Source: a virus. From it: a stretch of DNA of 64,000 bases. A program made the position numbers and the translations under genes. Where the stretch lies: IMG/VR virus record IMGVR_UViG_3300046492_000199. One strand, 5' to 3'. Under the pieces are notes generated by a model. It saw nothing but the letters and a program-made list of their open reading frames with translations. It did no database searches and was not told the DNA's origin. Positions 1 to 64,000 of this stretch are shown here, in pieces (position 1 is the first letter of the stretch; every line of letters starts with the position of its first letter).

Positions 1-247
1 TGTTAATGCTCTTAACAGCAGCCGGATTGATATTGATGTTGTTGAGTTTGCCTAAGTCTTTAGCGAGCTTAGTAAAGTCGCCGCCAGAGGCACCGCCCGC
101 CATCAGTTTAGAGAAAGCAGCTTGGGCCTTGGCGTCTAGGTTGTCTAAACCTTTATTAATAGAAGAAATGGCCGAAACAAACTTTTTCGCCCCCGCTTCG
201 GCGCGAGAGGCGTCAATTTCGAAGCGTAAGGAAAATGTATCGGCCAT
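1..247 (-). CDS. Tape measure protein, N-terminal part (runs off window edge)
   Basis: ATG at 247 reads MADTFSLRFEIDASRAEAGAKKFVSAISSINKGLDNL... with no stop before base 1; directly follows the tail chaperone genes. Confidence 0.7.
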   Translation of the reverse strand, partial: MADTFSLRFEIDASRAEAGAKKFVSAISSINKGLDNLDAKAQAAFSKLMAGGASGGDFTKLAKDLGKLNNININPAAVKSIN

Positions 248-651
248 TATTTATTCTTCTTTATTTTATTAGCAGCTTCGTCAGCCAATCTTTTCTTTTT
301 GTCTTTTTCGTAATAATCTTCTATCCACAGATTATCCAAAAGTTTTACAAAATCGGAAAAGTCTATTCTCTTCCTATAATCATCAATGCCATATAATTGG
401 CAATAGTGATTTATTTCAGAAAAAGAAATATGCATCGGGCCAGCCATTCCGGCAGGTCTTGATGAAGAAAGAGTTAAAAACCCTTCCCACACCCAATACA
501 AATCCTCGAAAAGTTGTGGCCCTTCTTCTTGAACTTCCTGTACTTCTACAGGAAGTCCTTTTTCTTTTCTTACCTTAGCTATCCATTCATTATCTTTTTT
601 GGAGATTTTATTATTGACTTTGGATAGTGAATAGTTAAGGTACTCTGTTAG
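247..651 (-). CDS. Tail assembly chaperone C-terminal extension (GT-type, -1 frameshift frame)
   Basis: The -1 frame is open from slippery A AAA AAC (657-651) through the 247..501 ORF; sits between chaperone and tape measure. Confidence 0.75.
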   Translation of the reverse strand, partial: LTEYLNYSLSKVNNKISKKDNEWIAKVRKEKGLPVEVQEVQEEGPQLFEDLYWVWEGFLTLSSSRPAGMAGPMHISFSEINHYCQLYGIDDYRKRIDFSDFVKLLDNLWIEDYYEKDKKKRLADEAANKIKKNK

Positions 652-1049
652 TTTTTTTCTGCTTCAGCCTTGTTCTGGACCTTGAACGCGTCATCGTCCG
701 TGACAAGCTTGGCAATTAGGTTGCGGAATTCGCGGTACTTGGTAAGCTGATCTTCAGCGGCCTTGACAGAGAAAGGAAGGACAGTCTCTTCGTCTTCTTC
801 TGTGAAGCCTTCCCAATCAGCAACAATGGCCTGTGCCATCTGAGCGATCAATAGGCGTTCCTGATCACCCTGTGGAATGCCTTTGCCGGAACGCTTCATA
901 GCGAGGTAAGGAGCTTCAAGAGCCTCACGGACTTCCTGTGAGCGCTTGCTCTGGAAAGAGCGAAGCTTGATGCGAGCCTTATCGCCAAGTTCGAACCACT
1001 TACCAGTTTCTTCAGATTCAACGTCGGTAGCAAATGTAGAGAATTTCAT
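648..1049 (-). CDS. Tail assembly chaperone (G-like)
   Basis: 133-aa ORF between tail tube and tape measure, ending GAA AAA AAC TAA. Confidence 0.8.
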   Translation of the reverse strand: MKFSTFATDVESEETGKWFELGDKARIKLRSFQSKRSQEVREALEAPYLAMKRSGKGIPQGDQERLLIAQMAQAIVADWEGFTEEDEETVLPFSVKAAEDQLTKYREFRNLIAKLVTDDDAFKVQNKAEAEKN

Positions 1050-1096
1050 GTTCGGGATTTCCTATGTTTTTAAATATTTCGGGTTATTAATTGAGA

Positions 1097-1133
1097 CAAA
1101 AATGGCGGCGGCACCCGACAACCCCCGCCATTT
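1097..1133 (-). terminator. Intrinsic terminator-like hairpin after tail tube gene
   Basis: AAATGGCGG/CCGCCATTT stem followed by T residues on the minus strand. Confidence 0.45.
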
Positions 1134-1242
1134 CCTATTAAGCCTCTTGGCTTAAATTTTTTAACTATTTGTCAGACCGAGAAGTAGCCCGAGAGGCGAC
1201 CCTGTAGTCCCGCCGCCCCCGCCTGTAGGAGGCGAGACTGGA

Positions 1243-3102
1243 TCAGGAGCAGACGTTACTCACGTCACTCCAACGGTCGATTTGGAACATCGTACCAGTG
1301 GATGCGTCACGGAAAGCAACGAATTCAAGTGGTTCAACAACGTCTTGGTCGATACCCTGAGCCGCAATGTTATCGCTTGAGAACTTAACAGCTGGTAGGG
1401 TGTACTTGTAAGTATTACCATCAACGTCAGTGAACTTGAAAGCGAGAGAAGACGTTTCGTGGTTGATGAAGTCGTCATAGAACGGGCTACCAGCTTCGAA
1501 ATAAGCCGTAACAGTGCCGGTTAGGTTGAAACGGCCTGTACCGATACCACGAGCGAACTTAGAACCAACGGCGGGCTGCTGACGCAGTGTAGCATCACCC
1601 TGAAGCGCGATTGACTGAAGTGCTGAAGAAAGTTCAACACCATCTTTTTCAATCGAACCTACGTTGGTCGTAGCGTTCATAACTTCAGTACCAGTTGAGC
1701 GAAGCGCAACGTAAGGAGAAAGAGCTAGTTTGGAAACGTTCGTGATCTGACGCTTAGTTTCTTTACCTTCGAATGAATACGTACCGGTAACGATGGCACC
1801 TGAGCTTACGTCCATTGAGAACGAACCTACGCGTAGGCCGTTGTGAACGAAGAACTGGTTAACGTCGTTGTAAGCCGATTCAGCGCTGAAGCTCTGAGCC
1901 ACGATTTGCTGGTGAGGCAGTGATCCGGTCCCGTCAGGGTTACGAAGCATTGAACCTTTAATAGTTACACCAAGTGTACCACCGTTAGCGTCTGTAGCAG
2001 GGGCTGGCGAAACTGTTAGAACATCGTCCGCAACAGAAAGGATTTTGAAGAAACCACCAGAAGCTAGGCCACCGCTGAAGTTAGTCGTAACAGCGTTGGT
2101 AGAAACGTCAGCAAGTGTACCACCAGTTCTACGAAGGTTCGTTACAGTAACTGTAGCGGTAGACACAGTAGCCTTGGCCTGAAGACGACCATCAACACGA
2201 GCTTGGTTGATAGCAGCGGCAATGTTAGTCGCTGTGGCAGCACCAGAACCACCGAGCGTTACGATCTGATTACCAGCCGTTGCGCCACCGTCTGAAGACG
2301 TTTCGAAAACAACCTGATTCACGCCATCGTAAACCGTGAACGTGTCGTGGTTAGCAGCGTTGGTCGTGAAGTTAATCGTACCGGATTCTCTACCGGAAGC
2401 GTTATCTACATAGATGTTCTGACCGGCGACAAGATTGCCAGCTGCAATTGCAGCGGCAAAAGCATTTGTACCATTTGAGTCGATAGTAGAAGCGCCGCTA
2501 GTTCCGAAGCGAATAGCAGTGTTGTTGAGAATAATAACATCGTTTGCATCTTGAACCTTAGTAAAAGCAGTACCGGCTTCAACAACAGCTGTAGTTGTTG
2601 ATACAGTAACTTGAGTTGCGCCGCCAGAAAAAGCAAGAGAAGCAACCTGCACATACTTGTTATTCAGCGGGTTAAGAAAGCCCGAAGTCTTGAGACGGCG
2701 ACCTACCACGAAGTAGTCACGGAAGTCTCCACCAGCAATCGAGATGACGTTGTTCGCGGTCCAAGCAACACCAACACCTTTGAAGAAGTCAAACTCCATT
2801 GGGCGGCTCCAAAGGCCGAGCACGAAAGCTTGCATCAGAATGTCGTGAGAACCGGCGCTGAATTCGTAATTAATATCACCGCTTGTAGAGGCCGAAACTT
2901 CAACAACCGAGCTAACCATACGGTCGGCACGAAGTTCGTCAGACGTGACGGTTTCTTTGGCCGCAGCGAGGGAGTGGGATGTGATACGAATTTCACGAGT
3001 CGCACCAGACGCAGGAGTCGTACCCCAAGTCAGGTTATTTTCTTGAATTAGGCGAATGCTATCGCGGTTACTATCAGCAAAGTTGGCCACTATTGTCTCC
3101 AA
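1243..3102 (-). CDS. Major tail tube protein with inserted accessory domains
   Basis: 619 aa; tail-tube-like N- and C-terminal segments (ETVTSDELRADRMVS; YKYTLPAVKF...GIDQDV); follows the tail terminator. Confidence 0.75.
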   Translation of the reverse strand: METIVANFADSNRDSIRLIQENNLTWGTTPASGATREIRITSHSLAAAKETVTSDELRADRMVSSVVEVSASTSGDINYEFSAGSHDILMQAFVLGLWSRPMEFDFFKGVGVAWTANNVISIAGGDFRDYFVVGRRLKTSGFLNPLNNKYVQVASLAFSGGATQVTVSTTTAVVEAGTAFTKVQDANDVIILNNTAIRFGTSGASTIDSNGTNAFAAAIAAGNLVAGQNIYVDNASGRESGTINFTTNAANHDTFTVYDGVNQVVFETSSDGGATAGNQIVTLGGSGAATATNIAAAINQARVDGRLQAKATVSTATVTVTNLRRTGGTLADVSTNAVTTNFSGGLASGGFFKILSVADDVLTVSPAPATDANGGTLGVTIKGSMLRNPDGTGSLPHQQIVAQSFSAESAYNDVNQFFVHNGLRVGSFSMDVSSGAIVTGTYSFEGKETKRQITNVSKLALSPYVALRSTGTEVMNATTNVGSIEKDGVELSSALQSIALQGDATLRQQPAVGSKFARGIGTGRFNLTGTVTAYFEAGSPFYDDFINHETSSLAFKFTDVDGNTYKYTLPAVKFSSDNIAAQGIDQDVVEPLEFVAFRDASTGTMFQIDRWSDVSNVCS

Positions 3103-3166
3103 ATATTTTGTTATTGTTATTAGATGGGGCTTTTAGTGACCCAAACTTTTATTAAATTTGAACTGC

Positions 3167-3195
3167 ATCATACTACAATTTTTAAAATTTGTCAA
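3167..3195 (-). promoter_or_regulatory. Sigma70-type promoter
   Basis: TTGACA-N17-TATGAT upstream of tail tube. Confidence 0.7.
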
Positions 3196-3279
3196 GAAAA
3201 ATCTTCTTTGTACAGAAAATTAAACCCACTAAATTACTTAGTGGGTTCAATCATTATCTTAAAAATTTAATTGTTCGTA

Positions 3280-4323
3280 TTATACTGATACGGTGTGAAG
3301 CGTGATGGTATAAACTGAAGCTGAGTTAGGGGTGTAAGCGCCGTTAGTTACGAGATAGCCGTACACATTGGCTGAGCTTAACTTCATCTGCTTGTTGATG
3401 TTAGTCACTTCGCAGTATAGAGTCGAACCTAGATCGGCTGGTGTTCCCAAATCGATATAACCAAGGAACGAAGCTCTGTCGCCAGAAGGCAAGTCCCAAG
3501 CAGCATTGTCAGCCAAAGCGGATGGAGGCGTGACGTTGTAGAGGTAAAGTCTAAAGTTCGTCATACCAGAAGGAATGGCAGAAACATCGATTTCTAGCTG
3601 AGCGCCAGTAATCATTGTTGTTGCACCTGAAACGCCTACAGTTGCAAAGGTGAGTGCAGCGGCGGTAGGGCCAACAACGTCGTTCGCGGTATAAGCCGTG
3701 GTGTCAGCTGGACGAGTCGCAGAAACAGCAACGTCGAAAGCTGAAGTGACTTGGTTGATCGGAACCGTGGCTTGGTCCGTAGCAAGAACTACAGATAGCG
3801 AGCCTGTGCTTGCCTTAGCGCCAATCGAAGTTGGAAGTAGAGCAATTAGAGATGTTAAGCGTTGAGCCACGCGCTGTAAACGACCATTGAGACCGCTTGA
3901 AGCAGTATCGGAAGCTGGTGCGGTTTCAGTAACGATACCAAGTTGCGGGACTAGAACGTCATCAGTAGCAGTGGTTACAGCAAGTGATGCAGCAGCAGTC
4001 TTTGCGCCAAGCGAAGTTGGGAGCAATGCGATCAGCGATGTGAGACGCTGAGCCACGCGCTGTAGACGACCGTTCAGGCCGCTTGAAGCGGTATCAGAAG
4101 CTGGTGCAGTTTCAGTAACAATACCGATCTTAGCTTGCACGTCATCATCGCTGGCGATAGTGACTGGAAGCGAAGCCGCTTTGTTGCCCTGACCCAAAGT
4201 AACATCAGTGGCAGTGCCATCTGGACCTACAGTAAGTTTGACACGTTGAATAAGTACGCCGCCTACGTCATCGGCACCGATTGTAACGCCTGTTCCGGGA
4301 GTTACTGTGATATTATCAGCCAT
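3280..4323 (-). CDS. Putative virion structural protein with internal 62-aa repeat
   Basis: 347 aa, Ala/Thr/Val-rich; duplicated GIVTETAPASDTASSGLNGRLQRVAQRLTSLIALLPTS. Confidence 0.6.
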   Translation of the reverse strand: MADNITVTPGTGVTIGADDVGGVLIQRVKLTVGPDGTATDVTLGQGNKAASLPVTIASDDDVQAKIGIVTETAPASDTASSGLNGRLQRVAQRLTSLIALLPTSLGAKTAAASLAVTTATDDVLVPQLGIVTETAPASDTASSGLNGRLQRVAQRLTSLIALLPTSIGAKASTGSLSVVLATDQATVPINQVTSAFDVAVSATRPADTTAYTANDVVGPTAAALTFATVGVSGATTMITGAQLEIDVSAIPSGMTNFRLYLYNVTPPSALADNAAWDLPSGDRASFLGYIDLGTPADLGSTLYCEVTNINKQMKLSSANVYGYLVTNGAYTPNSASVYTITLHTVSV

Positions 4324-4329
4324 TTTAAA

Positions 4330-4527
4330 TTACCTCGTTAAGATTAAAAGTAGGCCGATTGGCGTACCTGAAGTTTCTGGAGGATTAACTACCGGTGTGG
4401 GTGGTTTCCTACCTGCTTTTTTGTTTTTCTTCGGAGAAACTTCTCTAAAGGGTTCTGTCGGTATTTGATCCGTAAACACGATTAGTTTGTTTGCCGGATT
4501 ATACCTTACTTTTTTTGGTGTTCCCAT
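4330..4527 (-). CDS. Small basic hypothetical protein
   Basis: 65-aa ORF with own promoter, co-oriented with module. Confidence 0.5.
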   Translation of the reverse strand: MGTPKKVRYNPANKLIVFTDQIPTEPFREVSPKKNKKAGRKPPTPVVNPPETSGTPIGLLLILTR

Positions 4528-4559
4528 GATGTATAATCCAGTTTATAATTATTGATTTC

Positions 4560-4587
4560 ATTATACCATAATTTTTTAAAAAGTCAA
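4560..4587 (-). promoter_or_regulatory. Sigma70-type promoter
   Basis: TTGACT-N16-TATAAT with TTTTAAAA spacer. Confidence 0.65.
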
Positions 4588-4618
4588 GATAAAGTGATTT
4601 AATCCAAAATTTTAAATA

Positions 4619-6325
4619 TTAAGGAGCCTCGTAACATCCAATATTGGCTGTGCCGCCAGCGGATAGTGCGTTGCCAAACAAATCAATTGAGCCTAGATTA
4701 ATGCTAAACAGTGAGTTAATATTCTGCCCCGCGTTCTTAGCAGGGGAAGAAGATTGTAATTTATATGGAGCTAGTGCGGCAATGCTAAAGCCGTTGGTGT
4801 TCCCAACTGGAACAGTGCCTTGTAATAGTGGATCTCCGCTCACTGATACGTTAGTGCTTGTGATAGTTTCTTGAGTAGAGAATGCGCCGCGCCAAGCACC
4901 AATTGAAGTGTAAGTAGAAGGCCCCCATTTGATCGATACTGAAGCTACAGTGCTATAAAGATTTCCAATAAATCTAATGGCAGGCGTTAAGCTCGTGGAT
5001 GAGTTGATCAGCTTTGTCGTCGCGCCGGTTAGATAGAAAATGTTGTTGCAGACATATGTGGTTGTAAATTTATCTGGATTGGAGAAAACGTAGACACCAT
5101 TAATCGAAGCAACACTGCTGTAGATCGTGTTATTATAAATAGAATTTCCAGACGCGGCTCTTGCTGTTTCCGCCGTGCCCATAAGAATGCCTCCCTTAGT
5201 AGTGGGAGCTTGTGTGCCGTCGTTTTCGGAGATATTAAAACGAATCGTATTTCCGGTTAGCGCTAATACAGTTGAATCATTATATTGATAAAGTTGCAAA
5301 CCAGAACCATAATTATCGTGACTGTAGCAAAATTGAACGATGCAGTTCTGACACCCGCCGTCAATATCAAAACCGCCGCCGTCTGATGTGCCGGTTCCGG
5401 TCTTGTTGTGGTGGCTTTCACTGTATTGAATAACAGTGCTGGTGCAATCGTACATCCAAATCCCTACCGGACCAGATGCATAAGTATTGTTTGCTCCATT
5501 ATTATATGCTTCGCAAAATTCAATTAATCCACCACTGCACTGACCTAAGAGAATACCGCTGCCACAGTGAGAAACAGTAATGCCTGCCTTGCCGGTACAG
5601 TTATACGCTTTGCAATTTCTCACGACAGGATTTGTGTGACTCGCGGCATTAGCTACTAGGCCGTACAGTCCTTGAACCGTGATGCCGTTGCCTACATAAT
5701 CAATACAATTTCCGGTGCAGTCATGAACAATACAACTATCAATTAGAGGCGCATCAAATCCAGAAGGAGAGTTGGCAGCATATGCCGTGTCTCCGGTGTA
5801 AAGCGCGATACCATCATAGCCATAACCAGAAACATCCAGTCTCAGAAGAGTTAGGCCTTTTAACTTAGTGCTGCCGAGTTGATCATTAATGCAATAAACG
5901 CCAGTCGATGTACTGACAGTTGTGCCGGTTCCAACAAAAATTAAATCTTGAACCGTGACGTGGTGTGGATTAATTAGATAAGCGCCTCTATCACTATTAC
6001 CAGAAGCTTGAATAGTCGCTCTTCCAGTTCCATAAGAGCCAAATACAGTTGCCGCACCGCTGTTGCCATAGTGCTGACCTTCTACCAGACTAAGAGTTCC
6101 AGAGAAAGTTGCGCCACCTTTAAATAGCACCCAAGCCCCAGCCGGGAAGGTGGCTCCGTTTACTTTGGACAGGGTTTGCCAAGGCGTAGAAGGTGACGTT
6201 CCGCTGTTTGTGTCTGACCCGTTAGGGTCAACATAATAAATAACGGATGGTTGTGAGACGCCTTTTTTCGTCACAGGAGCACTGGAAATGACTGCTGTTT
6301 TTGTTTTATTTCTGGCTAGCGGCAT
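4619..6325 (-). CDS. Right-handed beta-helix (pectin-lyase-like) protein, probable spike/depolymerase, paralog 1
   Basis: 568 aa; YYVDPNGSDTNSGTS entry motif, Asn/Gly-rich coils, DGGGFDIDGG, C-terminal IGCYE. Confidence 0.75.
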   Translation of the reverse strand: MPLARNKTKTAVISSAPVTKKGVSQPSVIYYVDPNGSDTNSGTSPSTPWQTLSKVNGATFPAGAWVLFKGGATFSGTLSLVEGQHYGNSGAATVFGSYGTGRATIQASGNSDRGAYLINPHHVTVQDLIFVGTGTTVSTSTGVYCINDQLGSTKLKGLTLLRLDVSGYGYDGIALYTGDTAYAANSPSGFDAPLIDSCIVHDCTGNCIDYVGNGITVQGLYGLVANAASHTNPVVRNCKAYNCTGKAGITVSHCGSGILLGQCSGGLIEFCEAYNNGANNTYASGPVGIWMYDCTSTVIQYSESHHNKTGTGTSDGGGFDIDGGCQNCIVQFCYSHDNYGSGLQLYQYNDSTVLALTGNTIRFNISENDGTQAPTTKGGILMGTAETARAASGNSIYNNTIYSSVASINGVYVFSNPDKFTTTYVCNNIFYLTGATTKLINSSTSLTPAIRFIGNLYSTVASVSIKWGPSTYTSIGAWRGAFSTQETITSTNVSVSGDPLLQGTVPVGNTNGFSIAALAPYKLQSSSPAKNAGQNINSLFSINLGSIDLFGNALSAGGTANIGCYEAP

Positions 6326-6367
6326 GACTGTCTTTCTAAAATTTTAAATTGTTTTATATGGGAAATA

Positions 6368-8086
6368 TTAAGAGGCTTCGTAGCACCCGATATTTGCAAC
6401 ACCGCCTGCGGATAGGGGATTTCCAAATAAATCAATTGTGCCTAGGTTGATGCTGTACAGTGTGGCAAGGTCTTGACCTGCATTCTTTGCGGGGGATGAG
6501 GACTGCAATTTATAAGCCCCAAGCGCTGCTGCATTGAAACCGCCTATAGTGCCTACAGGAACTGATCCTACAAACAATGGATCACCAGATACTGATGTGT
6601 TACCACCAGACACAGTCTCCTGAGTGACAAATGCGGCTCGCCATGTACCTAGACTGGAATATGTGGTCGCGCCCCACTTCAACGAGAATGTCGCTGTGGT
6701 ATAATAAAGATTACCGACGAACTTAAAAGTGGTATCCGGCGTAACGTTGTAGGTGTAGATCAATACGCCAGACGATCCAGTAACCCTTATTATGTTGTTA
6801 GCAAAATAAGTGCTTTTTATGAGGTTGTGCGCCGCGCCGATAAAGTTTACCGCTACGCCGCCAGAAAGGGAAGTCATTATCACATTATTATAAATTTTGT
6901 TTCCGGTGTGATCGCGGCCTGTCTCATCGTTACCAATTGTGATAGAAGCTTTGCCCACAGAGACGCCGCTAGCTCCTCCATCATTCTCTGTGATATTGAA
7001 TCTAATAATATTTCCCTGAAGCGGATATTGGCCATAAGTAGCGCCGTCTTCATAGTTGTAGAGAAGATAACCAGCGCCAACGTTGTCGTGGCTGTAATTG
7101 TATTGTACCACGCAGTCTTTACAACCACCATCAAGATCAAAACCACCGCCATCTGACGTTCCAGCTTCTACGGTGTGAAACGCACTTTCATTATACTGAA
7201 GCGTAACGGCTTCGCAGTCATAAATCCAGATGCCTACAAGACTTCCGCCTGAGCCTCCGTTGTGATGGACATAATTATATGCAATAAGTGAATCTTTGGC
7301 CTGCCCTAGCAGGATGCCATTACCTGAATGTGAATTTATAATTGCTTTGCTTTTACCGATGCAATTGTAAACCGTATTGTTACCTACATAAGCATTGATG
7401 ACCGTGGGAGGAACAGCGGCTAGTCCGTAGGTGTTCAGAGATTGTAGCGTGATGCCACAGCCTTGATAAGTGGTGGCGTTGCCGGTGCAATCATGGACAA
7501 CATTGCCTGTGATCACAATTCCATCAAAGCCTGAGCCAGACACATCAGAAGGATTTCCCCAACCAGAGATACCGTTGTTGCCGTATTGCGATACGATATT
7601 ATTGATGATCGAAACGCCAAGTAGTTTGACGTTGCCTGTAAGCGTATTCTCAAAATAAATACCAGAACCTGTACCGACTAGAGTGCCGGTGCCACGAAGG
7701 TCTAGATCGCGGATAGTTACGTATTGAGGATTAATTGCATACACGCCGTGATGGGCATTGGTAGACGCTTGGATAATTGCTTTACCAGAGCCATAAGAAC
7801 CGAAAACAGTAACTGAGCCCTTTACGCCAAAGTGTTGACCAGCAGTTAGGGTAAGCTGCCCGCTAAATGTAGCACCACCTTTAAAAAGTACCCAAGCCCC
7901 TGCCGGGATAGTTGCGCCACTCACTTTGGAAAGAGTTTGCCAAGGTGTGGAAGGCGATGTTCCGCTATTTGTATCTGATCCGGCTGGATCAACATAATAA
8001 ATAATATTAGGTTGAGACACGCCTTTCTTAGAAGCGCCAGCGCTAGAAGTAATTGTATTATTTGTTTTTCTTCTACCTAAAGGCAT
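6368..8086 (-). CDS. Right-handed beta-helix protein, probable spike/depolymerase, paralog 2
   Basis: 572 aa; same motifs as 4619..6325. Confidence 0.75.
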   Translation of the reverse strand: MPLGRRKTNNTITSSAGASKKGVSQPNIIYYVDPAGSDTNSGTSPSTPWQTLSKVSGATIPAGAWVLFKGGATFSGQLTLTAGQHFGVKGSVTVFGSYGSGKAIIQASTNAHHGVYAINPQYVTIRDLDLRGTGTLVGTGSGIYFENTLTGNVKLLGVSIINNIVSQYGNNGISGWGNPSDVSGSGFDGIVITGNVVHDCTGNATTYQGCGITLQSLNTYGLAAVPPTVINAYVGNNTVYNCIGKSKAIINSHSGNGILLGQAKDSLIAYNYVHHNGGSGGSLVGIWIYDCEAVTLQYNESAFHTVEAGTSDGGGFDLDGGCKDCVVQYNYSHDNVGAGYLLYNYEDGATYGQYPLQGNIIRFNITENDGGASGVSVGKASITIGNDETGRDHTGNKIYNNVIMTSLSGGVAVNFIGAAHNLIKSTYFANNIIRVTGSSGVLIYTYNVTPDTTFKFVGNLYYTTATFSLKWGATTYSSLGTWRAAFVTQETVSGGNTSVSGDPLFVGSVPVGTIGGFNAAALGAYKLQSSSPAKNAGQDLATLYSINLGTIDLFGNPLSAGGVANIGCYEAS

Positions 8087-8116
8087 AGTGGTCTTTCTTT
8101 AATTGTTATTAGAAGT

Positions 8117-8145
8117 TTAATAACATAAATTTTTAAAAAAGTCAA
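8117..8145 (-). promoter_or_regulatory. Sigma70-type promoter
   Basis: TTGACT-N17-TATTAA; the -35 contains the TGA stop of the upstream gene. Confidence 0.6.
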
Positions 8146-8573
8146 GAAACTTCTTCGTCGCGCCTAAAAGGAATGCGAACCACAACTCTATCTGCACCGC
8201 GTTCCTGTCCAACTACCAAATTGCTTGCTGTTTTAAATACTAAAGTACCAGCTGTTGTTGTCGGAATATTTGAACGGCGATATATTTTACCAAGGTAATC
8301 CGCTACGTCATTTTGCTTCTTCGTGCCGCTATCTAACGGTGTCACAACATCGAACTGTAAAATTCCGACATGCCTATCGACTTGTCTCGTATTCGTTAAT
8401 TGGGCTTGAATGGAATCTCCGTGGATGATAGAGAGGCGGATGTAGGTCTTGTCATCTGGCGTTTCAAAGGATTGATTCGGGTATTGAATCGGTACATCTG
8501 GAAAGGCTGCGATGAAGCCAGACGAAATTAGCTTTTCTGTAATGGCTTTACGAACTTCATCTAAAGCTGACAT
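8142..8573 (-). CDS. Tail terminator protein
   Basis: 143 aa, IQYPN...YIRLSI...GILQFDVVTP pattern; last of the neck cluster. Confidence 0.7.
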   Translation of the reverse strand: MSALDEVRKAITEKLISSGFIAAFPDVPIQYPNQSFETPDDKTYIRLSIIHGDSIQAQLTNTRQVDRHVGILQFDVVTPLDSGTKKQNDVADYLGKIYRRSNIPTTTAGTLVFKTASNLVVGQERGADRVVVRIPFRRDEEVS

Positions 8574-9055
8574 TATAAACTCCTTGCCTCCAATCGAGCC
8601 AAGACCTGTTCCATGGTGATGCCAAACATCCCGTTAGGGCTACGTGAGACAAAGGGATCACCCGGCAAAAGCCCAGCTTCAAGACCAGAAACACTATCTG
8701 CGTTGTTGCTGATGTAAATTTTTACAAATGGTTTATCTGGATTAACTATTAAATTAGAAAGTGACGTTTCCGCCGCTTTCTCATTTGCTGGTCGTCTAGG
8801 TTCCACGCCTAGAGGAAGATTATTGGTTTGACCAGTAGGCCCGCTTTCGATAGGATCGAACACGGTTGAGGAAGGTGTGTTCATGGTTAAGATATAATTT
8901 CTAACCGTAGTACCTTCGTGGACCGGCGTTTTTGACATTAGCGTCTTGTGCGTATAACGCGCTATTCTGTCCAAACGCTTGGCAAAATCCTTTTTCCATT
9001 TGGGAAAATAGGAATTAAGCTGATCTTTAAATTGTGGAATGTTAGATTTAAACAT
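8573..9055 (-). CDS. Neck/tail-completion protein (HK97 gp10-like)
   Basis: 160 aa, TPVHEG..VRNY and IYISNN motifs; synteny. Confidence 0.65.
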   Translation of the reverse strand: MFKSNIPQFKDQLNSYFPKWKKDFAKRLDRIARYTHKTLMSKTPVHEGTTVRNYILTMNTPSSTVFDPIESGPTGQTNNLPLGVEPRRPANEKAAETSLSNLIVNPDKPFVKIYISNNADSVSGLEAGLLPGDPFVSRSPNGMFGITMEQVLARLEARSL

Positions 9056-9426
9056 TAAGCTTTTCTACACTGAAGAATCCAAACGCTGTCACCCGGAACG
9101 CTTTTTACAATTCTAACTGTCCAACGGAGATTTCTGTCATCGAGAAAATAATCATTTTCTTTAGGTACTACTCCGTTTAAATCTTTGTTTGCAATAATAA
9201 ACTTTGCATCCTTGTCTACAATAATTGAATCATTAATTTCTTCAGCCTTGTAGCGAGCCTTAACAGCTTTGACGACTGTCTGAGTATCTGTACTAATTTC
9301 AGCATCATTAATTGGATCGTAAGTGACATTAAGGCCTTTAGAGACATACGTTATTTGAATTGGTATGTCTCCAAGAATTTTAATTGCTGAAGAAACAAGA
9401 TTGTTTAGTGAACCTTTTAAGGCCAT
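9055..9426 (-). CDS. Head-closure/stopper protein
   Basis: 123 aa beta-rich; synteny between adaptor and neck. Confidence 0.6.
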   Translation of the reverse strand: MALKGSLNNLVSSAIKILGDIPIQITYVSKGLNVTYDPINDAEISTDTQTVVKAVKARYKAEEINDSIIVDKDAKFIIANKDLNGVVPKENDYFLDDRNLRWTVRIVKSVPGDSVWILQCRKA

Positions 9427-9429
9427 TGC

Positions 9430-9945
9430 TTAGCTCCTTCTGATTTTAGCTACTGTAGTTGCGCCGCCCTTTATTCTTCCAATTCCAAAAATGAGATCGT
9501 TGATATAACTAGGTACTTCGGCCAGTCTGTAACTTTTATCAAATTCAAGTTCAATAACGTCAACAACGATTTTCGTTAAGCCATCAGTTTCTTGCTCAAC
9601 TGTTCTATCATTCTCGATAAGAAACCTTGCGTATTGAGCCGTGGCTTGCTTTAATTGCTTAGGCACCACATTTGACGGAATTGTAACATTGTCTCTATCC
9701 ACAGTGTATTTGCGGGGCCAACGTAATGCAGAAGTGGGATAGGCTTTCTGCCCATCCCAATCTGCTTTGGTGTCTAAAAGACTTGTAGCCCATGCAAGAA
9801 GATATTGCTTGCTAGTATCATTCAAAGCTTCCCAAGCAGTATTATGAATGTTAGTAACAAGAATATCGTTAGCTTCGGATAGCGAGACATAGGAAGTGGC
9901 ATTCGGTAATCCGGTGCCATCCTCAACAACGAACGCGAACGCCAT
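9430..9945 (-). CDS. Head-tail adaptor protein
   Basis: MAFAFVVEDGTGLPNATSYVS..., ALRWPR motif; start moved to 9945 to avoid overlap with phoH. Confidence 0.7.
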   Translation of the reverse strand: MAFAFVVEDGTGLPNATSYVSLSEANDILVTNIHNTAWEALNDTSKQYLLAWATSLLDTKADWDGQKAYPTSALRWPRKYTVDRDNVTIPSNVVPKQLKQATAQYARFLIENDRTVEQETDGLTKIVVDVIELEFDKSYRLAEVPSYINDLIFGIGRIKGGATTVAKIRRS

Positions 9946-9949
9946 GATT

Positions 9950-10678
9950 TCATCCTTTTTGTTTTTCTTTATTGAAAGCGCCGACCCATTCTTTTGCATT
10001 AGCAGAACGGACAACATCTTCCTCGGTAAACTCGACCACGGCAGGGCTTAGGTCATATTCGTAAATAATATCTACGATTTTCTCTAATCCGCTGTCAGGA
10101 ATATCAACCTGATCTATGTCGCCATTGACAATCGTTAGGCTGTTTTCCCCGATACGAGTCAGGAACAGTTTAAGATCGGCGTAGGTGCAGTTCTGAGCCT
10201 CGTCTAGAATAATGACAGCGTCGTTAAAAGTACGACCTCTCATGTGCTCAAAACTCAGGAATTCAATTCGGCCTAAGTTTTTTAATTTATCAACATCAGC
10301 TGGTGAAACTTCATCAGCGAAAGAAGCTAGAATGGGAACAAGCCATGGTCTTAATTTGGCTTCCAGATTTCCCGGTAGAAATCCTAACTCGTGTCTCTTC
10401 TGAGCCACTGTAGGTCTTGCAATAATTAATTTTTCGTATTTGTTTTCGACTAGTTTGCGGATCGCGAAGCGTGAAGCTAGATAGGTCTTACCAGTACCTG
10501 CGCCTCCAATGGCGAAAACTTGTGTCTCAGTATTTAGGCATTCAAGATAAAATTTTTGTGTTTCAGTCTTTGGCGTTAGAGGCCTTTTTGTTTTTTGTTC
10601 CGTTCTAATGTCTTTCGTATCCCTACGGGCACGACGTTTTTCAGATTTGGTTAGTGAAGCGGAATGTTCTTGAACCAC
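9950..10678 (-). CDS. phoH: PhoH family ATPase
   Basis: GGAGTGKT Walker A, ELGFLPG, MRGRTF, IILDEAQN. Confidence 0.92.
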   Translation of the reverse strand: MVQEHSASLTKSEKRRARRDTKDIRTEQKTKRPLTPKTETQKFYLECLNTETQVFAIGGAGTGKTYLASRFAIRKLVENKYEKLIIARPTVAQKRHELGFLPGNLEAKLRPWLVPILASFADEVSPADVDKLKNLGRIEFLSFEHMRGRTFNDAVIILDEAQNCTYADLKLFLTRIGENSLTIVNGDIDQVDIPDSGLEKIVDIIYEYDLSPAVVEFTEEDVVRSANAKEWVGAFNKEKQKG

Positions 10679-10745
10679 TATGGGATTACCTTATTTCATT
10701 TATTATTATTATTTTTAGTTTGGTAGAGTAACCCGAAAATTTTAA

Positions 10746-10964
10746 TTATGAACCAATTATTTTATCCTTGAAAAAATCCCACAAGTAAAACCAAGCTGCT
10801 ACAACTGCGGCAGCACTTAATAGGATTGTTTTAATATAACGACTAACCACATTCATGGCTTCGTCTCTTTCAATCATTGTCATCATTCTGCGATAATCTT
10901 TCGCTCGCATCTTTACGACAATAAGTTCTTCATCCTTGAAAAGATCGTTATTTACGTCTGACAT
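10746..10964 (-). CDS. Small membrane protein (holin-like candidate)
   Basis: 72 aa with one C-terminal hydrophobic helix. Confidence 0.45.
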   Translation of the reverse strand: MSDVNNDLFKDEELIVVKMRAKDYRRMMTMIERDEAMNVVSRYIKTILLSAAAVVAAWFYLWDFFKDKIIGS

Positions 10965-10986
10965 GGCAAACCCTTAACCCCTTGAA

Positions 10987-11015
10987 ATAAAAAGAGCCAC
11001 AATCAATGTGGCTCT
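10987..11015 (-). terminator. Intrinsic terminator
   Basis: AGAGCCAC/GTGGCTCT stem plus T-tract. Confidence 0.65.
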
Positions 11016-11069
11016 GAGTTGTTCACCACGATATTACATGGTAAAAATAAATTGTTATTTTTATTTTTA

Positions 11070-11420
11070 TTATGACTTCTTCTTGCGGCCACGGACAGCA
11101 GGAGCAGGGGTGGGAACTTCTTCCTTAACTTCTACTTCTTCTTCCTTGACAGCTTCGACAACTTCAGATACTTCGTCTTCAACGACTTCTGAAACTTTTT
11201 CTTCTTGAACTTCGGCAACAGGGGCTTCTACTACAGGAGCCTCAATAACAGGTTCAGAAATTACGACAGGCTCTTTAACTTCGACAACATCAAAGATTGC
11301 TGTATCCGTGTGTGGCTTATCGTAGCTCCAACCAGCATGCACTACTAGATCACGCGCGTTAACGGGTGAGTTTTCGAACATTTCGCCAGAGGGGGCGTAT
11401 ACTTTTACCAATTCAGACAT
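11070..11420 (-). CDS. Glu/Val-rich head-associated hypothetical protein
   Basis: 116 aa, acidic low-complexity tail; follows capsid genes. Confidence 0.6.
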   Translation of the reverse strand: MSELVKVYAPSGEMFENSPVNARDLVVHAGWSYDKPHTDTAIFDVVEVKEPVVISEPVIEAPVVEAPVAEVQEEKVSEVVEDEVSEVVEAVKEEEVEVKEEVPTPAPAVRGRKKKS

Positions 11421-11446
11421 TATCTCTTCTTTCAGGGTTTAGAAGA

Positions 11447-11474
11447 TTAAAGTCTCATTTTATTGAGACTTTAA
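11447..11474 (-). terminator. Hairpin after capsid decoration gene
   Basis: 11-bp stem TTAAAGTCTCA/TGAGACTTTAA. Confidence 0.5.
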
Positions 11475-11477
11475 TAA

Positions 11478-11918
11478 TTAACCAACGATAGGAGCAAGAT
11501 ATGCGTCGTAGTCGAGGATTGGGGTTGTACCAGCGAGCGTGGTGTTGATACGGATGAAGGCAGCGTTAGAAACGAGCTTCTTAACTGTGTCCATATCGAG
11601 CAGGATGGTGTAAGCACCAACCGCAGTTACGCCAGCGAGCGTACCAACAACTGTGTATGAACCGCCAACTAGGTTGGAAACTTCAACAGTGAAGGTGTAG
11701 GTTTCGTCCGCAGTGGTGCGGTCGATTGTCTTAACAATGATGTTAACTGCCATAACCTGATAAGGTGTAATACCCGAGTTCCAGTAAGCAGCACCGTTGT
11801 TAAGGGAAACGCCTGTTTCAGCGGTTGACGCCGTAATCTGAGCAGCAGAAGTAGCACGAAGTGTTACAGCAGCAGCCTTGTCAACTAGAAACTTTACTTT
11901 AGAATTCATGTTAGCCAT
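11478..11918 (-). CDS. Capsid decoration/minor capsid protein
   Basis: 146 aa beta-rich, immediately downstream of the major capsid gene. Confidence 0.6.
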   Translation of the reverse strand: MANMNSKVKFLVDKAAAVTLRATSAAQITASTAETGVSLNNGAAYWNSGITPYQVMAVNIIVKTIDRTTADETYTFTVEVSNLVGGSYTVVGTLAGVTAVGAYTILLDMDTVKKLVSNAAFIRINTTLAGTTPILDYDAYLAPIVG

Positions 11919-11946
11919 TTTAATTCTCCTAAATGGTTGTATTTAA

Positions 11947-11976
11947 AGTCAAGTCAGAGATTGCTCTGACTTGACT
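11947..11976 (-). terminator. Hairpin between capsid and decoration genes
   Basis: 13-bp perfect stem AGTCAAGTCAGAG/CTCTGACTTGACT. Confidence 0.5.
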
Positions 11977-11993
11977 ATTGTCTCTAGTTGATA

Positions 11994-12926
11994 TTAGAGA
12001 GTTACGTTAGCGTTTGTGATGCCCCAAAGACGAGCAGCGGCGCGACCGTGTTCAACAACCATACCGACGTACCACTCAACGCGAGTACGGTAGACCGGAG
12101 CCGTGTCAAGTTCGCCAATATCCTTAACGTCAATAAAGCCGTTCTGGATACCCTTGATCTTGCCGGGGCCGATTGAAAGAACGTAGATCGAGCTAGCGGT
12201 TGAACCACCACCCGGACCAGCTTCGTTGAAGCCAACCATACGAGAACCAGATTCATCGTAATCTGCGATGAGGATCGGAAGACCGTTGTAGTAAGCAACG
12301 CGCTGACCAAATTCGTTAATGTCGAACATGAAGTCGCCACCAATGCCAGCACGAACAGCTGTTGAAAGCTTGTTACGCATAGTCTTGGACATTAGGAGGT
12401 GAGTAGGAGCATCAACACGGTCAATAGCTTCGTCAAGCGCTTCAAGAGAAAGCGGCGAGTTCGAAGAAGGAGCGGTTAGGTTAGCAGGTACAAGCTGATC
12501 GCCAGTGATACGCTTGCGAAGGCCGTCAAACTCAAGCTCAGAGTTAAGTTCAGAGTCACCGTTGATCATCTTGTTCATGATCGCGAGCGAAAGTGCCTTA
12601 ACCTTCATAGCTTCTTGCTGTGAACGAACGTCAGCGCCACGAGTAGCGATAAGGAACTTATCGACGTCGAGATCACCGCCAGCGATACGAAGAGCTTCGG
12701 TGCGCTGGTTCAGGATGCCTGTTGATTCGGTGTAAGCAGCATTAACGCCACGGAAACCAACACCCGGAAGAGCGTGCTCTTCAGTATATGTGTATGAACC
12801 ACCAGCAATATTTTCGAAAGGAAGAACGCGCAGTAGATCGGCGTTCATTGCGAACATTTCAACAATAGCGGAACGCTTTACGTCGCCATCGTTAAGTTTA
12901 TTTGCTTCTAAAAGCGTAAGTGCCAT
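11994..12926 (-). CDS. Major capsid protein
   Basis: 310 aa; MALTLLEANK..., LPGVGFRGVN, EFDGLRKR, YRTRVEWY typical of HK97-fold capsids of this phage group. Confidence 0.88.
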   Translation of the reverse strand: MALTLLEANKLNDGDVKRSAIVEMFAMNADLLRVLPFENIAGGSYTYTEEHALPGVGFRGVNAAYTESTGILNQRTEALRIAGGDLDVDKFLIATRGADVRSQQEAMKVKALSLAIMNKMINGDSELNSELEFDGLRKRITGDQLVPANLTAPSSNSPLSLEALDEAIDRVDAPTHLLMSKTMRNKLSTAVRAGIGGDFMFDINEFGQRVAYYNGLPILIADYDESGSRMVGFNEAGPGGGSTASSIYVLSIGPGKIKGIQNGFIDVKDIGELDTAPVYRTRVEWYVGMVVEHGRAAARLWGITNANVTL

Positions 12927-13075
12927 GGGAATTCTCCTTGTAGGCCATTTTGTTGTTTTTAAAAATTCAGTTTCTTGGGCTGTAGTTTTTTAAACTTGGG
13001 GAACTTCCCTAAAGATTTTCCCCGTACACAGCCGTTACGAGGAGTTGTTTTATGTCCTGTCAAGGAGATTAGGCT

Positions 13076-13849
13076 TTACTTAAGAGCCTTCTTGTTTGCT
13101 AGCTCAAGGCGTTGCATCGGAGAAAGTTTATTAAGTTCTTCCCTAGTCATACCATAACCAGTCATATTACCGCCGTTAGCACCGCCGCCGTTGGATTCCT
13201 TAAAGAGGTAAGGCATCGTTTTCTGAAGAGACTTCATCCATTCTACAGGTGACATTGGCGTAGCGCCGTCCGAACCGTAAATCGTTGAGTCACCATTCTT
13301 CGGAATGATCTTTTCACCGTCTATTTTAAATACTTTGCGAGCTTCAAGAAGAATGTGAGATTCAGCTTCGGCACGAGCACCAGACTTAGGATCATGGATA
13401 GCAGAGCGAATGAAATTATCGATCTGGACGCCCTTGAGTTGTTCTGTTACCGTTTCGTACTGGTTCTTCCATGTCGAACCTTCATTCGCTAGGCGACGAA
13501 GTTCTTCTTCATGGGTCTCACGCATTTTCTTTGTACGTTCTGACAGAACTTCTTCGATCTTACCTGACTCAGAAAGTGTACCGTCGTCTACACGCTGCTT
13601 TGTGGTACGAAGTTCTTTAAGTTCAGCAACGAACTTATCTTCATCATCACCAACAACTTTGGCTAGCTTCTCTACGCGCTTGGCTAGATCGTCTTTTTCC
13701 TTAGCGAGCTTTACATTGTTCTCGCGGAATTCATCAATCTTGACTTTCGGTACTAGATTGAGAACGAACTTTCCGTCGTCGCGCTTCTTGGCTTCAGCAT
13801 GTAGTTCCTCTGGAACCTGTTCAATTACGTCAAAAAGAAATTCTGGCAT
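13076..13849 (-). CDS. Capsid scaffold protein
   Basis: 257 aa coiled-coil, PYLFKESNGGGA near C-terminus; upstream of capsid gene. Confidence 0.75.
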   Translation of the reverse strand: MPEFLFDVIEQVPEELHAEAKKRDDGKFVLNLVPKVKIDEFRENNVKLAKEKDDLAKRVEKLAKVVGDDEDKFVAELKELRTTKQRVDDGTLSESGKIEEVLSERTKKMRETHEEELRRLANEGSTWKNQYETVTEQLKGVQIDNFIRSAIHDPKSGARAEAESHILLEARKVFKIDGEKIIPKNGDSTIYGSDGATPMSPVEWMKSLQKTMPYLFKESNGGGANGGNMTGYGMTREELNKLSPMQRLELANKKALK

Positions 13850-13965
13850 GTGTACATCTCCGATGTATTTTTAAGTATTTAAAATAAAAGGTCGCGCTGC
13901 AACTCTTTACCTAGACCATCTTGGCTAGGGTTTGTTTTGGCTTTAAACTTTAATAAATTAAAATT

Positions 13966-14109
13966 TTAGGCCTTGTCGGGATCATTAACAAGGTCAGTCA
14001 ACTTTCGTTGCGCCGATCTTCGATCTTTAAAAGGTCCAATTCGAACTACGATATAGGACTCTTGTGTATCTGGATCAGTCTTTACTTCAGCTAAACCGGT
14101 TTGCTTCAT
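13966..14109 (-). CDS. 47-aa mini-protein (not in ORF track)
   Basis: MKQTGLAEVKTDPDTQESYIVVRIGPFKDRRSAQRKLTDLVNDPDKA, directly after the 14122-14150 promoter. Confidence 0.5.
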   Translation of the reverse strand: MKQTGLAEVKTDPDTQESYIVVRIGPFKDRRSAQRKLTDLVNDPDKA

Positions 14110-14121
14110 TTTATGTTTCTC

Positions 14122-14150
14122 ATTATATACTAAAAATTTAAAAAAGTCAA
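14122..14150 (-). promoter_or_regulatory. Sigma70-type promoter of capsid operon
   Basis: TTGACT-N17-TATAAT. Confidence 0.75.
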
Positions 14151-14157
14151 GAAAAAA

Positions 14158-14343
14158 TTATTTAGTCCATTTTTTCGGTGTTTTTATTTTAACTTTTTCT
14201 AGGTATTCTTCTAAACTTTCAAGTTCAATACCAAAAAACGCATCATCTTCGTCGGGCATAGAAAGTTCGAATTCTTTGAGGAGGGAGTCAATATCATCCA
14301 CATCCTCAAAGTCAGTGTCAAATTTGCTTGGTTTTCTGGCCAT
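14158..14343 (-). CDS. Small acidic hypothetical protein
   Basis: 61 aa overlapping portal stop. Confidence 0.5.
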   Translation of the reverse strand: MARKPSKFDTDFEDVDDIDSLLKEFELSMPDEDDAFFGIELESLEEYLEKVKIKTPKKWTK

Positions 14344-15937
14344 TGGTACTATTCTTATTTAATTTATTCTGTTGAGCCGTAAAACTTTGAGTCATTTGAA
14401 GCTGGGACTGCGCCGCGCTGCGATCCTTGGCGTTCTCTTCAACTTCTACCTTGGTAGCCGCATCTGGATAACCTTCTAGGCGGGCTTCGAAGTCTGGATC
14501 ATTCGGGAACTGGTCAGGATTTTCAAGCATGTTCTTAAATTCATCAACAGTAAGTCCGTCTGGAATGATATCTGTCTTCTGAAGAATATCGAAAAGTACG
14601 TCGATAGGAATGATGCCGTCTTGATACATCATTGTGAATGCTCTAAATTCACGAGCATCGATCTGAGCAAATAGGAAGTCTTTGTTTACTTCTACCGTTG
14701 TTGCGATAGAATCAAGGTCTTCGTTCTGCCAATACATCCACCAAGAAAGAAGTCTGGTGAAGCCTTCGTTGAGAACGGTAACGACATTCAGTAGAAGAGA
14801 CATTTCGTTTTTCTCTTTTACTTTGACAAGGTTATCCGATTCAGCAACGGCGGTAGACTTAGTGCCAAGCATTCTGCCACCCATGGCAGAGATGTTAGAT
14901 TCTTTCTCATCTAGGGCGCGTTCCAAATAGATCAGGCCTTGGCCATTATATTCAGCAATGCCGGGAGCCTTGTCGCCTTCGTATTCCCAAACGACGTTAG
15001 GGCCGACGACATAATCGCCACCCTTATCATTTGCGCTCTTGACTTGGACGTGATAGATCGGAATGGCGGTATAGAAACGACCATGTTCTAATTGAGCCAC
15101 TGAGCGATAGTGACTTAAATTCATTAGGGCGATATCTAGAAGAGGTGGCTTCTCAACCTGTGGATTATTGGACAGGGAGCCGAAGAAAACAAACGGAATG
15201 AAATCGAACGGAACGCCGAGGCGCTTTGGCTCGATAACTTCGGGAGTTTCATCTGTAACAAGTGCTAGATTAAAAAACTTGGTGCGATACACGTACTGGC
15301 GATACACACCGTCATCGTCAAGACTGAGCTTGCGGTAAACGGCTTTATAGCGCAATGAAGTGGTGCGGAGCACAGGCGCGATAGTGTCTCTGTCTTCTTC
15401 AATCTCGCGAAGCAGGACTTCCTTGAGGACGTATCGCCCATTCTTTTCAACCACGGACCAATCAAGAATGTTCTCAGCGATATAGTTTACGAAAAAAGGT
15501 GTGCCGTCTCCGTTCTTATCCATATCGAGGAGCACGCCGATGCGGCCCACGTCAAAGATTTGATTCGCTGTGTCACGGATAAACGTGTTGAGCGAAGTAC
15601 CATCTTTGGAAATGGACTTGATAGACTTTTCAAATTGTTTGGGGAGGTTTTTTACTTTTGGTTCACGTCTAAAGATTGTGCCTACGAGGCCATTCGACGT
15701 GCGCTGTGTCATGTTGTAGAAATAAGCGCGATCCAAGAAGGCGGCGTATTCGTTGGGGTCTTGGGCTTCCATTCGAGGAAGGTACAGTGAGCCAGCGTCT
15801 TTTACCGCGATTTCACCAAGAATGGTGTCGCGCATCACTTGCCACTTAGATCTCCAATAATTATATTCAGGATGTGACTGAATACTTTCTTGACCTACGG
15901 CGGTTACAACCTGAAGATTTTTATCGTTAATTGCCAA
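14318..15937 (-). CDS. Portal protein (DUF4055-type)
   Basis: 539 aa; YLPR, RAYFYN, KPPLLDIALMNLSHY, GGRML motifs. Confidence 0.88.
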   Translation of the reverse strand: MAINDKNLQVVTAVGQESIQSHPEYNYWRSKWQVMRDTILGEIAVKDAGSLYLPRMEAQDPNEYAAFLDRAYFYNMTQRTSNGLVGTIFRREPKVKNLPKQFEKSIKSISKDGTSLNTFIRDTANQIFDVGRIGVLLDMDKNGDGTPFFVNYIAENILDWSVVEKNGRYVLKEVLLREIEEDRDTIAPVLRTTSLRYKAVYRKLSLDDDGVYRQYVYRTKFFNLALVTDETPEVIEPKRLGVPFDFIPFVFFGSLSNNPQVEKPPLLDIALMNLSHYRSVAQLEHGRFYTAIPIYHVQVKSANDKGGDYVVGPNVVWEYEGDKAPGIAEYNGQGLIYLERALDEKESNISAMGGRMLGTKSTAVAESDNLVKVKEKNEMSLLLNVVTVLNEGFTRLLSWWMYWQNEDLDSIATTVEVNKDFLFAQIDAREFRAFTMMYQDGIIPIDVLFDILQKTDIIPDGLTVDEFKNMLENPDQFPNDPDFEARLEGYPDAATKVEVEENAKDRSAAQSQLQMTQSFTAQQNKLNKNSTNGQKTKQI

Positions 15938-15971
15938 TGTATTAATCTTTATTATTTATTATTACATTCAG

Positions 15972-16000
15972 CTTATATCATATAAAAATTAAAAAGTCAA
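15972..16000 (-). promoter_or_regulatory. Sigma70-type promoter of portal
   Basis: TTGACT-N17-TATAAG. Confidence 0.65.
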
Positions 16001-16012
16001 GTGAAAAATTAA

Positions 16013-16042
16013 AAAAGTCCAGAAAATTAATTCTGGACTTTT
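16013..16042 (-). terminator. Terminator closing the tRNA cluster
   Basis: 12-bp stem AAAAGTCCAGAA/TTCTGGACTTTT. Confidence 0.7.
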
Positions 16043-16047
16043 AAAGT

Positions 16048-16123
16048 TGGTGGCCCGCCTCAGATTCGAACTGAGACTGGACGCGTTCTAAGCGCGTTGC
16101 CTCTGCCTTTGGGCTAGCGGGCC
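16048..16123 (-). tRNA. tRNA-Leu(TAG), short variable loop
   Basis: Full cloverleaf, loop CTTAGAA, encoded CCA. Confidence 0.85.
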
Positions 16124-16126
16124 AAT

Positions 16127-16202
16127 TGGTAGTTCCTGCTAGGATCGAACTAGCGCATGCTGGAATGTAAATCCAGAGCCTTAACCGCTTGGCGAAGGAA
16201 CC
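16127..16202 (-). tRNA. tRNA-Val(TAC)
   Basis: Cloverleaf, loop TTTACAT, CCA; 3-bp D stem. Confidence 0.8.
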
Positions 16203-16212
16203 GTGTTAAATT

Positions 16213-16362
16213 TTAAATACTTAGACCTTTACCATGACGTGTAGGGACGTTATAAAAACTGATAAGAGTTTCATACATGGCTTGGACCAGATCATCACGT
16301 TCAGCCGATGGGGCGGACGCTCTAATGGTCTTCATTACTTTATTAAATTCATTTAATTCCAT
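16213..16362 (-). CDS. Small hypothetical protein
   Basis: Start MELNEF chosen to avoid tRNA-His. Confidence 0.45.
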   Translation of the reverse strand: MELNEFNKVMKTIRASAPSAERDDLVQAMYETLISFYNVPTRHGKGLSI

Positions 16363-16381
16363 AACTTTTGTCCTATGTTTT

Positions 16382-16457
16382 TGGACCGTCTTCCTTGAGT
16401 TGAACAAGGGTATCGCGATCCACAATCGCGCGCTCTAACCAATTGAGCTAAAGACGG
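16382..16457 (-). tRNA. tRNA-His(GTG)
   Basis: Cloverleaf, loop TTGTGGA, CCA; no encoded G-1. Confidence 0.85.
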
Positions 16458-16809
16458 AAGTTTTTAATTTTTCTCTGGCTTTACGTTTATATTGCTTGGA
16501 TTTCTCATTCCAAGCAAGTCGGCAAGCATCACATCTACACTTTCTGTGTCTATACATTCCCATGGTGCCGTGTTCTGGAGCGTGCTTTTCGGTATGACAC
16601 TCGATACATAATAGCTGGCATTTATTTATTTCATCTATCAGAGTGTCCCAAGGATAGGACCAATTAGATGTAACATTAAATTTTTTATTGGTTGGGTCTA
16701 TATGATCTACTTCTAGTGCTTCAGTAGAACCGCAGTGAACACATTTATTTCCTAAATGATTTAATAATTTTTCTTTAAATTGCTTATAGTATTTTACGTT
16801 TTTCTTCAT
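16435..16809 (-). CDS. HNH endonuclease
   Basis: CVHC...LEVDHIDP...CQLLCIECH. Confidence 0.85.
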   Translation of the reverse strand: MKKNVKYYKQFKEKLLNHLGNKCVHCGSTEALEVDHIDPTNKKFNVTSNWSYPWDTLIDEINKCQLLCIECHTEKHAPEHGTMGMYRHRKCRCDACRLAWNEKSKQYKRKAREKLKTSVFSSIG

Positions 16810-16821
16810 AATATTTATATT

Positions 16822-16896
16822 TGGTTTGCGAGGCTAGACTCGAACTAGCAACCGCCTGATTCAAAGTCAGGTGCTCTACCATTAAGCTACTCGCAA
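16822..16896 (-). tRNA. tRNA-Gln(TTG)
   Basis: Cloverleaf, loop CTTTGAA, U1-A72, CCA. Confidence 0.9.
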
Positions 16897-16902
16897 AAAT
16901 TA

Positions 16903-16998
16903 TTAAAGCGCTAGGTAAATACCTTCACCCATGGGTTGGTACGAAGCACAAGCTGTTACGGTTAGGGTTAAACAAATAATTGTTAAAATCTTAAACAT
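16903..16998 (-). CDS. 31-aa putative lipoprotein (not in ORF track)
   Basis: MFKILTIICLTLTVTACASYQPMGEGIYLAL: basic start, hydrophobic core, VTA-C lipobox. Confidence 0.55.
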   Translation of the reverse strand: MFKILTIICLTLTVTACASYQPMGEGIYLAL

Positions 16999-17016
16999 TA
17001 CATTCTCTTTTTAATT

Positions 17017-17099
17017 TGGTGGACGTAGATGGAGTTGAACCACCAAGCCTTAAGGACCGGAGCTACAATCCGGCGGGCCTGCCAATGCCCAATACGTCC
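17017..17099 (-). tRNA. tRNA-Tyr(GTA)
   Basis: Cloverleaf with long variable region, loop TTGTAGC, CCA. Confidence 0.88.
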
Positions 17100-17105
17100 T
17101 AATTT

Positions 17106-17492
17106 TTAAACCTCAACGTCGGAATACTTTTCTTTCAGCTTCTTCAGTTGTTCTAATTCTTTATTCCTAGCCTTATCAGCCTTCTTCTGCGCCGCTGCTT
17201 GGCTTCTACGTTTAGCTTCAGCTTTGCGTTCCTGTTCAGCCTTTGCGGCTCGCTCAACCTCATCCCTAATGGACTTGATTGCCTGTAGCGCGCCACCTTC
17301 AGGTTCACGTACCAACACGTATTGATGGACGTTGTTATTAATCTTCTGAAGGAGGTGAAGATTTTGCTGAACGAACTGAAAATCTTCCTCAGAGATTTCT
17401 TCCCAATCTGAGATACCTTGAGTAAGGATTTGTTGGTCGTAATAATCATCCACGCTTATGTTTACATACATGAACAGTTTAACTTTTACCAC
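17106..17492 (-). CDS. Hypothetical protein with coiled-coil tail
   Basis: 128-aa ORF with AAGGAGG RBS. Confidence 0.6.
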   Translation of the reverse strand: MVKVKLFMYVNISVDDYYDQQILTQGISDWEEISEEDFQFVQQNLHLLQKINNNVHQYVLVREPEGGALQAIKSIRDEVERAAKAEQERKAEAKRRSQAAAQKKADKARNKELEQLKKLKEKYSDVEV

Positions 17493-17510
17493 GACAACCT
17501 CCTTAAAAAT

Positions 17511-17589
17511 TGGCTCCCTTCCTCGGGATCGAACCGAGCTAATCAGTGCTTAACAGGCACGCCCATGCACCAAGCTTGGGTTGAAGGGA
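17511..17589 (-). tRNA. tRNA-Asn(GTT)
   Basis: Cloverleaf, loop CTGTTAA, U1-A72, CCA. Confidence 0.8.
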
Positions 17590-17780
17590 TAATATAGTTA
17601 TTATCTATTTGACAGGAAGAAAGAGCACTTCTTAAATTCTGTCAAACCAATTTCATTAATAGCTGCTGTAACAGCTGATTTGATTGCGTTGTAAACTGTT
17701 TCGTCGTCCATGTCAATGTCTCCTAACAAAAATAGAACCAGAAAGTGTGCTGCTACGCCAAATTCTCTAAGGGTCTTACG

Positions 17781-17925
17781 TGGCATCTAAGGGGATTCTT
17801 GTCCATACCCTCCCCAAATTAATTCAGAGGCTTCACCCAATGAACGTACCACGTAAACTGCGTAGTCTAGATATTGTTCGCGCAATACCTAAACATCTCC
17901 TTCCCCTGTTGACCTATTCAGACTG
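17781..17925 (-). ncRNA. Candidate structured RNA ending in CCA
   Basis: Closing helix CA(G)TCTGA/TTAGATG then CCA; several internal hairpins. Confidence 0.4.
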
Positions 17926-17999
17926 TGGACCAGAACTGACTTATTCAACTCGAAACTCTTTAAAAGATGGCTGCTCTTAGGCCAACTTCCTTAACTGGT
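17926..17999 (-). ncRNA. 23S rRNA L11-binding-domain (H43/H44)-like RNA with 3' CCA
   Basis: ACCAG...GAAGTTGGCCTAAGAGCAGCCATCTTTTAAAGAGT...CTGGT CCA; 28/33 identity to E. coli 23S 1056-1088. Confidence 0.75.
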
Positions 18000-18003
18000 A
18001 TTC

Positions 18004-18094
18004 TGGCGGAAGGTGCAGAGATTCGAACCTGCGGACCCCTTTCAGGGCCTCCTCTTTAGCAAAGAGGTGGTTTAAGCCACTCACCCAACCTTCC
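18004..18094 (-). tRNA. tRNA-Ser(GCT)
   Basis: Class II cloverleaf, loop TTGCTAA, CCA. Confidence 0.9.
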
Positions 18095-18101
18095 AAACTT
18101 A

Positions 18102-18176
18102 TGGAGACGAGAGCCAGAATCGAACTGGCGAGTATCGGATTTGCAGTCCAACGCCTAACCATTCAGCCTTCCCGTC
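18102..18176 (-). tRNA. tRNA-Cys(GCA)
   Basis: Loop CTGCAAA, U73, CCA. Confidence 0.88.
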
Positions 18177-18183
18177 GTCTTAG

Positions 18184-18810
18184 TTAAACAATCGTTTCTT
18201 TAATTCCAGCAGCCTTGGCGCGATCTTCGTCACTAAATTCCATAGCGAAACTCAAGCCACTATCTGCCGAAGCATACAAAGCACTACGGTTTGCTACTGA
18301 CTTAAATGCTTGATCGTAATTACCCTTAGTCATATTCAGAGTCGAACCTGACAGAACACCTAGACCGCCGCTCTGACCAAACGCGTCAAAGTCAGCACCA
18401 ATGAAGATAACGTCATAGCCCTTTGTCTTAAAATCGTCAATAGACTTTTTAGCATTATCTTTAGTAATTTCGCGGCTCGCATTTTCAAGGCCGTCAGTTA
18501 CGACTACAATGGTAGCTTTCTTAGGAGCCTTGAGGTGAATGGTCTGAGCCAGAGTGCCAATAGCGTCGAACAAAGGTGTCATCCCGCGCGGCATAACTTC
18601 GTTAGCTGCAATTGGAGTCCATTCCTTGATCTTCACTTCGGAACGAATAACTTTAAAAGGTTCCTGATTGTCAAAAACGGCAACAGTGATATCACCCTTC
18701 TTAACACCATTTTCACTCAAGGCAGCGGCGTAAGCATTTACCGCGCCAATGGTTTCGGTCCAGTTAGAAGACATGGAACCGGATCGATCAATAAGAATAT
18801 AAATCTTCAA
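18184..18810 (-). CDS. von Willebrand factor A domain protein
   Basis: MIDAS DRSGSM, GMTPLFDAI, VVTDGLEN; TTG start at 18810 avoids tRNA-Ser. Confidence 0.85.
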   Translation of the reverse strand: MKIYILIDRSGSMSSNWTETIGAVNAYAAALSENGVKKGDITVAVFDNQEPFKVIRSEVKIKEWTPIAANEVMPRGMTPLFDAIGTLAQTIHLKAPKKATIVVVTDGLENASREITKDNAKKSIDDFKTKGYDVIFIGADFDAFGQSGGLGVLSGSTLNMTKGNYDQAFKSVANRSALYASADSGLSFAMEFSDEDRAKAAGIKETIV

Positions 18811-18826
18811 TTTCGTTCTTTCTATA

Positions 18827-18919
18827 TGGCGGAAGAGGTGCGGATTCGAACCCACGGAACGCCTTTCGACGTTCGCTCGCTTTCAAGGCGAGTGCCTTAG
18901 ACCACTCGGCCACCCTTCC
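18827..18919 (-). tRNA. tRNA-Ser(TGA)
   Basis: Class II cloverleaf, loop CTTGAAA, CCA. Confidence 0.9.
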
Positions 18920-18929
18920 AATTCTGTGA

Positions 18930-19011
18930 TGGAGCACTCCGCGAGACTCGAACTCGCATTTTCGTTCCAGTTAGCTTAGTCAACGTTCGTAGCGCTGCGG
19001 CATAGGAGTGC
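18930..19011 (-). tRNA. Atypical tRNA-Arg(ACG)-like RNA lacking a D-arm
   Basis: 7-bp acceptor, T-arm, CAGCG-CTACGAA-CGTTG anticodon arm, CCA; only 7 nt where the D-arm should be. Confidence 0.65.
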
Positions 19012-19016
19012 GTGTT

Positions 19017-19388
19017 TTAAAAATCTTTCTTAGCGTCACGAAGCAGGATCAGTGAGGTATGATTTTCAGGTAGAAAATATTCGTACACAAGATCGATCAC
19101 AACATCTTCGTCATAGTCTTTACAGCTGAAAATGTCAAGATAAAAATCGCCATCTGTTTCGCAGAAGTGGCCCGTAATGTTGGACGTTTCAATCATCTGG
19201 ATAAAAGAAATGCCAGCTTTAACCGGATCATGCGTTGCGAAACGCTCGATCCAGAGCGGGCCGTACTTGATCATATCAATCTTTACAACAAGTTCGTCTA
19301 CGAACTTAGCGATATGGTCCTTAGACGTGATGGCGGGGATAGCCCCCGCTCTTGCGTCGATTACGATATGCTTACCCCAATAGTCCAT
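19017..19388 (-). CDS. speD: S-adenosylmethionine decarboxylase proenzyme family
   Basis: WGKHIVID, IETSNITGH self-cleavage Ser, YLDIFSCK. Confidence 0.82.
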   Translation of the reverse strand: MDYWGKHIVIDARAGAIPAITSKDHIAKFVDELVVKIDMIKYGPLWIERFATHDPVKAGISFIQMIETSNITGHFCETDGDFYLDIFSCKDYDEDVVIDLVYEYFLPENHTSLILLRDAKKDF

Positions 19389-19787
19389 TTATAAATCTTC
19401 CTTGCACTCGGCCCAAGAAACTGGTTGGTTAGTGATCCATTTTTGAGTAAACGAATCGTACTTCTTTCTAAATCCACCGGGATAAGAAGTTTCAATGCCG
19501 TTCTTATGTCTTAGTTTTAGATAATGAATTGCGTGATCGGTCTTTAATTTCTCTACACCTTCTGGTGTAATTCTGTTATCATCGTCTACATCATTGATAT
19601 AATATTGACAAAGATAGTCATTGTAATGGATGTTGGACCAATCGGTTAGGCCTATCACATCAATTAAATAATCTTCAAATTGCTCATCGGCTCTTTGATA
19701 ATCTTCTAAAATAATGCCAAACTTAAGAGGCTGGTTCATCAACGTTAAAACCTTGACGCTTGGAACCAAAAGGATAGGTCTTGCCAA
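19389..19787 (-). CDS. Hypothetical protein
   Basis: 132-aa ORF; start uncertain. Confidence 0.5.
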   Translation of the reverse strand: MARPILLVPSVKVLTLMNQPLKFGIILEDYQRADEQFEDYLIDVIGLTDWSNIHYNDYLCQYYINDVDDDNRITPEGVEKLKTDHAIHYLKLRHKNGIETSYPGGFRKKYDSFTQKWITNQPVSWAECKEDL

Positions 19788-19992
19788 GATTTAGATAAGG
19801 CTCGTAGCGCTCATAGCGAGGCTTGGCGTAGGCAACAAATTCACCCTTAATCTGACGACCTTCGACCAGCTGATCCAGCGGGTGGACCTTGTAGCCCTTT
19901 AGCTTGGCTTCGATGCGGCGCTCCGTAGTAAGTTCAAATTCTGTAACCTTGTCATCGAAAGATTCAATAACCGACGTTGTAGCTGTTTCCAA
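19723..19992 (-). CDS. Hypothetical protein
   Basis: 89-aa ORF with RBS, TTG start. Confidence 0.5.
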   Translation of the reverse strand: METATTSVIESFDDKVTEFELTTERRIEAKLKGYKVHPLDQLVEGRQIKGEFVAYAKPRYERYEPYLNLGKTYPFGSKRQGFNVDEPAS

Positions 19993-20022
19993 GTTTAAAT
20001 TTCCTTATTTATAATTTCTAAT

Positions 20023-20097
20023 TGGCACGACGCCGTGGTCTCGAACCACTCTCTTCAGTTTTGGAGACTGAGGTTTTACCAGATAAACTATCGCCGC
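20023..20097 (-). tRNA. tRNA-Trp(CCA)
   Basis: Loop CTCCAAA, CCA; mismatches at the acceptor/T junction. Confidence 0.75.
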
Positions 20098-20105
20098 AAA
20101 GAGTT

Positions 20106-20429
20106 TTAGAGAAGTGCTTCAATAGCTGCTTGGACCATTTGATCCGCGCTCTGCTTTGAATTTGCGTATTCTTCTAATGGATCAAGAAGTTCATATTCCC
20201 ATCCACTATTGCCTAATGGGCGCTTGCCGCTAAAGCTTTCACCTTCGTCCCATAACACGGATAGAAGGGTTACGAGATATTCGCGAACCGTGGCAGCGCC
20301 AGCGTCATTTTCTTCTTCATTTAATGGAAGTTCTAAAATTTCTTTGCCGGATAACACTTTAATACTTTCTATTTTTATAATTGGTGCAGCTTCTTGGTTC
20401 CGCCCCAAGCTCTCTTGTGCTTCAAACAA
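20106..20429 (-). CDS. Hypothetical protein
   Basis: 107 aa; LW.EGESFSGKRPLGNSGWEYEL motif. Confidence 0.6.
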   Translation of the reverse strand: MFEAQESLGRNQEAAPIIKIESIKVLSGKEILELPLNEEENDAGAATVREYLVTLLSVLWDEGESFSGKRPLGNSGWEYELLDPLEEYANSKQSADQMVQAAIEALL

Positions 20430-20477
20430 GCGCTTTCACTAGATTAGCTTAAACTGCGAAACTACTAGAAGGGGAAA

Positions 20478-20565
20478 TGGTGGTCAGTCCATTCGCGTTG
20501 CCTTCGTAGCAGGAAGTAAGCGTGTATCCAAGACCATTACAGGACAGTGAAACTTACTTCTACTT
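20478..20565 (-). ncRNA. Candidate structured RNA ending in CCA
   Basis: GAAGTAAG/CTTACTTC and TGGTC/GACCA helices, ends GACCACCA, abuts tRNA-Gly. Confidence 0.4.
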
Positions 20566-20569
20566 AATT

Positions 20570-20644
20570 TGGAGCGGGTAGTGGGGATTAAACCCACGAC
20601 ATTCTGGTTGGAAGCCAGACGCTCTATCACTGAGCTACACCCGC
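20570..20644 (-). tRNA. tRNA-Gly(TCC)
   Basis: Loop CTTCCAA, U73, CCA. Confidence 0.85.
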
Positions 20645-20650
20645 AAATTC

Positions 20651-21286
20651 TTAATAGGACTTACCGTCTTTATATCGTCTTCGTCTACTATGTCGGCCTT
20701 TACCTACATTTTTAGCTTTATAAGTTGGTGTCATAGCGTGACAAGTAGGGCATAGCAATCTGCAATTCTCTAGTCTATTATCTTTAAAATCCCCATTGAT
20801 ATGATCTATCTCAATAGGTATAACTTCACCAAGTTTATGCGTTTCATGGCACTTAGAACACTCTATCCCATTGTTTCTTATTAAATAGGATTTAATTGTT
20901 ACTGAAGAGGCAGTCCCACTTAAAACACTTAATTCTAGCTCAGAGTTGCGGTTGGCTACAAAACATTTCATAGAGCAAAATTTAGAATTTTTTGTCCTAC
21001 ATTTACAATGAAAACACTCTATTATTGGCCTTCGATCTTTAGGTCTTTGCGGTGGCCCAATTTTATCGTTACTGTGGTCTATTCGTTTGAAATTATTAAA
21101 TGTAGCTCCGCAAGACTTAGAACAAAAATCGTTCTTTCTCTTATAATAAGTTAAAGAATTATTGCACCATTTGCAAATCTTTGGATTTGAGTTATAATCG
21201 TCAATTCGTTTTTGTTTCGCAATAGCATTGGCTAATTTAGATTTTTCCGCCCCTAGACGGCCAGCTTCTGATTTTGTTAGTTTCAT
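20651..21286 (-). CDS. HNH homing endonuclease
   Basis: Cys-rich N-terminus; IEIDHINGDFKDNRLENCRLLCPTCH. Confidence 0.88.
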   Translation of the reverse strand: MKLTKSEAGRLGAEKSKLANAIAKQKRIDDYNSNPKICKWCNNSLTYYKRKNDFCSKSCGATFNNFKRIDHSNDKIGPPQRPKDRRPIIECFHCKCRTKNSKFCSMKCFVANRNSELELSVLSGTASSVTIKSYLIRNNGIECSKCHETHKLGEVIPIEIDHINGDFKDNRLENCRLLCPTCHAMTPTYKAKNVGKGRHSRRRRYKDGKSY

Positions 21287-21302
21287 AATACTTTAAATGA
21301 TT

Positions 21303-21376
21303 TGGTGCCTCCACCCCGAATCGAACAGGGAAACTCGCGTTACAAAGGCGAAGTTATACCATTTAACTATGGAGGC
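21303..21376 (-). tRNA. tRNA-Thr(TGT)
   Basis: Loop TTTGTAA, CCA. Confidence 0.85.
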
Positions 21377-21391
21377 TTTAAAGATTGACGC

Positions 21392-21718
21392 TTACGCGTC
21401 AATCCACTTAAAAATGTCTTCCCTAGTGATTTGCTTATCACCGTACTTATTAACCATAGCGAGGACGCGAGGCACAATAACAACCACTAGCTTATTGCTG
21501 CTGTGGATTTTTACCTCGACAGACTTGTAAGCCCTGCCATCTAGGAATGCACGAGCTAAGAAAGTGGCTCGATTTTCATTTCTAACTTCCCATGTTCTGT
21601 GTTGTCTCAGGGACCAGAACGCGGGCTTGTTTTTTGCTTTTTGTTTCCTCTCTTCAAAGCGGATAATTTTTGCTTCTTCAGAGAGGTGCTTAGATTTAAC
21701 TTTAAGTTCGATACTCAT
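21392..21718 (-). CDS. Basic hypothetical protein
   Basis: 108 aa, GGAG RBS. Confidence 0.65.
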   Translation of the reverse strand: MSIELKVKSKHLSEEAKIIRFEERKQKAKNKPAFWSLRQHRTWEVRNENRATFLARAFLDGRAYKSVEVKIHSSNKLVVVIVPRVLAMVNKYGDKQITREDIFKWIDA

Positions 21719-21871
21719 TTGTATTCTCCATTAGATAATTTTTTGTCATTAGTCAAGTGTTTATTTTAACTAAATTAGGCGGGCCTCTGATACAGGTCGC
21801 ACCATTATCTATTGAAGTAACGCACTTTAGGACTCAGCTAAAAATAATCATTATCATTTTCCTATGTTATT

Positions 21872-21947
21872 TGGTGCGCCTACGTGGAAACGAACCACGT
21901 TAGGGAGATTTGAAGTTTCCTGCATAACCCATACATGCTCTAGGCGC
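21872..21947 (-). tRNA. tRNA with TCA anticodon (opal-suppressor-like)
   Basis: 76-nt canonical cloverleaf, loop CTTCAAA, perfect 7-bp acceptor, CCA. Confidence 0.75.
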
Positions 21948-22247
21948 TGATATTCTAATTAAAGCTTCGAGCAACTCATCATATTTAGCTGCGCTCTCTG
22001 CCTTAGCTTTTGCGATAAGAGGAATACAATCTTCCACATATCCCAAAATGTTTTTCTGGTTAATTCTACTCTCGCCTCTGAATTCACCATCGGCGGCGTA
22101 CTCACCAGTTATATAGTATTCTCCGTCTCGGTATCCCGGTCCAGAGCCGATATAGTTCCAAAGCTCGTGTATCGTAAGCATTGGGCCGTTTGAATAATCG
22201 CCAGAGTTATAAAGAACGTTTCTGTTGCAATCATAAAGCTGTGGCAT
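21900..22247 (-). CDS. Hypothetical protein
   Basis: 115-aa ORF whose 3' end runs into the TCA tRNA. Confidence 0.5.
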   Translation of the reverse strand: MPQLYDCNRNVLYNSGDYSNGPMLTIHELWNYIGSGPGYRDGEYYITGEYAADGEFRGESRINQKNILGYVEDCIPLIAKAKAESAAKYDELLEALIRISAPRACMGYAGNFKSP

Positions 22248-22326
22248 ATCATCCCTTTAAACTTTGGTCGAAGCTTCTCACTCCGCTGTCGATTGCTTGG
22301 CCCATCGATAATGCCGACCATAAATT

Positions 22327-22406
22327 AGGTCTGAGTGGCAAGGATTTGAACCTGCGACCTTCCTCTTCATTGGTGAGGACGCTCTGTCCAGCTGAGCTAC
22401 ACCCAA
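22327..22406 (-). pseudogene. tRNA-like element with 9-nt anticodon loop
   Basis: Normal D-arm and acceptor, loop ACCAATGAA, T-stem bulge, ends ACCT rather than ACCA. Confidence 0.6.
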
Positions 22407-22535
22407 GTTAGCGCCGGACTCTTTCCCGACTGTCTCGCACTTGGCTTTTGTCGAATATAGTTGCCGTGGATCAGACGGTACTTTAATTCGCGGAGCCTCG
22501 ACCCATGTTGCGCAACGGGCTTGCGTTCAAAACCT
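22407..22535 (-). ncRNA. Candidate structured RNA
   Basis: Hairpins GCCC/GGGT, CCGT/ACGG, GTCGG/CCGGC between two tRNA elements. Confidence 0.35.
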
Positions 22536-22539
22536 CAAT

Positions 22540-22616
<77 letters not shown>

Positions 22617-22617
22617 T

Positions 22618-22717
22618 TATTCTTTTATTGTGGGGCACCAGTACCTAACAAAAACACCTCGGATGCAGCGAGATGAAGGTTAGGTTTGCACCCTGAGTGC
22701 CACCCAATAAAAGAATA
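22618..22717 (-). ncRNA. 100-nt rod-like hairpin
   Basis: 13-bp perfect closing repeat plus nested helices. Confidence 0.45.
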
Positions 22718-22811
22718 CACGCTAGGATGAATGAAGAAAGCGGCGTACCTGTTTCATCACTCTTCAATTCCTTAAGACGCCTAGCCGCCTTCTTTAAACC
22801 AGTATCCAAAC

Positions 22812-22928
22812 TGGCACCAGAGGTCGATTCAAGTTTTAATTCTTTGTTACTAACAAGAGGCCAATCCTGTCAAGAACCATTAACCTATTCGGAGGCAAAT
22901 CGACACGCCCTTACGCACCACATGGGCC
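22812..22928 (-). ncRNA. Candidate structured RNA ending in CCA
   Basis: GGCCCA/TGGTGCC closing helix, GTCGATT/AATCGAC 7 bp. Confidence 0.45.
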
Positions 22929-22935
22929 GTAATTT

Positions 22936-23073
22936 TTAGAACCCGTTCTGCCTAGCAATTTCCCTAATATCGCAACGCGAGATACCAAGATCGGCAAGTT
23001 CCCTATTTGTCAAACGCTCCAATTCGCGAATCGTCTGACGCTGCTTCTTCCACTTTGAGAAAAATTCGAACAT
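22936..23073 (-). CDS. Short DUF1127 family protein
   Basis: MFEFFSKWKKQRQTIRELERLTNRELADLGISRCDI. Confidence 0.85.
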   Translation of the reverse strand: MFEFFSKWKKQRQTIRELERLTNRELADLGISRCDIREIARQNGF

Positions 23074-23358
23074 GATATTTCCTTCTAATGTTCTAGTTTT
23101 CTCCTCCACCAACCTTCTTCCAATGAATTGGAAGAAGGTCATATTGCTTCCCACGCAAATTAAATTCACCAAAGACATATTAAACTACCTGTAAAGAAAA
23201 TGTTTACAGAGTGGAACGGGATGGTCCACAACGACGCTGGTTTTTGCAGAGAACTCCCCCACTACTTACCAAGGGCTGTTTTGTCTAAATCCGTGTACGC
23301 CGATTATTCCCTCAACTGTCCTTATCACTACGGTTCGAAACGTCGTACAACGTAACGG

Positions 23359-23386
23359 ATTATAGCTATGGCGAAACTGGTGTCAA
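23359..23386 (-). promoter_or_regulatory. Sigma70-type promoter with -35 inside tRNA-Ile
   Basis: TTGACA-N16-TATAAT. Confidence 0.55.
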
Positions 23387-23453
23387 AAACTGGACTTGAA
23401 CCAATAACCTCTCCCTTATCAAGGGAGTGCTCTAACCATTGAGCTATTCTGAC
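23378..23453 (-). tRNA. tRNA-Ile(GAT)
   Basis: Loop TTGATAA, CCA. Confidence 0.9.
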
Positions 23454-23460
23454 TTATTTC

Positions 23461-23600
23461 TGTTTCTCGGCCACACCCTTCTAGCTTTTTATCTAGAATT
23501 TCGCCGCAATTCACGTCTGATTCGCTGACACCGTTTTTAGCGCGCGGAGTTAACAATTCCGCCTTCGTACTGACGTGCCGAAAGATGTGGCCGAGAAACA
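23461..23600 (-). ncRNA. 140-nt multibranch structured RNA candidate
   Basis: 15-bp perfect closing repeat TGTTTCTCGGCCACA, three internal helices. Confidence 0.5.
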
Positions 23601-23825
23601 GCACCTTATTTCCTAATATAGCTACTTTGGGCTGCGAATTTTGGAGGTGCCGTATCAGATATTACTTAGTTTCAGAAGTCTTAGATGGTACAATCTCTAC
23701 GCCATTAATATAAACAGCGACGTACTTAGTGCCATCTGTGTTTTTAATTTCTTTAGTCGTTACCATGTCATGCTCCAAAAGTTGTAGATAAAAGTGTCGG
23801 GTGAAACTTTTATCTTATTATAATT

Positions 23826-23902
23826 TGGTTGCGGGTGTCAGAATCGAACTGACGTGATTGGCTTATGAGACCATGCTGGAACCGCCTCCAGTCCAACCCG
23901 CA
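23826..23902 (-). tRNA. tRNA-Met(CAT), possibly initiator-like
   Basis: Loop CTCATAA, CCA. Confidence 0.8.
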
Positions 23903-23928
23903 AAACTTTGTAATCATTTAATGCACGA

Positions 23929-23957
23929 ACTATAACACAGGTTTTTCGTTTTGTCAA
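23929..23957 (-). promoter_or_regulatory. Promoter of the tRNA cluster
   Basis: TTGACA-N17-TATAGT. Confidence 0.75.
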
Positions 23958-24256
23958 GCATTAATTTTGTAATTTTTATTAAAATCTTTTTCAGGAACGA
24001 TTTCAAAGGTCTGATTGTCGTTGAAAATAATATAATCTCCAACCATTACCGTTTCGGAAGATGAATCGCCACAAGTAAACGTAACAAAAAGTCTATCCTT
24101 TGCTACGAGCATTGACTCGCTTTCAGGTGGTAAATGAATTTGAAAATCTTCGCAGAGATAATCATAATGCAATTTTTCAATTAGAGAAAGTGCGTTAGTG
24201 AAATTAAATTGGGCCGCGCCCACATTCTGAGAAATTTTGGTGTAGGTTTTAATCAT
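23954..24256 (-). CDS. Hypothetical protein, paralog family with 24253 and 24789
   Basis: Y.K..A.QF ... GDYII ... F...Y pattern. Confidence 0.6.
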   Translation of the reverse strand: MIKTYTKISQNVGAAQFNFTNALSLIEKLHYDYLCEDFQIHLPPESESMLVAKDRLFVTFTCGDSSSETVMVGDYIIFNDNQTFEIVPEKDFNKNYKINA

Positions 24257-24558
24257 GCTTTGTATTCCACAAATGTTCCTAGAAATGTATAATTGTCCAC
24301 CACGCTAACTTCGCCGTCAGGAGCACTAACAAGGTAATTTCCTTCCGCGATGGTCCAAACCGTACCAACATTTTCTTTATTGGTGAGGGTTAGCGTTAGA
24401 ATTCTGGTGTCGAAGTCAAGTGAAGCCTTTACGTCTTGGCCTTGGTTACGCGATGCACCTACAATAAATTTACTGGCTGCAATGAAAGAATCAGCATCTT
24501 TGACAGAAAACTTCGCGGCTCGATATTCAGGTGTTCTCAATTTATAACTGCTAAACAT
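24253..24558 (-). CDS. Hypothetical protein, same family
   Basis: YK...AAKF ... GNYLV ... F..TF. Confidence 0.6.
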   Translation of the reverse strand: MFSSYKLRTPEYRAAKFSVKDADSFIAASKFIVGASRNQGQDVKASLDFDTRILTLTLTNKENVGTVWTIAEGNYLVSAPDGEVSVVDNYTFLGTFVEYKA

Positions 24559-24814
24559 TCTTAATCCATTCCTCAATAATTGCTTTCGTGACAGCGCCAA
24601 TCTTCGTCCCGACCAACACGCCATCGCCGTTATAGATTTGCATCGTTGGTACGGCTTTGATTTTCTCTTTTTCTGCTATAGCAGGATTTTTATCAATGTC
24701 AATCACTTTGTGACGAAATCCGTCTAAATGTTTAACAAGTTCAAGAGAAGGTGCGTCCCACGAAGTGACATAAGCTGTGATGAAATAATTAGTCGAGGAC
24801 AATGGCGCGCTCAT
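24551..24814 (-). CDS. Thioredoxin-fold protein without CxxC
   Basis: WDAPS at the WCGPC position, DID..P.IA, VPT cis-Pro. Confidence 0.7.
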   Translation of the reverse strand: MSAPLSSTNYFITAYVTSWDAPSLELVKHLDGFRHKVIDIDKNPAIAEKEKIKAVPTMQIYNGDGVLVGTKIGAVTKAIIEEWIKNV

Positions 24815-25220
24815 ATGGGAAAATTCCGTCAGTAGGGAGAGGGCGGGGCTGATAAGGAGTAAAGCCGGGAGGTGTCTGACCCGGAGGGTAGTACCATTCC
24901 TGCGTCGTTACTTCTGGTGGAGCAGGTTCGAAAATTTCGTTAAATTGCGCTTCACTCATAACATCATAATCGTTGTCACCGAATACGACATAATCACCTT
25001 CCTTAATCGTGTCAATAGTGTATTCGTTTACTTCAAATGAAATGACTAAATGGGGGAAGTTGTCAGTTGGGACACTGACCTCGAATGTATCCCGCCTCGC
25101 ATAAGGCTCTAACTTAATCAAAAGTTCGCCTAAAGTCTCTTTAGTAAGTTTGAGCGCTTCGACTTCCGTTGATTTCTTCGGTACAAATTTATTGCCTACC
25201 ATAAATGAAAAACTCTCCAT
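24789..25220 (-). CDS. Hypothetical protein, same family
   Basis: KFVPKKS.EVEA.KL ... GDYVV ... F.EIFE. Confidence 0.6.
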   Translation of the reverse strand: MESFSFMVGNKFVPKKSTEVEALKLTKETLGELLIKLEPYARRDTFEVSVPTDNFPHLVISFEVNEYTIDTIKEGDYVVFGDNDYDVMSEAQFNEIFEPAPPEVTTQEWYYPPGQTPPGFTPYQPRPLPTDGIFPYERAIVLD

Positions 25221-25275
25221 AAATTTAATTATGAAGAGCTTTTAACATAACGATTTTAGAAAGTCAATAGGAAAT

Positions 25276-25602
25276 TTAAAGTTTTGATGCCCTTTTCCAT
25301 AATTCGTCTAAATCGGCTCCCGTCATGCCTTGAATAGCGCCAAACACGCTGACGAACTTATTGCCTCGATTAAATGTTGTCGCGCCGCAGAGTTGCATCT
25401 TAGCGTCGAATTGATCCGCCTCGGGCAGAGCACTAATGAAACTAAGGAATTGCGTCGGCAAGGTGCCAGTCATGACAGCGCCAAGTGCTTCTTCTTTAGA
25501 GATAAGTCCCATAATCGCCAACTCCTGAAAGAACTGGCGATCACTGATTTCTGATGGAACGTAATCTTCTGTTACGGCATTGCCCCAAAGTCTAGGTGCC
25601 AT
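25276..25602 (-). CDS. Tail fibre-associated/assembly protein
   Basis: ISDRQFFQELA..G.IS.EEAL motif; directly after fibre gene. Confidence 0.55.
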   Translation of the reverse strand: MAPRLWGNAVTEDYVPSEISDRQFFQELAIMGLISKEEALGAVMTGTLPTQFLSFISALPEADQFDAKMQLCGATTFNRGNKFVSVFGAIQGMTGADLDELWKRASKL

Positions 25603-25608
25603 TATGGT

Positions 25609-27783
25609 TTAACTCCACTGCTGAACCGCACCTGAAATAAGGGCGTTCTTGTCGTTTAGGATTTGCACTCTGTATTTCATAGAAGTGCCTGAAGGTTGAG
25701 ACGTAATGCTAGCCGTGCCTTCGAACTGACGAATCCCATTATAGTTCTCGGTCAGAGCCAATGTGACGCTGGTCCACGTCGTGCCGCCGTCGCGAGAAAC
25801 TTGACCAATAATATCAGTGTTTGGCGTTAATGTGGCACTGCCTGTGACTTGAATCGAGAGACGCGAAGATGTAGGAACGCTGAGCGCAGTGACTGGTACG
25901 GATTCTAAGGTGAGATCGGCGTAGTTGATATTGTTATTGCGGACTTCCAGTTCCGTTACAAAGTACCTTGTATTAGCCGTCGCTGCGGTATAACCGGTTA
26001 CGACAGGCGTGCCAGCTTCCGTGACACTTGCTTTGAAGTAACTGGCGTAAGATGCTCCAATATCAGAAATAGATGGTAGATAATTAGAAACAGGCGTGTC
26101 AAAAGCTATGACGTGATCCGCGCCCATGCTAAATGTTATCCAATCACTCCACACCGAAGAGCTAGCTGGAATTGTAACGTTATTCGCGCCGCCATTGAAT
26201 GTCACACGTACCGGCGTAGAGCTAACTGTATCCATGTCCCAAACGTTGCCAGTAGCAGCTTTACGTCCGAAGAAAACATTGTCTATGACGCCAGCACCGG
26301 CAGGGCCAGTGGTTAATTTTACTCTAAAAGCTGTTCCAATACTTAAAATACCGGTTCCATCTATAATAGTTCTAAGTGAGTATCTGGTAGATGCTGCGTT
26401 TGATATACCAGCAGCTACTGATAATACTTTAGTTCCAGCGCTTTTTGGAAAATAATAATCATTAGCGCTGTCGTAGATTTGATTCGCAGTGGTAGTCCCG
26501 GTATATACTGCGTACGGAGCAGCGGGTGGGGTGAAATTGGAGGTCCAACGTGCAACCCTGCTGATTCTAAACTCATCCAAGAACATCTGTGAACCAGTAG
26601 CATTATAATTTCTGCCAATCAGCGGTCTATTAGCTACTGCAATAACATTCATGTTATCCGTAAAGGTAGAACCCTCTTGCACACCATTGAGGTACATCTT
26701 AGTCACGTTGCCACTTCTAACAACGGCCATGTGATACCAAGTATTGGCTGTGATAAGGGTTGTGCCTGCAATGCTTGTCGAAGCATTGGTGCTGTAACTC
26801 AAGAAGTTAGCATTACTTACATACCAAGCAAAATTAGGATTCGGGGTGCCGGAACCGATTCGAGATTCATAAATAGTATCTTGAACACCAACAGCGGCGC
26901 GACGGAACCAACAATCGATAGTGAAATCACCAGTGCCAAACGCAAACCATGAATTTCCATCAGCTGCGTATGGTCCTCCATTGCCGCCAACACTTAGGCA
27001 AGAGCCTCCAAACTTGGATTGAGCAGTGGTAATCGTTGCAGTGCCCCAACATTCCCATGTAGGTATATTTATGCCATGGTTGATGCCAAAACCGCTATCG
27101 ATGATGGATTTTTTACCATTAACTCCATCGAAGTGAAGGCAAGTGATAGTATCAAAATCAATCCCGTTATTAACCGTTCCTAAATTAATACCATCTTCGG
27201 AATCATAAGGATCAGCAATGCCGCCAGCCATGCCGTTGCGGATACCTTTGATATCAGCCATGTCAAGAGCGAGAATTGAAATATTACGATGCGCCATATC
27301 GACAGACGCTGCATTCACGGTGGCAAGATTTCCATTCGTGGTAATATTGCCTTCGATAGTCACTAGTGAAGATTCTAACGTGCCAGCGCCACGAGTGACA
27401 GTTGTTGTGGTATAATCACCAGAGACTGGAACAACGTTGCCCGATCTACCATTAAACGAAGCGACACCAGCAACAGCACCCGTTGCAACACCGGCCCAAT
27501 ATTTCGCACTGCGTTGTCCCGGAACAATTTCATTCGGGCTCTCGGCCCATAGCGAGGCTAAAGTGCTATAACCGCTGGCAGATGTTGCAGCGGCTTGTGC
27601 TTGCGTGACATAACCGCCAGCTGTGGTGCCAATCGTGGCATAGAATTTTGCAAGGCTAGGAACAACACCAGAATCAATCGCAATGTCGAGAGTAGATGCG
27701 CCGTTAACAATATTGTTAAGGCGGTCCATATTGATTTCTAGTTTGTCAAGCTTGGCTTGAATCTCAGCGGAAGTTGCAGCCAT
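25609..27783 (-). CDS. Tail fibre/receptor-binding protein with LamG/ConA-like domain
   Basis: 724 aa; LHFDG...SKFGG...GDFTIDCW...WYHMAVVR...DEFRIS. Confidence 0.75.
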   Translation of the reverse strand: MAATSAEIQAKLDKLEINMDRLNNIVNGASTLDIAIDSGVVPSLAKFYATIGTTAGGYVTQAQAAATSASGYSTLASLWAESPNEIVPGQRSAKYWAGVATGAVAGVASFNGRSGNVVPVSGDYTTTTVTRGAGTLESSLVTIEGNITTNGNLATVNAASVDMAHRNISILALDMADIKGIRNGMAGGIADPYDSEDGINLGTVNNGIDFDTITCLHFDGVNGKKSIIDSGFGINHGINIPTWECWGTATITTAQSKFGGSCLSVGGNGGPYAADGNSWFAFGTGDFTIDCWFRRAAVGVQDTIYESRIGSGTPNPNFAWYVSNANFLSYSTNASTSIAGTTLITANTWYHMAVVRSGNVTKMYLNGVQEGSTFTDNMNVIAVANRPLIGRNYNATGSQMFLDEFRISRVARWTSNFTPPAAPYAVYTGTTTANQIYDSANDYYFPKSAGTKVLSVAAGISNAASTRYSLRTIIDGTGILSIGTAFRVKLTTGPAGAGVIDNVFFGRKAATGNVWDMDTVSSTPVRVTFNGGANNVTIPASSSVWSDWITFSMGADHVIAFDTPVSNYLPSISDIGASYASYFKASVTEAGTPVVTGYTAATANTRYFVTELEVRNNNINYADLTLESVPVTALSVPTSSRLSIQVTGSATLTPNTDIIGQVSRDGGTTWTSVTLALTENYNGIRQFEGTASITSQPSGTSMKYRVQILNDKNALISGAVQQWS

Positions 27784-27821
27784 TAAAAGTACCTTAAATA
27801 AAAATAGTGGTATAGCTTTGA

Positions 27822-27850
27822 ACTATACCACTATTTTTTAAAAAAGTCAA
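27822..27850 (-). promoter_or_regulatory. Sigma70-type promoter overlapping a 16-bp hairpin
   Basis: TTGACT-N17-TATAGT; arms 27800-27815 and 27823-27838. Confidence 0.65.
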
Positions 27851-27873
27851 GTTTAAAGTTTATGATCCAAATT

Positions 27874-28140
27874 TTAGTAAGCACTCACTGCTGCTTTGCC
27901 ACCGCCGCCAGTATTACCGGAACGGATATAGACATTGTTAGAGCCGAGTGATACTAATTTAATAGTGCAACGACTTGGAAGTTCGTGACCCACAACACTG
28001 GCTAGATCGGAAGGTGCAGCTGCCACGCCCCAAAACAGAGGGATGGTGGAAGGGTTATAGATAATGACTGTACCTTTTGCCGCCGAAACTGCGGTCCAAG
28101 CCGAGTCTGCCAAGGTGTAATCAGTTGTTAAAGCTGCCAT
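27874..28140 (-). CDS. Small beta-rich virion protein candidate
   Basis: 88 aa; resembles 33451..33711. Confidence 0.55.
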   Translation of the reverse strand: MAALTTDYTLADSAWTAVSAAKGTVIIYNPSTIPLFWGVAAAPSDLASVVGHELPSRCTIKLVSLGSNNVYIRSGNTGGGGKAAVSAY

Positions 28141-28163
28141 GATATTTTCTCACTTTTTAAAGA

Positions 28164-29372
28164 TTAAACAAATTTGTAATAAGGATCGAGGTATGGGACC
28201 ATGTTAGCCGCTATCACAGCTGCCATGTTTGCATGATCTGTTGGGCCGGGGTGAATCTGATCAGAAGGATACGTGGTGAAATCGCCAGCCGCAGTATTAG
28301 TGTCGTGATACTGATCAACAAGACCATCAGCGCCAGCCGCGAGCCAAGCATTATAATCACTTCTGACCGTGTTCTTAGACGCGTCATAAGTGCCGCGAGG
28401 AATAATTGCTGTGGCATGAATTCTGAGACGGAAACCGTATGGTCCAACTATTCCGCGAGCATAACTAGCCAGATCGGTAAATCTGGTTTTCATCGTTGCG
28501 AGCGAAGCACTGTTGGCAATGTCGTTAGTACCTAATTGAATAAGTAGATCGGTACAATAAGGCCATAACTGTCTCTGTAACGGAGCGACGGCTAATTGCT
28601 GATTTCCTAATGTATTGGCATCAATAGTTTGTTTATGCCAAGGAAAAACAACGCCATTGACGTTTTGCATAGCGCGGGCCAAGAAGCCCTGAGTCGTTGA
28701 GGTGTTTGTATCGTTCAAGTAAGTCGCAATGCTATCACCAACGATACAAACTGCTGGCATAGGAACATCAGGAATACCAAGAATAAGGGCGGGCCAAATC
28801 GCAGGACCGCCACCCGTACCACTAGTGTTCATAGAGCCGTTGCTCATCAACTGATTGCCAGAGGAAGATCTAAAGCCTTGGCTAGATGGCCCGTTTAGAG
28901 TAATGACGCTAAAGCTATCTGTATCTCCCGGAACTGTTCTATAGAAACGAGTATAATATCTGGTATTTTTGGCCCACGTTACGTTGATTTCATCACTAAT
29001 AATCATTCCGCCAGCGGGTGTGTCCGCCGTTGTTGAAGCAAGCCATGTGGCACGCGAAGTGATGGTTCCGGTTTCAACCGATCTTTGCCACGTACATGTC
29101 GCCGCCGGTGAAGAAAGTTCTTGGCCAGAGCCGGGATTGATTCTAAACTGTACATCAACAATTTTAATGCGTGAGCAATTAGCATTGCCTATGTCGTGCC
29201 CGTTGCGGCCTTGATTGGCAATATAAGAGCTTGTTTTCTGAACCACCGCTCCATTGGGAACGGCGGTAAAGCTTGCAATAAGTTGGTGGTTTACCGGGGC
29301 GGGGCGAACCGCTCCCGAAGTTGATACATTGGCGGGAGCAATGTTTCTTTTTTTAAATTTTGAAATAGGCAT
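28164..29372 (-). CDS. SGNH/GDSL hydrolase domain protein
   Basis: VGDSIA, QLGTND, D.IHP. Confidence 0.82.
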   Translation of the reverse strand: MPISKFKKRNIAPANVSTSGAVRPAPVNHQLIASFTAVPNGAVVQKTSSYIANQGRNGHDIGNANCSRIKIVDVQFRINPGSGQELSSPAATCTWQRSVETGTITSRATWLASTTADTPAGGMIISDEINVTWAKNTRYYTRFYRTVPGDTDSFSVITLNGPSSQGFRSSSGNQLMSNGSMNTSGTGGGPAIWPALILGIPDVPMPAVCIVGDSIATYLNDTNTSTTQGFLARAMQNVNGVVFPWHKQTIDANTLGNQQLAVAPLQRQLWPYCTDLLIQLGTNDIANSASLATMKTRFTDLASYARGIVGPYGFRLRIHATAIIPRGTYDASKNTVRSDYNAWLAAGADGLVDQYHDTNTAAGDFTTYPSDQIHPGPTDHANMAAVIAANMVPYLDPYYKFV

Positions 29373-32300
29373 TATGCTGTTACCGTAATTGCTAAGAAAT
29401 AATCTTTAATGTCGATGCCGCGCGTTTGACGCAAGATGCATACAACGGTTGAACCATTAGTTAGTGTCGCAGTGCTACGAGCAATATCTCCATCTGCGTT
29501 GATATAAATCGCTGCCCCGGTATAAGCCGTTGGAGCAGTTGCAGAATTCAACAGAGTGCGGGTTTCATTGTTTAACAGAGGAGGTAGATTAACTACGACA
29601 GCGTCTAAAGCAGTACCAGCAATAGAAATAGTTCCTGTTGTTGTGAGAACTGGCATTGGAGTTGCTAGTTCGCCGGTACGCGCAATTGGAGTCGATGTGG
29701 CATACGTTGCGTCATAGGCCAAGTTAGTGACTGTACCATCCGTTACAACGATATGGATACGATCAACACGGCTGACCAAGCAACCCATATCTTCGGTCTG
29801 AATCGTGTAACTCGGACCAGTTGCACCATCGATCCAGCGGCAGTCATAGCCCAAATGCTCGGTCCAATTAGCTAGCTGAACAACGGGACGGTGACGACGC
29901 CATTGATACGAGCGCGTAATCGTTGCACCCGGAAACTGAGCCAAGATTACTGAAGTGTCAAAGTCAGTATCGGTTCCGTCTAGGGTTTGACCCACGGCAC
30001 GCGTTCCCGTAATTACGGCACGAGTAAGAATCGGAGGAGGAGCAACAACAACACCCTTATAGATGAAGTGATCGGACCAAGTGAAACTCTTCATAGTTCC
30101 AACTTGCGGAACAGTAGTATCGGTACGACGCAGCGTAGTAGTTACGTTGTGGAACACGATGCCACGGAAAATACCAGAAGTAGGTCTGTCAATGCTGATG
30201 CCGTTGGCGCACTTCCAAATCAATTCATCATGAACCGCAATATCGGCACGATATGGCTTGATCGTATTACCAGAAACAGAAATACCAGAATAAGAATGGG
30301 CTCTGTTAATGTTGTACCAAGTATTATCGTAAACTTCGTGCTGTAACGAACCGCCTTGGTTATCATAACCACCAATGCCGTAGCCAAACGAATAGCTATT
30401 CATAAGGGCGTGGGTGCAAGCGTTGCGGCAGAATACTTGGAAGTCGCCTTCATCCGTACCCTTAACGAAGTTATTTCCATCCATTTTATTATCATGGCTA
30501 TAGACGTAGCTCGCCATGTTCGTAACGAGGCAACCCTTGCCCGAACTGGTCTTAACGCTGGCCATGTCGAGGAAGCAACCACGTGCGATAAAGCCACGGT
30601 TCTTAGTCGTGAAACGGTCTTCGCGAAGCTGAACCGCGTCACCTTCAGCCGCAAATACTGGCTTAGTGTTTACGTTTTCAAGAATTACACGATCAGTGTT
30701 GTCGAGGTAGATACCATCGGACCAAACTCGGTCCAACGTGACACGACGCAGCGTAATGTCGTTACAGTTCTGGAAGAACAGGCCTTGCGAGTTTTCGTTT
30801 TTCGCGACATAACCGCAAGGATCAAATAGGCAATCTTCTACGAGCCAGTTGCTGCCTTGGCGTTGCTGAAGTCCGCGTTGGTTGCCAGCAATGTTTAGAT
30901 TTTTAATCGTTACATTGCTTAGGCCCTGAGTACCGTCAGTGTATTGATCAATACCAAATGTCACGCCAGTTCCGATGGTCGGATATCCGCCTGTGCCAAA
31001 TGCATCATAGGTACGGCTCGCGCCAACGACTAGCTGCGTGGACCAAGAAGAACCACGCTTAAGCAGGGCTGATCCGCTTGAAGTGATTGAGCCTGTTCCG
31101 GTTAAGGTCTGCTTCGCCGTGTCAGGAGTTTGACCATCAAAACCATCGTTACCGCCAGCTAGATCGTAATACGTTGCTGGACCTAGAACAGTAAGTGGAT
31201 CAGAATAAGCCGTGGTTGAACCAATGCCGTTTGTAGCCGTTACGGCGACACGAATTCTCTTACCCACGTCACCTGTGACAGGGATGTAAGTTGAAGTGGT
31301 TGCACCAGAAACGTTGGCCCAATCGCCCGCATTCAATGTAGCTTCAAGCTGAACCTGCATCGCAAAAGTGGTTGGCTGATGATTCCACGAACCAAGCGTG
31401 ATGTTGTGTGCCACGTTGACGCGAGTTTCGGTCGCTGTAATCGCTGGAATGATTAGATTAGCGGGAGCAAGAGTTTGCGCCCCGCTTGCTTCTAACGTAA
31501 TGCCAGCCGTTGTTACATTGTGAGTGAAACTTGAATTAGAATATGTAACCTTAGCAGCAATCGACTTACCGGCATGCTCGGAGCGTGACGTGAATTTATT
31601 CTTACCTAGTGCGAGTCCGGTATAAGCACCCCAAGGAACGTCGATATAACTTGCGCCACTGATGGGGTCAATGTTATAGTTGTTTGAGCCAGAACCGGTA
31701 TTTTTCTGCTGCAACTTAACTCTGAGAAAATCACCAGAGTTCCACGCACCGAAATCATTAGTGACTGTAACGGTGTACGGGCTATTGCCGACAGATGGAA
31801 TAAATCCAGTGCCCAATGTGCCATGGATCATCTGAACTTCAGAGCCAACTACTGTGCCGGTAGAATCGACACGAGCTAGAAAGACTTTCGCACTGGTTTG
31901 AGAATTAGTCGTACCTTGTTTGAACGTGACGGAATATAATTGAGCCCCGTCGTTCTGACCGCCCGCAGCCGTAGCAGCTAAGTAGTAATAATCGTTTTCT
32001 GTTGCAAAAGCGGCTAGTGATGCTGCGTTTGTATTGCTGCCGTTATAAGCACTTGTGCCATAAGCTCTGGTGTAGTTATCGCCCTGTGGGAAAGTCCCAT
32101 TTGATGCAACGGTTTGAGCGTAATATCTCTTAGATGATCTCGTATCGTTAATTTTAACACCATCGGCTTGCCATTCGAAAGCCGTCTCTTTTGCAAAATT
32201 AGTATAGACACCCGGAACGATGGCAATTTCAGAGCCGATCAGACTAGTTCCAGATAGTGAAGGGGCTGTTGTTACAGCTGTATCGAGATAAGCAATAGGT

Positions 32301-32947
32301 CCAATGGCATTAGCACTTACCCAAGCCGATGTACCAGCAGTATTAACCGCTGCAACTTGTGCCGTGATATTGTCAAAGTCATCGTCTTCTTGAAGAACGT
32401 AAGTGCTTGCATTAGCGCCGGGGATGAGATACGAACCACGGAGCCAACGATATAGGAAAGTCGTTGGATTATTGGCCCACGTTCCGGGATTGACTGATAA
32501 AGTGCTGCCAACAAGTGCTGAGCCGGTTGTGACAGGGGCAACAGTATTAGCCGCGAGCAAGTCCCAATGCCAGCCAGTGATGTTTTTAATTAAGAAAGAC
32601 GAAGCCGTTACTTTAAGGGTGTGATCTAATCCGCGAGTACCATAAGGCGTAAAGTCATAGGTGAAGTCGCCATTCGCATCAGTCACAGCAGTTTTAGCCG
32701 CAGCGCCGTCTAGGGAGAGCGTAACGTTCAATCCTTCAACAAGATTGCCGGGAGACAGGAGTCGGCCCGTTACAACTGGAGTCGTATCTGTTCTAACAAG
32801 CAAACTAGCGCCGGTTCCGCCTCCACTATTAATGTCGGAGATTGCAACCTTATAAGGTACGCCGTTATCATCTACTAGAAGTAATGAACCAGTTGCGATA
32901 GCGTCAACCGGGGCTGATGGTAAAGTTTCTACTGAAACGCGTGCCAT
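29372..32947 (-). CDS. Large fibre protein with Ig-like repeats and a beta-helix domain
   Basis: 1191 aa; repeated P.ITG...VG..L....G.W...P..Y.YQW modules and parallel beta-helix coils. Confidence 0.7.
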   Translation of the reverse strand: MARVSVETLPSAPVDAIATGSLLLVDDNGVPYKVAISDINSGGGTGASLLVRTDTTPVVTGRLLSPGNLVEGLNVTLSLDGAAAKTAVTDANGDFTYDFTPYGTRGLDHTLKVTASSFLIKNITGWHWDLLAANTVAPVTTGSALVGSTLSVNPGTWANNPTTFLYRWLRGSYLIPGANASTYVLQEDDDFDNITAQVAAVNTAGTSAWVSANAIGPIAYLDTAVTTAPSLSGTSLIGSEIAIVPGVYTNFAKETAFEWQADGVKINDTRSSKRYYAQTVASNGTFPQGDNYTRAYGTSAYNGSNTNAASLAAFATENDYYYLAATAAGGQNDGAQLYSVTFKQGTTNSQTSAKVFLARVDSTGTVVGSEVQMIHGTLGTGFIPSVGNSPYTVTVTNDFGAWNSGDFLRVKLQQKNTGSGSNNYNIDPISGASYIDVPWGAYTGLALGKNKFTSRSEHAGKSIAAKVTYSNSSFTHNVTTAGITLEASGAQTLAPANLIIPAITATETRVNVAHNITLGSWNHQPTTFAMQVQLEATLNAGDWANVSGATTSTYIPVTGDVGKRIRVAVTATNGIGSTTAYSDPLTVLGPATYYDLAGGNDGFDGQTPDTAKQTLTGTGSITSSGSALLKRGSSWSTQLVVGASRTYDAFGTGGYPTIGTGVTFGIDQYTDGTQGLSNVTIKNLNIAGNQRGLQQRQGSNWLVEDCLFDPCGYVAKNENSQGLFFQNCNDITLRRVTLDRVWSDGIYLDNTDRVILENVNTKPVFAAEGDAVQLREDRFTTKNRGFIARGCFLDMASVKTSSGKGCLVTNMASYVYSHDNKMDGNNFVKGTDEGDFQVFCRNACTHALMNSYSFGYGIGGYDNQGGSLQHEVYDNTWYNINRAHSYSGISVSGNTIKPYRADIAVHDELIWKCANGISIDRPTSGIFRGIVFHNVTTTLRRTDTTVPQVGTMKSFTWSDHFIYKGVVVAPPPILTRAVITGTRAVGQTLDGTDTDFDTSVILAQFPGATITRSYQWRRHRPVVQLANWTEHLGYDCRWIDGATGPSYTIQTEDMGCLVSRVDRIHIVVTDGTVTNLAYDATYATSTPIARTGELATPMPVLTTTGTISIAGTALDAVVVNLPPLLNNETRTLLNSATAPTAYTGAAIYINADGDIARSTATLTNGSTVVCILRQTRGIDIKDYFLAITVTA

Positions 32948-32952
32948 AAATA

Positions 32953-33444
32953 TTATTGCTCCAAAAGGTCTACTAGTGTGGCAAGGGTAACTTTTCTAGA
33001 ACCGCTAGCCGTTGCGATGAAAGTGTAGCCAACAAGCGTGGCTGTGGTATTTAATTCATTTAAAAATTTATCTTGTAGGGTATGAATCCCTACGTCATCG
33101 GCTGATCTATCGCCGGAATATGCTACGTTGCTCAGCGCTTCATCGAGCAGGAGGAGGGAAAATTCTTCAGTCGGTGAAGGTGTAGTTCCGCCGCCGCCGG
33201 GACCGCCATTATTGCCACCATCCCCATTATCGCCATCATCGGTATGACCGCCGCCACCGTTGCCATCGCCTGTGCCGCCACCGGGATTTTGGGCAGGATT
33301 TTGCTTCTTCGCTTCATCTTCGATATCGGGATTGCCGATGTAGAAGTGAACCTTCCCGATTGACCAACGAATTTTACGCCCGCTCTTCTTAATGAAAAAC
33401 GAACGTCGCAATCTGTTATTTAGGGAAGAGCCGCGAATCGACAT
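32953..33444 (-). CDS. Hypothetical protein with Gly-rich linker
   Basis: 163 aa in fibre operon. Confidence 0.55.
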   Translation of the reverse strand: MSIRGSSLNNRLRRSFFIKKSGRKIRWSIGKVHFYIGNPDIEDEAKKQNPAQNPGGGTGDGNGGGGHTDDGDNGDGGNNGGPGGGGTTPSPTEEFSLLLLDEALSNVAYSGDRSADDVGIHTLQDKFLNELNTTATLVGYTFIATASGSRKVTLATLVDLLEQ

Positions 33445-33450
33445 AATTTT

Positions 33451-33711
33451 TTAAACCGTCAATACTTTGACAATAACTTCTTGCGCGGGGCAGCGAATAA
33501 AAATCTTATCGGTATTGGCAGTGAGACTTGACGCACTGAAATTGTCATCCGCATCGATCTGCACAAAGTCCAGTGTGTTATCGGCTGGGGTGTCAGGTCC
33601 GATAAAAAGTTCAAGGTCGAATTGCTTATTGGCAAAAAGAAAAACTTCAGTGGTATTGAAAGCCACTAGAACCCATGACGAAGAAACGGTGTAAGCCTTG
33701 GAAGCGGCCAT
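33451..33711 (-). CDS. Small beta-rich virion protein candidate
   Basis: 86 aa, first gene after the 33748 promoter. Confidence 0.55.
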   Translation of the reverse strand: MAASKAYTVSSSWVLVAFNTTEVFLFANKQFDLELFIGPDTPADNTLDFVQIDADDNFSASSLTANTDKIFIRCPAQEVIVKVLTV

Positions 33712-33747
33712 AATAATAATCCCTAAATAAATATTTATTTTGGGATT

Positions 33748-33776
33748 AATATAACATTAAATTTTTAAAAAGTCAA
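33748..33776 (-). promoter_or_regulatory. Sigma70-type promoter
   Basis: TTGACT-N17-TATATT. Confidence 0.65.
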
Positions 33777-33803
33777 GAATTTATTACTTGGTCCAAAAGT
33801 TAA

Positions 33804-34982
33804 CTAAACGGCCCATTTCTTGATCGTAGAGCCGAGGAAATTTCCTAGATCGGTATAGAGTAATTCTGTGGGGTGATTGGCGTTAAACATCCAGCCCTTA
33901 CTGTTTAACGTGACCCAATCTGTGTATTTCCCGAACTGATCCACCATCGGTAGATTGTTGGAAGCCGCCAGTTTGCGTAACGCTTCTCTGAACTGTTGTT
34001 GCACCGTGTCGGTAATTGTATCGATGCGCGACGGATTACCAGTCATCAGCATTACATCGGCTCCACCAGCTTTCGCGGCGTTGATAATGGATTGCATTTG
34101 AGTGGGATATGTCGTGTTATAAGTCGTAGGAGCGAGGAGGCCGTTATTAATTGTTAAATCAATAATAACTAGATCGGCATCGGAACAATAAGTAGTAACC
34201 GCGTTTAGCGAGGTCCAAGGGTTTGCCGTGCCGATCCAATCCGAGGTTTGCGAGACGCAGTTTCCAAGGTTCCAAATATCAATGGCTTTGGACGTATCGT
34301 CCCACGCCCTAACCCCTGCTACGAAAGCATTACCTGAATCTCGTTTGACATTAAGGGTATGAGTGCCGAGCGAGCCGCAATCAATAATGGTGCTTCTGAG
34401 AGTATTGGTTCCGTTTTGAGAAACGATTGTGTCACTTCCGCCATCAACGTTATAAGCAATGGCTCCACCAGTGCTAATAATAATATCAATCAATTCAAAT
34501 TTCGAAACAGCAATTGTGGGAGTGTAGCTCAAAACACTAGTCGTGTCGGCAGTGTTGGTGAACAAACAACCACCAGCCGTGGTAGAAGAAGATAATACCC
34601 AACCAGCTGACGCAGGGTTAAAGCCCGACTTAACAGAATTTCTGTTTTCTGTAATAGTGACAACTGTTGTGGTTAGGCCAGAACTTCCAATTTTATTTTC
34701 ATTGACAGCCGGGACGCCGAGCGTGGTGAGGGATGCAGCGAGTTTGGCGGGCCAAGCTTTTGACATGCATCCACCTCTACCAGTGCCGCCTGTTCCAGAC
34801 CCTTCACCAAAAGTGGTGCTGTCTCCGATGCAAATGATTTTACCACGACCTGTACCGCTCGTGACGCGAGCCAATGCATCGCGCGTTTTACGAAACTGCG
34901 TCGAAGAAAAATTATAAAGCCCCGGCACAATTGTCGCGCCAGAGCCTACAATTGCTCTTTTTTGATTTTTTCCCAATGCCAT
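33804..34982 (-). CDS. SGNH/GDSL hydrolase domain protein
   Basis: IGDSTTFG, DLTINN, ANHP; start MALGKN at 34982. Confidence 0.8.
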   Translation of the reverse strand: MALGKNQKRAIVGSGATIVPGLYNFSSTQFRKTRDALARVTSGTGRGKIICIGDSTTFGEGSGTGGTGRGGCMSKAWPAKLAASLTTLGVPAVNENKIGSSGLTTTVVTITENRNSVKSGFNPASAGWVLSSSTTAGGCLFTNTADTTSVLSYTPTIAVSKFELIDIIISTGGAIAYNVDGGSDTIVSQNGTNTLRSTIIDCGSLGTHTLNVKRDSGNAFVAGVRAWDDTSKAIDIWNLGNCVSQTSDWIGTANPWTSLNAVTTYCSDADLVIIDLTINNGLLAPTTYNTTYPTQMQSIINAAKAGGADVMLMTGNPSRIDTITDTVQQQFREALRKLAASNNLPMVDQFGKYTDWVTLNSKGWMFNANHPTELLYTDLGNFLGSTIKKWAV

Positions 34983-35020
34983 AGTAACAAAAATACCCCC
35001 AAAATCCCAATTTTGAGGGT

Positions 35021-35049
35021 ATATTAGCACTTAATTTTTAAAAAGTCAA
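35021..35049 (-). promoter_or_regulatory. Sigma70-type promoter
   Basis: TTGACT-N17-TAATAT; the -35 contains the upstream TGA stop. Confidence 0.6.
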
Positions 35050-35807
35050 GAAATATCGAGTTTTGCCATTTCTTCACAAATATCATCGCCGGGGATGAGC
35101 ATTGAGATTCCGGTATATGAAGACATTTTTCTTGGCTCTACGCCTTTGCTAGGGTCATCTGGATCATTGGGGGCTAGCGCAATACCGGCTGGTCCGGTAA
35201 GGATCGCGTCATTGAGGCCAATCACTTCGCCTTTGACATTAAAGGTAGGTCCGCCGCTCATGCCGGGGGCTACGACTAGATCAGTAGGGATAATGTTAAA
35301 TTCGGTAACACTATTTGAAACTTTGTGTCCCGCAACCTTGCCAAACGTTGTGATAAACTCTAGGAAGGTTGGGTTGCCCATCGAGATAATGTCATCACCC
35401 AATTTAGGACTGGTGCAGCTGAGTTTTGATTTCTTTAACGCTTTACCAGCTTTGATTGGCTCAAGGAACGCTATGTCCTTTTCGGGGATTAATTTAACGA
35501 TTTTTAGGTCAAAAATCGTTCCGTCAGGCATTTTTGCGATGAATTTAGCTATTTTTGAGCCTTTTTCGCCCGCAAAAACGTGATTTACCGACAAAATCAG
35601 GCCATTTTCGATATAAACGCCACTCCCATGGCCCATTTCTTCGTTTTTATCGTCAATTGCTTCAATTTTAACCACTGAAGCCATCATTTTGTCGTAATCC
35701 GGAGCTTTATTATCAAAATACGCAAAACTCGAAAGTCCTGCAACTGCGACCGCAGCAATAAATGCAATTTTAATCATTAGTCTGTTCCCATTTATTTCGT
35801 TTATCAT
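35046..35807 (-). CDS. Trypsin-like (S1/HtrA-type) serine protease with signal/anchor helix
   Basis: Triad motifs SVNHV, DIAFL, PGMSGGP. Confidence 0.85.
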   Translation of the reverse strand: MINEINGNRLMIKIAFIAAVAVAGLSSFAYFDNKAPDYDKMMASVVKIEAIDDKNEEMGHGSGVYIENGLILSVNHVFAGEKGSKIAKFIAKMPDGTIFDLKIVKLIPEKDIAFLEPIKAGKALKKSKLSCTSPKLGDDIISMGNPTFLEFITTFGKVAGHKVSNSVTEFNIIPTDLVVAPGMSGGPTFNVKGEVIGLNDAILTGPAGIALAPNDPDDPSKGVEPRKMSSYTGISMLIPGDDICEEMAKLDIS

Positions 35808-35909
35808 CTCATATAATTAACGAAATGTCAAGATTTAAATTAATGGTCCAAAAATTAAAATGGTAAGTTACTGAAATTTTTGAGCACTAACTTGCGGTGA
35901 AAAATTTTT

Positions 35910-36040
35910 TTGAGGGTAAGGGTCTGGAACATGGGGGGGGGTGTGTTGGCGTACAAGTTGGGTTGTGTATTTTTTACAGTAGTAAGGCCGGAAATCGAGG
36001 GGGAGGGGTATACCGGCCTTGGGTCCCTCTCGATTTTAAA
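35910..36040. other. G-rich non-coding segment with interleaved inverted repeats; candidate genome-end/packaging signal
   Basis: G9 run at 35933-35941 and two 8-bp inverted repeats. Confidence 0.35.
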
Positions 36041-36073
36041 TCAATAATAGATTAGAGTCAACAACAATCGACA

Positions 36074-36268
36074 CTAGTCATCGCATCTCGTCTCGACTAG
36101 CTCAAGTTTAAATTGTTTTAATGATTTATTTAATTCTGAATCTATTTTATTTATTTCATCTTCTTTCATTCTGCATTCTTCATACGTGTATTGACCATAC
36201 ACGTGCAACGAATCAATATCCGTTGCAGTGTTATGCACTAGCACAAAGAGAGTCAGCAACTTAATCAT
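36074..36268 (-). CDS. Small two-Cys exported protein candidate
   Basis: Hydrophobic N-terminus, TYEEC...RC. Confidence 0.55.
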   Translation of the reverse strand: MIKLLTLFVLVHNTATDIDSLHVYGQYTYEECRMKEDEINKIDSELNKSLKQFKLELVETRCDD

Positions 36269-36546
36269 ATCGTTTCCCCTTCTATCCCTAGCCTGCTAGG
36301 CGCATGGCCTATGCATGCACCATGTATTAGAACATATTAATGATTGCAGTATATGCGGCATGCGCTGCGAGCTTGAACAATTCGCGTATGATGTAAGGCG
36401 CGACATGATCGGTAGTCATCATGTATGCCAGCCCACAAGCCATAGCAGTGGCAAAGCAGTTGCTGATATCGGAGAAGAAATAACCAATCTGTTTACGCAT
36501 GCGCCTTACTCCTTATGTGTTGTGTATGAATAGACTATATCGAACA

Positions 36547-36733
36547 ATGTAAGACAATGCAATCATTATCTTACATCTATTCAATCTATTATATATTCAT
36601 ATATGATACATAGTGCATACACTATATGCACATATGAATATATAATAGATTGTGCATGTATGCACTGCCATGCATGGCCATGCTACTAGGTAGGCTGCTA
36701 CGCCATGGCCCATATAGAGGCATGGCGTAGCAG
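36547..36733. repeat. Cluster of inverted repeats
   Basis: 8-bp (36547/36569), 21-bp (36582/36632) and 13-bp (36695/36721) perfect arms. Confidence 0.9.
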
Positions 36734-36742
36734 GAAGGCGTT

Positions 36743-36988
36743 CTAGTAAGTCGTTATTCCATCCTTTGGAGATGCGTCTATGTGGGCTTGTAGGGCGGCA
36801 ATAGCGCCTTGATAATCCCTTGCCTTGAATTTCTTGCCAGTGATTTCACTAGCCTTTGCCATCATGGCCTTTGGCGTCCACATACGATTCGGCTTCATTC
36901 CGGTCTTAGCGTAAAGGCTCAAACCGTGTTTCAGCGAAACCGCAACAAAAAGATTCACGCCCGTTCCAGTAGCAACGATTCCAGTCAT
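36743..36988 (-). CDS. Early hypothetical protein
   Basis: AAGGAG RBS, MTGIVATG. Confidence 0.6.
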   Translation of the reverse strand: MTGIVATGTGVNLFVAVSLKHGLSLYAKTGMKPNRMWTPKAMMAKASEITGKKFKARDYQGAIAALQAHIDASPKDGITTY

Positions 36989-37063
36989 GTCATTTTCTCC
37001 TTTGGTTTGACATGTAAGCATTTCGAAATAAAGCGCCATTCGCGGCGCTCCTAATCGAAAGGC

Positions 37064-37345
37064 TTAATCTATATCGGCAAACAGATTTTCCAAAGGCGGC
37101 AAGCCATTCTGTTTGCGGAAAACGTTGCGCATTTGAAGGCCGGTATCCAAGCAATGGGCGCAACGGTCTTTTGCATCAACCTTTGCGAATTCAAGACGCC
37201 CGACAATCTCAGAAGCCATGAAACGGTATGTGTCGCGACCATTGTTTTTGATCTTACCATTTGAACCGATTTGGCTTGCACAAACAGCGCGTGGGCGAGT
37301 CGTTTCGTCAACAAGCTTGTTTGCGCGGAGGTGAATTTTAGCCAT
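37064..37345 (-). CDS. Early hypothetical protein
   Basis: GAGGAATACGGAAATG leader. Confidence 0.6.
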   Translation of the reverse strand: MAKIHLRANKLVDETTRPRAVCASQIGSNGKIKNNGRDTYRFMASEIVGRLEFAKVDAKDRCAHCLDTGLQMRNVFRKQNGLPPLENLFADID

Positions 37346-37629
37346 TTCCGTATTCCTCTTGTTTCGATATCTACACAATAACATTTCCTTACATCTTGGC
37401 AAGCGGAATTTTTAAAAATCTCAAAAATAATCGAGCGTCCTGCAAAGCCTTTTAGAGCTTCACAGAACGCGATTCAGTGATTTGGCTAGGGCAATACCAT
37501 CTAAGCCCTAAAAGCCGTTCCTTGGGCTTGCCTATGGCCTAGTGATGCAGTCCGATTAGGACATAGAGCAGTAGGCAAGAGCCGCAAAATCCATAGAATT
37601 GAAACAATCGATAGTGCTCCTTTCTGCGA

Positions 37630-38226
37630 TCAAATCGCCTGAATAACTTTATAGCCAATGGCCTTAAGGTAGTTCAAACCAGATTCGCGGAAACATGAGC
37701 TATAGCCCGTTTCGCAATCGTCCGACATTTCCCATTCCCGTTGCAGCTTGAAAGCCGTTTCTTTGACTTCATTCCACCTTGCGTTTTTCGTGTCAGCGTC
37801 GGAGTCGGCAATGCCTAGCGCGGCATAGGCCTTTTCATACCAATCATTAGCGTAAACCATTCTACCGGTCGCCTTGCTGATACTGGTATAGTTGGCAAGA
37901 CTGTAACCCTTTTTGGGCGTGTAGTCACGCGGGAAGGTCTTACGACCTTTTGGCGGTTTTGGCGCTCCTACACTCTCAGCGTGATTCGTCATTTCATGAC
38001 CGTCAATCGTCATTCCAGAAAGAGCCGCAGTGAATTTGTCGTAGCCATAGCCACCCGCCGTGGCATGCTGAAACTCGCCATGGAAATCATGCACGTTAAC
38101 AAGGCATGTTCCGCCGTCGCTGAAATGCGCCTTAACCGTGGCGACATGCTCGCCTTTCTTGTTCAAGACGACATAGGCGGAAATGCTCTTTCCAGCCTTG
38201 GTATCGTGTACATATTTGGTCGCCAT
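37630..38226 (-). CDS. Early hypothetical protein
   Basis: AGGYGYDK motif, AAGGAG RBS. Confidence 0.65.
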   Translation of the reverse strand: MATKYVHDTKAGKSISAYVVLNKKGEHVATVKAHFSDGGTCLVNVHDFHGEFQHATAGGYGYDKFTAALSGMTIDGHEMTNHAESVGAPKPPKGRKTFPRDYTPKKGYSLANYTSISKATGRMVYANDWYEKAYAALGIADSDADTKNARWNEVKETAFKLQREWEMSDDCETGYSSCFRESGLNYLKAIGYKVIQAI

Positions 38227-38289
38227 GCTCAAAACTCCTTTGTTAAGCATTTATTAAACGCCTTGCTGGCAAGGCGTTGATATAAAGGC

Positions 38290-38511
38290 TTAGCAAGCCG
38301 TCATATAATCAAAGCTGCAATCCATGTTGAAAACATGCTGAATCAGCCTATCAGGATTGCGCTTTGTGGCGCTAAGGAACGTGACAATGATTTTCATCTC
38401 GTCTTTGTAGATTACTGACGAATATTCGCGAGTGTCTACTTCCAAGCGATTTTCTTGTACAAAACGCTTGAGGGCGTGGCGAGCGGCGGCGCGTGTTTCG
38501 GTGCGAGTCAT
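38290..38511 (-). CDS. Early hypothetical protein
   Basis: Follows palindromic promoter. Confidence 0.55.
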   Translation of the reverse strand: MTRTETRAAARHALKRFVQENRLEVDTREYSSVIYKDEMKIIVTFLSATKRNPDRLIQHVFNMDCSFDYMTAC

Positions 38512-38527
38512 TTCCGTATTCCCTTTG

Positions 38528-38570
38528 TTGACCATGTAAGGAATTTAGAACCTTTTCCTTACATGGTCAA
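38528..38570 (-). promoter_or_regulatory. Palindromic early promoter
   Basis: 16-bp arms TTGACCATGTAAGGAA, 11-nt loop; TTGACC-N17-TAAATT. Confidence 0.8.
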
Positions 38571-38585
38571 GCGGTTTTTTAAAGA

Positions 38586-39341
38586 TTACAACGCCTTTGG
38601 GCGATTAACGACCGTAGTCTTGACGCCTTTATAATCGTTATGCTGCTTAACCGTCGCCTTGAAAGCGATTGTTTCGCCAACTTTGCCCATTTCGTTATTG
38701 AAGAAAGAAACGATATCGTTTCCGATTCTAACCTTAGTGATAGTGTAACCAGCTTGATAGTCCGTTTCTTCCTTCTTGATGAAAGCGAAAATTTCGCCTT
38801 TGAATTCGCGGCGCTCGCCAATCGTGCCGATGAAAGAAGAAAGGGAGTCAACCGCGAAGCGTTCGGCGCGGATTGCCTCACGCTTGGCAATCAAACCCTT
38901 TTCCAGTGCAACGCCTTGACAAGCCGCAATCAAAGCATTCGAAACCATGTTTGATTCGCTAAGGGCTTGATCGGCAAAATACAGGACATAGGAGTCGGGC
39001 GCGTCAACAATCTTAACGCCTTTGTGCTTACCAAAAGGAAACACACCATTTTCAATTTCTTCAATGTTGCGAGTGTCATAGATGGAAAGCTTGCCGCGTC
39101 TCTTGTCAGCTTCAAACTCAGGCATATCATTGAAAAGGATTTCAAGCGTTGCATCGTGGGAAACGCGGCTTTTAAGGCGTTCAACATAATCCGTTGCCTT
39201 CTCTACTGCCTTTTCTTCCGTAGCAGCAAGATTGCAGATGTAGTTATCAATGAAAAACTTGCCTACTACATTAACGCGAAGAGTGTACATTGCGTTTTTA
39301 GCGCCGGTCGAAATGTAGTAAATGCGAGTCTGCTTTTCCAT
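38586..39341 (-). CDS. DUF3820-like plus OB-fold nucleic-acid-binding protein
   Basis: FPFGKHKG...APDSYV; GTIGER...KATVKQH.DYKG.KTT.VNRPK. Confidence 0.6.
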   Translation of the reverse strand: MEKQTRIYYISTGAKNAMYTLRVNVVGKFFIDNYICNLAATEEKAVEKATDYVERLKSRVSHDATLEILFNDMPEFEADKRRGKLSIYDTRNIEEIENGVFPFGKHKGVKIVDAPDSYVLYFADQALSESNMVSNALIAACQGVALEKGLIAKREAIRAERFAVDSLSSFIGTIGERREFKGEIFAFIKKEETDYQAGYTITKVRIGNDIVSFFNNEMGKVGETIAFKATVKQHNDYKGVKTTVVNRPKAL

Positions 39342-39363
39342 TTCCGTATTCCCTTTAATGCAG

Positions 39364-39406
39364 TTGACCATGTAAGGAAGATACGACTCTTTCCTTACAT
39401 GGTCAA
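39364..39406 (-). promoter_or_regulatory. Palindromic early promoter
   Basis: 16-bp arms; TTGACC-N17-TATCTT. Confidence 0.8.
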
Positions 39407-39613
39407 TAGGCAAATCCGAGAATTTTTAATAAAAACGCTTTTCGACTCCATCCCTCTTATCAGCCGCGACAAAGGCGAAAACGTTGCGTCTTGCCTGCTT
39501 ATCACGGCGCGCGTTCTGGATTGCCTTCTTGTTCATTTTGTTCTGCGACATGCTCTTAATCTCCTTTGTTGTAGAGCTATACCGTTCCACCATTGGAGCG
39601 GTATTGTTGCGGT

Positions 39614-39934
39614 TTAATCGTTTTGTTGTTCCAGATATTCCCGCCGCGTTGCCACGGAAACATGAATTGCGGAATGTTTGTTATCCCTTGTGCCATAGGG
39701 CAAAACATCGGGATAATAAGAAGGTTTGGCCTTCTTTGCTTCGCGCCACATATGAGCGGCAAGCGCAGCAACGCCTTTCTTGTTTGCGCCAATGAAGCCT
39801 GCATCGCGAATGTCGCGCGCTTCCCATTCAATCGCGTTTTTCAATTCGCGCCTTGTGTCACATTTGATCACATAGGCGCTATCTGGCATGTAACAGCCAC
39901 GCAAGCCTTGCATGATATTGAAGTATTTCGCCAT
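39614..39934 (-). CDS. Early hypothetical protein
   Basis: AGGAGCTAGGGCAATG start cassette. Confidence 0.6.
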   Translation of the reverse strand: MAKYFNIMQGLRGCYMPDSAYVIKCDTRRELKNAIEWEARDIRDAGFIGANKKGVAALAAHMWREAKKAKPSYYPDVLPYGTRDNKHSAIHVSVATRREYLEQQND

Positions 39935-39946
39935 TGCCCTAGCTCC

Positions 39947-40168
39947 TTAAGCCTTTTGGAACAATTTAATTTCCGCTGCATAGTAGAAAATGTCGTCGTT
40001 TTCGTAGTTCTCAGAAACGACTGCATATTGAGTGATTCCATCCTTAACGAATTCGTTGTCAAGAATGCCCACAAAACCTTCATTCATAGGCCAACCGTTT
40101 TCAACGCCTTTTACGATCATGACGAAATCGCCAATTTCGATTTTGTCGTTTTTAATCTTGCGGGCCAT
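39947..40168 (-). CDS. Early hypothetical protein
   Basis: Follows palindromic promoter. Confidence 0.55.
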   Translation of the reverse strand: MARKIKNDKIEIGDFVMIVKGVENGWPMNEGFVGILDNEFVKDGITQYAVVSENYENDDIFYYAAEIKLFQKA

Positions 40169-40183
40169 TTCCGTGTTTCCTTG

Positions 40184-40226
40184 TTGACTATGTAAGGATA
40201 TTAAAATCATTTCCTTACATAGTCAA
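40184..40226 (-). promoter_or_regulatory. Palindromic early promoter
   Basis: 15-bp arms TTGACTATGTAAGGA with a compensatory change in both arms. Confidence 0.8.
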
Positions 40227-40230
40227 TAGC

Positions 40231-40464
40231 TTATTTCCAATTTTTTGCAGTTTCGCCATATGCCTTTTCGCCATAGGCAACGGCTTCATAACGACGCTTG
40301 AAAAGCTTTGCGCTGCATTCACCTTCTGCATAGCAGTAGGAATCAGAGTTTGGAGTCATCCAAGCCAAACGCCAAAGGTCTGTCATAGTGTCGCGCTTTA
40401 CGTAAAGCTCCGCCGACATATCAGGCTGCAAACCGCGATTCTCAGTCATTTTGTAAGGACGCAT
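40231..40464 (-). CDS. Early hypothetical protein
   Basis: Follows palindromic promoter. Confidence 0.55.
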   Translation of the reverse strand: MRPYKMTENRGLQPDMSAELYVKRDTMTDLWRLAWMTPNSDSYCYAEGECSAKLFKRRYEAVAYGEKAYGETAKNWK

Positions 40465-40480
40465 TTCCGTATTCCCTTTG

Positions 40481-40523
40481 TTGACCATGTAATAAACCTA
40501 AATGATTTTCCTTACATGGTCAA
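40481..40523 (-). promoter_or_regulatory. Palindromic early promoter
   Basis: 12-bp arms TTGACCATGTAA, same 43-bp span. Confidence 0.75.
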
Positions 40524-40526
40524 GTG

Positions 40527-40766
40527 CTATTCCAAATAAAAGTTGAAGCTTTGCCAGCAAACCCCGCTCGCCTGTTTTGTGTGCCGCGTTTCGGCATAGA
40601 AATCAGCGCAACCATTAGGAATGTAACCATCACTTTTGGCAATGGTCAAATCGTTCCATTTTGCCCATTTGTGGCAATGATATGCAGGATCAATCGACTC
40701 GTTTGGCGCAAGGCGGCGCAATAGCAATTCCTCGCCTGTACTGTTTTCAACGATAGAGATAAACAT
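40527..40766 (-). CDS. Early hypothetical protein
   Basis: AGGAGCTA cassette. Confidence 0.55.
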   Translation of the reverse strand: MFISIVENSTGEELLLRRLAPNESIDPAYHCHKWAKWNDLTIAKSDGYIPNGCADFYAETRHTKQASGVCWQSFNFYLE

Positions 40767-40777
40767 TGCCCTAGCTC

Positions 40778-41167
40778 CTAACCAATGAAATAAGGCTTAG
40801 GTTCTTTTGTCGTTAGCCAATAATGGCCACGATTTGAGACCTTACCATTGTCTGCATATTCTGACGGTTCAATCCCGTTGTTACCATAATAATCAGCGCG
40901 ATTACTATGAGTCGAGTAGAATTTGCCTTCATAGAAACCGCCAAACATGAGCGAGTCGCGATAAAGAGCGTCAATCAACGCCTTTTCGTAACCATCAAAA
41001 TAAGCAATAACCCAATGCGGGCATTTCGCCAATGTTGACCGGCGAATCTTCGCCTTGTCTTCATTCATCTGAGATGAAAGAGGGCCATAAAACTTTGCGG
41101 TTTCATACAATGAACGCAAGGATTGAATAGCAGTATTGCGACGATTCAACGCGGTTTCGATTCTCAT
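40778..41167 (-). CDS. Early hypothetical protein
   Basis: AGGAGCTA cassette. Confidence 0.6.
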   Translation of the reverse strand: MRIETALNRRNTAIQSLRSLYETAKFYGPLSSQMNEDKAKIRRSTLAKCPHWVIAYFDGYEKALIDALYRDSLMFGGFYEGKFYSTHSNRADYYGNNGIEPSEYADNGKVSNRGHYWLTTKEPKPYFIG

Positions 41168-41171
41168 TGCC

Positions 41172-41393
41172 TTAGCTCCTTTGCGCCACGGCGCGGGATT
41201 GATTCATCATAGTGAAGAGGATGGAACGCGACAAGGTGAAACGTTCCTGATTCTTAGCCTTGTTAAGAAGGCCTAGCGCCTTGCGTAGCGCGGTTTCGCG
41301 AGTCATGTGGCATGCACTACCGTCGCGCGCCGCAAGCCATTTGAGACGGCTTATAATGTCGCGAATCTCGGCATGAATTTGATTGTCTGTCAT
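41172..41393 (-). CDS. Early hypothetical protein
   Basis: AGGAG RBS. Confidence 0.5.
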   Translation of the reverse strand: MTDNQIHAEIRDIISRLKWLAARDGSACHMTRETALRKALGLLNKAKNQERFTLSRSILFTMMNQSRAVAQRS

Positions 41394-41451
41394 GGCACTA
41401 TCTCCTAAGCGTTTAAGAATGGCGCTCCATTAGAGCGCCAAATTTAAAGGC

Positions 41452-41661
41452 TTACCAACTATCGGCATATAGCGGCATAGGACCGCGCGCCGTTTGCCTG
41501 TAACCAATTACGCCCGCAAACTTTTCAGCCGCTTCATAGCTTTGCGATTCAAAGCATGGTTCAACTTCTTTGCCGCGATATAGAAGGGTCGTATTCCCTT
41601 CAAAGTAAACCGCATATTCGCAAACCCTGCCAATGCGCCCTGCAAACTTTCCTCTTTCCAT
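41452..41661 (-). CDS. Early hypothetical protein
   Basis: Follows palindromic promoter. Confidence 0.55.
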   Translation of the reverse strand: MERGKFAGRIGRVCEYAVYFEGNTTLLYRGKEVEPCFESQSYEAAEKFAGVIGYRQTARGPMPLYADSW

Positions 41662-41676
41662 TTCCGTATTCCCTTG

Positions 41677-41719
41677 TTGACCATGTAAGGAACTTAAACG
41701 CTTTTCCTTACAACGTCAA
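41677..41719 (-). promoter_or_regulatory. Palindromic early promoter (imperfect)
   Basis: 43-bp span, two mismatches between arms. Confidence 0.75.
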
Positions 41720-41727
41720 TAGGCTTT

Positions 41728-42012
41728 TTAAAATTTATGTATCGCCAAGCGATGATCATATGTCGCCTTGATATCGGCTTGTATCGCTGCGATTGTTTCA
41801 GCGCTCAAACCGTCTTGCACCATGAACGGGCCAACTATCGTTTCGCCGCTAAGGTTCTGAATCGTAACAATGACTCCGCTTGCCATGTATTTATCTTTGT
41901 TAACTTTTTTCATGGCATGATAAGCCATGAAAAGAGTCATAACGTCCATTGCTTTATATTGCAGCAAGTCTTTGGCGAGTTGCGCAACGCGGGAAAGTTT
42001 CTTAGTCGTCAT
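41728..42012 (-). CDS. Early hypothetical protein
   Basis: AGGAGC RBS. Confidence 0.55.
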   Translation of the reverse strand: MTTKKLSRVAQLAKDLLQYKAMDVMTLFMAYHAMKKVNKDKYMASGVIVTIQNLSGETIVGPFMVQDGLSAETIAAIQADIKATYDHRLAIHKF

Positions 42013-42016
42013 AGCT

Positions 42017-42205
42017 TTAAGCTCCTTTGCGCCGCTTGGCGACTTTCACCAAATCTTGAGTAGTTCGATAGACTTCTAGCTCGCTACCAGAAACGCGTTG
42101 CAATACCTTCATTGCAGCGATTGCATCACTCCTATCACGATAGCGATACGAAACGCGTTCCTTTGTCTCAGCGGCGCGCACTGCATAGACTGTTGTTTTG
42201 GCCAT
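42017..42205 (-). CDS. Early hypothetical protein
   Basis: Coupled to upstream ORF. Confidence 0.5.
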   Translation of the reverse strand: MAKTTVYAVRAAETKERVSYRYRDRSDAIAAMKVLQRVSGSELEVYRTTQDLVKVAKRRKGA

Positions 42206-42447
42206 TAGCTCAAATCCTCTTTTGCGTAACGGACTCTGCCATCATAATCGACAAATAAGCCGGTTTCATGCTGATAACCGTCTCTAACCCATTTGTGCGC
42301 CGTGGTACGATGAATGGCCTTGTAGAGCCAATAACCGTTACCATATTCATCCTCGCTAGCGGGAATTTCCCTGTTAGCCGCGTTGAAAGCCTTTTCAGAC
42401 TTGAATTCAACTAGCATTTCGCGACGGCGATCAAAGGCGTAAATCAT
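42205..42447 (-). CDS. Early hypothetical protein
   Basis: AGGAGCTA cassette. Confidence 0.55.
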   Translation of the reverse strand: MIYAFDRRREMLVEFKSEKAFNAANREIPASEDEYGNGYWLYKAIHRTTAHKWVRDGYQHETGLFVDYDGRVRYAKEDLS

Positions 42448-42507
42448 TGGCTTAGCTCCTAAAGCGTTAAAGAATCCTGCCCTTGATCGGGCAGGAAATT
42501 TTAAGGC

Positions 42508-42669
42508 TTATTGATTGGCGGCGCAAAGCTTGCGAGCGATATTGATTTCAAACCTTTCGCTAACGCTTGTCATGCATTCCGCCATAGGATGTTTATGAAG
42601 ATATGCAACAAGCTTGCGCGCATTGGCAAGGCTGGAATCTGTCATAAACTTATCAAGTAGCTTTTGCAT
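42508..42669 (-). CDS. Early hypothetical protein
   Basis: Follows palindromic promoter. Confidence 0.5.
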   Translation of the reverse strand: MQKLLDKFMTDSSLANARKLVAYLHKHPMAECMTSVSERFEINIARKLCAANQ

Positions 42670-42685
42670 TTGCTTAATCCCTTTG

Positions 42686-42728
42686 TTGACCATGTAAGGA
42701 AGTTAAACGATTTTCCTTACATGGTCAA
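42686..42728 (-). promoter_or_regulatory. Palindromic early promoter
   Basis: 16-bp arms, 43-bp span. Confidence 0.8.
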
Positions 42729-42735
42729 GAGGTTT

Positions 42736-43278
42736 TTAAAACTTTATTTCGACATGCACGAAAGGCGCGTCACCATATGTTACATGGTCGCCAAACCAAA
42801 CTTGCGCTTCTTTGTAGCGGCAAAGATTTGCGAGCTTGTCGCCAAGCGAAACAAGTTTGTTGCGTTCTGCTAGAGCTTCATCCCATGCCGGAGTCGCATG
42901 TCCCGCCGCAACCATGATATTTGTAAGGCGTTCATATTCTTCCTTCTCAGCGCCTTGCAAATCTAGTTCCGTTCTATCCCAAAAGCCCACGCCGTGACCT
43001 TGTGAAGTGTACCACAAGTCATTTCCGAGTCGTTCGGAGTCGTATCCTTCACGGTCGCAAGCCTCATCAATAAGCGTTCCCGCCGCTTTTTCGAACGCTT
43101 CGCAGAATTCAATGATTTGCAGGAGTGAATCAGGATGCAGGTCAGCAAAGCCGCAATCGCTAGGGATTTCCTCGCTATCGCCATCCGTGAAAAACATAGC
43201 TTCGATAAAGCCTTGCACAATGTAAGGCAAATCTTTGAAAGCCTTTTCATGCTTGCCGGTCATTTCGAATTTTGGCAT
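42736..43278 (-). CDS. Acidic early protein, GHGVGFWDR family
   Basis: GNDLWYTSQGHGVGFWDR motif, which I recognise from phage early regions. Confidence 0.65.
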   Translation of the reverse strand: MPKFEMTGKHEKAFKDLPYIVQGFIEAMFFTDGDSEEIPSDCGFADLHPDSLLQIIEFCEAFEKAAGTLIDEACDREGYDSERLGNDLWYTSQGHGVGFWDRTELDLQGAEKEEYERLTNIMVAAGHATPAWDEALAERNKLVSLGDKLANLCRYKEAQVWFGDHVTYGDAPFVHVEIKF

Positions 43279-43290
43279 TGTCTTAGCTCC

Positions 43291-43464
43291 TCAAATCCCT
43301 AATGTTGCTTTGATTGCCTCTAACCTATAGCAAACGCAAAACAGGCTGGCAAGCGAAAAAATCAAAGTTATAAAAATTAAACAATAAGCCGTCATTATCT
43401 CAGAGTTGCGCTTCGCAATGAATTCATAGGCGTCAAGATTGATTTCTTTGATTTCTCTTTTCAT
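43291..43464 (-). CDS. Small membrane protein
   Basis: One hydrophobic helix; AGGAGCTA cassette. Confidence 0.5.
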   Translation of the reverse strand: MKREIKEINLDAYEFIAKRNSEIMTAYCLIFITLIFSLASLFCVCYRLEAIKATLGI

Positions 43465-43529
43465 GGTCTTAGCTCCTAGCGGCTTGATTGCCGATAGGAG
43501 CAAGATAGCAGGAAGGTATGAAGGAAAGG

Positions 43530-43871
43530 TTAAGCCAACGTGAAAATGACATAGCCTTTATTTTTGAGCAATTCTAGCTCATCCTCAAACATATAGTTAT
43601 CAAAAAACCAAAAATCACCTTGAACTGTCTGCGTTCCATCATCTTCGGTATCTATGCACTCAGCGATGCAAGGCGCGCTTGTAAGCCCTACAAACGGATT
43701 CCCGTCGCTGGCATCAAACGCTGTATAACTGCCATTTGAAGAGAAGGATTCAAGCAAATCAGCCCAAATAATCCAACGAGAACGTTGCGACCATTCTTTA
43801 ATGGCTTGTCTGTCTTCATTATTGGCAGTCACTTTAAGATTGCCATTTGCGAGTTTGACGACATTAACCAT
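43530..43871 (-). CDS. Early hypothetical protein
   Basis: AGGAG RBS. Confidence 0.55.
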   Translation of the reverse strand: MVNVVKLANGNLKVTANNEDRQAIKEWSQRSRWIIWADLLESFSSNGSYTAFDASDGNPFVGLTSAPCIAECIDTEDDGTQTVQGDFWFFDNYMFEDELELLKNKGYVIFTLA

Positions 43872-43876
43872 GGTCT

Positions 43877-44116
43877 CTACTCCTTTGTGCCGCAAGCTTT
43901 AAGGAATCGGGCGCGATCGAAACGCGGATTTGTTTTCGCCAATTCATCCGCGAAATGATACGCAATTTCTTTGCGCCATTCGTCACCATCGCCTAAGTTG
44001 TCAAAGACTGTCATATCTTTGATGATAGCCGCTATCGTGGCGAAATGCCTATGCTGCATCTCAGAACCTGCGTTGCGCGCGTCTTTCGCCGTTGCGGCTT
44101 TGGTGGAAAGTGTCAT
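43877..44116 (-). CDS. Early hypothetical protein
   Basis: TNPRFDRARFLKACG motif. Confidence 0.6.
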   Translation of the reverse strand: MTLSTKAATAKDARNAGSEMQHRHFATIAAIIKDMTVFDNLGDGDEWRKEIAYHFADELAKTNPRFDRARFLKACGTKE

Positions 44117-44175
44117 GTCAGTTGCTCCTTAAAGCGTTTCATCTTTCCTTACATTGAACCTAAAAAAGATTCAAG

Positions 44176-44415
44176 TCAAGAGTTTTTATAAATTTTTTCT
44201 ATCTCTTTGCAAGGGTCGTAAGTGTAACCATCGATAGGATTCCATGCATATGTCACAAACCGGCATGAATGTTCGCCCTCATATGCGCCCATTTCGCACA
44301 GGCCGAAACACTGCGAGTCGCGGCGGACTGCTCTTAGAGTCCATTCAATTGTTTCATTGGCAAACGTATATGCCAAGCCGTTTGTATCAATGCCGAAGAG
44401 TCGGAAATAGATCAT
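44176..44415 (-). CDS. Early hypothetical protein
   Basis: ATGA overlap with upstream ORF. Confidence 0.45.
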   Translation of the reverse strand: MIYFRLFGIDTNGLAYTFANETIEWTLRAVRRDSQCFGLCEMGAYEGEHSCRFVTYAWNPIDGYTYDPCKEIEKIYKNS

Positions 44416-44618
44416 TTGACAAAACCCCGATTGCGGATTTTCTTTGCGGTCATATCTTTGAGATAGTACCACAATGGATTCTTGCTCTGCGTCAATTCGA
44501 CGCCTTCAAAGAGCGAATCCGCCGTTTCTTTGTCACAATACCAGCCATAACCATCTTGCCCGTAAACCTCGTGTAGAGTTGGGATATGGATATAGGTCTT
44601 TTCATTGTAACCGGGCAT
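44412..44618 (-). CDS. Early hypothetical protein
   Basis: AAGGAG RBS. Confidence 0.55.
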   Translation of the reverse strand: MPGYNEKTYIHIPTLHEVYGQDGYGWYCDKETADSLFEGVELTQSKNPLWYYLKDMTAKKIRNRGFVK

Positions 44619-44622
44619 AGCC

Positions 44623-44841
44623 TTAACTCCTTAAAGCGTTGTCAATGAAGGCTTTGGCTTGATCGATTGCATCAAGCAAATCGGTTTGCTCACAAATGAA
44701 AAGAGGCGAATTGCTTGCGCCAAGATAAACCGCAAGCCATGGCAAACCGTTGCCAGTTGAAAGGCTGATTTCATAGCCTTTATATTCAAACTTAACGCAA
44801 GCTTCAATCGGCTTGGCAGTTGGGATTTGAAACACTCGCAT
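44623..44841 (-). CDS. Early hypothetical protein
   Basis: AAGGAG RBS. Confidence 0.55.
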   Translation of the reverse strand: MRVFQIPTAKPIEACVKFEYKGYEISLSTGNGLPWLAVYLGASNSPLFICEQTDLLDAIDQAKAFIDNALRS

Positions 44842-44861
44842 TAACGTTGCTCCTTAAAGCG

Positions 44862-44904
44862 TTGAACGTGAGACAAACTTAATCTTACATTTGTCTCACG
44901 TCAA
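44862..44904 (-). promoter_or_regulatory. Palindromic early promoter with different arm sequence
   Basis: TTGACG-N17-TAAGTT; 12-bp arms ACGTGAGACAAA. Confidence 0.75.
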
Positions 44905-44921
44905 GCGGCTTTTTGAATTTT

Positions 44922-45074
44922 TTATTTGTTTTCTTCCTGCTCTTTCTTTTCCGCCTTGAAAGCCGCAACCGCTTCTTTCTTGGTATAGTCGAGATAGGAG
45001 CGGCGCATTAGATAGCCGTCAACTATCTCTGAAATGTTCCATGCTCCTGAAACTGGATTGCGTTCAACAATCAT
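44922..45074 (-). CDS. 50-aa hypothetical protein (not in ORF track)
   Basis: MIVERNPVSGAWNISEIVDGYLMRRSYLDYTKKEAV...; ATGA coupling. Confidence 0.5.
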   Translation of the reverse strand: MIVERNPVSGAWNISEIVDGYLMRRSYLDYTKKEAVAAFKAEKKEQEENK

Positions 45075-45190
45075 CGCGTTGCGCCTTTGTAATAGAACCA
45101 TCTGCCATTGCGTTGCTGGATTCGGAACAAGTCGGAATTCTTCAAACCGCCTAGCCTAACCCATTCTTCCTTGTCGATTTTGATTCTCAT
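45071..45190 (-). CDS. 39-aa hypothetical protein (not in ORF track)
   Basis: MRIKIDKEEWVRLGGLKNSDLFRIQQRNGRWFYYKG; coupled on both sides. Confidence 0.5.
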   Translation of the reverse strand: MRIKIDKEEWVRLGGLKNSDLFRIQQRNGRWFYYKGATR

Positions 45191-45783
45191 TATCCAAACC
45201 TTTCACCGTTTGCGGTAAACGTATATTCGTTGATACGAATATTTTCATCAACGTTTTCGTTGCTCATGTAATCGTTGTAAGCCTTTTCAAGCTCGCGATA
45301 TATCCAACGCATGAAATCGCGCATGTATTCCTTGATACTCGTTTCAAGCGTCTCATTGATAAAATGCCCGTTCTTGTGTTCAACGTCAATATCGGCGGAA
45401 TGTTCGTGATAGTATCGCCCGCTATGCCGAACCGTAGCAGTTAGGCAATATAGCGCCTTCTTTTGGATATCCTGCAATTCCTTTGCCAGCGTCACAAGCG
45501 TATCGCAACCGCCAGTATGTGCCGCAATAGCAGCGCCAGCGCCTTTGCGATACTGGTATGAACCTTCAAAGCAAGCCCCGTCGCCTTGGGACCAAAAACC
45601 GCTGAAATAGATTTTATCAACGGTTATTCCTAGCAGCGCGCCGCATTCCGTAACGTCTTCAAAAGTGTATTCAAACCAATCATCATTGCGCGCCAACTCT
45701 TTCCACCAATTGCGCGCCGTGTCTTTCGCGGATTCGTTCAATTCGTCAAACTTGAAAACCGTGGTTTCGATGATTGAAGGCAT
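45190..45783 (-). CDS. Early protein with YFSGFWSQGDGA motif
   Basis: Motif recalled from plasmid/ICE proteins often labelled 'antitoxin of TA stability system'; function unverified. Confidence 0.6.
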   Translation of the reverse strand: MPSIIETTVFKFDELNESAKDTARNWWKELARNDDWFEYTFEDVTECGALLGITVDKIYFSGFWSQGDGACFEGSYQYRKGAGAAIAAHTGGCDTLVTLAKELQDIQKKALYCLTATVRHSGRYYHEHSADIDVEHKNGHFINETLETSIKEYMRDFMRWIYRELEKAYNDYMSNENVDENIRINEYTFTANGERFG

Positions 45784-45875
45784 TGCCTTAGCTCCTATGT
45801 GAAAGGCGTTTCGATATGCACAACTTAGATGTAAGGAAAAATCGTGTCAACACAAAAATTAAATTATTTTTCCTA

Positions 45876-45904
45876 TTGACTTCGATAGCGGAATCGCTTA
45901 AATT
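45876..45904 (+). promoter_or_regulatory. Rightward sigma70-type promoter
   Basis: TTGACT-N17-TAAATT. Confidence 0.55.
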
Positions 45905-45981
45905 AAAAGTACATCAAGGATGCAGCGCTGCGAAGCGGGGCGGAGGTGGGGAGAATGAGGGATGGGATTTTTTTTAAAACG

Positions 45982-45996
45982 GAACAAAACAAGAAC
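45982..45996 (+). promoter_or_regulatory. Alphaproteobacterial LexA-type box
   Basis: GAAC-AAAACAA-GAAC. Confidence 0.6.
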
Positions 45997-46144
45997 AAGC
46001 CGCGCCTAATATAGACGCGGCTAATTGATTATCGTGGCATATGCAAGCAATCGCCAGCCTTGCCGATTTGATTCAGCCGGTAGAACCTGCCATTTAGATA
46101 AAGGCAAATCCACCAATAGCCGTCAATTAGATGATACTTAAACA

Positions 46145-46360
46145 TCATTCCACCTTCTTAATCAGCCCGTTTTCCATCGTGATCTTTGCGAAGAATTCGC
46201 GACCGGCAAGGCCTGTAACGGCGGGGCGATGAGCCGCAACAAACGTTCCATTGGCTTTGAACTCAGCGCCGAATATGGACGTTTCGCGATACTTCAAAGG
46301 CTTGCCAATCGCGGTTTCCTTCATTTCCTTCTTGCTCTTATAACCGGTAAGTAGCATCAT
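46145..46360 (-). CDS. Early hypothetical protein
   Basis: 71 aa, AAGGAG RBS. Confidence 0.65.
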   Translation of the reverse strand: MMLLTGYKSKKEMKETAIGKPLKYRETSIFGAEFKANGTFVAAHRPAVTGLAGREFFAKITMENGLIKKVE

Positions 46361-46470
46361 TTCCGTTACTCCTTAGTTGCGTTGTTTCGTTATGTCCAAT
46401 GTAAGGAAAAGGTGGAACGTGTCAACAAAAATCTTTTATAAAAATAATTTTATTTCGTGCCGATTTTCTA

Positions 46471-46499
46471 TTGACTTCAAATCGGGAATCGAATAATCT
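46471..46499 (+). promoter_or_regulatory. Rightward sigma70-type promoter
   Basis: TTGACT-N17-TAATCT. Confidence 0.55.
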
Positions 46500-46580
46500 A
46501 AATTCAATTCAAAGACAGGCGAGAGGCGCGGAGCGCTGGCCCGAGGATGGGAACGGCGAACCTGCCCGCTTTTTAAATCG

Positions 46581-46720
46581 GAACAAACAGGGAACAAACC
46601 ATGAACAGGAACAAAACGTGAACAAAGATATAACATAAGGAGAACAAAACTGTAACATACAGAGAACGGCGGAACAAACCGTGAACAAACCAAGAACACC
46701 GCAATGTTCACGGTTTGTTC
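46581..46720. repeat. 11-bp-phased GAAC/GTTC array (tandem LexA-type SOS boxes)
   Basis: 14 half-sites in four phased blocks. Confidence 0.85.
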
Positions 46721-46808
46721 CGCTTGATTTTTAAAAAATTTTGAAATATTTTTAAATAAAATTGAAACGCTCGCGCGCCAGATTTCGCCACAGCGCGCCA
46801 GAAAAAAC

Positions 46809-46872
46809 GGACTCTTGTGATGAATGAAAAATGAGAGTTCGTGATAAATAAAAATTGGACTCTTGTGATGAA
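46809..46872. repeat. 16-bp direct repeat GGACTCTTGTGATGAA x2
   Basis: Copies at 46809 and 46857 with a degenerate middle copy. Confidence 0.8.
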
Positions 46873-47240
46873 AGAAAAACCGGCTGTCTCGATCCTTCAA
46901 AATTGTGATAAGGAGGGTCACAATCCTGCGGGAGAGACGAGCCGGTTCGAGCAACGTTTGGAAAGAGGTTGAACCAAACGTTGTTTCTGCGATGTGTTAG
47001 AACTGGTGCCACGTTCTAGGTGTATGAGAGGATATTTGTCAACAACTCCATCATAGCAGGGCTTTAACCCACGCACCAGTCATGATCGATTACTCACTTA
47101 GGTTCTCCACCAACGAGCCGCTTGTTGCAGTTCGCGACTTTTCGGAAATTGAACCATATCATCCTAATACGCGGATGCCTCTCGGCTGGCGGGCCACTAA
47201 TGCTGCAAACATTAGCTAGAGGTTTTCATCAACCATGTGC
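46860..47240 (-). ncRNA. Candidate large structured RNA
   Basis: No credible ORF, many helices, TTGACA promoter at 47267-47272. Confidence 0.4.
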
Positions 47241-47268
47241 TACTGTCTAAACGACTAAAACGATTCTG

Positions 47269-47484
47269 TCAAGCCGTTTGTTTCGAAACACGTCTCACAC
47301 CGAAATCAGGATCGTTTACCGTTTCGCCATTGAATTTAACAGCGACTCGCCTGATGGTGCAAACATCAGCGCTGGGATACTCCCTGAAGAATTCGTTGCT
47401 GGCGCGGCGCATATCGGCAAAGGGTCGTGTTACTCTGATTGCGCCGCTTGCAATACCAAATGCGACATATTTGTTGTAGTTCAT
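47269..47484 (-). CDS. Hypothetical protein
   Basis: AAAGGAG RBS. Confidence 0.5.
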   Translation of the reverse strand: MNYNKYVAFGIASGAIRVTRPFADMRRASNEFFREYPSADVCTIRRVAVKFNGETVNDPDFGVRRVSKQTA

Positions 47485-47512
47485 GACATGTTCTCCTTTA
47501 TATTAGTGATTT

Positions 47513-47725
47513 CTAAATCGTGATTTTGCTGGCATGGAAGTGAGGCACCTCCAAATTTCTTGAGGGTCCCTGACCTATGTCAAATTCTAAAAGGGTCCCG
47601 GCCTCATCTAAAACCTTGTGGAACCTTCCGCGTGCCAGCGAGCAGGCCAATACGACAAGCTCGGCTAGGTCAAGATCGTTGGTCTTGATTATGGTTTGGT
47701 TATCACTGTCACGTACCGTATACAT
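47513..47725 (-). CDS. Hypothetical protein
   Basis: 70-aa ORF. Confidence 0.45.
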   Translation of the reverse strand: MYTVRDSDNQTIIKTNDLDLAELVVLACSLARGRFHKVLDEAGTLLEFDIGQGPSRNLEVPHFHASKITI

Positions 47726-47867
47726 CTCATGTCAACTCCCCGAATCTAACTATATACAGAACTTAACATATGTTAAATGTAAGGTAAAGTGGAATCATAA
47801 AAATAGTCCGGTGGATTACTCTACCGGACTATTGACTTTAAGTAATGGTTAATAAAGCGAGACGTAA

Positions 47868-48143
47868 TCAAGCCGCCGTCTTAGCCTTCCAAGACTTGCT
47901 CAGGTTCAGCAGAGCCTTGCCGCGAGCCGTGGGACCGTAGACGATCTTCTTGCGGCCCCGGCCCTGATCCTTGACAGCCTGAGTCGTGACGCGGCCCGCT
48001 TCAGCGACATAACCCATGTCGATAAGCTCGCGAACCACAGCATATTTCAGCGTGCCGCCTTCCTTTTCCCACGTGTCGCCATTAACGATAGCCTTCAGCT
48101 GAGCCACGACGCCGACCTTGCTCTTAAGTTCCTTACGTGCCAT
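47868..48143 (-). CDS. Winged-helix-like basic protein
   Basis: VVRELIDMGYV...GRGRKKIVYGPTARGK wing pattern. Confidence 0.55.
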   Translation of the reverse strand: MARKELKSKVGVVAQLKAIVNGDTWEKEGGTLKYAVVRELIDMGYVAEAGRVTTQAVKDQGRGRKKIVYGPTARGKALLNLSKSWKAKTAA

Positions 48144-48252
48144 TTTGAAATCTCCTTCTGTTGGATTTGGTTGGTTTACATTTCGTCTTTCAATGACCTT
48201 AATCTAGTATTCTTTTCTTACTTCGTCAAGGCCTTATTTTAAGTTTTGTAGA

Positions 48253-48441
48253 TTATTTTTCATCCCTATCCAAAACATTATCTTCGTGGTGCCACCATTG
48301 GCTCTTGGCTTCATTGTACTGAAGCACTTGATAGAGCGTGGAACCATGGCCACCAGTGGCAGTGATGTGGCCGTTGTTGAAACGCTCTTCAAAGCCGTTC
48401 CAGACTCGAACCTTGTCACCGATTTCTCTAAACTGTTTCAT
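48253..48441 (-). CDS. Small SH3-like protein, paralog A
   Basis: MKQFREIGDKVRV. Confidence 0.6.
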   Translation of the reverse strand: MKQFREIGDKVRVWNGFEERFNNGHITATGGHGSTLYQVLQYNEAKSQWWHHEDNVLDRDEK

Positions 48442-48632
48442 TCCTCATCCTCCCGATCCAAAACTTCGCCAGCGCTGTACCAAGCCTTGCTGTGAGGATA
48501 GGCGTCTTGCTGCACATAGTAAGACGTTTCGCCAAAGCTCTTCTTGATATGCAAGACAGTGCCATTCTTGTACCGCTCTTCGCTGAGGTTCAAGACTCTA
48601 ACTCCATCACCTATCTTTCTGAACTGTCTCAT
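48438..48632 (-). CDS. Small SH3-like protein, paralog B
   Basis: MRQFRKIGDGVRV; tandem duplicate of the neighbour. Confidence 0.6.
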   Translation of the reverse strand: MRQFRKIGDGVRVLNLSEERYKNGTVLHIKKSFGETSYYVQQDAYPHSKAWYSAGEVLDREDEE

Positions 48633-48959
48633 CGCTGTCTCCTTCGTGGTTTGAAACTTTAATAAATTCACAATAGGCCGAACGTTCTCCCCTGTCAAGG
48701 GGAAATGTCATAGAAGAAGCATTATCTTACATGTTTTTTCCTTACTAGTAAGAAAAGATAAGTGACTGATTTTTATATCGAATCATTGGTCAGTGAGAGA
48801 TTTCTAAAATACGTATTCTTACGATAGGAATATTTTCAGGGCTCACTTGTCAGAAAAAGTCATGGTTTGTGATGATGGATTTTTCCTTACATCGGTGTCC
48901 TAGGTCCTAGGACAGCGGACATGAAAAAGGGCCGGTACGATCCGGCCCTGTTCAAATTT

Positions 48960-49175
48960 TTAGAGGGTCCCTTTGGAGGTGGGTGAAAGCTTGATTACGA
49001 TTTCCTTCCATCCATCGAAGCGCGAGTGAATAAAATGCATATCTATGACTCGGCCTACCTTACCGGGGATGGCTACTGATGATCCAACGGGTGGGATCAC
49101 AGATGATTGCATGGTGAATTCTTGTTCAGCGTTAACTTCCAAGTCCCACCATTTGAATTTGATGTGCTGATCCAT
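48960..49175 (-). CDS. Hypothetical protein
   Basis: GAAGGAG RBS. Confidence 0.5.
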   Translation of the reverse strand: MDQHIKFKWWDLEVNAEQEFTMQSSVIPPVGSSVAIPGKVGRVIDMHFIHSRFDGWKEIVIKLSPTSKGTL

Positions 49176-49229
49176 TTTGTCTCCTTCGTGATGCATATTA
49201 GAGAGATGTGAAGTGCGAAGCTTACAGTT

Positions 49230-49442
49230 TTAAAGACTGTTGTACTGCTGGATCGCTTCATCGAGCGTAGCGAATCCACCAGTGTAGGAGCCGTGCGCAT
49301 CGGTCTTCTCGACACGATACATAAAGTCATTATCGTATGGAGAAAAGATGAGTGTGAGAGTCTTATTATCCGCTGTAGAGGCGGCAAGTTGATGCTTCAC
49401 CAAGTGCATGACGTAATTGTTGATGTGAACCGTGTGAGACAT
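49230..49442 (-). CDS. Hypothetical protein
   Basis: AAAAGGAG RBS. Confidence 0.55.
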   Translation of the reverse strand: MSHTVHINNYVMHLVKHQLAASTADNKTLTLIFSPYDNDFMYRVEKTDAHGSYTGGFATLDEAIQQYNSL

Positions 49443-49806
49443 TTAAATTCTCCTTTTCGAGTAAGAAATCAGTTGTTTAAACTTTATAACCTGAATGTAA
49501 GAAAATGTAAAAGCCTTGTCAAGCCCTTGTTGCGCCATTTTTTCAATTTAATTTTTTAAAAATTCACATTTCTACGACATATAGCTGGTCAGCTATGAAT
49601 TGTGATCCGCTAAGTTGTTAAAAAATAAGGATTTTAAATTTTGAGCCTAAGAATCAGAGATAAAATTTCAATTTATTTTATAAAAATTAATATTTAACTT
49701 TTAAAAAATTTAAAATCCGGCAGTTAAATGAACCATATTGATATTTATACCAGTTTCAATTTGCAATCAGTTTTAGTGTTTGACACGTATATTATAATGA
49801 GTTAGA

Positions 49807-50004
49807 TTGCAGGAAATGAGCAATAAGGAGGTTTTGATGCGTGTTCCCAAGGTCAGAAAGCGCCGGTATTATGATTTGACTACCTATGGTAAAAATTATA
49901 TGGAAAGCGATAATGACTTCATTGAAAATAATCTGGACGCTTGTGTCTGGTTTCTGGAACATCGAGACGAAATCAATAAGCTGTTGAAGGAGAAGCAATC
50001 GTGA
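49807..50004 (+). CDS. Hypothetical protein
   Basis: First gene of the plus-strand block. Confidence 0.5.
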   Translation: MQEMSNKEVLMRVPKVRKRRYYDLTTYGKNYMESDNDFIENNLDACVWFLEHRDEINKLLKEKQS

Positions 50005-50303
50005 AACTGTTTCATTGGAACATGAGCGAAGCATTGAGCCGAGTCGGTTGGGGTCATATCATTGTCATGGCGCATGATTTAGAATTCGCGCGGCTTATTG
50101 CGGAAAGAAATTTCGTTCTTTATCTGATGGAGGATGAAAGTGCTCCGCGACATTGGGTAGTTGATCTATACGGCCCTGATGTTGACAAATGGGACGAAGA
50201 TGATCGGCAGGAATATTTTGATTTGATCAAAAGATTTAAAGCCGATATCGCTAAGGAACCTATTGACAACAAAATCGCTTTGTTTATACAGGGAAGTGAA
50301 TGA
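50001..50303 (+). CDS. Hypothetical protein
   Basis: GTGA overlap. Confidence 0.55.
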   Translation: MKLFHWNMSEALSRVGWGHIIVMAHDLEFARLIAERNFVLYLMEDESAPRHWVVDLYGPDVDKWDEDDRQEYFDLIKRFKADIAKEPIDNKIALFIQGSE

Positions 50304-50509
50304 TGCGAATCTTAAAAGAAGTTGGAGGCTCAGCCGGGACGCGTTTCGCGGCTGACGTTGGCTATTTCAGGATTGAATTTGCATCTAATTCGATTTGGTA
50401 TTTTTTCGAAGGTGCGATAATTCAAAACGGCGCATTGACTTTGGATGAGGTTTGCAAGATGAATGGTGTGACGCTGGTCTATCAAGAGGAGACACAAAAT
50501 GCTTATTGA
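50300..50509 (+). CDS. Hypothetical protein
   Basis: ATGA overlap. Confidence 0.5.
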   Translation: MMRILKEVGGSAGTRFAADVGYFRIEFASNSIWYFFEGAIIQNGALTLDEVCKMNGVTLVYQEETQNAY

Positions 50510-50687
50510 GTATCCGGAAGAAAGAGAATTGCCAGATGATTACCCGATTTACGGTGGGTATTTTTATGTCGCGGATGGTAAGGTTATCGTCAGTGATTGG
50601 CACGGTATCACGGCGAGGGAGTTTAAGAACCGAGAGGGTGTCGAGGTTCTGAAGAACTGTGACATGGGTGGAAGGAATTTGTTTTAA
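50499..50687 (+). CDS. Hypothetical protein
   Basis: GAGGAG RBS; YPIYGGYFYVADG. Confidence 0.6.
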   Translation: MLIEYPEERELPDDYPIYGGYFYVADGKVIVSDWHGITAREFKNREGVEVLKNCDMGGRNLF

Positions 50688-50698
50688 AGGAGAAATTA

Positions 50699-50995
50699 AT
50701 GTCTGGTGAATATATGGATGAATCCTATCAAGAAGCTGATAATGTTATTGAGATGATGAAAACGCACCTTGATAAAGATTATACAGCGGGGCGCGAGGAA
50801 ATCGCTCGTGTCTTCGATGAAGACATTTGGAACGGTAATTGGGAGTCCGTCACGGATTTTGGCATTGAAGGTCTTGAAGACCTACGTTTCATTCAGGAAG
50901 ATGAATACGATCAGCATATGGATGATGATCCTGACAAGCCGACGTGGGAAGATATGATTCTTTCTGGCAGTGGTTATTACGTTTGGTACGCGTGA
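50699..50995 (+). CDS. Highly acidic small protein
   Basis: 28 Asp/Glu vs 6 Lys/Arg in 98 aa. Confidence 0.65.
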   Translation: MSGEYMDESYQEADNVIEMMKTHLDKDYTAGREEIARVFDEDIWNGNWESVTDFGIEGLEDLRFIQEDEYDQHMDDDPDKPTWEDMILSGSGYYVWYA

Positions 50996-51216
50996 TTTAA
51001 TAAAATAGCTGTTGACACAACGATCTAAATCTTCTAAAACTTAATCATCGAAGAGGTAAAGAGGAGAAGAGAATTATGACATTCGCTGCATGGGAAAAGA
51101 AGATTAGATTGCTTGATGAATTTATTCTCATCTTCACTACTATGGCAAGCGATGGCACAGTGACAAGTGCGTTTACTGTAAACGGTAATACTTGGAAACT
51201 TTAAGGAGGATATGAC

Positions 51217-51417
51217 ATGGCTACGGATCGCACCACCTACACCAACGGCAACGGTCGTCACGCTTACGAAGTCTATGCCTACGAAGATAAGCAGTGCCGC
51301 GTGACTAAAAATTTCAAAGAGAAAATCTTTGAGGTTCATGCTTCAAATCGTAACCAAGCAGCGCGGCGTGTCGAGCGGGATGGTTACGAGGTTAGCTCAG
51401 TAAATATGATTGGTTGA
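51217..51417 (+). CDS. Hypothetical protein
   Basis: AAGGAGG RBS. Confidence 0.6.
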   Translation: MATDRTTYTNGNGRHAYEVYAYEDKQCRVTKNFKEKIFEVHASNRNQAARRVERDGYEVSSVNMIG

Positions 51418-51429
51418 GAGGAGGGTAAA

Positions 51430-51612
51430 ATGTCTTTCAAAATCGTTGCAGGTGCCCATCAAACAGTCATGGAATTTGGTGGTGATAATTCAACACTGGA
51501 AGAAATGATCGAAAAGGCGAAGAGTATCGCGAAGAAATACGAAATCGATGAAGTGCTTGTTCTGGAAACGAAAGAGGTTTTTTCTACAAAAAGAAATAAA
51601 AAATCTTCTTGA
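51430..51612 (+). CDS. Hypothetical protein
   Basis: GAGG RBS. Confidence 0.55.
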   Translation: MSFKIVAGAHQTVMEFGGDNSTLEEMIEKAKSIAKKYEIDEVLVLETKEVFSTKRNKKSS

Positions 51613-51669
51613 CATTTCAGATAGTTGGTGTTAAGTTAGAATCATCAAAGAGTTGTTAAGGAGAATTAA

Positions 51670-51752
51670 GCGCCCTTGGTGGAACTGGTAGACACAAGGG
51701 ACTTAAAATCCCTCGCGAAAGCATACCGGTTCGAGTCCGGTAGGGCGTACCA
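51670..51752 (+). tRNA. tRNA-Leu(TAA)
   Basis: Class II cloverleaf, loop CTTAAAA, CCA. Confidence 0.92.
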
Positions 51753-51762
51753 CTTTATTATG

Positions 51763-51914
51763 AAACTGTTTAGGTGGGGAATGCTGGTTATGCTGATGAC
51801 CTTGTTCCTTCAAGGTCTAATGAGGAAAGAAGTAGTTTCGAAGGCGGTTGCGACTGGCAGAGAAACATAAGGATACTTGGTTCGATTCCCCTCAGTTCCC
51901 TTCCTAAACAGTTT
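51763..51914 (+). ncRNA. Candidate structured RNA
   Basis: 12-bp perfect closing stem; internal GGTTCGATTCC. Confidence 0.45.
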
Positions 51915-52027
51915 GCAGGGACCGGTTTATGGAGAATGGCGTATCCAGCCTTATGATAAAGGTTCCGGCTTCTTTGAGGTTGTTATCTCAGGGAACGAAG
52001 ATGGTTTGATTCCATCCTGCAAGTCCA
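51912..52027 (+). ncRNA. 116-nt tRNA-like RNA
   Basis: 7-bp acceptor, 5-bp T-arm, discriminator and CCA, with an 82-nt interior. Confidence 0.6.
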
Positions 52028-52046
52028 GTTTTGAATGTTAAAGTTT

Positions 52047-52189
52047 GGCTCAACCTGAATTAACAGGTACTGAACCGCTGGAACAGAGGCACGAAGCCTT
52101 GATCGAGCGGAATGGATAAAGTAAATGAAACTCACGTAGAACGCCTATATGGCAAAGTGACGCAGAGATAACATTGCTTCGGTCCAGCC
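52047..52189 (+). ncRNA. Candidate multibranch RNA
   Basis: GGCT/AGCC closing plus about five hairpins, then T-run. Confidence 0.4.
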
Positions 52190-52198
52190 TTTTTTCTT

Positions 52199-52272
52199 GG
52201 GCCTATAGCTTAATGGTAAAGCAATCGGCTTTTAACCGATTGACCTGAGTTCAATTCTCAGTGGGCCTACCA
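52199..52272 (+). tRNA. tRNA-Lys(TTT)
   Basis: Loop CTTTTAA, CCA. Confidence 0.9.
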
Positions 52273-52300
52273 CATTTAATTTAGAAACTTTGATTATATA

Positions 52301-52858
52301 ATGACTAAAGAAAAATTAAGAAAATTAAATGGTTATGTTCTGAGATACGAACCAGATTATCCTAAATCTTTTACTAGTGGAGAAGCCGGTAGAAACGGGC
52401 ATGAAGGATATGTTTATGAACATATTTATGTTATGGAAAAAGAGTTGGGGCGCGTTTTAGTAAGTGATGAAGAGGTACATCATCTCGATTTTAACAGGTC
52501 CAATAACACTCCTTCAAATTTAATTGTATTAAGTTCTTCACATCATAGTAGATTACATAGATATTTAGAATCTATTGGTTTACAGGAAGAAAGTGCAGAA
52601 CATAAGGATAGAATTTATACTTATATACCACGATGTGTTGTTTGTCTATACCCATTGCAAGATAAACAAAAACAAACGTGCAGTTTGATTTGCCGGTCAG
52701 AAAGCTCCAACTTAAACAAGCCAGATAAGATAACTTTGGAAGAGGAATTAAAATACAATTCCATGGTTGCTTTATCCAAGAAATATGGTATGAGTGATAA
52801 TGGGTTGAAGAAATACGCGAAGAGGATGGGCATTCAATTTCCTCTCAAGCGGAACTAA
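52301..52858 (+). CDS. HNH homing endonuclease
   Basis: YVYEHIYVME...EEVHHLDFNRSNNTPSNL. Confidence 0.85.
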   Translation: MTKEKLRKLNGYVLRYEPDYPKSFTSGEAGRNGHEGYVYEHIYVMEKELGRVLVSDEEVHHLDFNRSNNTPSNLIVLSSSHHSRLHRYLESIGLQEESAEHKDRIYTYIPRCVVCLYPLQDKQKQTCSLICRSESSNLNKPDKITLEEELKYNSMVALSKKYGMSDNGLKKYAKRMGIQFPLKRN

Positions 52859-52867
52859 TTAAAAGTT

Positions 52868-53165
52868 TGCGTAGATCGAAAGCGTTACCGATTCTTGGTT
52901 GTTGTTTTATAGAACCGGTAATTAATTCAGGAAGACTGCCTTAGCGGGTAGGAGGACTCAAGAGTAACAACCTGAGAGTCGCGCAATTCATACGTGCTGT
53001 CTAATCAACAGCTAGTCGGAGGGTGGCACTTCGATGAATAGAAGTCGCTGTGATGGTGACAACCAAATCGCTCCTGTATCCGGGTAGGATCGTGGTGTGC
53101 CCGCGTAGGCTAAACATCGTGGAGGAGCTTGTAAAGTTCTGTTGAAGCGGGATTAGCCAGCACTT
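52868..53165 (+). ncRNA. Candidate ~300-nt structured RNA
   Basis: ORF-free, dense consecutive hairpins. Confidence 0.4.
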
Positions 53166-53185
53166 AAATTTAAGAGGGTCTTGGT

Positions 53186-53446
53186 ATGATTATTAAACTG
53201 CTTGAAGAAAATTGGGATAAAATACTGCAAATCGGTGTAGAAGCAGAGCAGAGGATGAAGGCTTATATGGCTGGTAATGTCATCTTTGAAGGGGTAACTC
53301 TTAAAGGCAAGAACCGAATCAACGAACACGGCGCGTGCTGGAAAGTTGTTGACACGCGAGACGGAAAAGTGCTATTCGAGGCTCTTAATACTGGATACCT
53401 GAAGTGGGGTCCAGAGCCAGATTTTAGGATCGTAGAGAGGGATTAG
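53186..53446 (+). CDS. Hypothetical protein
   Basis: LKGKNRINEHG..W motif. Confidence 0.55.
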   Translation: MIIKLLEENWDKILQIGVEAEQRMKAYMAGNVIFEGVTLKGKNRINEHGACWKVVDTRDGKVLFEALNTGYLKWGPEPDFRIVERD

Positions 53447-53450
53447 CATC

Positions 53451-53651
53451 ATGGGTGAGACCATTCTTATATATGATGAGCGTTACGAAAGCGGGCCAAG
53501 ATTTATTGGTTCGTTCAGGAACGTGCCAGAGGATTGGACCGCGAAAGAAACGCTGGTCCGTTACGGGATAGGTGAGCATCTGTGCGTGTATCGCGACAAC
53601 TTCGTACCTAAGAATTGTATTCATCACGGAAAAAGATTTAGATCGGATTAA
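53451..53651 (+). CDS. Hypothetical protein
   Basis: 66-aa ORF in tight operon. Confidence 0.5.
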   Translation: MGETILIYDERYESGPRFIGSFRNVPEDWTAKETLVRYGIGEHLCVYRDNFVPKNCIHHGKRFRSD

Positions 53652-53652
53652 T

Positions 53653-53862
53653 ATGAAAGATCAGTTTGGTTATACTCCCAATACGGGAGAAAGTTATCCA
53701 CCATATTTTAATATTACTAAAGTTGATGGTGGGTATCGTGTGATAGTCAGGCGTAAAGCCGTTTGGGATGGTGATCTTTGTCTTCCCATGGGTGGTAATA
53801 TTGTGGAAGAAACCTTCCCTGAAGATTTCATTGAGAAACTGAAAGAGTTTGTCAATGGCTAA
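53653..53862 (+). CDS. Hypothetical protein
   Basis: Start MKDQF. Confidence 0.5.
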   Translation: MKDQFGYTPNTGESYPPYFNITKVDGGYRVIVRRKAVWDGDLCLPMGGNIVEETFPEDFIEKLKEFVNG

Positions 53863-54181
53863 AAAGGTTGGAAATTATAAAATTCCGTTTGATGAAATTG
53901 GGAATCAGTTACACTATCCCGGTTGGCATTGGTTTGACGGCAAGCGTTTCGAATGTGAGATGCGTGATAATCACGCCTTTGAAGATACAATAATCTTTGA
54001 TTCTATGGAGCGTGGTCGGAGCGCTGCATATTTCTATTTTAAGCGATCCACAGGTGAAAGACTTGTTGTCTTCATGAAAGATTTATGCGATATGATGCCT
54101 CACGTTGTCAATGGCACAGTGACTGGCACGTTCACTTTCGTTAAGCGTGGTGCTAATTTTGGCACGGCATTAATCAGTTAA
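53855..54181 (+). CDS. Hypothetical protein
   Basis: GRSAAYF...FVKRGANFG motif. Confidence 0.6.
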   Translation: MAKKVGNYKIPFDEIGNQLHYPGWHWFDGKRFECEMRDNHAFEDTIIFDSMERGRSAAYFYFKRSTGERLVVFMKDLCDMMPHVVNGTVTGTFTFVKRGANFGTALIS

Positions 54182-54188
54182 AAGTTAA

Positions 54189-54263
54189 GGCTCCTTAGCT
54201 CAGTGGAAGAGCAGCGGTCTTCTAAACCGCAGGTCGCTGGTTTGAATCCAGCAGGAGTCGCCA
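54189..54263 (+). tRNA. tRNA-Arg(TCT)
   Basis: Loop CTTCTAA, CCA. Confidence 0.9.
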
Positions 54264-54268
54264 AATTC

Positions 54269-54345
54269 AGCCGTGTAGCTTAGCGGTCCAAAGCCGTCGG
54301 CTCATAACCGATTGATCCTGTGTTCGAATCACAGCATGGCTACCA
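54269..54345 (+). tRNA. tRNA-Met/Ile2(CAT)
   Basis: Loop CTCATAA, CCA; Met versus lysidine-Ile unresolved. Confidence 0.85.
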
Positions 54346-54362
54346 AATTCAAAGGAGATGTA

Positions 54363-54563
54363 ATGATTAAGATGTTGAAAGATATTTACCATTGCGCTAT
54401 CATTGGTAAGTGGAATGGAAATCTTATTGATTGTGAGAGTGGGAAAATCCATGAAACGGTTAGGAATTCCATTAGCACTCTAGCAACTATTGTCTGTGCT
54501 CCTAACGCTTCTAAAGAACATAAGCAGTGGGCCAAAGATAAGATCGAGGAGCTTCTGTCATGA
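54363..54563 (+). CDS. Hypothetical protein
   Basis: AAAGGAG RBS. Confidence 0.5.
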   Translation: MIKMLKDIYHCAIIGKWNGNLIDCESGKIHETVRNSISTLATIVCAPNASKEHKQWAKDKIEELLS

Positions 54564-54775
54564 ATTTATTCACGAATACACAGGTTGCTGAAATTATCGG
54601 TTGGGACGATGCAGATATGGAACTGGATGATTCTTTTACACGTATTGCTGTGGGAGATTCAGCTGGGAATTTCCTCTTGTCTAATGCTGATGAGATTCAA
54701 GTCTGCGCCGGTACGTGGGTCAGATTGAATGCTGATTTGTGGTACTTTCAAAATGATCCTGAGTGGGATGCATGA
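54560..54775 (+). CDS. Acidic hypothetical protein
   Basis: ATGA overlap. Confidence 0.5.
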   Translation: MNLFTNTQVAEIIGWDDADMELDDSFTRIAVGDSAGNFLLSNADEIQVCAGTWVRLNADLWYFQNDPEWDA

Positions 54776-54969
54776 GTAAATCTTGCTATAGTTGTCGGCA
54801 TTGGTATCCGGTTGTCGGGTACGCCCTTGGTCATTGTGAGAAGTCAGGCCTGAAGCTCTGGATCGATAATGATTATAAAATGCTTCGCCGCGAGGCTTGT
54901 TCAAGATCGAATGAGACATGCGAAGAATTTGTTAAATCGACGCGAAAAAGGTTTGACACGGATTATTAA
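54763..54969 (+). CDS. Small Cys-rich (Zn-binding) protein
   Basis: CYSCRHW...C...C....CEEF. Confidence 0.5.
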   Translation: MGCMSKSCYSCRHWYPVVGYALGHCEKSGLKLWIDNDYKMLRREACSRSNETCEEFVKSTRKRFDTDY

Positions 54970-55013
54970 TTCGTTTATCTAGGTCAGCATTGTAATAAAA
55001 GGAGATAGATTAC

Positions 55014-57014
55014 ATGACAACAGATTTCAGACCATTCGCAAAGGCTATTCGTGCCAATTTCGATGAGCTTTCGAAGCGTGAGCTTTACACCGTCAATATT
55101 TCAGGTGACGAACTGTGGGATTTTTATCTCGATTCATTTCCGGCTGGTACGAACGAAATGTTTCGCCAGCGCCGCGAGTATGACTGCTCGTGCTGCAAAA
55201 ATTTCATGCGCAACGTGGCTAACGTTGTTGCTATCGTTGACAATCAGCTTGTCTCGGTTTGGGACATTGCTGATGCGGGTCATCCGTTCAACGTGGTATG
55301 CGAAGCTCTTTCTGAGAAGGTTAAGAGCCTCGGTGTTTCTAACGTTTTCCGCACCAAGGAGAATTCTTTTGGTGCCGAAATGACGCGGGAATTTGGTGAC
55401 GGAACAAACATCAACTGGAACCATTTCAACACTAAGATTGCTTCCAAGCATATCTGCGCCGAAGTGGCAACGATCAAGGGCAAGAAGGCTACGGCGGCTC
55501 AGGTCTTCCGTCGCGCTCTGGAAGAGCTTGATAATCGTGCCGTGACAACGGTGCAGGAATTGATCAAGGATGATCTGCTGTATCGAGGAATGGAGCACAA
55601 GGCGGCTGTGGATGCATTCGCTAAGGTTCAGCGTGAGTACAACAAGCTCAATTCTGATGAGGCGCGCAGCATCTTCATTTGGGCTAATATCGATAGCTTT
55701 GTTGCTGGTTTCCGCAACACGGTAATCGGAACATTGGTGCAGGACTTGACCGAAGGCAAGGATTTGGAAAAGGCTGTTAGCTCTTTCGAGACAAAGATGG
55801 CGGGTGACAATTACAAGCGATCCAAGACTCTCATCACGCCAAGCATGATTAAGGACGCGATGAAGACAATCGAGGCTCTTAACCTTGAAACGGCCTTGGA
55901 ACGTCGATTTGCTCGAATTGGTGACGTTACTGTAAATAATGTTCTTTGGGTCGATAACTCTGTCAAGGGAAAGATGAAGGGTGGTATCGAATCGCTTCTC
56001 ATGGAAGCTGCTGTGACAAAGGCTCCGAACGTTGATAGGGCTGAGAACATCGGTATCGAAGCATTTATGGCTGACGTGGTGCCGAAGGCAAAGTCGATTG
56101 AAGCTCTGGTCAAGAATGCTTTTGCCGGTAATTTCATGAGCCTTACCGCTCCGGTTCACGATGATGTGGAGCAGCTTTTCAAGTGGAATAACAACTTCGG
56201 TTGGAGCTATGACGGCGATATTGCTGACTCTGATATCAAGATGCGGGTATCTAAGGCTGGTGGTAACGTCACTAACGCTGTGCTTCGTATCAGCTTGGCT
56301 TGGTTCAACTTTGACGATCTGGATATCCATGTCTTTGAGCCTAGTGGAAGACAGATTTCTTTCCGTAACAAGGATGGAAAACTTGACGTTGATATGAATG
56401 CTGGAGGCTCTAATACGCGCCAGCCGGTTGAGAACGTTAGCTACACAAAAGCTAATATTCAAAATGGTGTTTACACTGTCAAGATCAATCAGTTTCGTGT
56501 TCGCGAAGACAAAGATTTTGGTTTTGATCTTGAAGTTGAAAACAATGGTTCGATCCATAATTTCAACTATACCAAGCGTGTCACTGGTACGGTTAATGCG
56601 TTGAGGATCACGGTCAAGGATGGCGTTGTCGTAAATATTGAGGCTGGTGCTGGTATTACTGGTGGTATGACGCCGCAGGAAAAGTGGGGTGTTAAGACTG
56701 AAACTTTGGTGCCTGTCGATACTATCATTCTCAGCCCTAACTATTGGGATGATAATGCAACAGGTAACAAGCATTGGTTCTTTATTCTGAAGAACTGCTT
56801 GAATCCTGAACCGACTCGTGGTATTTATAATGAATTCCTACGGTCAGGTCTGGAACAACATCGGAAGGTGTTCGAAGTGCTCGGATCAAAGACCAAGTGC
56901 GAATCATCTGATGATCAGCTGAGTGGTATTGGTTTCAGTTCCACGAAGCGCGCCGAACTGCCTGTACTGGTCAAGGCTTCTACGGGTCAGAAACTTTACA
57001 ACATTAACTTTTAA
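55014..57014 (+). CDS. 666-aa phage protein with YfaP/DUF2135-like C-terminal domain
   Basis: LRISLAW...DDLDIHVFEP...LDVDMNAGG...ENV. Confidence 0.7.
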   Translation: MTTDFRPFAKAIRANFDELSKRELYTVNISGDELWDFYLDSFPAGTNEMFRQRREYDCSCCKNFMRNVANVVAIVDNQLVSVWDIADAGHPFNVVCEALSEKVKSLGVSNVFRTKENSFGAEMTREFGDGTNINWNHFNTKIASKHICAEVATIKGKKATAAQVFRRALEELDNRAVTTVQELIKDDLLYRGMEHKAAVDAFAKVQREYNKLNSDEARSIFIWANIDSFVAGFRNTVIGTLVQDLTEGKDLEKAVSSFETKMAGDNYKRSKTLITPSMIKDAMKTIEALNLETALERRFARIGDVTVNNVLWVDNSVKGKMKGGIESLLMEAAVTKAPNVDRAENIGIEAFMADVVPKAKSIEALVKNAFAGNFMSLTAPVHDDVEQLFKWNNNFGWSYDGDIADSDIKMRVSKAGGNVTNAVLRISLAWFNFDDLDIHVFEPSGRQISFRNKDGKLDVDMNAGGSNTRQPVENVSYTKANIQNGVYTVKINQFRVREDKDFGFDLEVENNGSIHNFNYTKRVTGTVNALRITVKDGVVVNIEAGAGITGGMTPQEKWGVKTETLVPVDTIILSPNYWDDNATGNKHWFFILKNCLNPEPTRGIYNEFLRSGLEQHRKVFEVLGSKTKCESSDDQLSGIGFSSTKRAELPVLVKASTGQKLYNINF

Positions 57015-57057
57015 CACTCGTTCTCAACTAAGATTGAAATCACAAAGGAGAAAATAT

Positions 57058-57465
57058 ATGACTGACATTAACATTTTTGAATTCGCTACACGTGAAAAGC
57101 TTCGTTTCGACTCTTCCGTTGGTTCGCTCACGGTGGAGCAGCTTTGGGACTTGCCGCTGACTTCGATCGGTTCTAAGGCTAATCTGAATGCCGTTGGTAT
57201 TCAGTTCGTCAAGGCTCTGAAGTCTGTCAATGAAGACTCTCTGGTCAATCCGGCTCCGACTGGTGCACAGAAGGTGTTCCAGATTCAGCTTGATATCGTG
57301 AAGCACATCATTGCTGTGAAGCAGGAAGAAGAGGCGGCAAAGAAGGAAGCTGCTGAGAAGAAGGTCCGGAAGGCTAAGTTGCAGGAAGCCTTGGCTCGTA
57401 AGGAAGATTCTGCGCTGGAAGAAATGACTCCGGCTGAACTTAAGAAGATGATCGCAGAGCTTTGA
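57058..57465 (+). CDS. Partner protein of the 666-aa gene
   Basis: IFEFATREKLRF...LTVEQLWDLPL, coiled-coil tail. Confidence 0.7.
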   Translation: MTDINIFEFATREKLRFDSSVGSLTVEQLWDLPLTSIGSKANLNAVGIQFVKALKSVNEDSLVNPAPTGAQKVFQIQLDIVKHIIAVKQEEEAAKKEAAEKKVRKAKLQEALARKEDSALEEMTPAELKKMIAEL

Positions 57466-57797
57466 TTACCAGTTCAGAGATAGCGGTTTACATGGTTTCC
57501 GGGGGCGCTGTAGCCCTCGGATTTCTTGCATGTGTGTGGCAAAGGTTTTGGCCAGAAAGGATTAACATGGCAGAAGAAAGTCGATACTACTGCTACGAAG
57601 TTCGGATAAGCGTGCAGTCACCGGATGATAAATTAGAACGCTTAATTCTGACGTTCTTGGTAGACGATTTCCAAGAGATTGAGGCTTTGGAAGAGCAGTC
57701 ACAGAAATCCCAAGCGAAATTCTTAGTGGAGGGATATACGCTGAAGGCTATTCGCACCTCAGATGATATTCTTGCTTTGGTAGGCGAACTACATTGA
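57462..57797 (+). CDS. Hypothetical protein
   Basis: TTGA overlap; start uncertain. Confidence 0.45.
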   Translation: MITSSEIAVYMVSGGAVALGFLACVWQRFWPERINMAEESRYYCYEVRISVQSPDDKLERLILTFLVDDFQEIEALEEQSQKSQAKFLVEGYTLKAIRTSDDILALVGELH

Positions 57798-57803
57798 ATA
57801 ACA

Positions 57804-57839
57804 AAAAGGCCTTCAGGATTTGGTTTCTGAAGGCCTTTT
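57804..57839. terminator. Bidirectional terminator between convergent blocks
   Basis: 13-bp stem AAAAGGCCTTCAG/CTGAAGGCCTTTT. Confidence 0.75.
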
Positions 57840-57917
57840 CTATTATAGTTCTTTTTAGATTTTAGGATTTTAATCCTAAATTGTGGTTGCTCTAACTCGC
57901 GCGCCATAGGGCTTCGC

Positions 57918-59594
57918 TTAGCTGGTAGCTCTTTCTGCTTGGGCTTGCTCATCTTTCATCCTCTTCTCTCTTATCTTTCTCTTCTCTTCCATTTCCTTTT
58001 CGATGGCACGTTCTACCATACCTTGTTTGACTTCGCTAGAGGGTGAAGAGCCAGAACCATGAAGTTTTTTAGTTCCAACTTTTCTGGTTCGGCCTCTGGC
58101 CCACTCTAAATATTGACTGGTACTATCGACCATGTCGTCATTCTTGCCATATGGAAACGCCATTAGTTCGCGTTCATACTCGGCCAGCCACGTAGCTGAT
58201 TCGGGGAGATAAACCAAGCCAGCTTCGAAGGATGGAGCGACGGCATCGAACCTGAATTCTTTAGAGTTATTGTTTGTGCTAATTGGGATGATCGGGATGT
58301 TAGTTTTACCGGCTCTGGTTTGCACGTACTGAGTGCCCGAACCTTTATCTTCGATCAGAATGCACGAAACGTTCCAACGTTCCGCAGTCTCATCAATGAG
58401 TTTGCACATCTCGGGGAATTCAACTTTTGCTCTAACACAATCTAAGAGATAATGCAAGCCAAATTCTGTTTCCATCCAAACAGTGAGTGCGGTAAAGTCG
58501 TGACGTTCTTGAGCCTTCTGCGCCGTATCGACTGAGAGAGTGATGCGTCGAATTTTGATTTCAGGGTTTTTCCTTACATCGCCTTTATAACGTTGGAACC
58601 AATCTGATTTAAGTAGAACGCCTTCAGCGTCAACCGGGACGCCTTGCATCATAGAGCCCCACATTGCTCCTGTGAGTGTGGCGCGCTTATTTAGGTAATC
58701 CTGATGGTAAAAGTCCCACAACGGCATGTCAGGCTCTGTGCGGCCCATAGGATCGTCTTCATCACCAAGCTCGGATAAAGCTTTTAGATTGATAATCTCG
58801 TAAGGGATAATGCTTCCCTTTTTACCTTCAACTTCTAGCCTGCCAATCATGTCGTCAGAGTTATAACGAGTGTTGACGAGAACAATAGGAGCGCGGGGCA
58901 AGAGTCGGGTCTGGAAGTCAGATAGGAACCACGAATAAGCGTCGTCTCTGACTTTAGGATTTTGAGCTTCTAAGTAACTTGCATAAAGGTCATCGATGCA
59001 ACCCATGTTGGCGCGGATACCCATGATACCAGCGCCGACGCCTTTAGCGACATATTCGGATTTATTGGTCAGAGCCCAACGATCACCGGCTCTCATGTCG
59101 GCTTGGAGCGCTACGTCGCCAAACACGTCTTTGAAAGCATCACTGTTGACATAGGCTTTAGTTTTCTTGCCTAGTTCATTCGTGGCGAACGCAGCGGCAT
59201 AGCTAGCCTGAAGCCATTTAGTCTTTCTACGACCCATGCACCAAACGGCAAAGCGGCGGGAAGAGTATTCACTCTTTCCACCACCGGCAGGAACGCTAAG
59301 TGCTAATCGAGGGATGTTCCCGTTCTCAACATTTTCCAGCTTTTCGCAGATGAAATGATGGTGAGGAGCGGGTGGCTCATCCATGTTCAAGTATTCAGCA
59401 AAACATGAATAACTACTAAACGCTGCGCCGCGAAGCTTTTCTTTGTATTCGTCTTCGTAATGCTCAAGAACTTGTTGTACACCTTGAAGCTGATTTTCAG
59501 GAACTGCTGTCTTCGTCAGGTTCACTATTGCTGATGACAAGTGTGTCGGAATCGGGGATTTCAATCGCAAATGGTCTTGGAGAGCTTCTTCCAT
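57918..59594 (-). CDS. terL: Terminase large subunit
   Basis: PAGGGKS Walker A, CIDD Walker B, VNTRY, SVDTA, LIEDKGSG, NDDMVDSTSQ; start uncertain. Confidence 0.93.
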   Translation of the reverse strand: MEEALQDHLRLKSPIPTHLSSAIVNLTKTAVPENQLQGVQQVLEHYEDEYKEKLRGAAFSSYSCFAEYLNMDEPPAPHHHFICEKLENVENGNIPRLALSVPAGGGKSEYSSRRFAVWCMGRRKTKWLQASYAAAFATNELGKKTKAYVNSDAFKDVFGDVALQADMRAGDRWALTNKSEYVAKGVGAGIMGIRANMGCIDDLYASYLEAQNPKVRDDAYSWFLSDFQTRLLPRAPIVLVNTRYNSDDMIGRLEVEGKKGSIIPYEIINLKALSELGDEDDPMGRTEPDMPLWDFYHQDYLNKRATLTGAMWGSMMQGVPVDAEGVLLKSDWFQRYKGDVRKNPEIKIRRITLSVDTAQKAQERHDFTALTVWMETEFGLHYLLDCVRAKVEFPEMCKLIDETAERWNVSCILIEDKGSGTQYVQTRAGKTNIPIIPISTNNNSKEFRFDAVAPSFEAGLVYLPESATWLAEYERELMAFPYGKNDDMVDSTSQYLEWARGRTRKVGTKKLHGSGSSPSSEVKQGMVERAIEKEMEEKRKIREKRMKDEQAQAERATS

Positions 59595-60075
59595 CGTGCG
59601 AAGATTCTTTATTGATGACCTGTATATTAATCTGTCGTTCCAACTGAGGTAGTTTGTCATTTGATGGTAGCATCTTATTGTTGTTATTATTATGTGCTGG
59701 TTCACGACCTACGCGGTTAAGCTCTGCCATGTCTCTGAGAATGATTGCTCCATTCTTCAGATCGTCAATCTCGATAGCCTTGTTCAAAAGTCTGACGTAT
59801 TCTTTATTGATCCAGTCCAGATCAATTTCTTCGTGGTCTGTTTTACGCAGCGGGAGAGGAGGTGCGACGGATAGCATTTCTTTTTCCGCAGTTTTCATTT
59901 TTAATTCTTGAATTCTTGCCGCGACTTCGGGAGTGCTGGCAAGCTTCGAAGCATTAGCAGCAGCTGTGGTGTTCTTGCAAGTAAAACCTGCTTCTTTGTA
60001 AGCCGCGATTTGAGTATAACCATTCACCAAGTAGTTAGCGAACTTTTCTCTTTTGTCGGATGAAAGTCTAGCCAT
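59497..60075 (-). CDS. terS: Terminase small subunit
   Basis: N-terminal HTH (AYKEAGF...ANASKL...VAARIQEL), immediately upstream of terL. Confidence 0.75.
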   Translation of the reverse strand: MARLSSDKREKFANYLVNGYTQIAAYKEAGFTCKNTTAAANASKLASTPEVAARIQELKMKTAEKEMLSVAPPLPLRKTDHEEIDLDWINKEYVRLLNKAIEIDDLKNGAIILRDMAELNRVGREPAHNNNNNKMLPSNDKLPQLERQINIQVINKESSHDGRSSPRPFAIEIPDSDTLVISNSEPDEDSSS

Positions 60076-60337
60076 GTTTGAGATACTTAATCAAATCGTT
60101 TGCTACTAGGTAATTGCTGTAAGCGTTCACGCAATCAAGTATAGCGCGATATAGTTCAACTACTTTGAAGGTTTGGTCATCCATATTTTTACTTAGTTCT
60201 GGATGCATTACGTGAAAACTGAGTAGTTCTTGATATGCCTCGTCATGCATACGACAAGCTTCTGCCGCGTCATGTACCATATCTTTTAGTTTGGTATGGT
60301 GTTCCCTAGGAAATACGGTTAGATCATAGATGTACAT
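60068..60337 (-). CDS. Hypothetical protein
   Basis: 89-aa ORF in tight operon. Confidence 0.55.
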   Translation of the reverse strand: MYIYDLTVFPREHHTKLKDMVHDAAEACRMHDEAYQELLSFHVMHPELSKNMDDQTFKVVELYRAILDCVNAYSNYLVANDLIKYLKHG

Positions 60338-60861
60338 TATTCAGATAGCTCGCCAATCAGAGTAAAGGGCTTTTCGATCTTGTATCCCATGGCGCACATG
60401 CCGTAAAATGCGATGAGCGCAGATTCGGCTCTGCCATCGTCCATTTTCCTTTTCCAAGCCGTCGAGCATTTAGGAAAATACTGATTAGCTCGATAGCGAG
60501 CAGCATCTTTTTCAGCAGGTACTTTGAGTTGTGCTTTCCAGACCGCAGGCCTTACCTGAGAAACAGGAACCTTAAGTCCGCCGCAGACACCTAGGATCGT
60601 GCCAAAGTTTCTACCAAAGGTGAAGCTACTTACGACGCCTTCACCGGGGCGAGCATTTACTTCCTCAATATAAAGATGAATGATTCTATCATCATCTAGG
60701 ATATCACCAATACCGACATGGTCGATAACGGTTTTGGCCTTAGCTCCCGGCTTGATCGTGAACGTAGGCATATCAAATAGCTCGATAGTGTGTGCCACTG
60801 GATCAAGCTTGGTGAATGCGCCTTTGCTACCGGGGTCAGCGCCAATGATTATTCCTGCCAT
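60337..60861 (-). CDS. RuvC-like Holliday junction resolvase
   Basis: IIGADPG, YIEEV, SSFTFG, DGRAESALIA. Confidence 0.85.
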   Translation of the reverse strand: MAGIIIGADPGSKGAFTKLDPVAHTIELFDMPTFTIKPGAKAKTVIDHVGIGDILDDDRIIHLYIEEVNARPGEGVVSSFTFGRNFGTILGVCGGLKVPVSQVRPAVWKAQLKVPAEKDAARYRANQYFPKCSTAWKRKMDDGRAESALIAFYGMCAMGYKIEKPFTLIGELSE

Positions 60862-61550
60862 ATTTCATCTACTTCTTTTTGGCCTCTGAGTTGAGCCTCA
60901 ATGGCGTCTTCAATATTTTTTTCATATGAATAATGGTTGAAAGTACCATTTAGTCTAACTTTGACCATGTACAGATTACGTGGCTTGTGATAATATACGC
61001 CAAGTACAGGTGTCTCTTTAATTTCATCCAAACCTGTGTCGGCAGAAGCTTCTGTCACGTTGGCATATAGATTATAAAGCCTTAACTGTTCCTTGGCCCA
61101 CTTCTCAGCCGTGAGATGATGCTTGAACGTAGAGCCGCGATAGAAATATGGGTGATGCCAAACCTTGACTTGGAACGTGCCAGCGGTATAAGGCTTGATC
61201 AGGTAGTTACCCAATTCCTTTTTGACAGAGGAAAGTAGGACTAGGTTGTCGCGATGCGTGTTGTACAAATCGCCGTCTACCGCAACAATAGGTTCCTTGG
61301 GCCAATCTCCGTGGAGCAAGAGCCAAGCAATGTGAGGTATCTCTACCAGAACTTTCTTGACGTGACAGACATATCGCCCTGCATAATGCATGTTGACACG
61401 TTTCGTTACTTTCCACGTGTCTCGGTAGAGGCGATAAATTCTGCCAGTATCTTCATCGTACTTGAATATTTGCTTCACGTACTTTTTGTCTAATCCGGGA
61501 TACAGATCGAAATACTTATCCATGTCTCGGATGATTTTCTTAGCCGCCAT
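60849..61550 (-). CDS. Degenerate HNH-type endonuclease with C-terminal DNA-binding domains
   Basis: HIAWLLLHGDWP...VDGD..N..RDNL lacking the DH motif; GVYYHK. Confidence 0.55.
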   Translation of the reverse strand: MAAKKIIRDMDKYFDLYPGLDKKYVKQIFKYDEDTGRIYRLYRDTWKVTKRVNMHYAGRYVCHVKKVLVEIPHIAWLLLHGDWPKEPIVAVDGDLYNTHRDNLVLLSSVKKELGNYLIKPYTAGTFQVKVWHHPYFYRGSTFKHHLTAEKWAKEQLRLYNLYANVTEASADTGLDEIKETPVLGVYYHKPRNLYMVKVRLNGTFNHYSYEKNIEDAIEAQLRGQKEVDEIWQE

Positions 61551-61712
61551 TATTCTTAACTCTTTTATTCTTCTTAGCCGCTAGATCAGAAATTGATTTT
61601 TCTAAAAATTCAACTTTTAGGTAAAGCTCTTCGACGCACTGTTTCAGCGTGAGGAGATTTTTTTGATCCACCCGAATTTTATTTTCTAAATTTTCAATTT
61701 CTTCTTGGTAGT

Positions 61713-62108
61713 TCAATTGTAGTTCCTGTATCCATTGGTGTAAGGCTCGAAAAGGTCATCGATCTTGTTAAGCAATTCGTCGGACCAAAGATCGCTGGAT
61801 GGCTGTTGTAATGACATGCCTGTCTCAGTTACGATCCATTCAAACTTACTAGATGCGATGGCTTGGTAAACCAAATCCATCATACCGTTAATAATTTTAT
61901 CTCTATCTTCATAATGTAAAAGTTTAGAATATAATTTTTCTTTATCTCTATAATGCTCGTTTAGTAATTTTGCACGTTCAGTCTTTTGCTGGTCTTCTAG
62001 TTCACTAATTCGATTTAATAGTTTCAAGTGTGCATCTTCATATTCTTTAAGATCACTTACTAATTCAATGATTTGCTTGTTTAAATAGTTTGCTAGTTCC
62101 TTGCTCAT
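61713..62108 (-). CDS. Coiled-coil hypothetical protein
   Basis: 131 aa. Confidence 0.55.
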   Translation of the reverse strand: MSKELANYLNKQIIELVSDLKEYEDAHLKLLNRISELEDQQKTERAKLLNEHYRDKEKLYSKLLHYEDRDKIINGMMDLVYQAIASSKFEWIVTETGMSLQQPSSDLWSDELLNKIDDLFEPYTNGYRNYN

Positions 62109-62111
62109 TAC

Positions 62112-62384
62112 TTATACTTTCATTATTTCGAACATATCGCGATGATATCGATCTAAAATATTGTCTTGTTTACTAATTTCTTCTTTTAGTTCTCTAATTC
62201 TAAGTTGATCTATTTCAATACTTGCATGCATACTATTTACTTGGTGACGTAGTTCAACGTTCTCAATTACTAAGTCTCTAACTTTCTCGCGTAAAGTTTC
62301 TAATTCTAATTCTAAATTACTATTTCCAACTTTATCGTTCATACTTTGTTCCATCACACCGACTGTTCGGGACCGCCGCATCAC
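62112..62384 (-). CDS. Coiled-coil hypothetical protein
   Basis: Start uncertain. Confidence 0.5.
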   Translation of the reverse strand: MMRRSRTVGVMEQSMNDKVGNSNLELELETLREKVRDLVIENVELRHQVNSMHASIEIDQLRIRELKEEISKQDNILDRYHRDMFEIMKV

Positions 62385-62488
62385 TTAGATGGACGAGATT
62401 TTTAAGTGCATACTTCATAATTTAAAGACCATAATAACACAGCTTTTTTCATTTGTCAAGCTTTTTGTTTTGCTGATCCAAAAGATAA

Positions 62489-62674
62489 TTATTTCGGTTT
62501 GTATTCTTCGCAAATATAATCTAGATCGACGCCGATGGTTTTGTTATTATCTCGGGCATAGCCTTCAGCGAAATCCAAGCACTCTGACATGGTTGCGAAC
62601 TGAGACAGAGAGGCGTCGTGATGTGGATCGATCTGACCATTGACGAGCCAAATGAGGGTGAGGTAAACTATCAA
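62489..62674 (-). CDS. Small two-Cys exported protein candidate
   Basis: Hydrophobic N-terminus, FATMSEC...YIC. Confidence 0.55.
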   Translation of the reverse strand: MIVYLTLIWLVNGQIDPHHDASLSQFATMSECLDFAEGYARDNNKTIGVDLDYICEEYKPK

Positions 62675-62850
62675 TATGTTTCTCCCTTGACATAGCAGTC
62701 CATTTGAATAATGACTGCGGCTGGATTGTCGTAATTTCTTTTTATATTATTTTCTTGGCGTTGGCACTGATCCAACGTGTCAGTGGTGTAGGTGTGGAGC
62801 TTGGGAGGTTCGCCAGTCATGCTAGCGATAATAACTAATAGAACGTACAT
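62671..62850 (-). CDS. Small two-Cys exported protein candidate (not in ORF track)
   Basis: MYVLLVIIASM...TLDQC...MDCY. Confidence 0.55.
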   Translation of the reverse strand: MYVLLVIIASMTGEPPKLHTYTTDTLDQCQRQENNIKRNYDNPAAVIIQMDCYVKGETY

Positions 62851-62985
62851 TTCATGTCTCCTTTAAATTGTTGAGGTGTTAACGATCATTCCAAACGTAG
62901 TTACCAATTTCTTCCGCATAATAAGTGCTGCCGATGTAAACCGTAGCACCTACTAGAACCACAATGATAATAAAAATTTTAAACA

Positions 62986-63531
62986 TCACTTCTTTTTCCT
63001 TTTCTTTTTAGCAGCTGCCACCAGCGTTTCATATTCATCGATCCACACATACCTTGATTCGTCCCATCTCGGCAACTTGTTCTTTCTATATACGACACGA
63101 AGATACTCTAATTTAATCCCTGCTTCAAACATAATCTGAGCCGGGGATTTACCTTCAGCCACTAATTTGAGAATGAGTTTCAATTTTGTATCAGCATAAG
63201 GTTTTAGATTTCCTTGCTGTGTCAAGATGAGGCGAACATAAGATTCTCTATAACCTGTCTCAGCAATAATCTCTGCCGGGGATTTACCTTCAGCGGCAAG
63301 TTTGAGAATGACAGCCTTTTTAATTGGCTCCGTCGTACCAGTCACTTTTCTGGTACGTTCCTTACGTTCCGCCTTGTAGGAATCAGGATCATCCATATTC
63401 TTATATTTTGAGATAAGCTGAGAAATGTTCTGCTTTGAAACGTTGAAAGACCTAGCAATGTCAGTCACCTTTTCGCCAGCCTTGAAGCGGCGGATAACTT
63501 CATTGCGGGATATCTTTCGTGGCGCGTTCAT
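62986..63531 (-). CDS. Multi-HTH DNA-binding protein
   Basis: GEKVTDIARSFNVSKQNISQL plus two LKL.AEGKSPA.I repeats. Confidence 0.75.
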   Translation of the reverse strand: MNAPRKISRNEVIRRFKAGEKVTDIARSFNVSKQNISQLISKYKNMDDPDSYKAERKERTRKVTGTTEPIKKAVILKLAAEGKSPAEIIAETGYRESYVRLILTQQGNLKPYADTKLKLILKLVAEGKSPAQIMFEAGIKLEYLRVVYRKNKLPRWDESRYVWIDEYETLVAAAKKKRKKK

Positions 63532-63911
63532 ACCATTTTGCTCCATTCAGTTTCCATGACCCTAATCTGATTCAGCAATTCGTCTACCTTCAGCTGAGCA
63601 TCGAGATAAGCTTCGCGCTTGACCAGAATTTTCTTCTGAAAATAATGGCGGGCCTCGACCTCGGTAGCTATGGTGCACTCATTCATGATAGTAGGCATAG
63701 CTACGGTGTTTTCCTTCATATCATCGAAACCTAGCACAGTCACCTTATGATGGCCGTTGTACTCGTCATCCACAAACACCTTCACAATCCTACCATGGAT
63801 ATCCCATCCACCCATGTAGCGATCCGCGACCCAACGAACATAAGCCCCTGCCACAACTTCTTCCTGCTTCATAGTCATTAAACCGGCTCCCCTTAAATCT
63901 AAGTGACTCAC
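63528..63911 (-). CDS. Hypothetical protein
   Basis: 127-aa ORF, ATGA overlap. Confidence 0.5.
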   Translation of the reverse strand: MSHLDLRGAGLMTMKQEEVVAGAYVRWVADRYMGGWDIHGRIVKVFVDDEYNGHHKVTVLGFDDMKENTVAMPTIMNECTIATEVEARHYFQKKILVKREAYLDAQLKVDELLNQIRVMETEWSKMV

Positions 63912-64000
63912 TTTATCTCCCGCTGTTATAACCTAAATCATTTCCCGATGCAACCCCCCCCCCCTTGACAGGGGAGAACCGCGACATTGGACATTTGACT

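Follow-up and report, generated by a model that had tools for sequence, protein, structure and literature searches.

The stretch of viral DNA analysed here (the window; 64,000 nt, IMG/VR record IMGVR_UViG_3300046492_000199) comes from a tailed phage, as it encodes a large terminase, a portal and a tail tube protein; the terminase shares ~41% identity with its counterparts in Microcystis phage Mwe-JY26 and the DSS3P8 group. Its minus strand carries an array of 17 tRNA genes called by ARAGORN (23902-16048), which, bracketed by a near-consensus promoter and a strong terminator (Table 1), looks like one operon. Open reading frames (ORFs) are interleaved with the tRNAs at 16435-16809, 18184-18855, 19017-19388 and 20651-21286 (all on the minus strand), and their products are two HNH endonucleases, a VWA-domain protein and an S-adenosylmethionine-decarboxylase-like protein. 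ARAGORN labels the gene at 21872-21947 (minus strand) as a 'SeC' tRNA with anticodon UCA, which may be an opal-reading tRNA, and a further tRNA-like Rfam match of 39.4 bits, missed by ARAGORN, lies at 20385-20457 (minus strand). At Rfam gathering scores, only tRNAs were matched in the window.

Inside this array lies a 263-nt element (17999-17737, minus strand), a non-coding RNA whose two ends fold back into a near-copy of the GTPase-associated centre (GAC) of 23S rRNA. Its extent was set by the pairing of its terminal CUUUCUGGU with its initial ACCAGUUAAG, a closing helix of eight Watson-Crick pairs with one U.U and one bulged U. The 5' core (closing strand, G-G/A-A-N, H43 and UUUAAAGAGU) spans 17999-17955, and the 3' block, UUU-R-GCGUANNAGCACA followed by the strand complementary to the 5' end, spans 17762-17737; between the two, the 1090 and 1091 equivalents are separated by a 192-nt insert with a paired base. 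These are the features that define the family described below, together with residence in a phage genome and co-orientation with tRNA genes, both of which also apply to the window. An unconstrained minimum free energy (MFE) fold of 264 nt closed the molecule by the same two ends, and the family covariance model (R1) matched 18000-17736 from end to end (43.3 bits, E=1.2e-8 for the 64-kb window), with no second match anywhere in the 64 kb. A small ORF with a good Shine-Dalgarno sequence follows the element (ATG at 17711).

Table 1. Features of the element and of the surrounding tRNA array (window coordinates; rRNA numbering refers to equivalents in 23S rRNA).
Feature	Position	Strand	Evidence
Promoter, near-consensus sigma-70 with extended -10, before the first tRNA	23957-23929	-	
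tRNA-Ser(gct)	18004-18094	-	ARAGORN
Closing (H42-like) helix, 5' strand ACCAGUUAAG	17990-17999	-	family model and unconstrained MFE fold
G1056 equivalent and H43 hairpin (1057-1081)	17964-17989	-	Rfam LSU model match
A1067 equivalent	17978	-	inside H43 hairpin
Junction UUAAA (1082-1086) and GAGU (1087-1090)	17955-17963	-	same as bacterial LSU consensus
Structured insert, 192 nt, between U1090 and G1091	17763-17954	-	covarying base stem and subclass helices
UUU-G linker, then H44 loop and 3' strand GCGUAGCAGC-ACA (1091-1103)	17746-17762	-	block conserved in family
Closing helix, 3' strand CUUUCUGGU	17737-17745	-	family model and MFE fold
Terminator, strong, 12-bp, after the last tRNA	16042-16013	-	

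That this locus imitates the L11/thiostrepton domain of 23S rRNA beside tRNA genes had been proposed from its first 74 nt, and this core idea is borne out by the family; the anatomy that came with it (a 74-nt unit with a CCA end and a replaced H44) is not, and is taken up further below. The 74-nt minus-strand sequence (17999-17926) had been quoted exactly, and it begins, as described, four nucleotides after the 3' CCA of tRNA-Ser(gct). Measured against the true E. coli-type 23S sequence found in another viral contig (L037), the reported identity of 28/33 over the 1056-1088 equivalents, the retention of A1067 and the switch of the 1058:1080 pair from U:A to A:U were all reproduced. Moreover, the sole Rfam match in a permissive scan of 201 nt was to LSU_rRNA_bacteria (model positions 1097-1144, H43/H44; 13.3 bits, E=0.027). 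Given this match, the 28/33 identity and the preserved A1067, we consider the resemblance to 23S rRNA real. The element is not itself a 23S rRNA gene, as no LSU match reached the Rfam gathering score and its flanks are a tRNA and an ORF; genuine rRNA, as in L037 and L136, has a different appearance. Neither ARAGORN nor the Rfam tRNA model called a tRNA on the element.

The phage RNA agrees with the bacterial 23S GAC (top of H42, H43 and H44; E. coli 1051-1108) in its helices and in the sequences of its junction and loops, including the H44 loop GCGUA..AGC, and keeps A1067 and A1095. In the window, the H44 loop and 3' strand read GGCGUAGCAGCACA (17759-17746), directly before the closing strand, where the rRNA consensus is GCGUAAUAGCUCA. 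Unlike its ribosomal counterpart, however, the phage RNA is free-standing, phage-encoded and flanked by tRNAs instead of rRNA, and the family carries an insert of 26-363 nt between 1090 and 1091, an added invariant UUU and, at 1101, an A in place of the U; its closing stem follows no fixed sequence. Position 1061 of 23S rRNA is variable among bacteria, and is likewise variable in the phage family. Binding of uL10 (L10), which had also been suggested, is unlikely, given a short H42-like stem that shows no sequence conservation.

The family was collected by scanning IMG/VR with a pattern covering H43 and the junction, which returned 45 loci, one of them true 23S; the remaining 44 shared the core GG-A-N-GUUGGCUUAGAAGCAGCCAUC-N-UUUAAAGAGU and then diverged. 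A looser pattern returned at least 118 loci, giving, with the window, 120 sequences with 87 distinct flanking sequences among the matches listed. In nearly every locus, a block GGCGUAAYAGCACA was found 30-360 nt downstream, with a strand complementary to the pre-H43 bases directly after it. The two-ended arrangement, with UUU-R-GCGUANNAGCACA as its 3' block, was present in 111 of the 120 loci among the matches listed and yielded at least 82 distinct elements. The 3' block was never part of the patterns used for the collection scans, and the loose regular expression that served to locate it constrained some of its positions. R1 was built from 16 short members, and base pairs were counted in an end-anchored MAFFT alignment of 79 full elements (A3); the R1 alignment (A2) was left out of these counts because R1 mis-closes many long-insert members via local ends.

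Across A3, standard pairs filled 95.0% of the paired cells, as compared to 72.6% in shuffled alignments, and the covariation score was 0.569 versus 0.143, a value that none of 500 shuffles reached. When the 3' partners were slid by 1-3 columns as a control, the score was at most 0.144. Double changes were seen at all eight pairs of the closing helix among the 79 relatives, the inner pairs of which had also guided the choice of the 3' partner. The original prediction had called for a homolog search with a covariation test of H43 and H44; relatives outside rRNA were indeed found, and 1058:1080 covaries (G:C in 34, U:A in 26, A:U in 17 and C:G in 1); 1092:1099 is C:G in 77 and U:A in 2. At the base of the insert, the three innermost pairs (columns 46-48 with 636-638), which played no part in finding the elements, were paired in 97-100% of cases, with 4-6 pair types each.

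Conservation in A3 follows the ribosomal site closely. G1091, G1093, U1094, A1098, C1100 and C1102 are invariant and equal to the rRNA consensus, and C1092, G1099 and A1103 are nearly invariant and rRNA-like; the junction UUAAA and GAGU are invariant as well, partly owing to the search pattern, since the invariance of 1071-1090 was built into the patterns. A1067 is kept in 71 of the 79 elements and A1095 in 72, and 1096 and 1097 are the sole freely varying bases of the H44 loop. As the A1067 and A1095 tips and 1096/1097 are less conserved than in rRNA, a constraint imposed by the fold or by uL11 fits better than one imposed by translation factors. Taken together, comparative pairing patterns show the element to be a structured RNA under selection, in which the two ends rebuild the top of H42, H43, the junction UUAAA and an H44 that retains its native loop. 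A separate feature is the invariant UUU before G1091 (A3 columns 639-641; window 17760-17762), which has no rRNA counterpart and could pair with G1087-A1088-G1089 in an alternative fold.

The insert is a variable structured domain that emerges from H44 on its 5' strand. The stem at its base reads UUC/GAA in the window, for which subclass relatives have the compensatory UGC/GCA. L045, L006, L005, L103 and L065 form a small insert class with the window; in this class, the segment that directly follows GAGU-UKC-RAG is paired with the nucleotides immediately preceding a conserved GGGGAAGGA: GUUGA:UCAAC in the window (17949-17945/17912-17908), GUGAC:GUCAC in L005, GUGGAU:AUCCAC in L103 and AGCGA:UCGCU in L065. 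A long helix of GUUUACGUGG (17857-17848) with CCACGUAAGA (17784-17775) likewise shows compensatory changes, as do two further hairpins, and one A:U to G:C double change separates a hairpin of the window insert from its counterpart in L045. Between these two close relatives, identity is 95-96% in the core, 94% in the insert, 88% in the neighbouring ORF and 70% in the downstream DNA. The window insert also contains a perfectly paired 30-nt hairpin (17894-17865, minus strand), and its absence from L045 suggests that growth and shrinkage of the insert proceed one complete hairpin at a time.

A scan of the insert against Rfam returned only a chance-level match to EFASI (E = 4.8). Elsewhere in the family, a motif CACCCCGUAACUGGUAAGG with CCG/CGG covariation occurs in the inserts of 18 of the 82 members listed (L001, L032, L049 and 15 others), and a sarcin-ricin-loop (SRL)-like AGUACGAGAGGA occurs in those of two members, L082 and L014; Rfam has a name for neither, and the SRL-like motif is absent from the window's own element. 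The SRL-like inserts of these two members hint at an imitation of the whole factor site.

We next consider where the elements reside. At the 82 distinct loci listed, 638 tRNA genes lie on the strand of the element and 4 on the opposite strand. A same-strand tRNA is found within 30 nt at 40 of these loci, typically with a gap of 2-12 nt and in several cases on both sides; it ends at most 30 nt upstream at 27 of the 82, and a tRNA lies at most 30 nt downstream at 23, with unrelated ORFs or nothing elsewhere. Given this co-orientation and these short gaps, the RNA occupies a tRNA slot. No conserved partner gene was found within 4 kb of the 82 loci listed, the only recurrent neighbour being an HNH endonuclease (13/82). 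Each of five carriers, three of them complete jumbo phages, has a single copy.

The family is nearly absent from prokaryotes: a discriminating pattern gave 13 matches in 185,579 species genomes. Three of these, 68 nt long and without the insert, were taken to be genuine rRNA, and tRNA-Ala and tRNA-Ile genes adjoin one of the three. The remaining ten obtained scores typical of the family, and about six of these ten are on tRNA-dense contigs. Among cultured phages, megablast and blastn searches with the window region matched only the neighbouring tRNAs. Unannotated copies of the element are present in pf16 (Pseudomonas), XacN1 (Xanthomonas), GAP32 and Aeromonas phage 4_4572; the pf16 copy, with a predicted length of 195 nt, sits between tRNA-Asn and tRNA-Pro, and those of XacN1 and GAP32 are flanked by protein genes. 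Short Staphylococcus, Listeria and enterobacterial records that also came up are presumed to be true 23S and were not counted as members. A match in Paenibacillus phage Pd_22F (L136, MZ092003.1, about 83,900-84,050) was likewise rejected: it is true 23S, flanked by rRNA sequence at either end, and probably represents host DNA that was assembled with the phage or carried in its particle.

Such a case, along with the high rRNA identity of the family, could prompt the reading that the element is a dead fragment of host 23S rDNA acquired by recombination. We find this hardly credible: the element has no flanking rRNA sequence, an insert interrupts the same position at 111 of the 120 loci listed, very different phages carry one copy per genome, the family consensus departs from rRNA (A1101, the UUU linker), and the compensatory changes in many helices already contradict decay. 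Very improbable, too, is the version of the element first put forward, a 74-nt, CCA-ended, tRNA-like RNA closed by ACCAG:CUGGU pairing, in which a new hairpin replaces H44. Both ACCAG and CUGGU-CCA are present, and the MFE fold of the isolated 74-mer does use their pairing, but that fold is no better than those of shuffled sequences (z = 0.44), and the comparative data already contradict it. The H44 block conserved in the family and the strand that pairs with the 5' end are located 190 nt farther along, so that the real 3' half is GGCGUAGCAGCACA with CUUUCUGGU (17759-17737) and the element keeps H44's own loop at its 3' end. CUGGU-CCA, taken for the 3' end and for one side of a CCAG/CUGG closing helix, is internal to the insert, and L005 and L103 have no equivalent of this nearby CUGGU. 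The supposed H44-like hairpin is part of the insert as well: its arm AGUUGA pairs not with UCAGUU but with the UCAAC of the class helix, which covaries in five related elements, and the segment given as 'CUGGUCCA' falls in the variable hairpin region enclosed by that helix. Finally, no CCA is conserved after the closing helix across the family (A3 columns 664-665).

Regarding what the element does, the role we favour, at a probability of roughly 55% and judging from sequence and secondary structure, is that of an imitation of the stalk base that binds uL11 and acts off the ribosome. An isolated 58-nt GAC fragment binds L11 and thiostrepton. In addition, Munishkin and Wool reportedly observed in 1997 that GAC and SRL oligonucleotides bind EF-G in vitro. 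As a stand-alone, trans-acting non-coding RNA of the phage, the element would be transcribed together with the minus-strand tRNA array and freed by the processing enzymes of the adjacent tRNAs. At a tRNA-like abundance, it could bind host uL11 off the ribosome and display the factor-binding face of the stalk base, and uL11, or another recogniser of the GAC site, would be titrated away from ribosomes. No phage-encoded uL11 gene was found in the five carrier records, three of which are complete, and the protein partner would therefore be the host's. The likeliest pay-off would be that the RelA stringent response, which depends on uL11, is dampened as in relC mutants; these mutants, deficient in L11, are relaxed, and the GAC copy might phenocopy relC and silence the stringent response. 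About equally likely would be the soaking up of a GAC-directed enzyme or toxin. Counting against the uL11 reading, uL11 that is already part of a ribosome is hard for a sponge to remove. The broader proposal, that large phages encode a trans-acting copy of a ribosomal centre, made like a tRNA, which captures host uL11 or a GAC-directed factor or toxin and thereby reprogrammes or protects translation, we would put at even odds.

Capture of a toxin could also be the whole purpose of the RNA, its abundant free copy serving as a decoy substrate that absorbs a GAC-attacking ADP-ribosyltransferase, nuclease or similar activity released on infection and so spares the ribosomes. This possibility, which we regard as somewhat unlikely, draws on 1096 and 1097 being the only H44-loop bases that vary freely and on the two members with SRL-like inserts, and it would be in keeping with the fact that phage tRNA arrays counter tRNA-directed defences; against it, we know of no anti-phage system that targets the GAC. 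A toxin aimed at exactly the H44 loop does have a precedent in the bacterial toxin Tre23, which ADP-ribosylates H44 of 23S rRNA within bases 1095-1098 (PMC8661411). However, an RNA without uL11 may be a poor substrate, and the window's element lacks the SRL-like motif. Improbable, in our view, is a purely cis-acting role in the tRNA operon, be it as a scaffold for processing, folding or anti-termination or as an rRNA-mimicking leader of the next gene. The elements are always co-oriented with tRNAs, and in the window an ORF with a good Shine-Dalgarno sequence follows; yet what lies downstream varies from locus to locus, the XacN1 and GAP32 copies lie between protein genes, and a processing signal needs no near-perfect retention of the bases of the uL11 site.

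Several known RNAs resemble the element in part. The autoregulatory leaders of ribosomal proteins, such as that of L10 with its likeness to the L10-binding region of 23S rRNA, likewise mimic a ribosomal-protein site off the ribosome; these leaders, however, are cis-regulatory, lie upstream of ribosomal-protein genes in cellular genomes and are only loosely rRNA-like, whereas the phage RNA has no ribosomal-protein gene nearby, is restricted to phages and is a near base-for-base copy of rRNA. In the window, no ribosomal-protein gene was found downstream of the element and no Rfam leader was matched. The stable RNAs C and D of phage T4, small RNAs of unknown function that are encoded among and processed with the phage tRNAs, are similar to the element as small RNAs among phage tRNA genes; to our knowledge they contain no GAC-like sequence, and the BLAST searches of cultured phages gave no T4-type match. 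ROOL and GOLLD are also large structured phage non-coding RNAs, often near tRNA genes, but have different folds without rRNA resemblance, and neither Rfam model matches the window. Synthetic 'ribosome-in-pieces' oligonucleotides (mimics of the thiostrepton domain and the SRL) also present the GAC off the ribosome, and their SRL versions parallel the SRL-like motif of two family members; these, in contrast, are laboratory constructs, whereas the phage RNA is natural and, judging by its covariation, under selection.

Rfam 15, against which the window, its insert and member L032 were scanned, contains no such family, L032 giving only the match to the LSU GAC. We found no description of a GAC-mimicking phage RNA in the open-access full-text literature, and the accessible part of a catalogue of 10,006 viral structured-RNA candidates makes no mention of an rRNA-like motif. 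Thus, as judged from Rfam 15 and open-access full text, we could not find a description of this large, phage-only RNA family with its two-ended GAC core. If the proposed imitation is true, it would be the first case of a virus encoding an imitation of an rRNA active site. The stalk base is the large-subunit contact of every translational GTPase and of RelA, and it is a point of attack for thiopeptide antibiotics and for at least one bacterial toxin; an abundant, natural, free-standing phage copy of it would bring to light a novel means by which host translation is taken over or shielded. Some of the 'empty' gaps seen in phage tRNA arrays would find an explanation in the family as well. The four cultured carriers, pf16, XacN1, GAP32 and Aeromonas phage 4_4572, make a GAC-mimicking RNA directly testable. 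In XacN1, the copy (L137, AP018399.1, about 150,350-150,590) lies not among tRNAs but directly after a gene annotated as a 2'-5' RNA ligase.

Follow-up and report, generated by a model that had tools for sequence, protein, structure and literature searches.

In Alphaproteobacteria, the SOS repressor LexA targets the direct repeat GTTC-N7-GTTC, which is GAAC-N7-GAAC when read on the other strand. Direct repeats at 11-bp intervals are also typical of winged-helix response regulators such as CtrA, PhoB and ArcA, and the idea that virulent phages read the master regulators of their hosts is currently based on Spo0A in phi29 and on CtrA in phiCbK-like phages. Clusters of sites for the host regulator CtrA (TTAA-N7-TTAA), verified by EMSA, occupy intergenic gaps and terminal repeats of large alphaproteobacterial phages, as described for phiCbK, Cp1R7A-A1, Lacusarx and vB_BsubS-Delta (PMC9437464). 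Host LexA has been co-opted by temperate elements, namely GIL01 with its gp7/gp6, the CTX phage and coliphage 186 with Tum (PMC4551915, PMC6182141).

Here, we analysed a stretch of viral DNA of 64,000 nucleotides (IMG/VR record IMGVR_UViG_3300046492_000199; hereafter, the window) in which GAAC words are densely repeated in a gap between early genes. A preliminary description had taken these repeats for a helically phased array of alphaproteobacterial LexA boxes in a non-coding region. Our comparisons suggest that the phage probably reads or soaks up host LexA, and the reading that we favour, at about even confidence, is that the array consists of co-opted host LexA operators that would tie a nearby cis element to the SOS state of the host.

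The phage and its repeat array

The window comes from a large tailed phage and contains 21 tRNA genes as well as genes for a portal, a large terminase and tail proteins. The portal is 37-48% identical to those of large siphophages of Erythrobacter, Rhodobacter, Ruegeria, Mesorhizobium and Sphingobium and of Caulobacter phiCbK, a 1191-aa tail protein is ~45% identical to Rhizobium phage proteins, and matching DNA is present in rhizosphere metagenomes. By portal similarity, the phage falls into the cluster of large alphaproteobacterial siphophages that includes phiCbK, Lacusarx and Cp1R7A-A1, and the portal and tail protein, together with the rhizosphere source, make an alphaproteobacterial host likely. 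The phage is probably virulent; no integrase or repressor families were found among the proteins scanned, which represent part of the genome, and the window has no lysogeny genes. At the nucleotide level, the window is absent from the named-phage collection. INPHARED BLAST of the array region returned no relative of the array and matched only a 71-aa gene, in RcTitan-like phages, and a short-query search of named phages gave chance matches, with the exception of Loktanella phage pCB2051-A.

The array is located in a gene-free gap of ~900 bp (46361-47268) amid a run of small early genes that point leftward and have individual promoters of the TTGACA-17-TACATT type. From left to right, the gap holds a promoter-like site, a hairpin followed by TTTTT, the array, an A/T tract, a set of 24-bp repeats and more hairpins. 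As read from the sequence, the array has 12 direct GAAC/TAAC words on the plus strand, in three blocks with exact 11-bp steps, and two inverted GTTC words. Block 1 (46581-46606) has three GAAC half-sites starting at 46581, 46592 and 46603. Block 2 (46609-46667) has six, at 46609, 46620, 46631, 46642, 46653 and 46664, two GAAC words coming first and TAAC (46631 and 46653) and GAAC alternating thereafter, and block 3 (46672-46697) has three GAAC words at 46672, 46683 and 46694. The inverted words at 46706 and 46717 form a GAAC-N7-GAAC box on the minus strand (46706-46720), and relative L244 carries two identical copies of this 15-mer. All of these words, and the exact step inside each of the three blocks, are found where the preliminary description had placed them. 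The helical phasing that it claimed is true only within blocks, since the blocks are offset from one another by 6 and 8 bp.

A further box, claimed to lie outside the array, is likewise present at 45982-45996 (plus strand) as a single operator-like GAAC-N7-GAAC. It is directly 3' of a T-run, ahead of the terminator hairpin of the minus-strand gene 46145-46360, and its complement is one base off a published Caulobacter LexA box; the same order of terminator and then box also occurs in relatives L421, L362 and L375. In the whole window, GAAC-N7-GAAC was observed 11 times against 2.19 expected, a number that none of 100 shuffles reached, and 7 of the 11 occurrences fall in 45982-46720. Regarding coding capacity, the only long frame across the array, one of 172 aa on the minus strand, was considered as a gene and rejected because it is broken in relatives L333 and L244, and related metagenome contigs have 1-2 bp indels near the array. 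The array is therefore non-coding, in agreement with the original claim. Block 3 and the inverted box together form a perfect 19-bp inverted repeat (46669-46723, with arms at 46669-46687 and 46705-46723) followed by TTGATTTTT on the plus strand, with an RNA fold of -34.5 kcal/mol (z -7).

On the left of the array, a promoter-like site TTGACT-17-TAATCT (46471-46499, plus strand) points at the array, and its -10 word is kept in L336, L333 and L244. It is followed by the hairpin and TTTTT (46517-46576, plus strand), with a fold of -25.9 kcal/mol that ends at the T-run and a z of only -1.3, and the array begins 5 bp past this element, which looks like a small terminated transcript or terminator cassette. 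The inner stem of the hairpin has two-sided changes among relatives (GCGC/GCGC, GCCC/GGGC, GACC/GGTC), and its 3' part is common to many metagenome contigs, with a depth spike at 46538-46605. Two paralogous plus-strand cassettes, at 45876-45975 and 46471-46576, each contain a promoter-like site (TTGACT-17-TAAATT at 45876-45904, from a consensus scan, and the TAATCT version described above), a hairpin of ~65-70 nt and a T-run; both are antisense to the leftward early genes and have a GAAC box directly 3'. These cassettes may be small RNAs or terminator cassettes, and an Rfam search of 45700-47400 gave no match above chance.

None of the array boxes overlaps a recognisable promoter, and they come after T-run terminators. 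The nearest promoter-like sites, at 46471-46499 (plus strand) and 46425-46398 (minus strand), are ~80-160 bp off, and calling the weak TTGATT-17-TATTTT beside the inverted box a promoter is a guess. The nearest gene on the left, which is transcribed from the promoter at 46425-46398, is the 71-aa gene (46145-46360, minus strand; phrog_37117). Its homologues, 60% identical, are found ~350-730 bp from large GAAC arrays in L001 (4493-4696) and L066 (1256-1459), two contigs otherwise unrelated to the window. The product of this gene was considered as the array binder and set aside, as the RcTitan homologue has no array nearby. A 91-aa protein (47868-48143) considered as a winged-helix protein was also dropped, with no PDB sequence match and an unusable single-sequence AlphaFold model (pLDDT 44).

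Match to LexA operators and conservation in relatives

In order to compare the array with real operators, upstream regions of lexA and recA were collected from ~60 genomes across the class Alphaproteobacteria, and 53 operators (31 lexA, 22 recA) were extracted. The lexA operators have the form GAAC-[CT]AAA[CG]TA-GAACA, often followed, 21 bp further on, by an inverted TTTGTTC, an arrangement present in most of the sampled lexA promoters (L257-L285) and conserved across orders, and the recA operators have the form GAACAAAA-N3-GTACAT. When the true operators were scored with a 20-column weight matrix, leaving one out at a time, their median was 22.0 bits and their 10th percentile 14.8. At the threshold that retains 90% of true operators, the matrix found 8 sites in the 64 kb, compared with 0.5 matches per 64 kb in Markov shuffles; seven of the 8, scoring 16.2-22.7 bits, fall within 45980-46722. 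Six of these seven belong to the array (18.3 and 16.2 bits in block 1, 20.8 and 21.1 in block 2, 17.8 in block 3 and 18.9 in the inverted box), and the seventh is the outlying box at 45982-45996, which at 22.7 bits has the top matrix score in the window.

Chains of more than two half-sites are found in chromosomes too. Operators with three in-phase half-sites occur at recA of an uncultured alphaproteobacterium (L179) and, in 11 genomes of Mesorhizobium, Agrobacterium and Aminobacter (L126, L147-L150, L165, L172, L173, L178, L185 and L192), before a small hydrophobic ORF. The recA operator form and these chromosomal three-half-site operators make GAACAAA-N4-GAAC and in-phase chains natural LexA targets. 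In the 11 genomes, the triple overlaps the TTGACA promoter of the ORF, which codes for a conserved hydrophobic peptide of ~30-40 aa (MTDLVQDVVSLVCMS...) that resembles SidA, a small membrane protein, and seems to be induced by SOS in the same way. Elsewhere in the L333 genome, a single GAACAAAATAAGAAC box (L420; G067 19489-19503) abuts the -35 of a strong TTGACA-18-TATAAT promoter, which may be genuinely repressed by LexA in this phage lineage; a copy of the 15-mer in G066 is apparently within coding DNA.

Orthologous modules were found through a neighbouring 197-aa gene and a conserved 18-mer, in IMG/VR contigs L336, L333 and L244/L332 and as short versions in metagenome contigs L362 and L375. 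A metagenome scan with the 18-mer gave mostly chance matches in GC-rich coding DNA, and the true relatives that it recovered were only L333, L336, L362, L375 and L244/L332. L336 and L333 have the same layout as the window (3, 6 and 3 direct and 2 inverted half-sites), with both TAAC words kept. Among these three full arrays, variable positions number 2 of 56 in the core, 10 of 41 in the A-flank and 18 of 43 elsewhere in the unit, and the bases preceding each GAAC are without conservation. Purifying selection acts on the array, and the bases that it holds constant are exactly those conserved in real LexA operators. At the level of sequence, the claim of alphaproteobacterial LexA-type boxes was thus corroborated, both by matrix scores of 16-23 bits and by the retention of GAAC and, more loosely, of the A-rich flank. 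Strain variants from four rhizosphere runs have 17-27 differences from the window over ~150-210 bp, and the in-array differences listed for them fall at N4 positions, with none in the core among those listed; since this list is partial, strain variants serve as supporting evidence only.

The number of half-sites is less constant, and relatives have from two (one box) up to about 14. There are six in L244, which comes from a complete genome of 185 kb with terminal repeats, and L362 and L375 have a single box each; in the 185-kb relative the module is found at 45 kb, with one array per genome. In the more distant relatives L245 and L246, no box was found within 6 kb of the shared gene. The hairpin or terminator was considered as the selected feature and rejected, since L244 keeps the boxes and lacks the long stem; the boxes, and not the hairpin, are conserved. 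As copy number is not fixed either, what is conserved is a short docking word at 11-bp spacing.

These copy numbers bear on a proposal that the array is a LexA sponge, in which multiplying phage genomes would titrate free LexA and thereby switch on SOS genes of the host (recA, repair, division inhibitors) in the absence of DNA damage. The proposal draws on the same sequence evidence for a LexA match as the operator reading, the position of the boxes outside promoters suits a decoy, and ~4-7 dimer sites on every genome copy in the cell could in principle compete for limited repressor. However, close relatives manage with three operator equivalents (L244) or one (L362, L375), the complete 185-kb relative has a single array in its genome, and most of the named alphaproteobacterial phages scanned have no arrays. 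We therefore consider a sponge unlikely. It is similarly improbable that GAAC arrays at large would be a widespread undescribed class of decoys, multi-operator LexA sinks that switch on the SOS regulon, though if this were true, RecA, repair and division arrest would benefit the phage without DNA damage.

Distribution of GAAC arrays and other possible readers

A pattern of three GAACAAA-type half-sites at 11-bp steps matched at least 120 IMG/VR contigs, mostly in non-coding arrays of 3-16 half-sites. Among the matches listed, 43 contigs carry one of three BLAST-distinct types of large terminase, with the array upstream of that gene except in L025, where it is at the far contig end; besides the terminases, no protein family is common to the array loci among the matches listed. 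The best named relatives of the array contigs, at ~40% identity, are pelagiphages and roseophages, and identity at this level does not establish their hosts. One named phage, Loktanella phage pCB2051-A, has a small array, of 7 half-sites. At the end of its record (L241 1-480), these half-sites are found between 4 copies of a ~45-bp repeat and 5 copies of a ~26-bp repeat, with no annotated feature in the stretch shown. No arrays were found in 13 other named alphaproteobacterial phages, including 3 pelagiphages and 2 CHUG roseophages, or in the two gammaproteobacterial phages scanned. GAACAAA-type 11-mer arrays also occur in one Gammaproteobacteria MAG and one Oligoflexia MAG, and a scan of the genome collection with the array pattern was near chance overall among the matches listed. 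The ends of L042, an IMG/VR contig of 13,556 bp, are perfect inverted repeats of 245 bp. Each holds three GTTC words in 11-bp steps ~50 bp in from the contig end, with an inward promoter, which points to a small linear phage, with ends of the protein-primed type, or else to an artefact of assembly.

Another possibility is a different reader, either a host response regulator of the OmpR/PhoB type or a small terminase that would use the array as a signal for packaging or for a genome end. The 11-bp spacing of direct repeats fits winged-helix response regulators, the array is upstream of the large terminase in the 43 of 120 IMG/VR loci listed with those types (L025 excepted), 15 arrays among the loci listed are within 300 bp of a contig end, and the boxes of Loktanella phage pCB2051-A are ~220 bp from its record end. 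Against this, the large terminase gene of the window is 11 kb from the array, the module of the complete relative is at 45 of 185 kb, and the upstream-of-terminase pattern partly reflects where non-coding DNA is placed in short viral contigs. We know of no response regulator with a GAAC repeat motif, and CtrA sites, which were considered for this role, were rejected since TTAA-N7-TTAA is not enriched in the window (5 against 3.06 expected) and is absent from the gap at 46361-47268. Either form of this explanation seems very unlikely to us.

The right side of the gap bears on another alternative, already raised in the preliminary description, in which the repeats would be iterons of an origin or cis replication region, and an initiator encoded by the phage would bind the GAACA words and melt the A/T tract; in satellite phage P4, for instance, this role falls to the winged-helix end of a primase-helicase. 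The A/T-rich tract at 46725-46767 has A/T runs periodic at roughly 10-11 bp and is highly conserved among relatives. An inverted copy of part of it (46745-46767), 83% complementary, is located at 49666-49688 in the region of the divergent early promoters. Next to the tract come three repeats of 24 bp (A-run, GGACTC, N4, GAT[GA]A; 46802-46897, plus strand), which are kept in L336, L333 and L244 and may be sites of a second, phage-specific protein; their exact word occurs nowhere else in the window. Direct and inverted repeats at about one helical turn, the conserved 43-bp A/T tract, a second repeat family and hairpins together make up an origin-like layout, and the blocks with 46725-46767 provide what iterons are recognised by, at least three short repeats at approximately helical spacing beside an A/T-rich stretch. 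In six IMG/VR loci (the L005 group) the array is directly 3' of an AAA_25 primase-helicase gene, consensus DnaA boxes within 250 bp of arrays number 7 against 1.4 expected (~5-fold, some of the loci being related), the triple repeat of L042 is inside its terminal inverted repeat, and the cumulative G-C minimum of the window is nearby, at 48.0-48.5 kb.

The iteron alternative is nevertheless weakened by several observations. Iterons are read over 8-19 bp, whereas conservation here is limited to GAAC and part of the A flank, and the other 4 bases of the unit are free; conservation of the whole unit was not found in the three orthologues, with the 18 of 43 variable positions mentioned above and a weakly conserved AAA. 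No candidate initiator was found within 5 kb, no protein family is shared by the array loci listed, and the small flanking genes matched no Pfam or PHROG replication family, the replication genes being outside the window. Isolated single boxes occur after terminators, the blocks are mutually out of phase, and one identical core across three terminase types would be unusual for initiator-iteron pairs. The G-C minimum and the A/T-richest stretch are 1.5-3 kb from the array, at a switch in transcription direction, and the skew minimum with the most A/T-rich 45 bp (49660-49720) points to a divergent promoter region 3 kb off. Because it contains the A/T-richest stretch of the window and is close to the cumulative G-C minimum, this divergent early promoter region appears to be the better origin candidate by composition. 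Iterons remain a serious, though less probable, alternative to LexA operators. If a phage protein does bind, the arrays would mark a widespread element of the origin or partition type that mimics the host SOS box, and cross-talk between the arrays and host SOS boxes would come into question.

Co-opted host LexA operators remain our favoured reading. The presence of the same unit in at least 120 contigs with three terminase clusters and no shared neighbour family favours a host factor. The sites of L001 are discrete pairs and triplets with irregular spacers, and these, like the out-of-phase blocks, are the expectation for a dimer that reads two half-sites. It counts against LexA that the boxes do not overlap a recognisable promoter, that the layout is origin-like, that 13 named phages are without arrays and the distant relatives L245 and L246 without boxes near the shared gene, that similar arrays occur in the Gammaproteobacteria and Oligoflexia MAGs, and that half-site number differs so much among relatives. 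LexA as the binder, the alphaproteobacterial host and all steps of the following mechanism are what we infer. A siphophage of a rhizosphere alphaproteobacterium would have acquired LexA sites and kept them in a control gap of its early region. In an undamaged host, LexA dimers would occupy about 4-7 adjacent operators, and cleavage of LexA, after host DNA damage or in response to ssDNA from phage replication, would make the dimers leave. LexA occupancy could in this way gate a neighbouring cis element, either read-through from the promoter at 46471-46499 (plus strand), antisense to the leftward early genes, or the A/T tract and 24-bp repeats just right of the array.

Comparison with known systems

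The type I iterons of P4 ori/crr (TGTTCACC), which are bound by the alpha primase-helicase, are the known replication sites most similar to the array. In both, short repeats that contain TGTTC recur every 9-11 bp, some direct and some inverted, right after a terminator, which in P4 is that of the alpha gene. However, conservation in P4 extends over 8-9 bases of each unit and takes in the CACC part, whereas the phage array conserves only GAAC and the A flank and has no alpha-like gene nearby, and the lack of conservation in the bases before GAAC argues against a P4-type reading of TGTTCACC. In P4 itself there is no such ambiguity, since LexA of its host reads a different motif.

Alphaproteobacterial LexA operators share with the array the GAAC direct repeat at 11-bp centres, the A-rich flank, the free N4 and the occasional third in-phase and inverted half-sites, and the array scores are within the range of true operators. 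The two differ in number and place, as LexA operators have 2-3 half-sites that overlap the -35/-10 of the regulated gene whereas the ~14 of the phage follow terminators in a gap devoid of genes. Unlike in the operators, two positions of the phage array are fixed as TAAC. As in GIL01, CTX and 186, the phage would be a mobile element with host LexA boxes and a programme that follows the SOS state, but their boxes overlap lysogeny-switch promoters, while those of the phage are many and outside promoters, in a window that has no lysogeny genes.

The CtrA-site clusters of related large phages are the closest documented counterpart of the array. The motif here is of the LexA type and not of the CtrA type, for which binding has been shown by EMSA. 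If host LexA does bind, more than 100 uncultured phages would gain a common control element, and the reading of host master regulators by virulent phages would be extended to the alphaproteobacterial SOS repressor. The likeness to the CtrA clusters is otherwise broad, since both are found in the same wide phage cluster as judged by portal similarity, both consist of dense known or putative sites for a host global regulator with 11-bp spacing of half-sites, and both are located in non-coding DNA among small early genes and have evolved repeatedly in unrelated phages.
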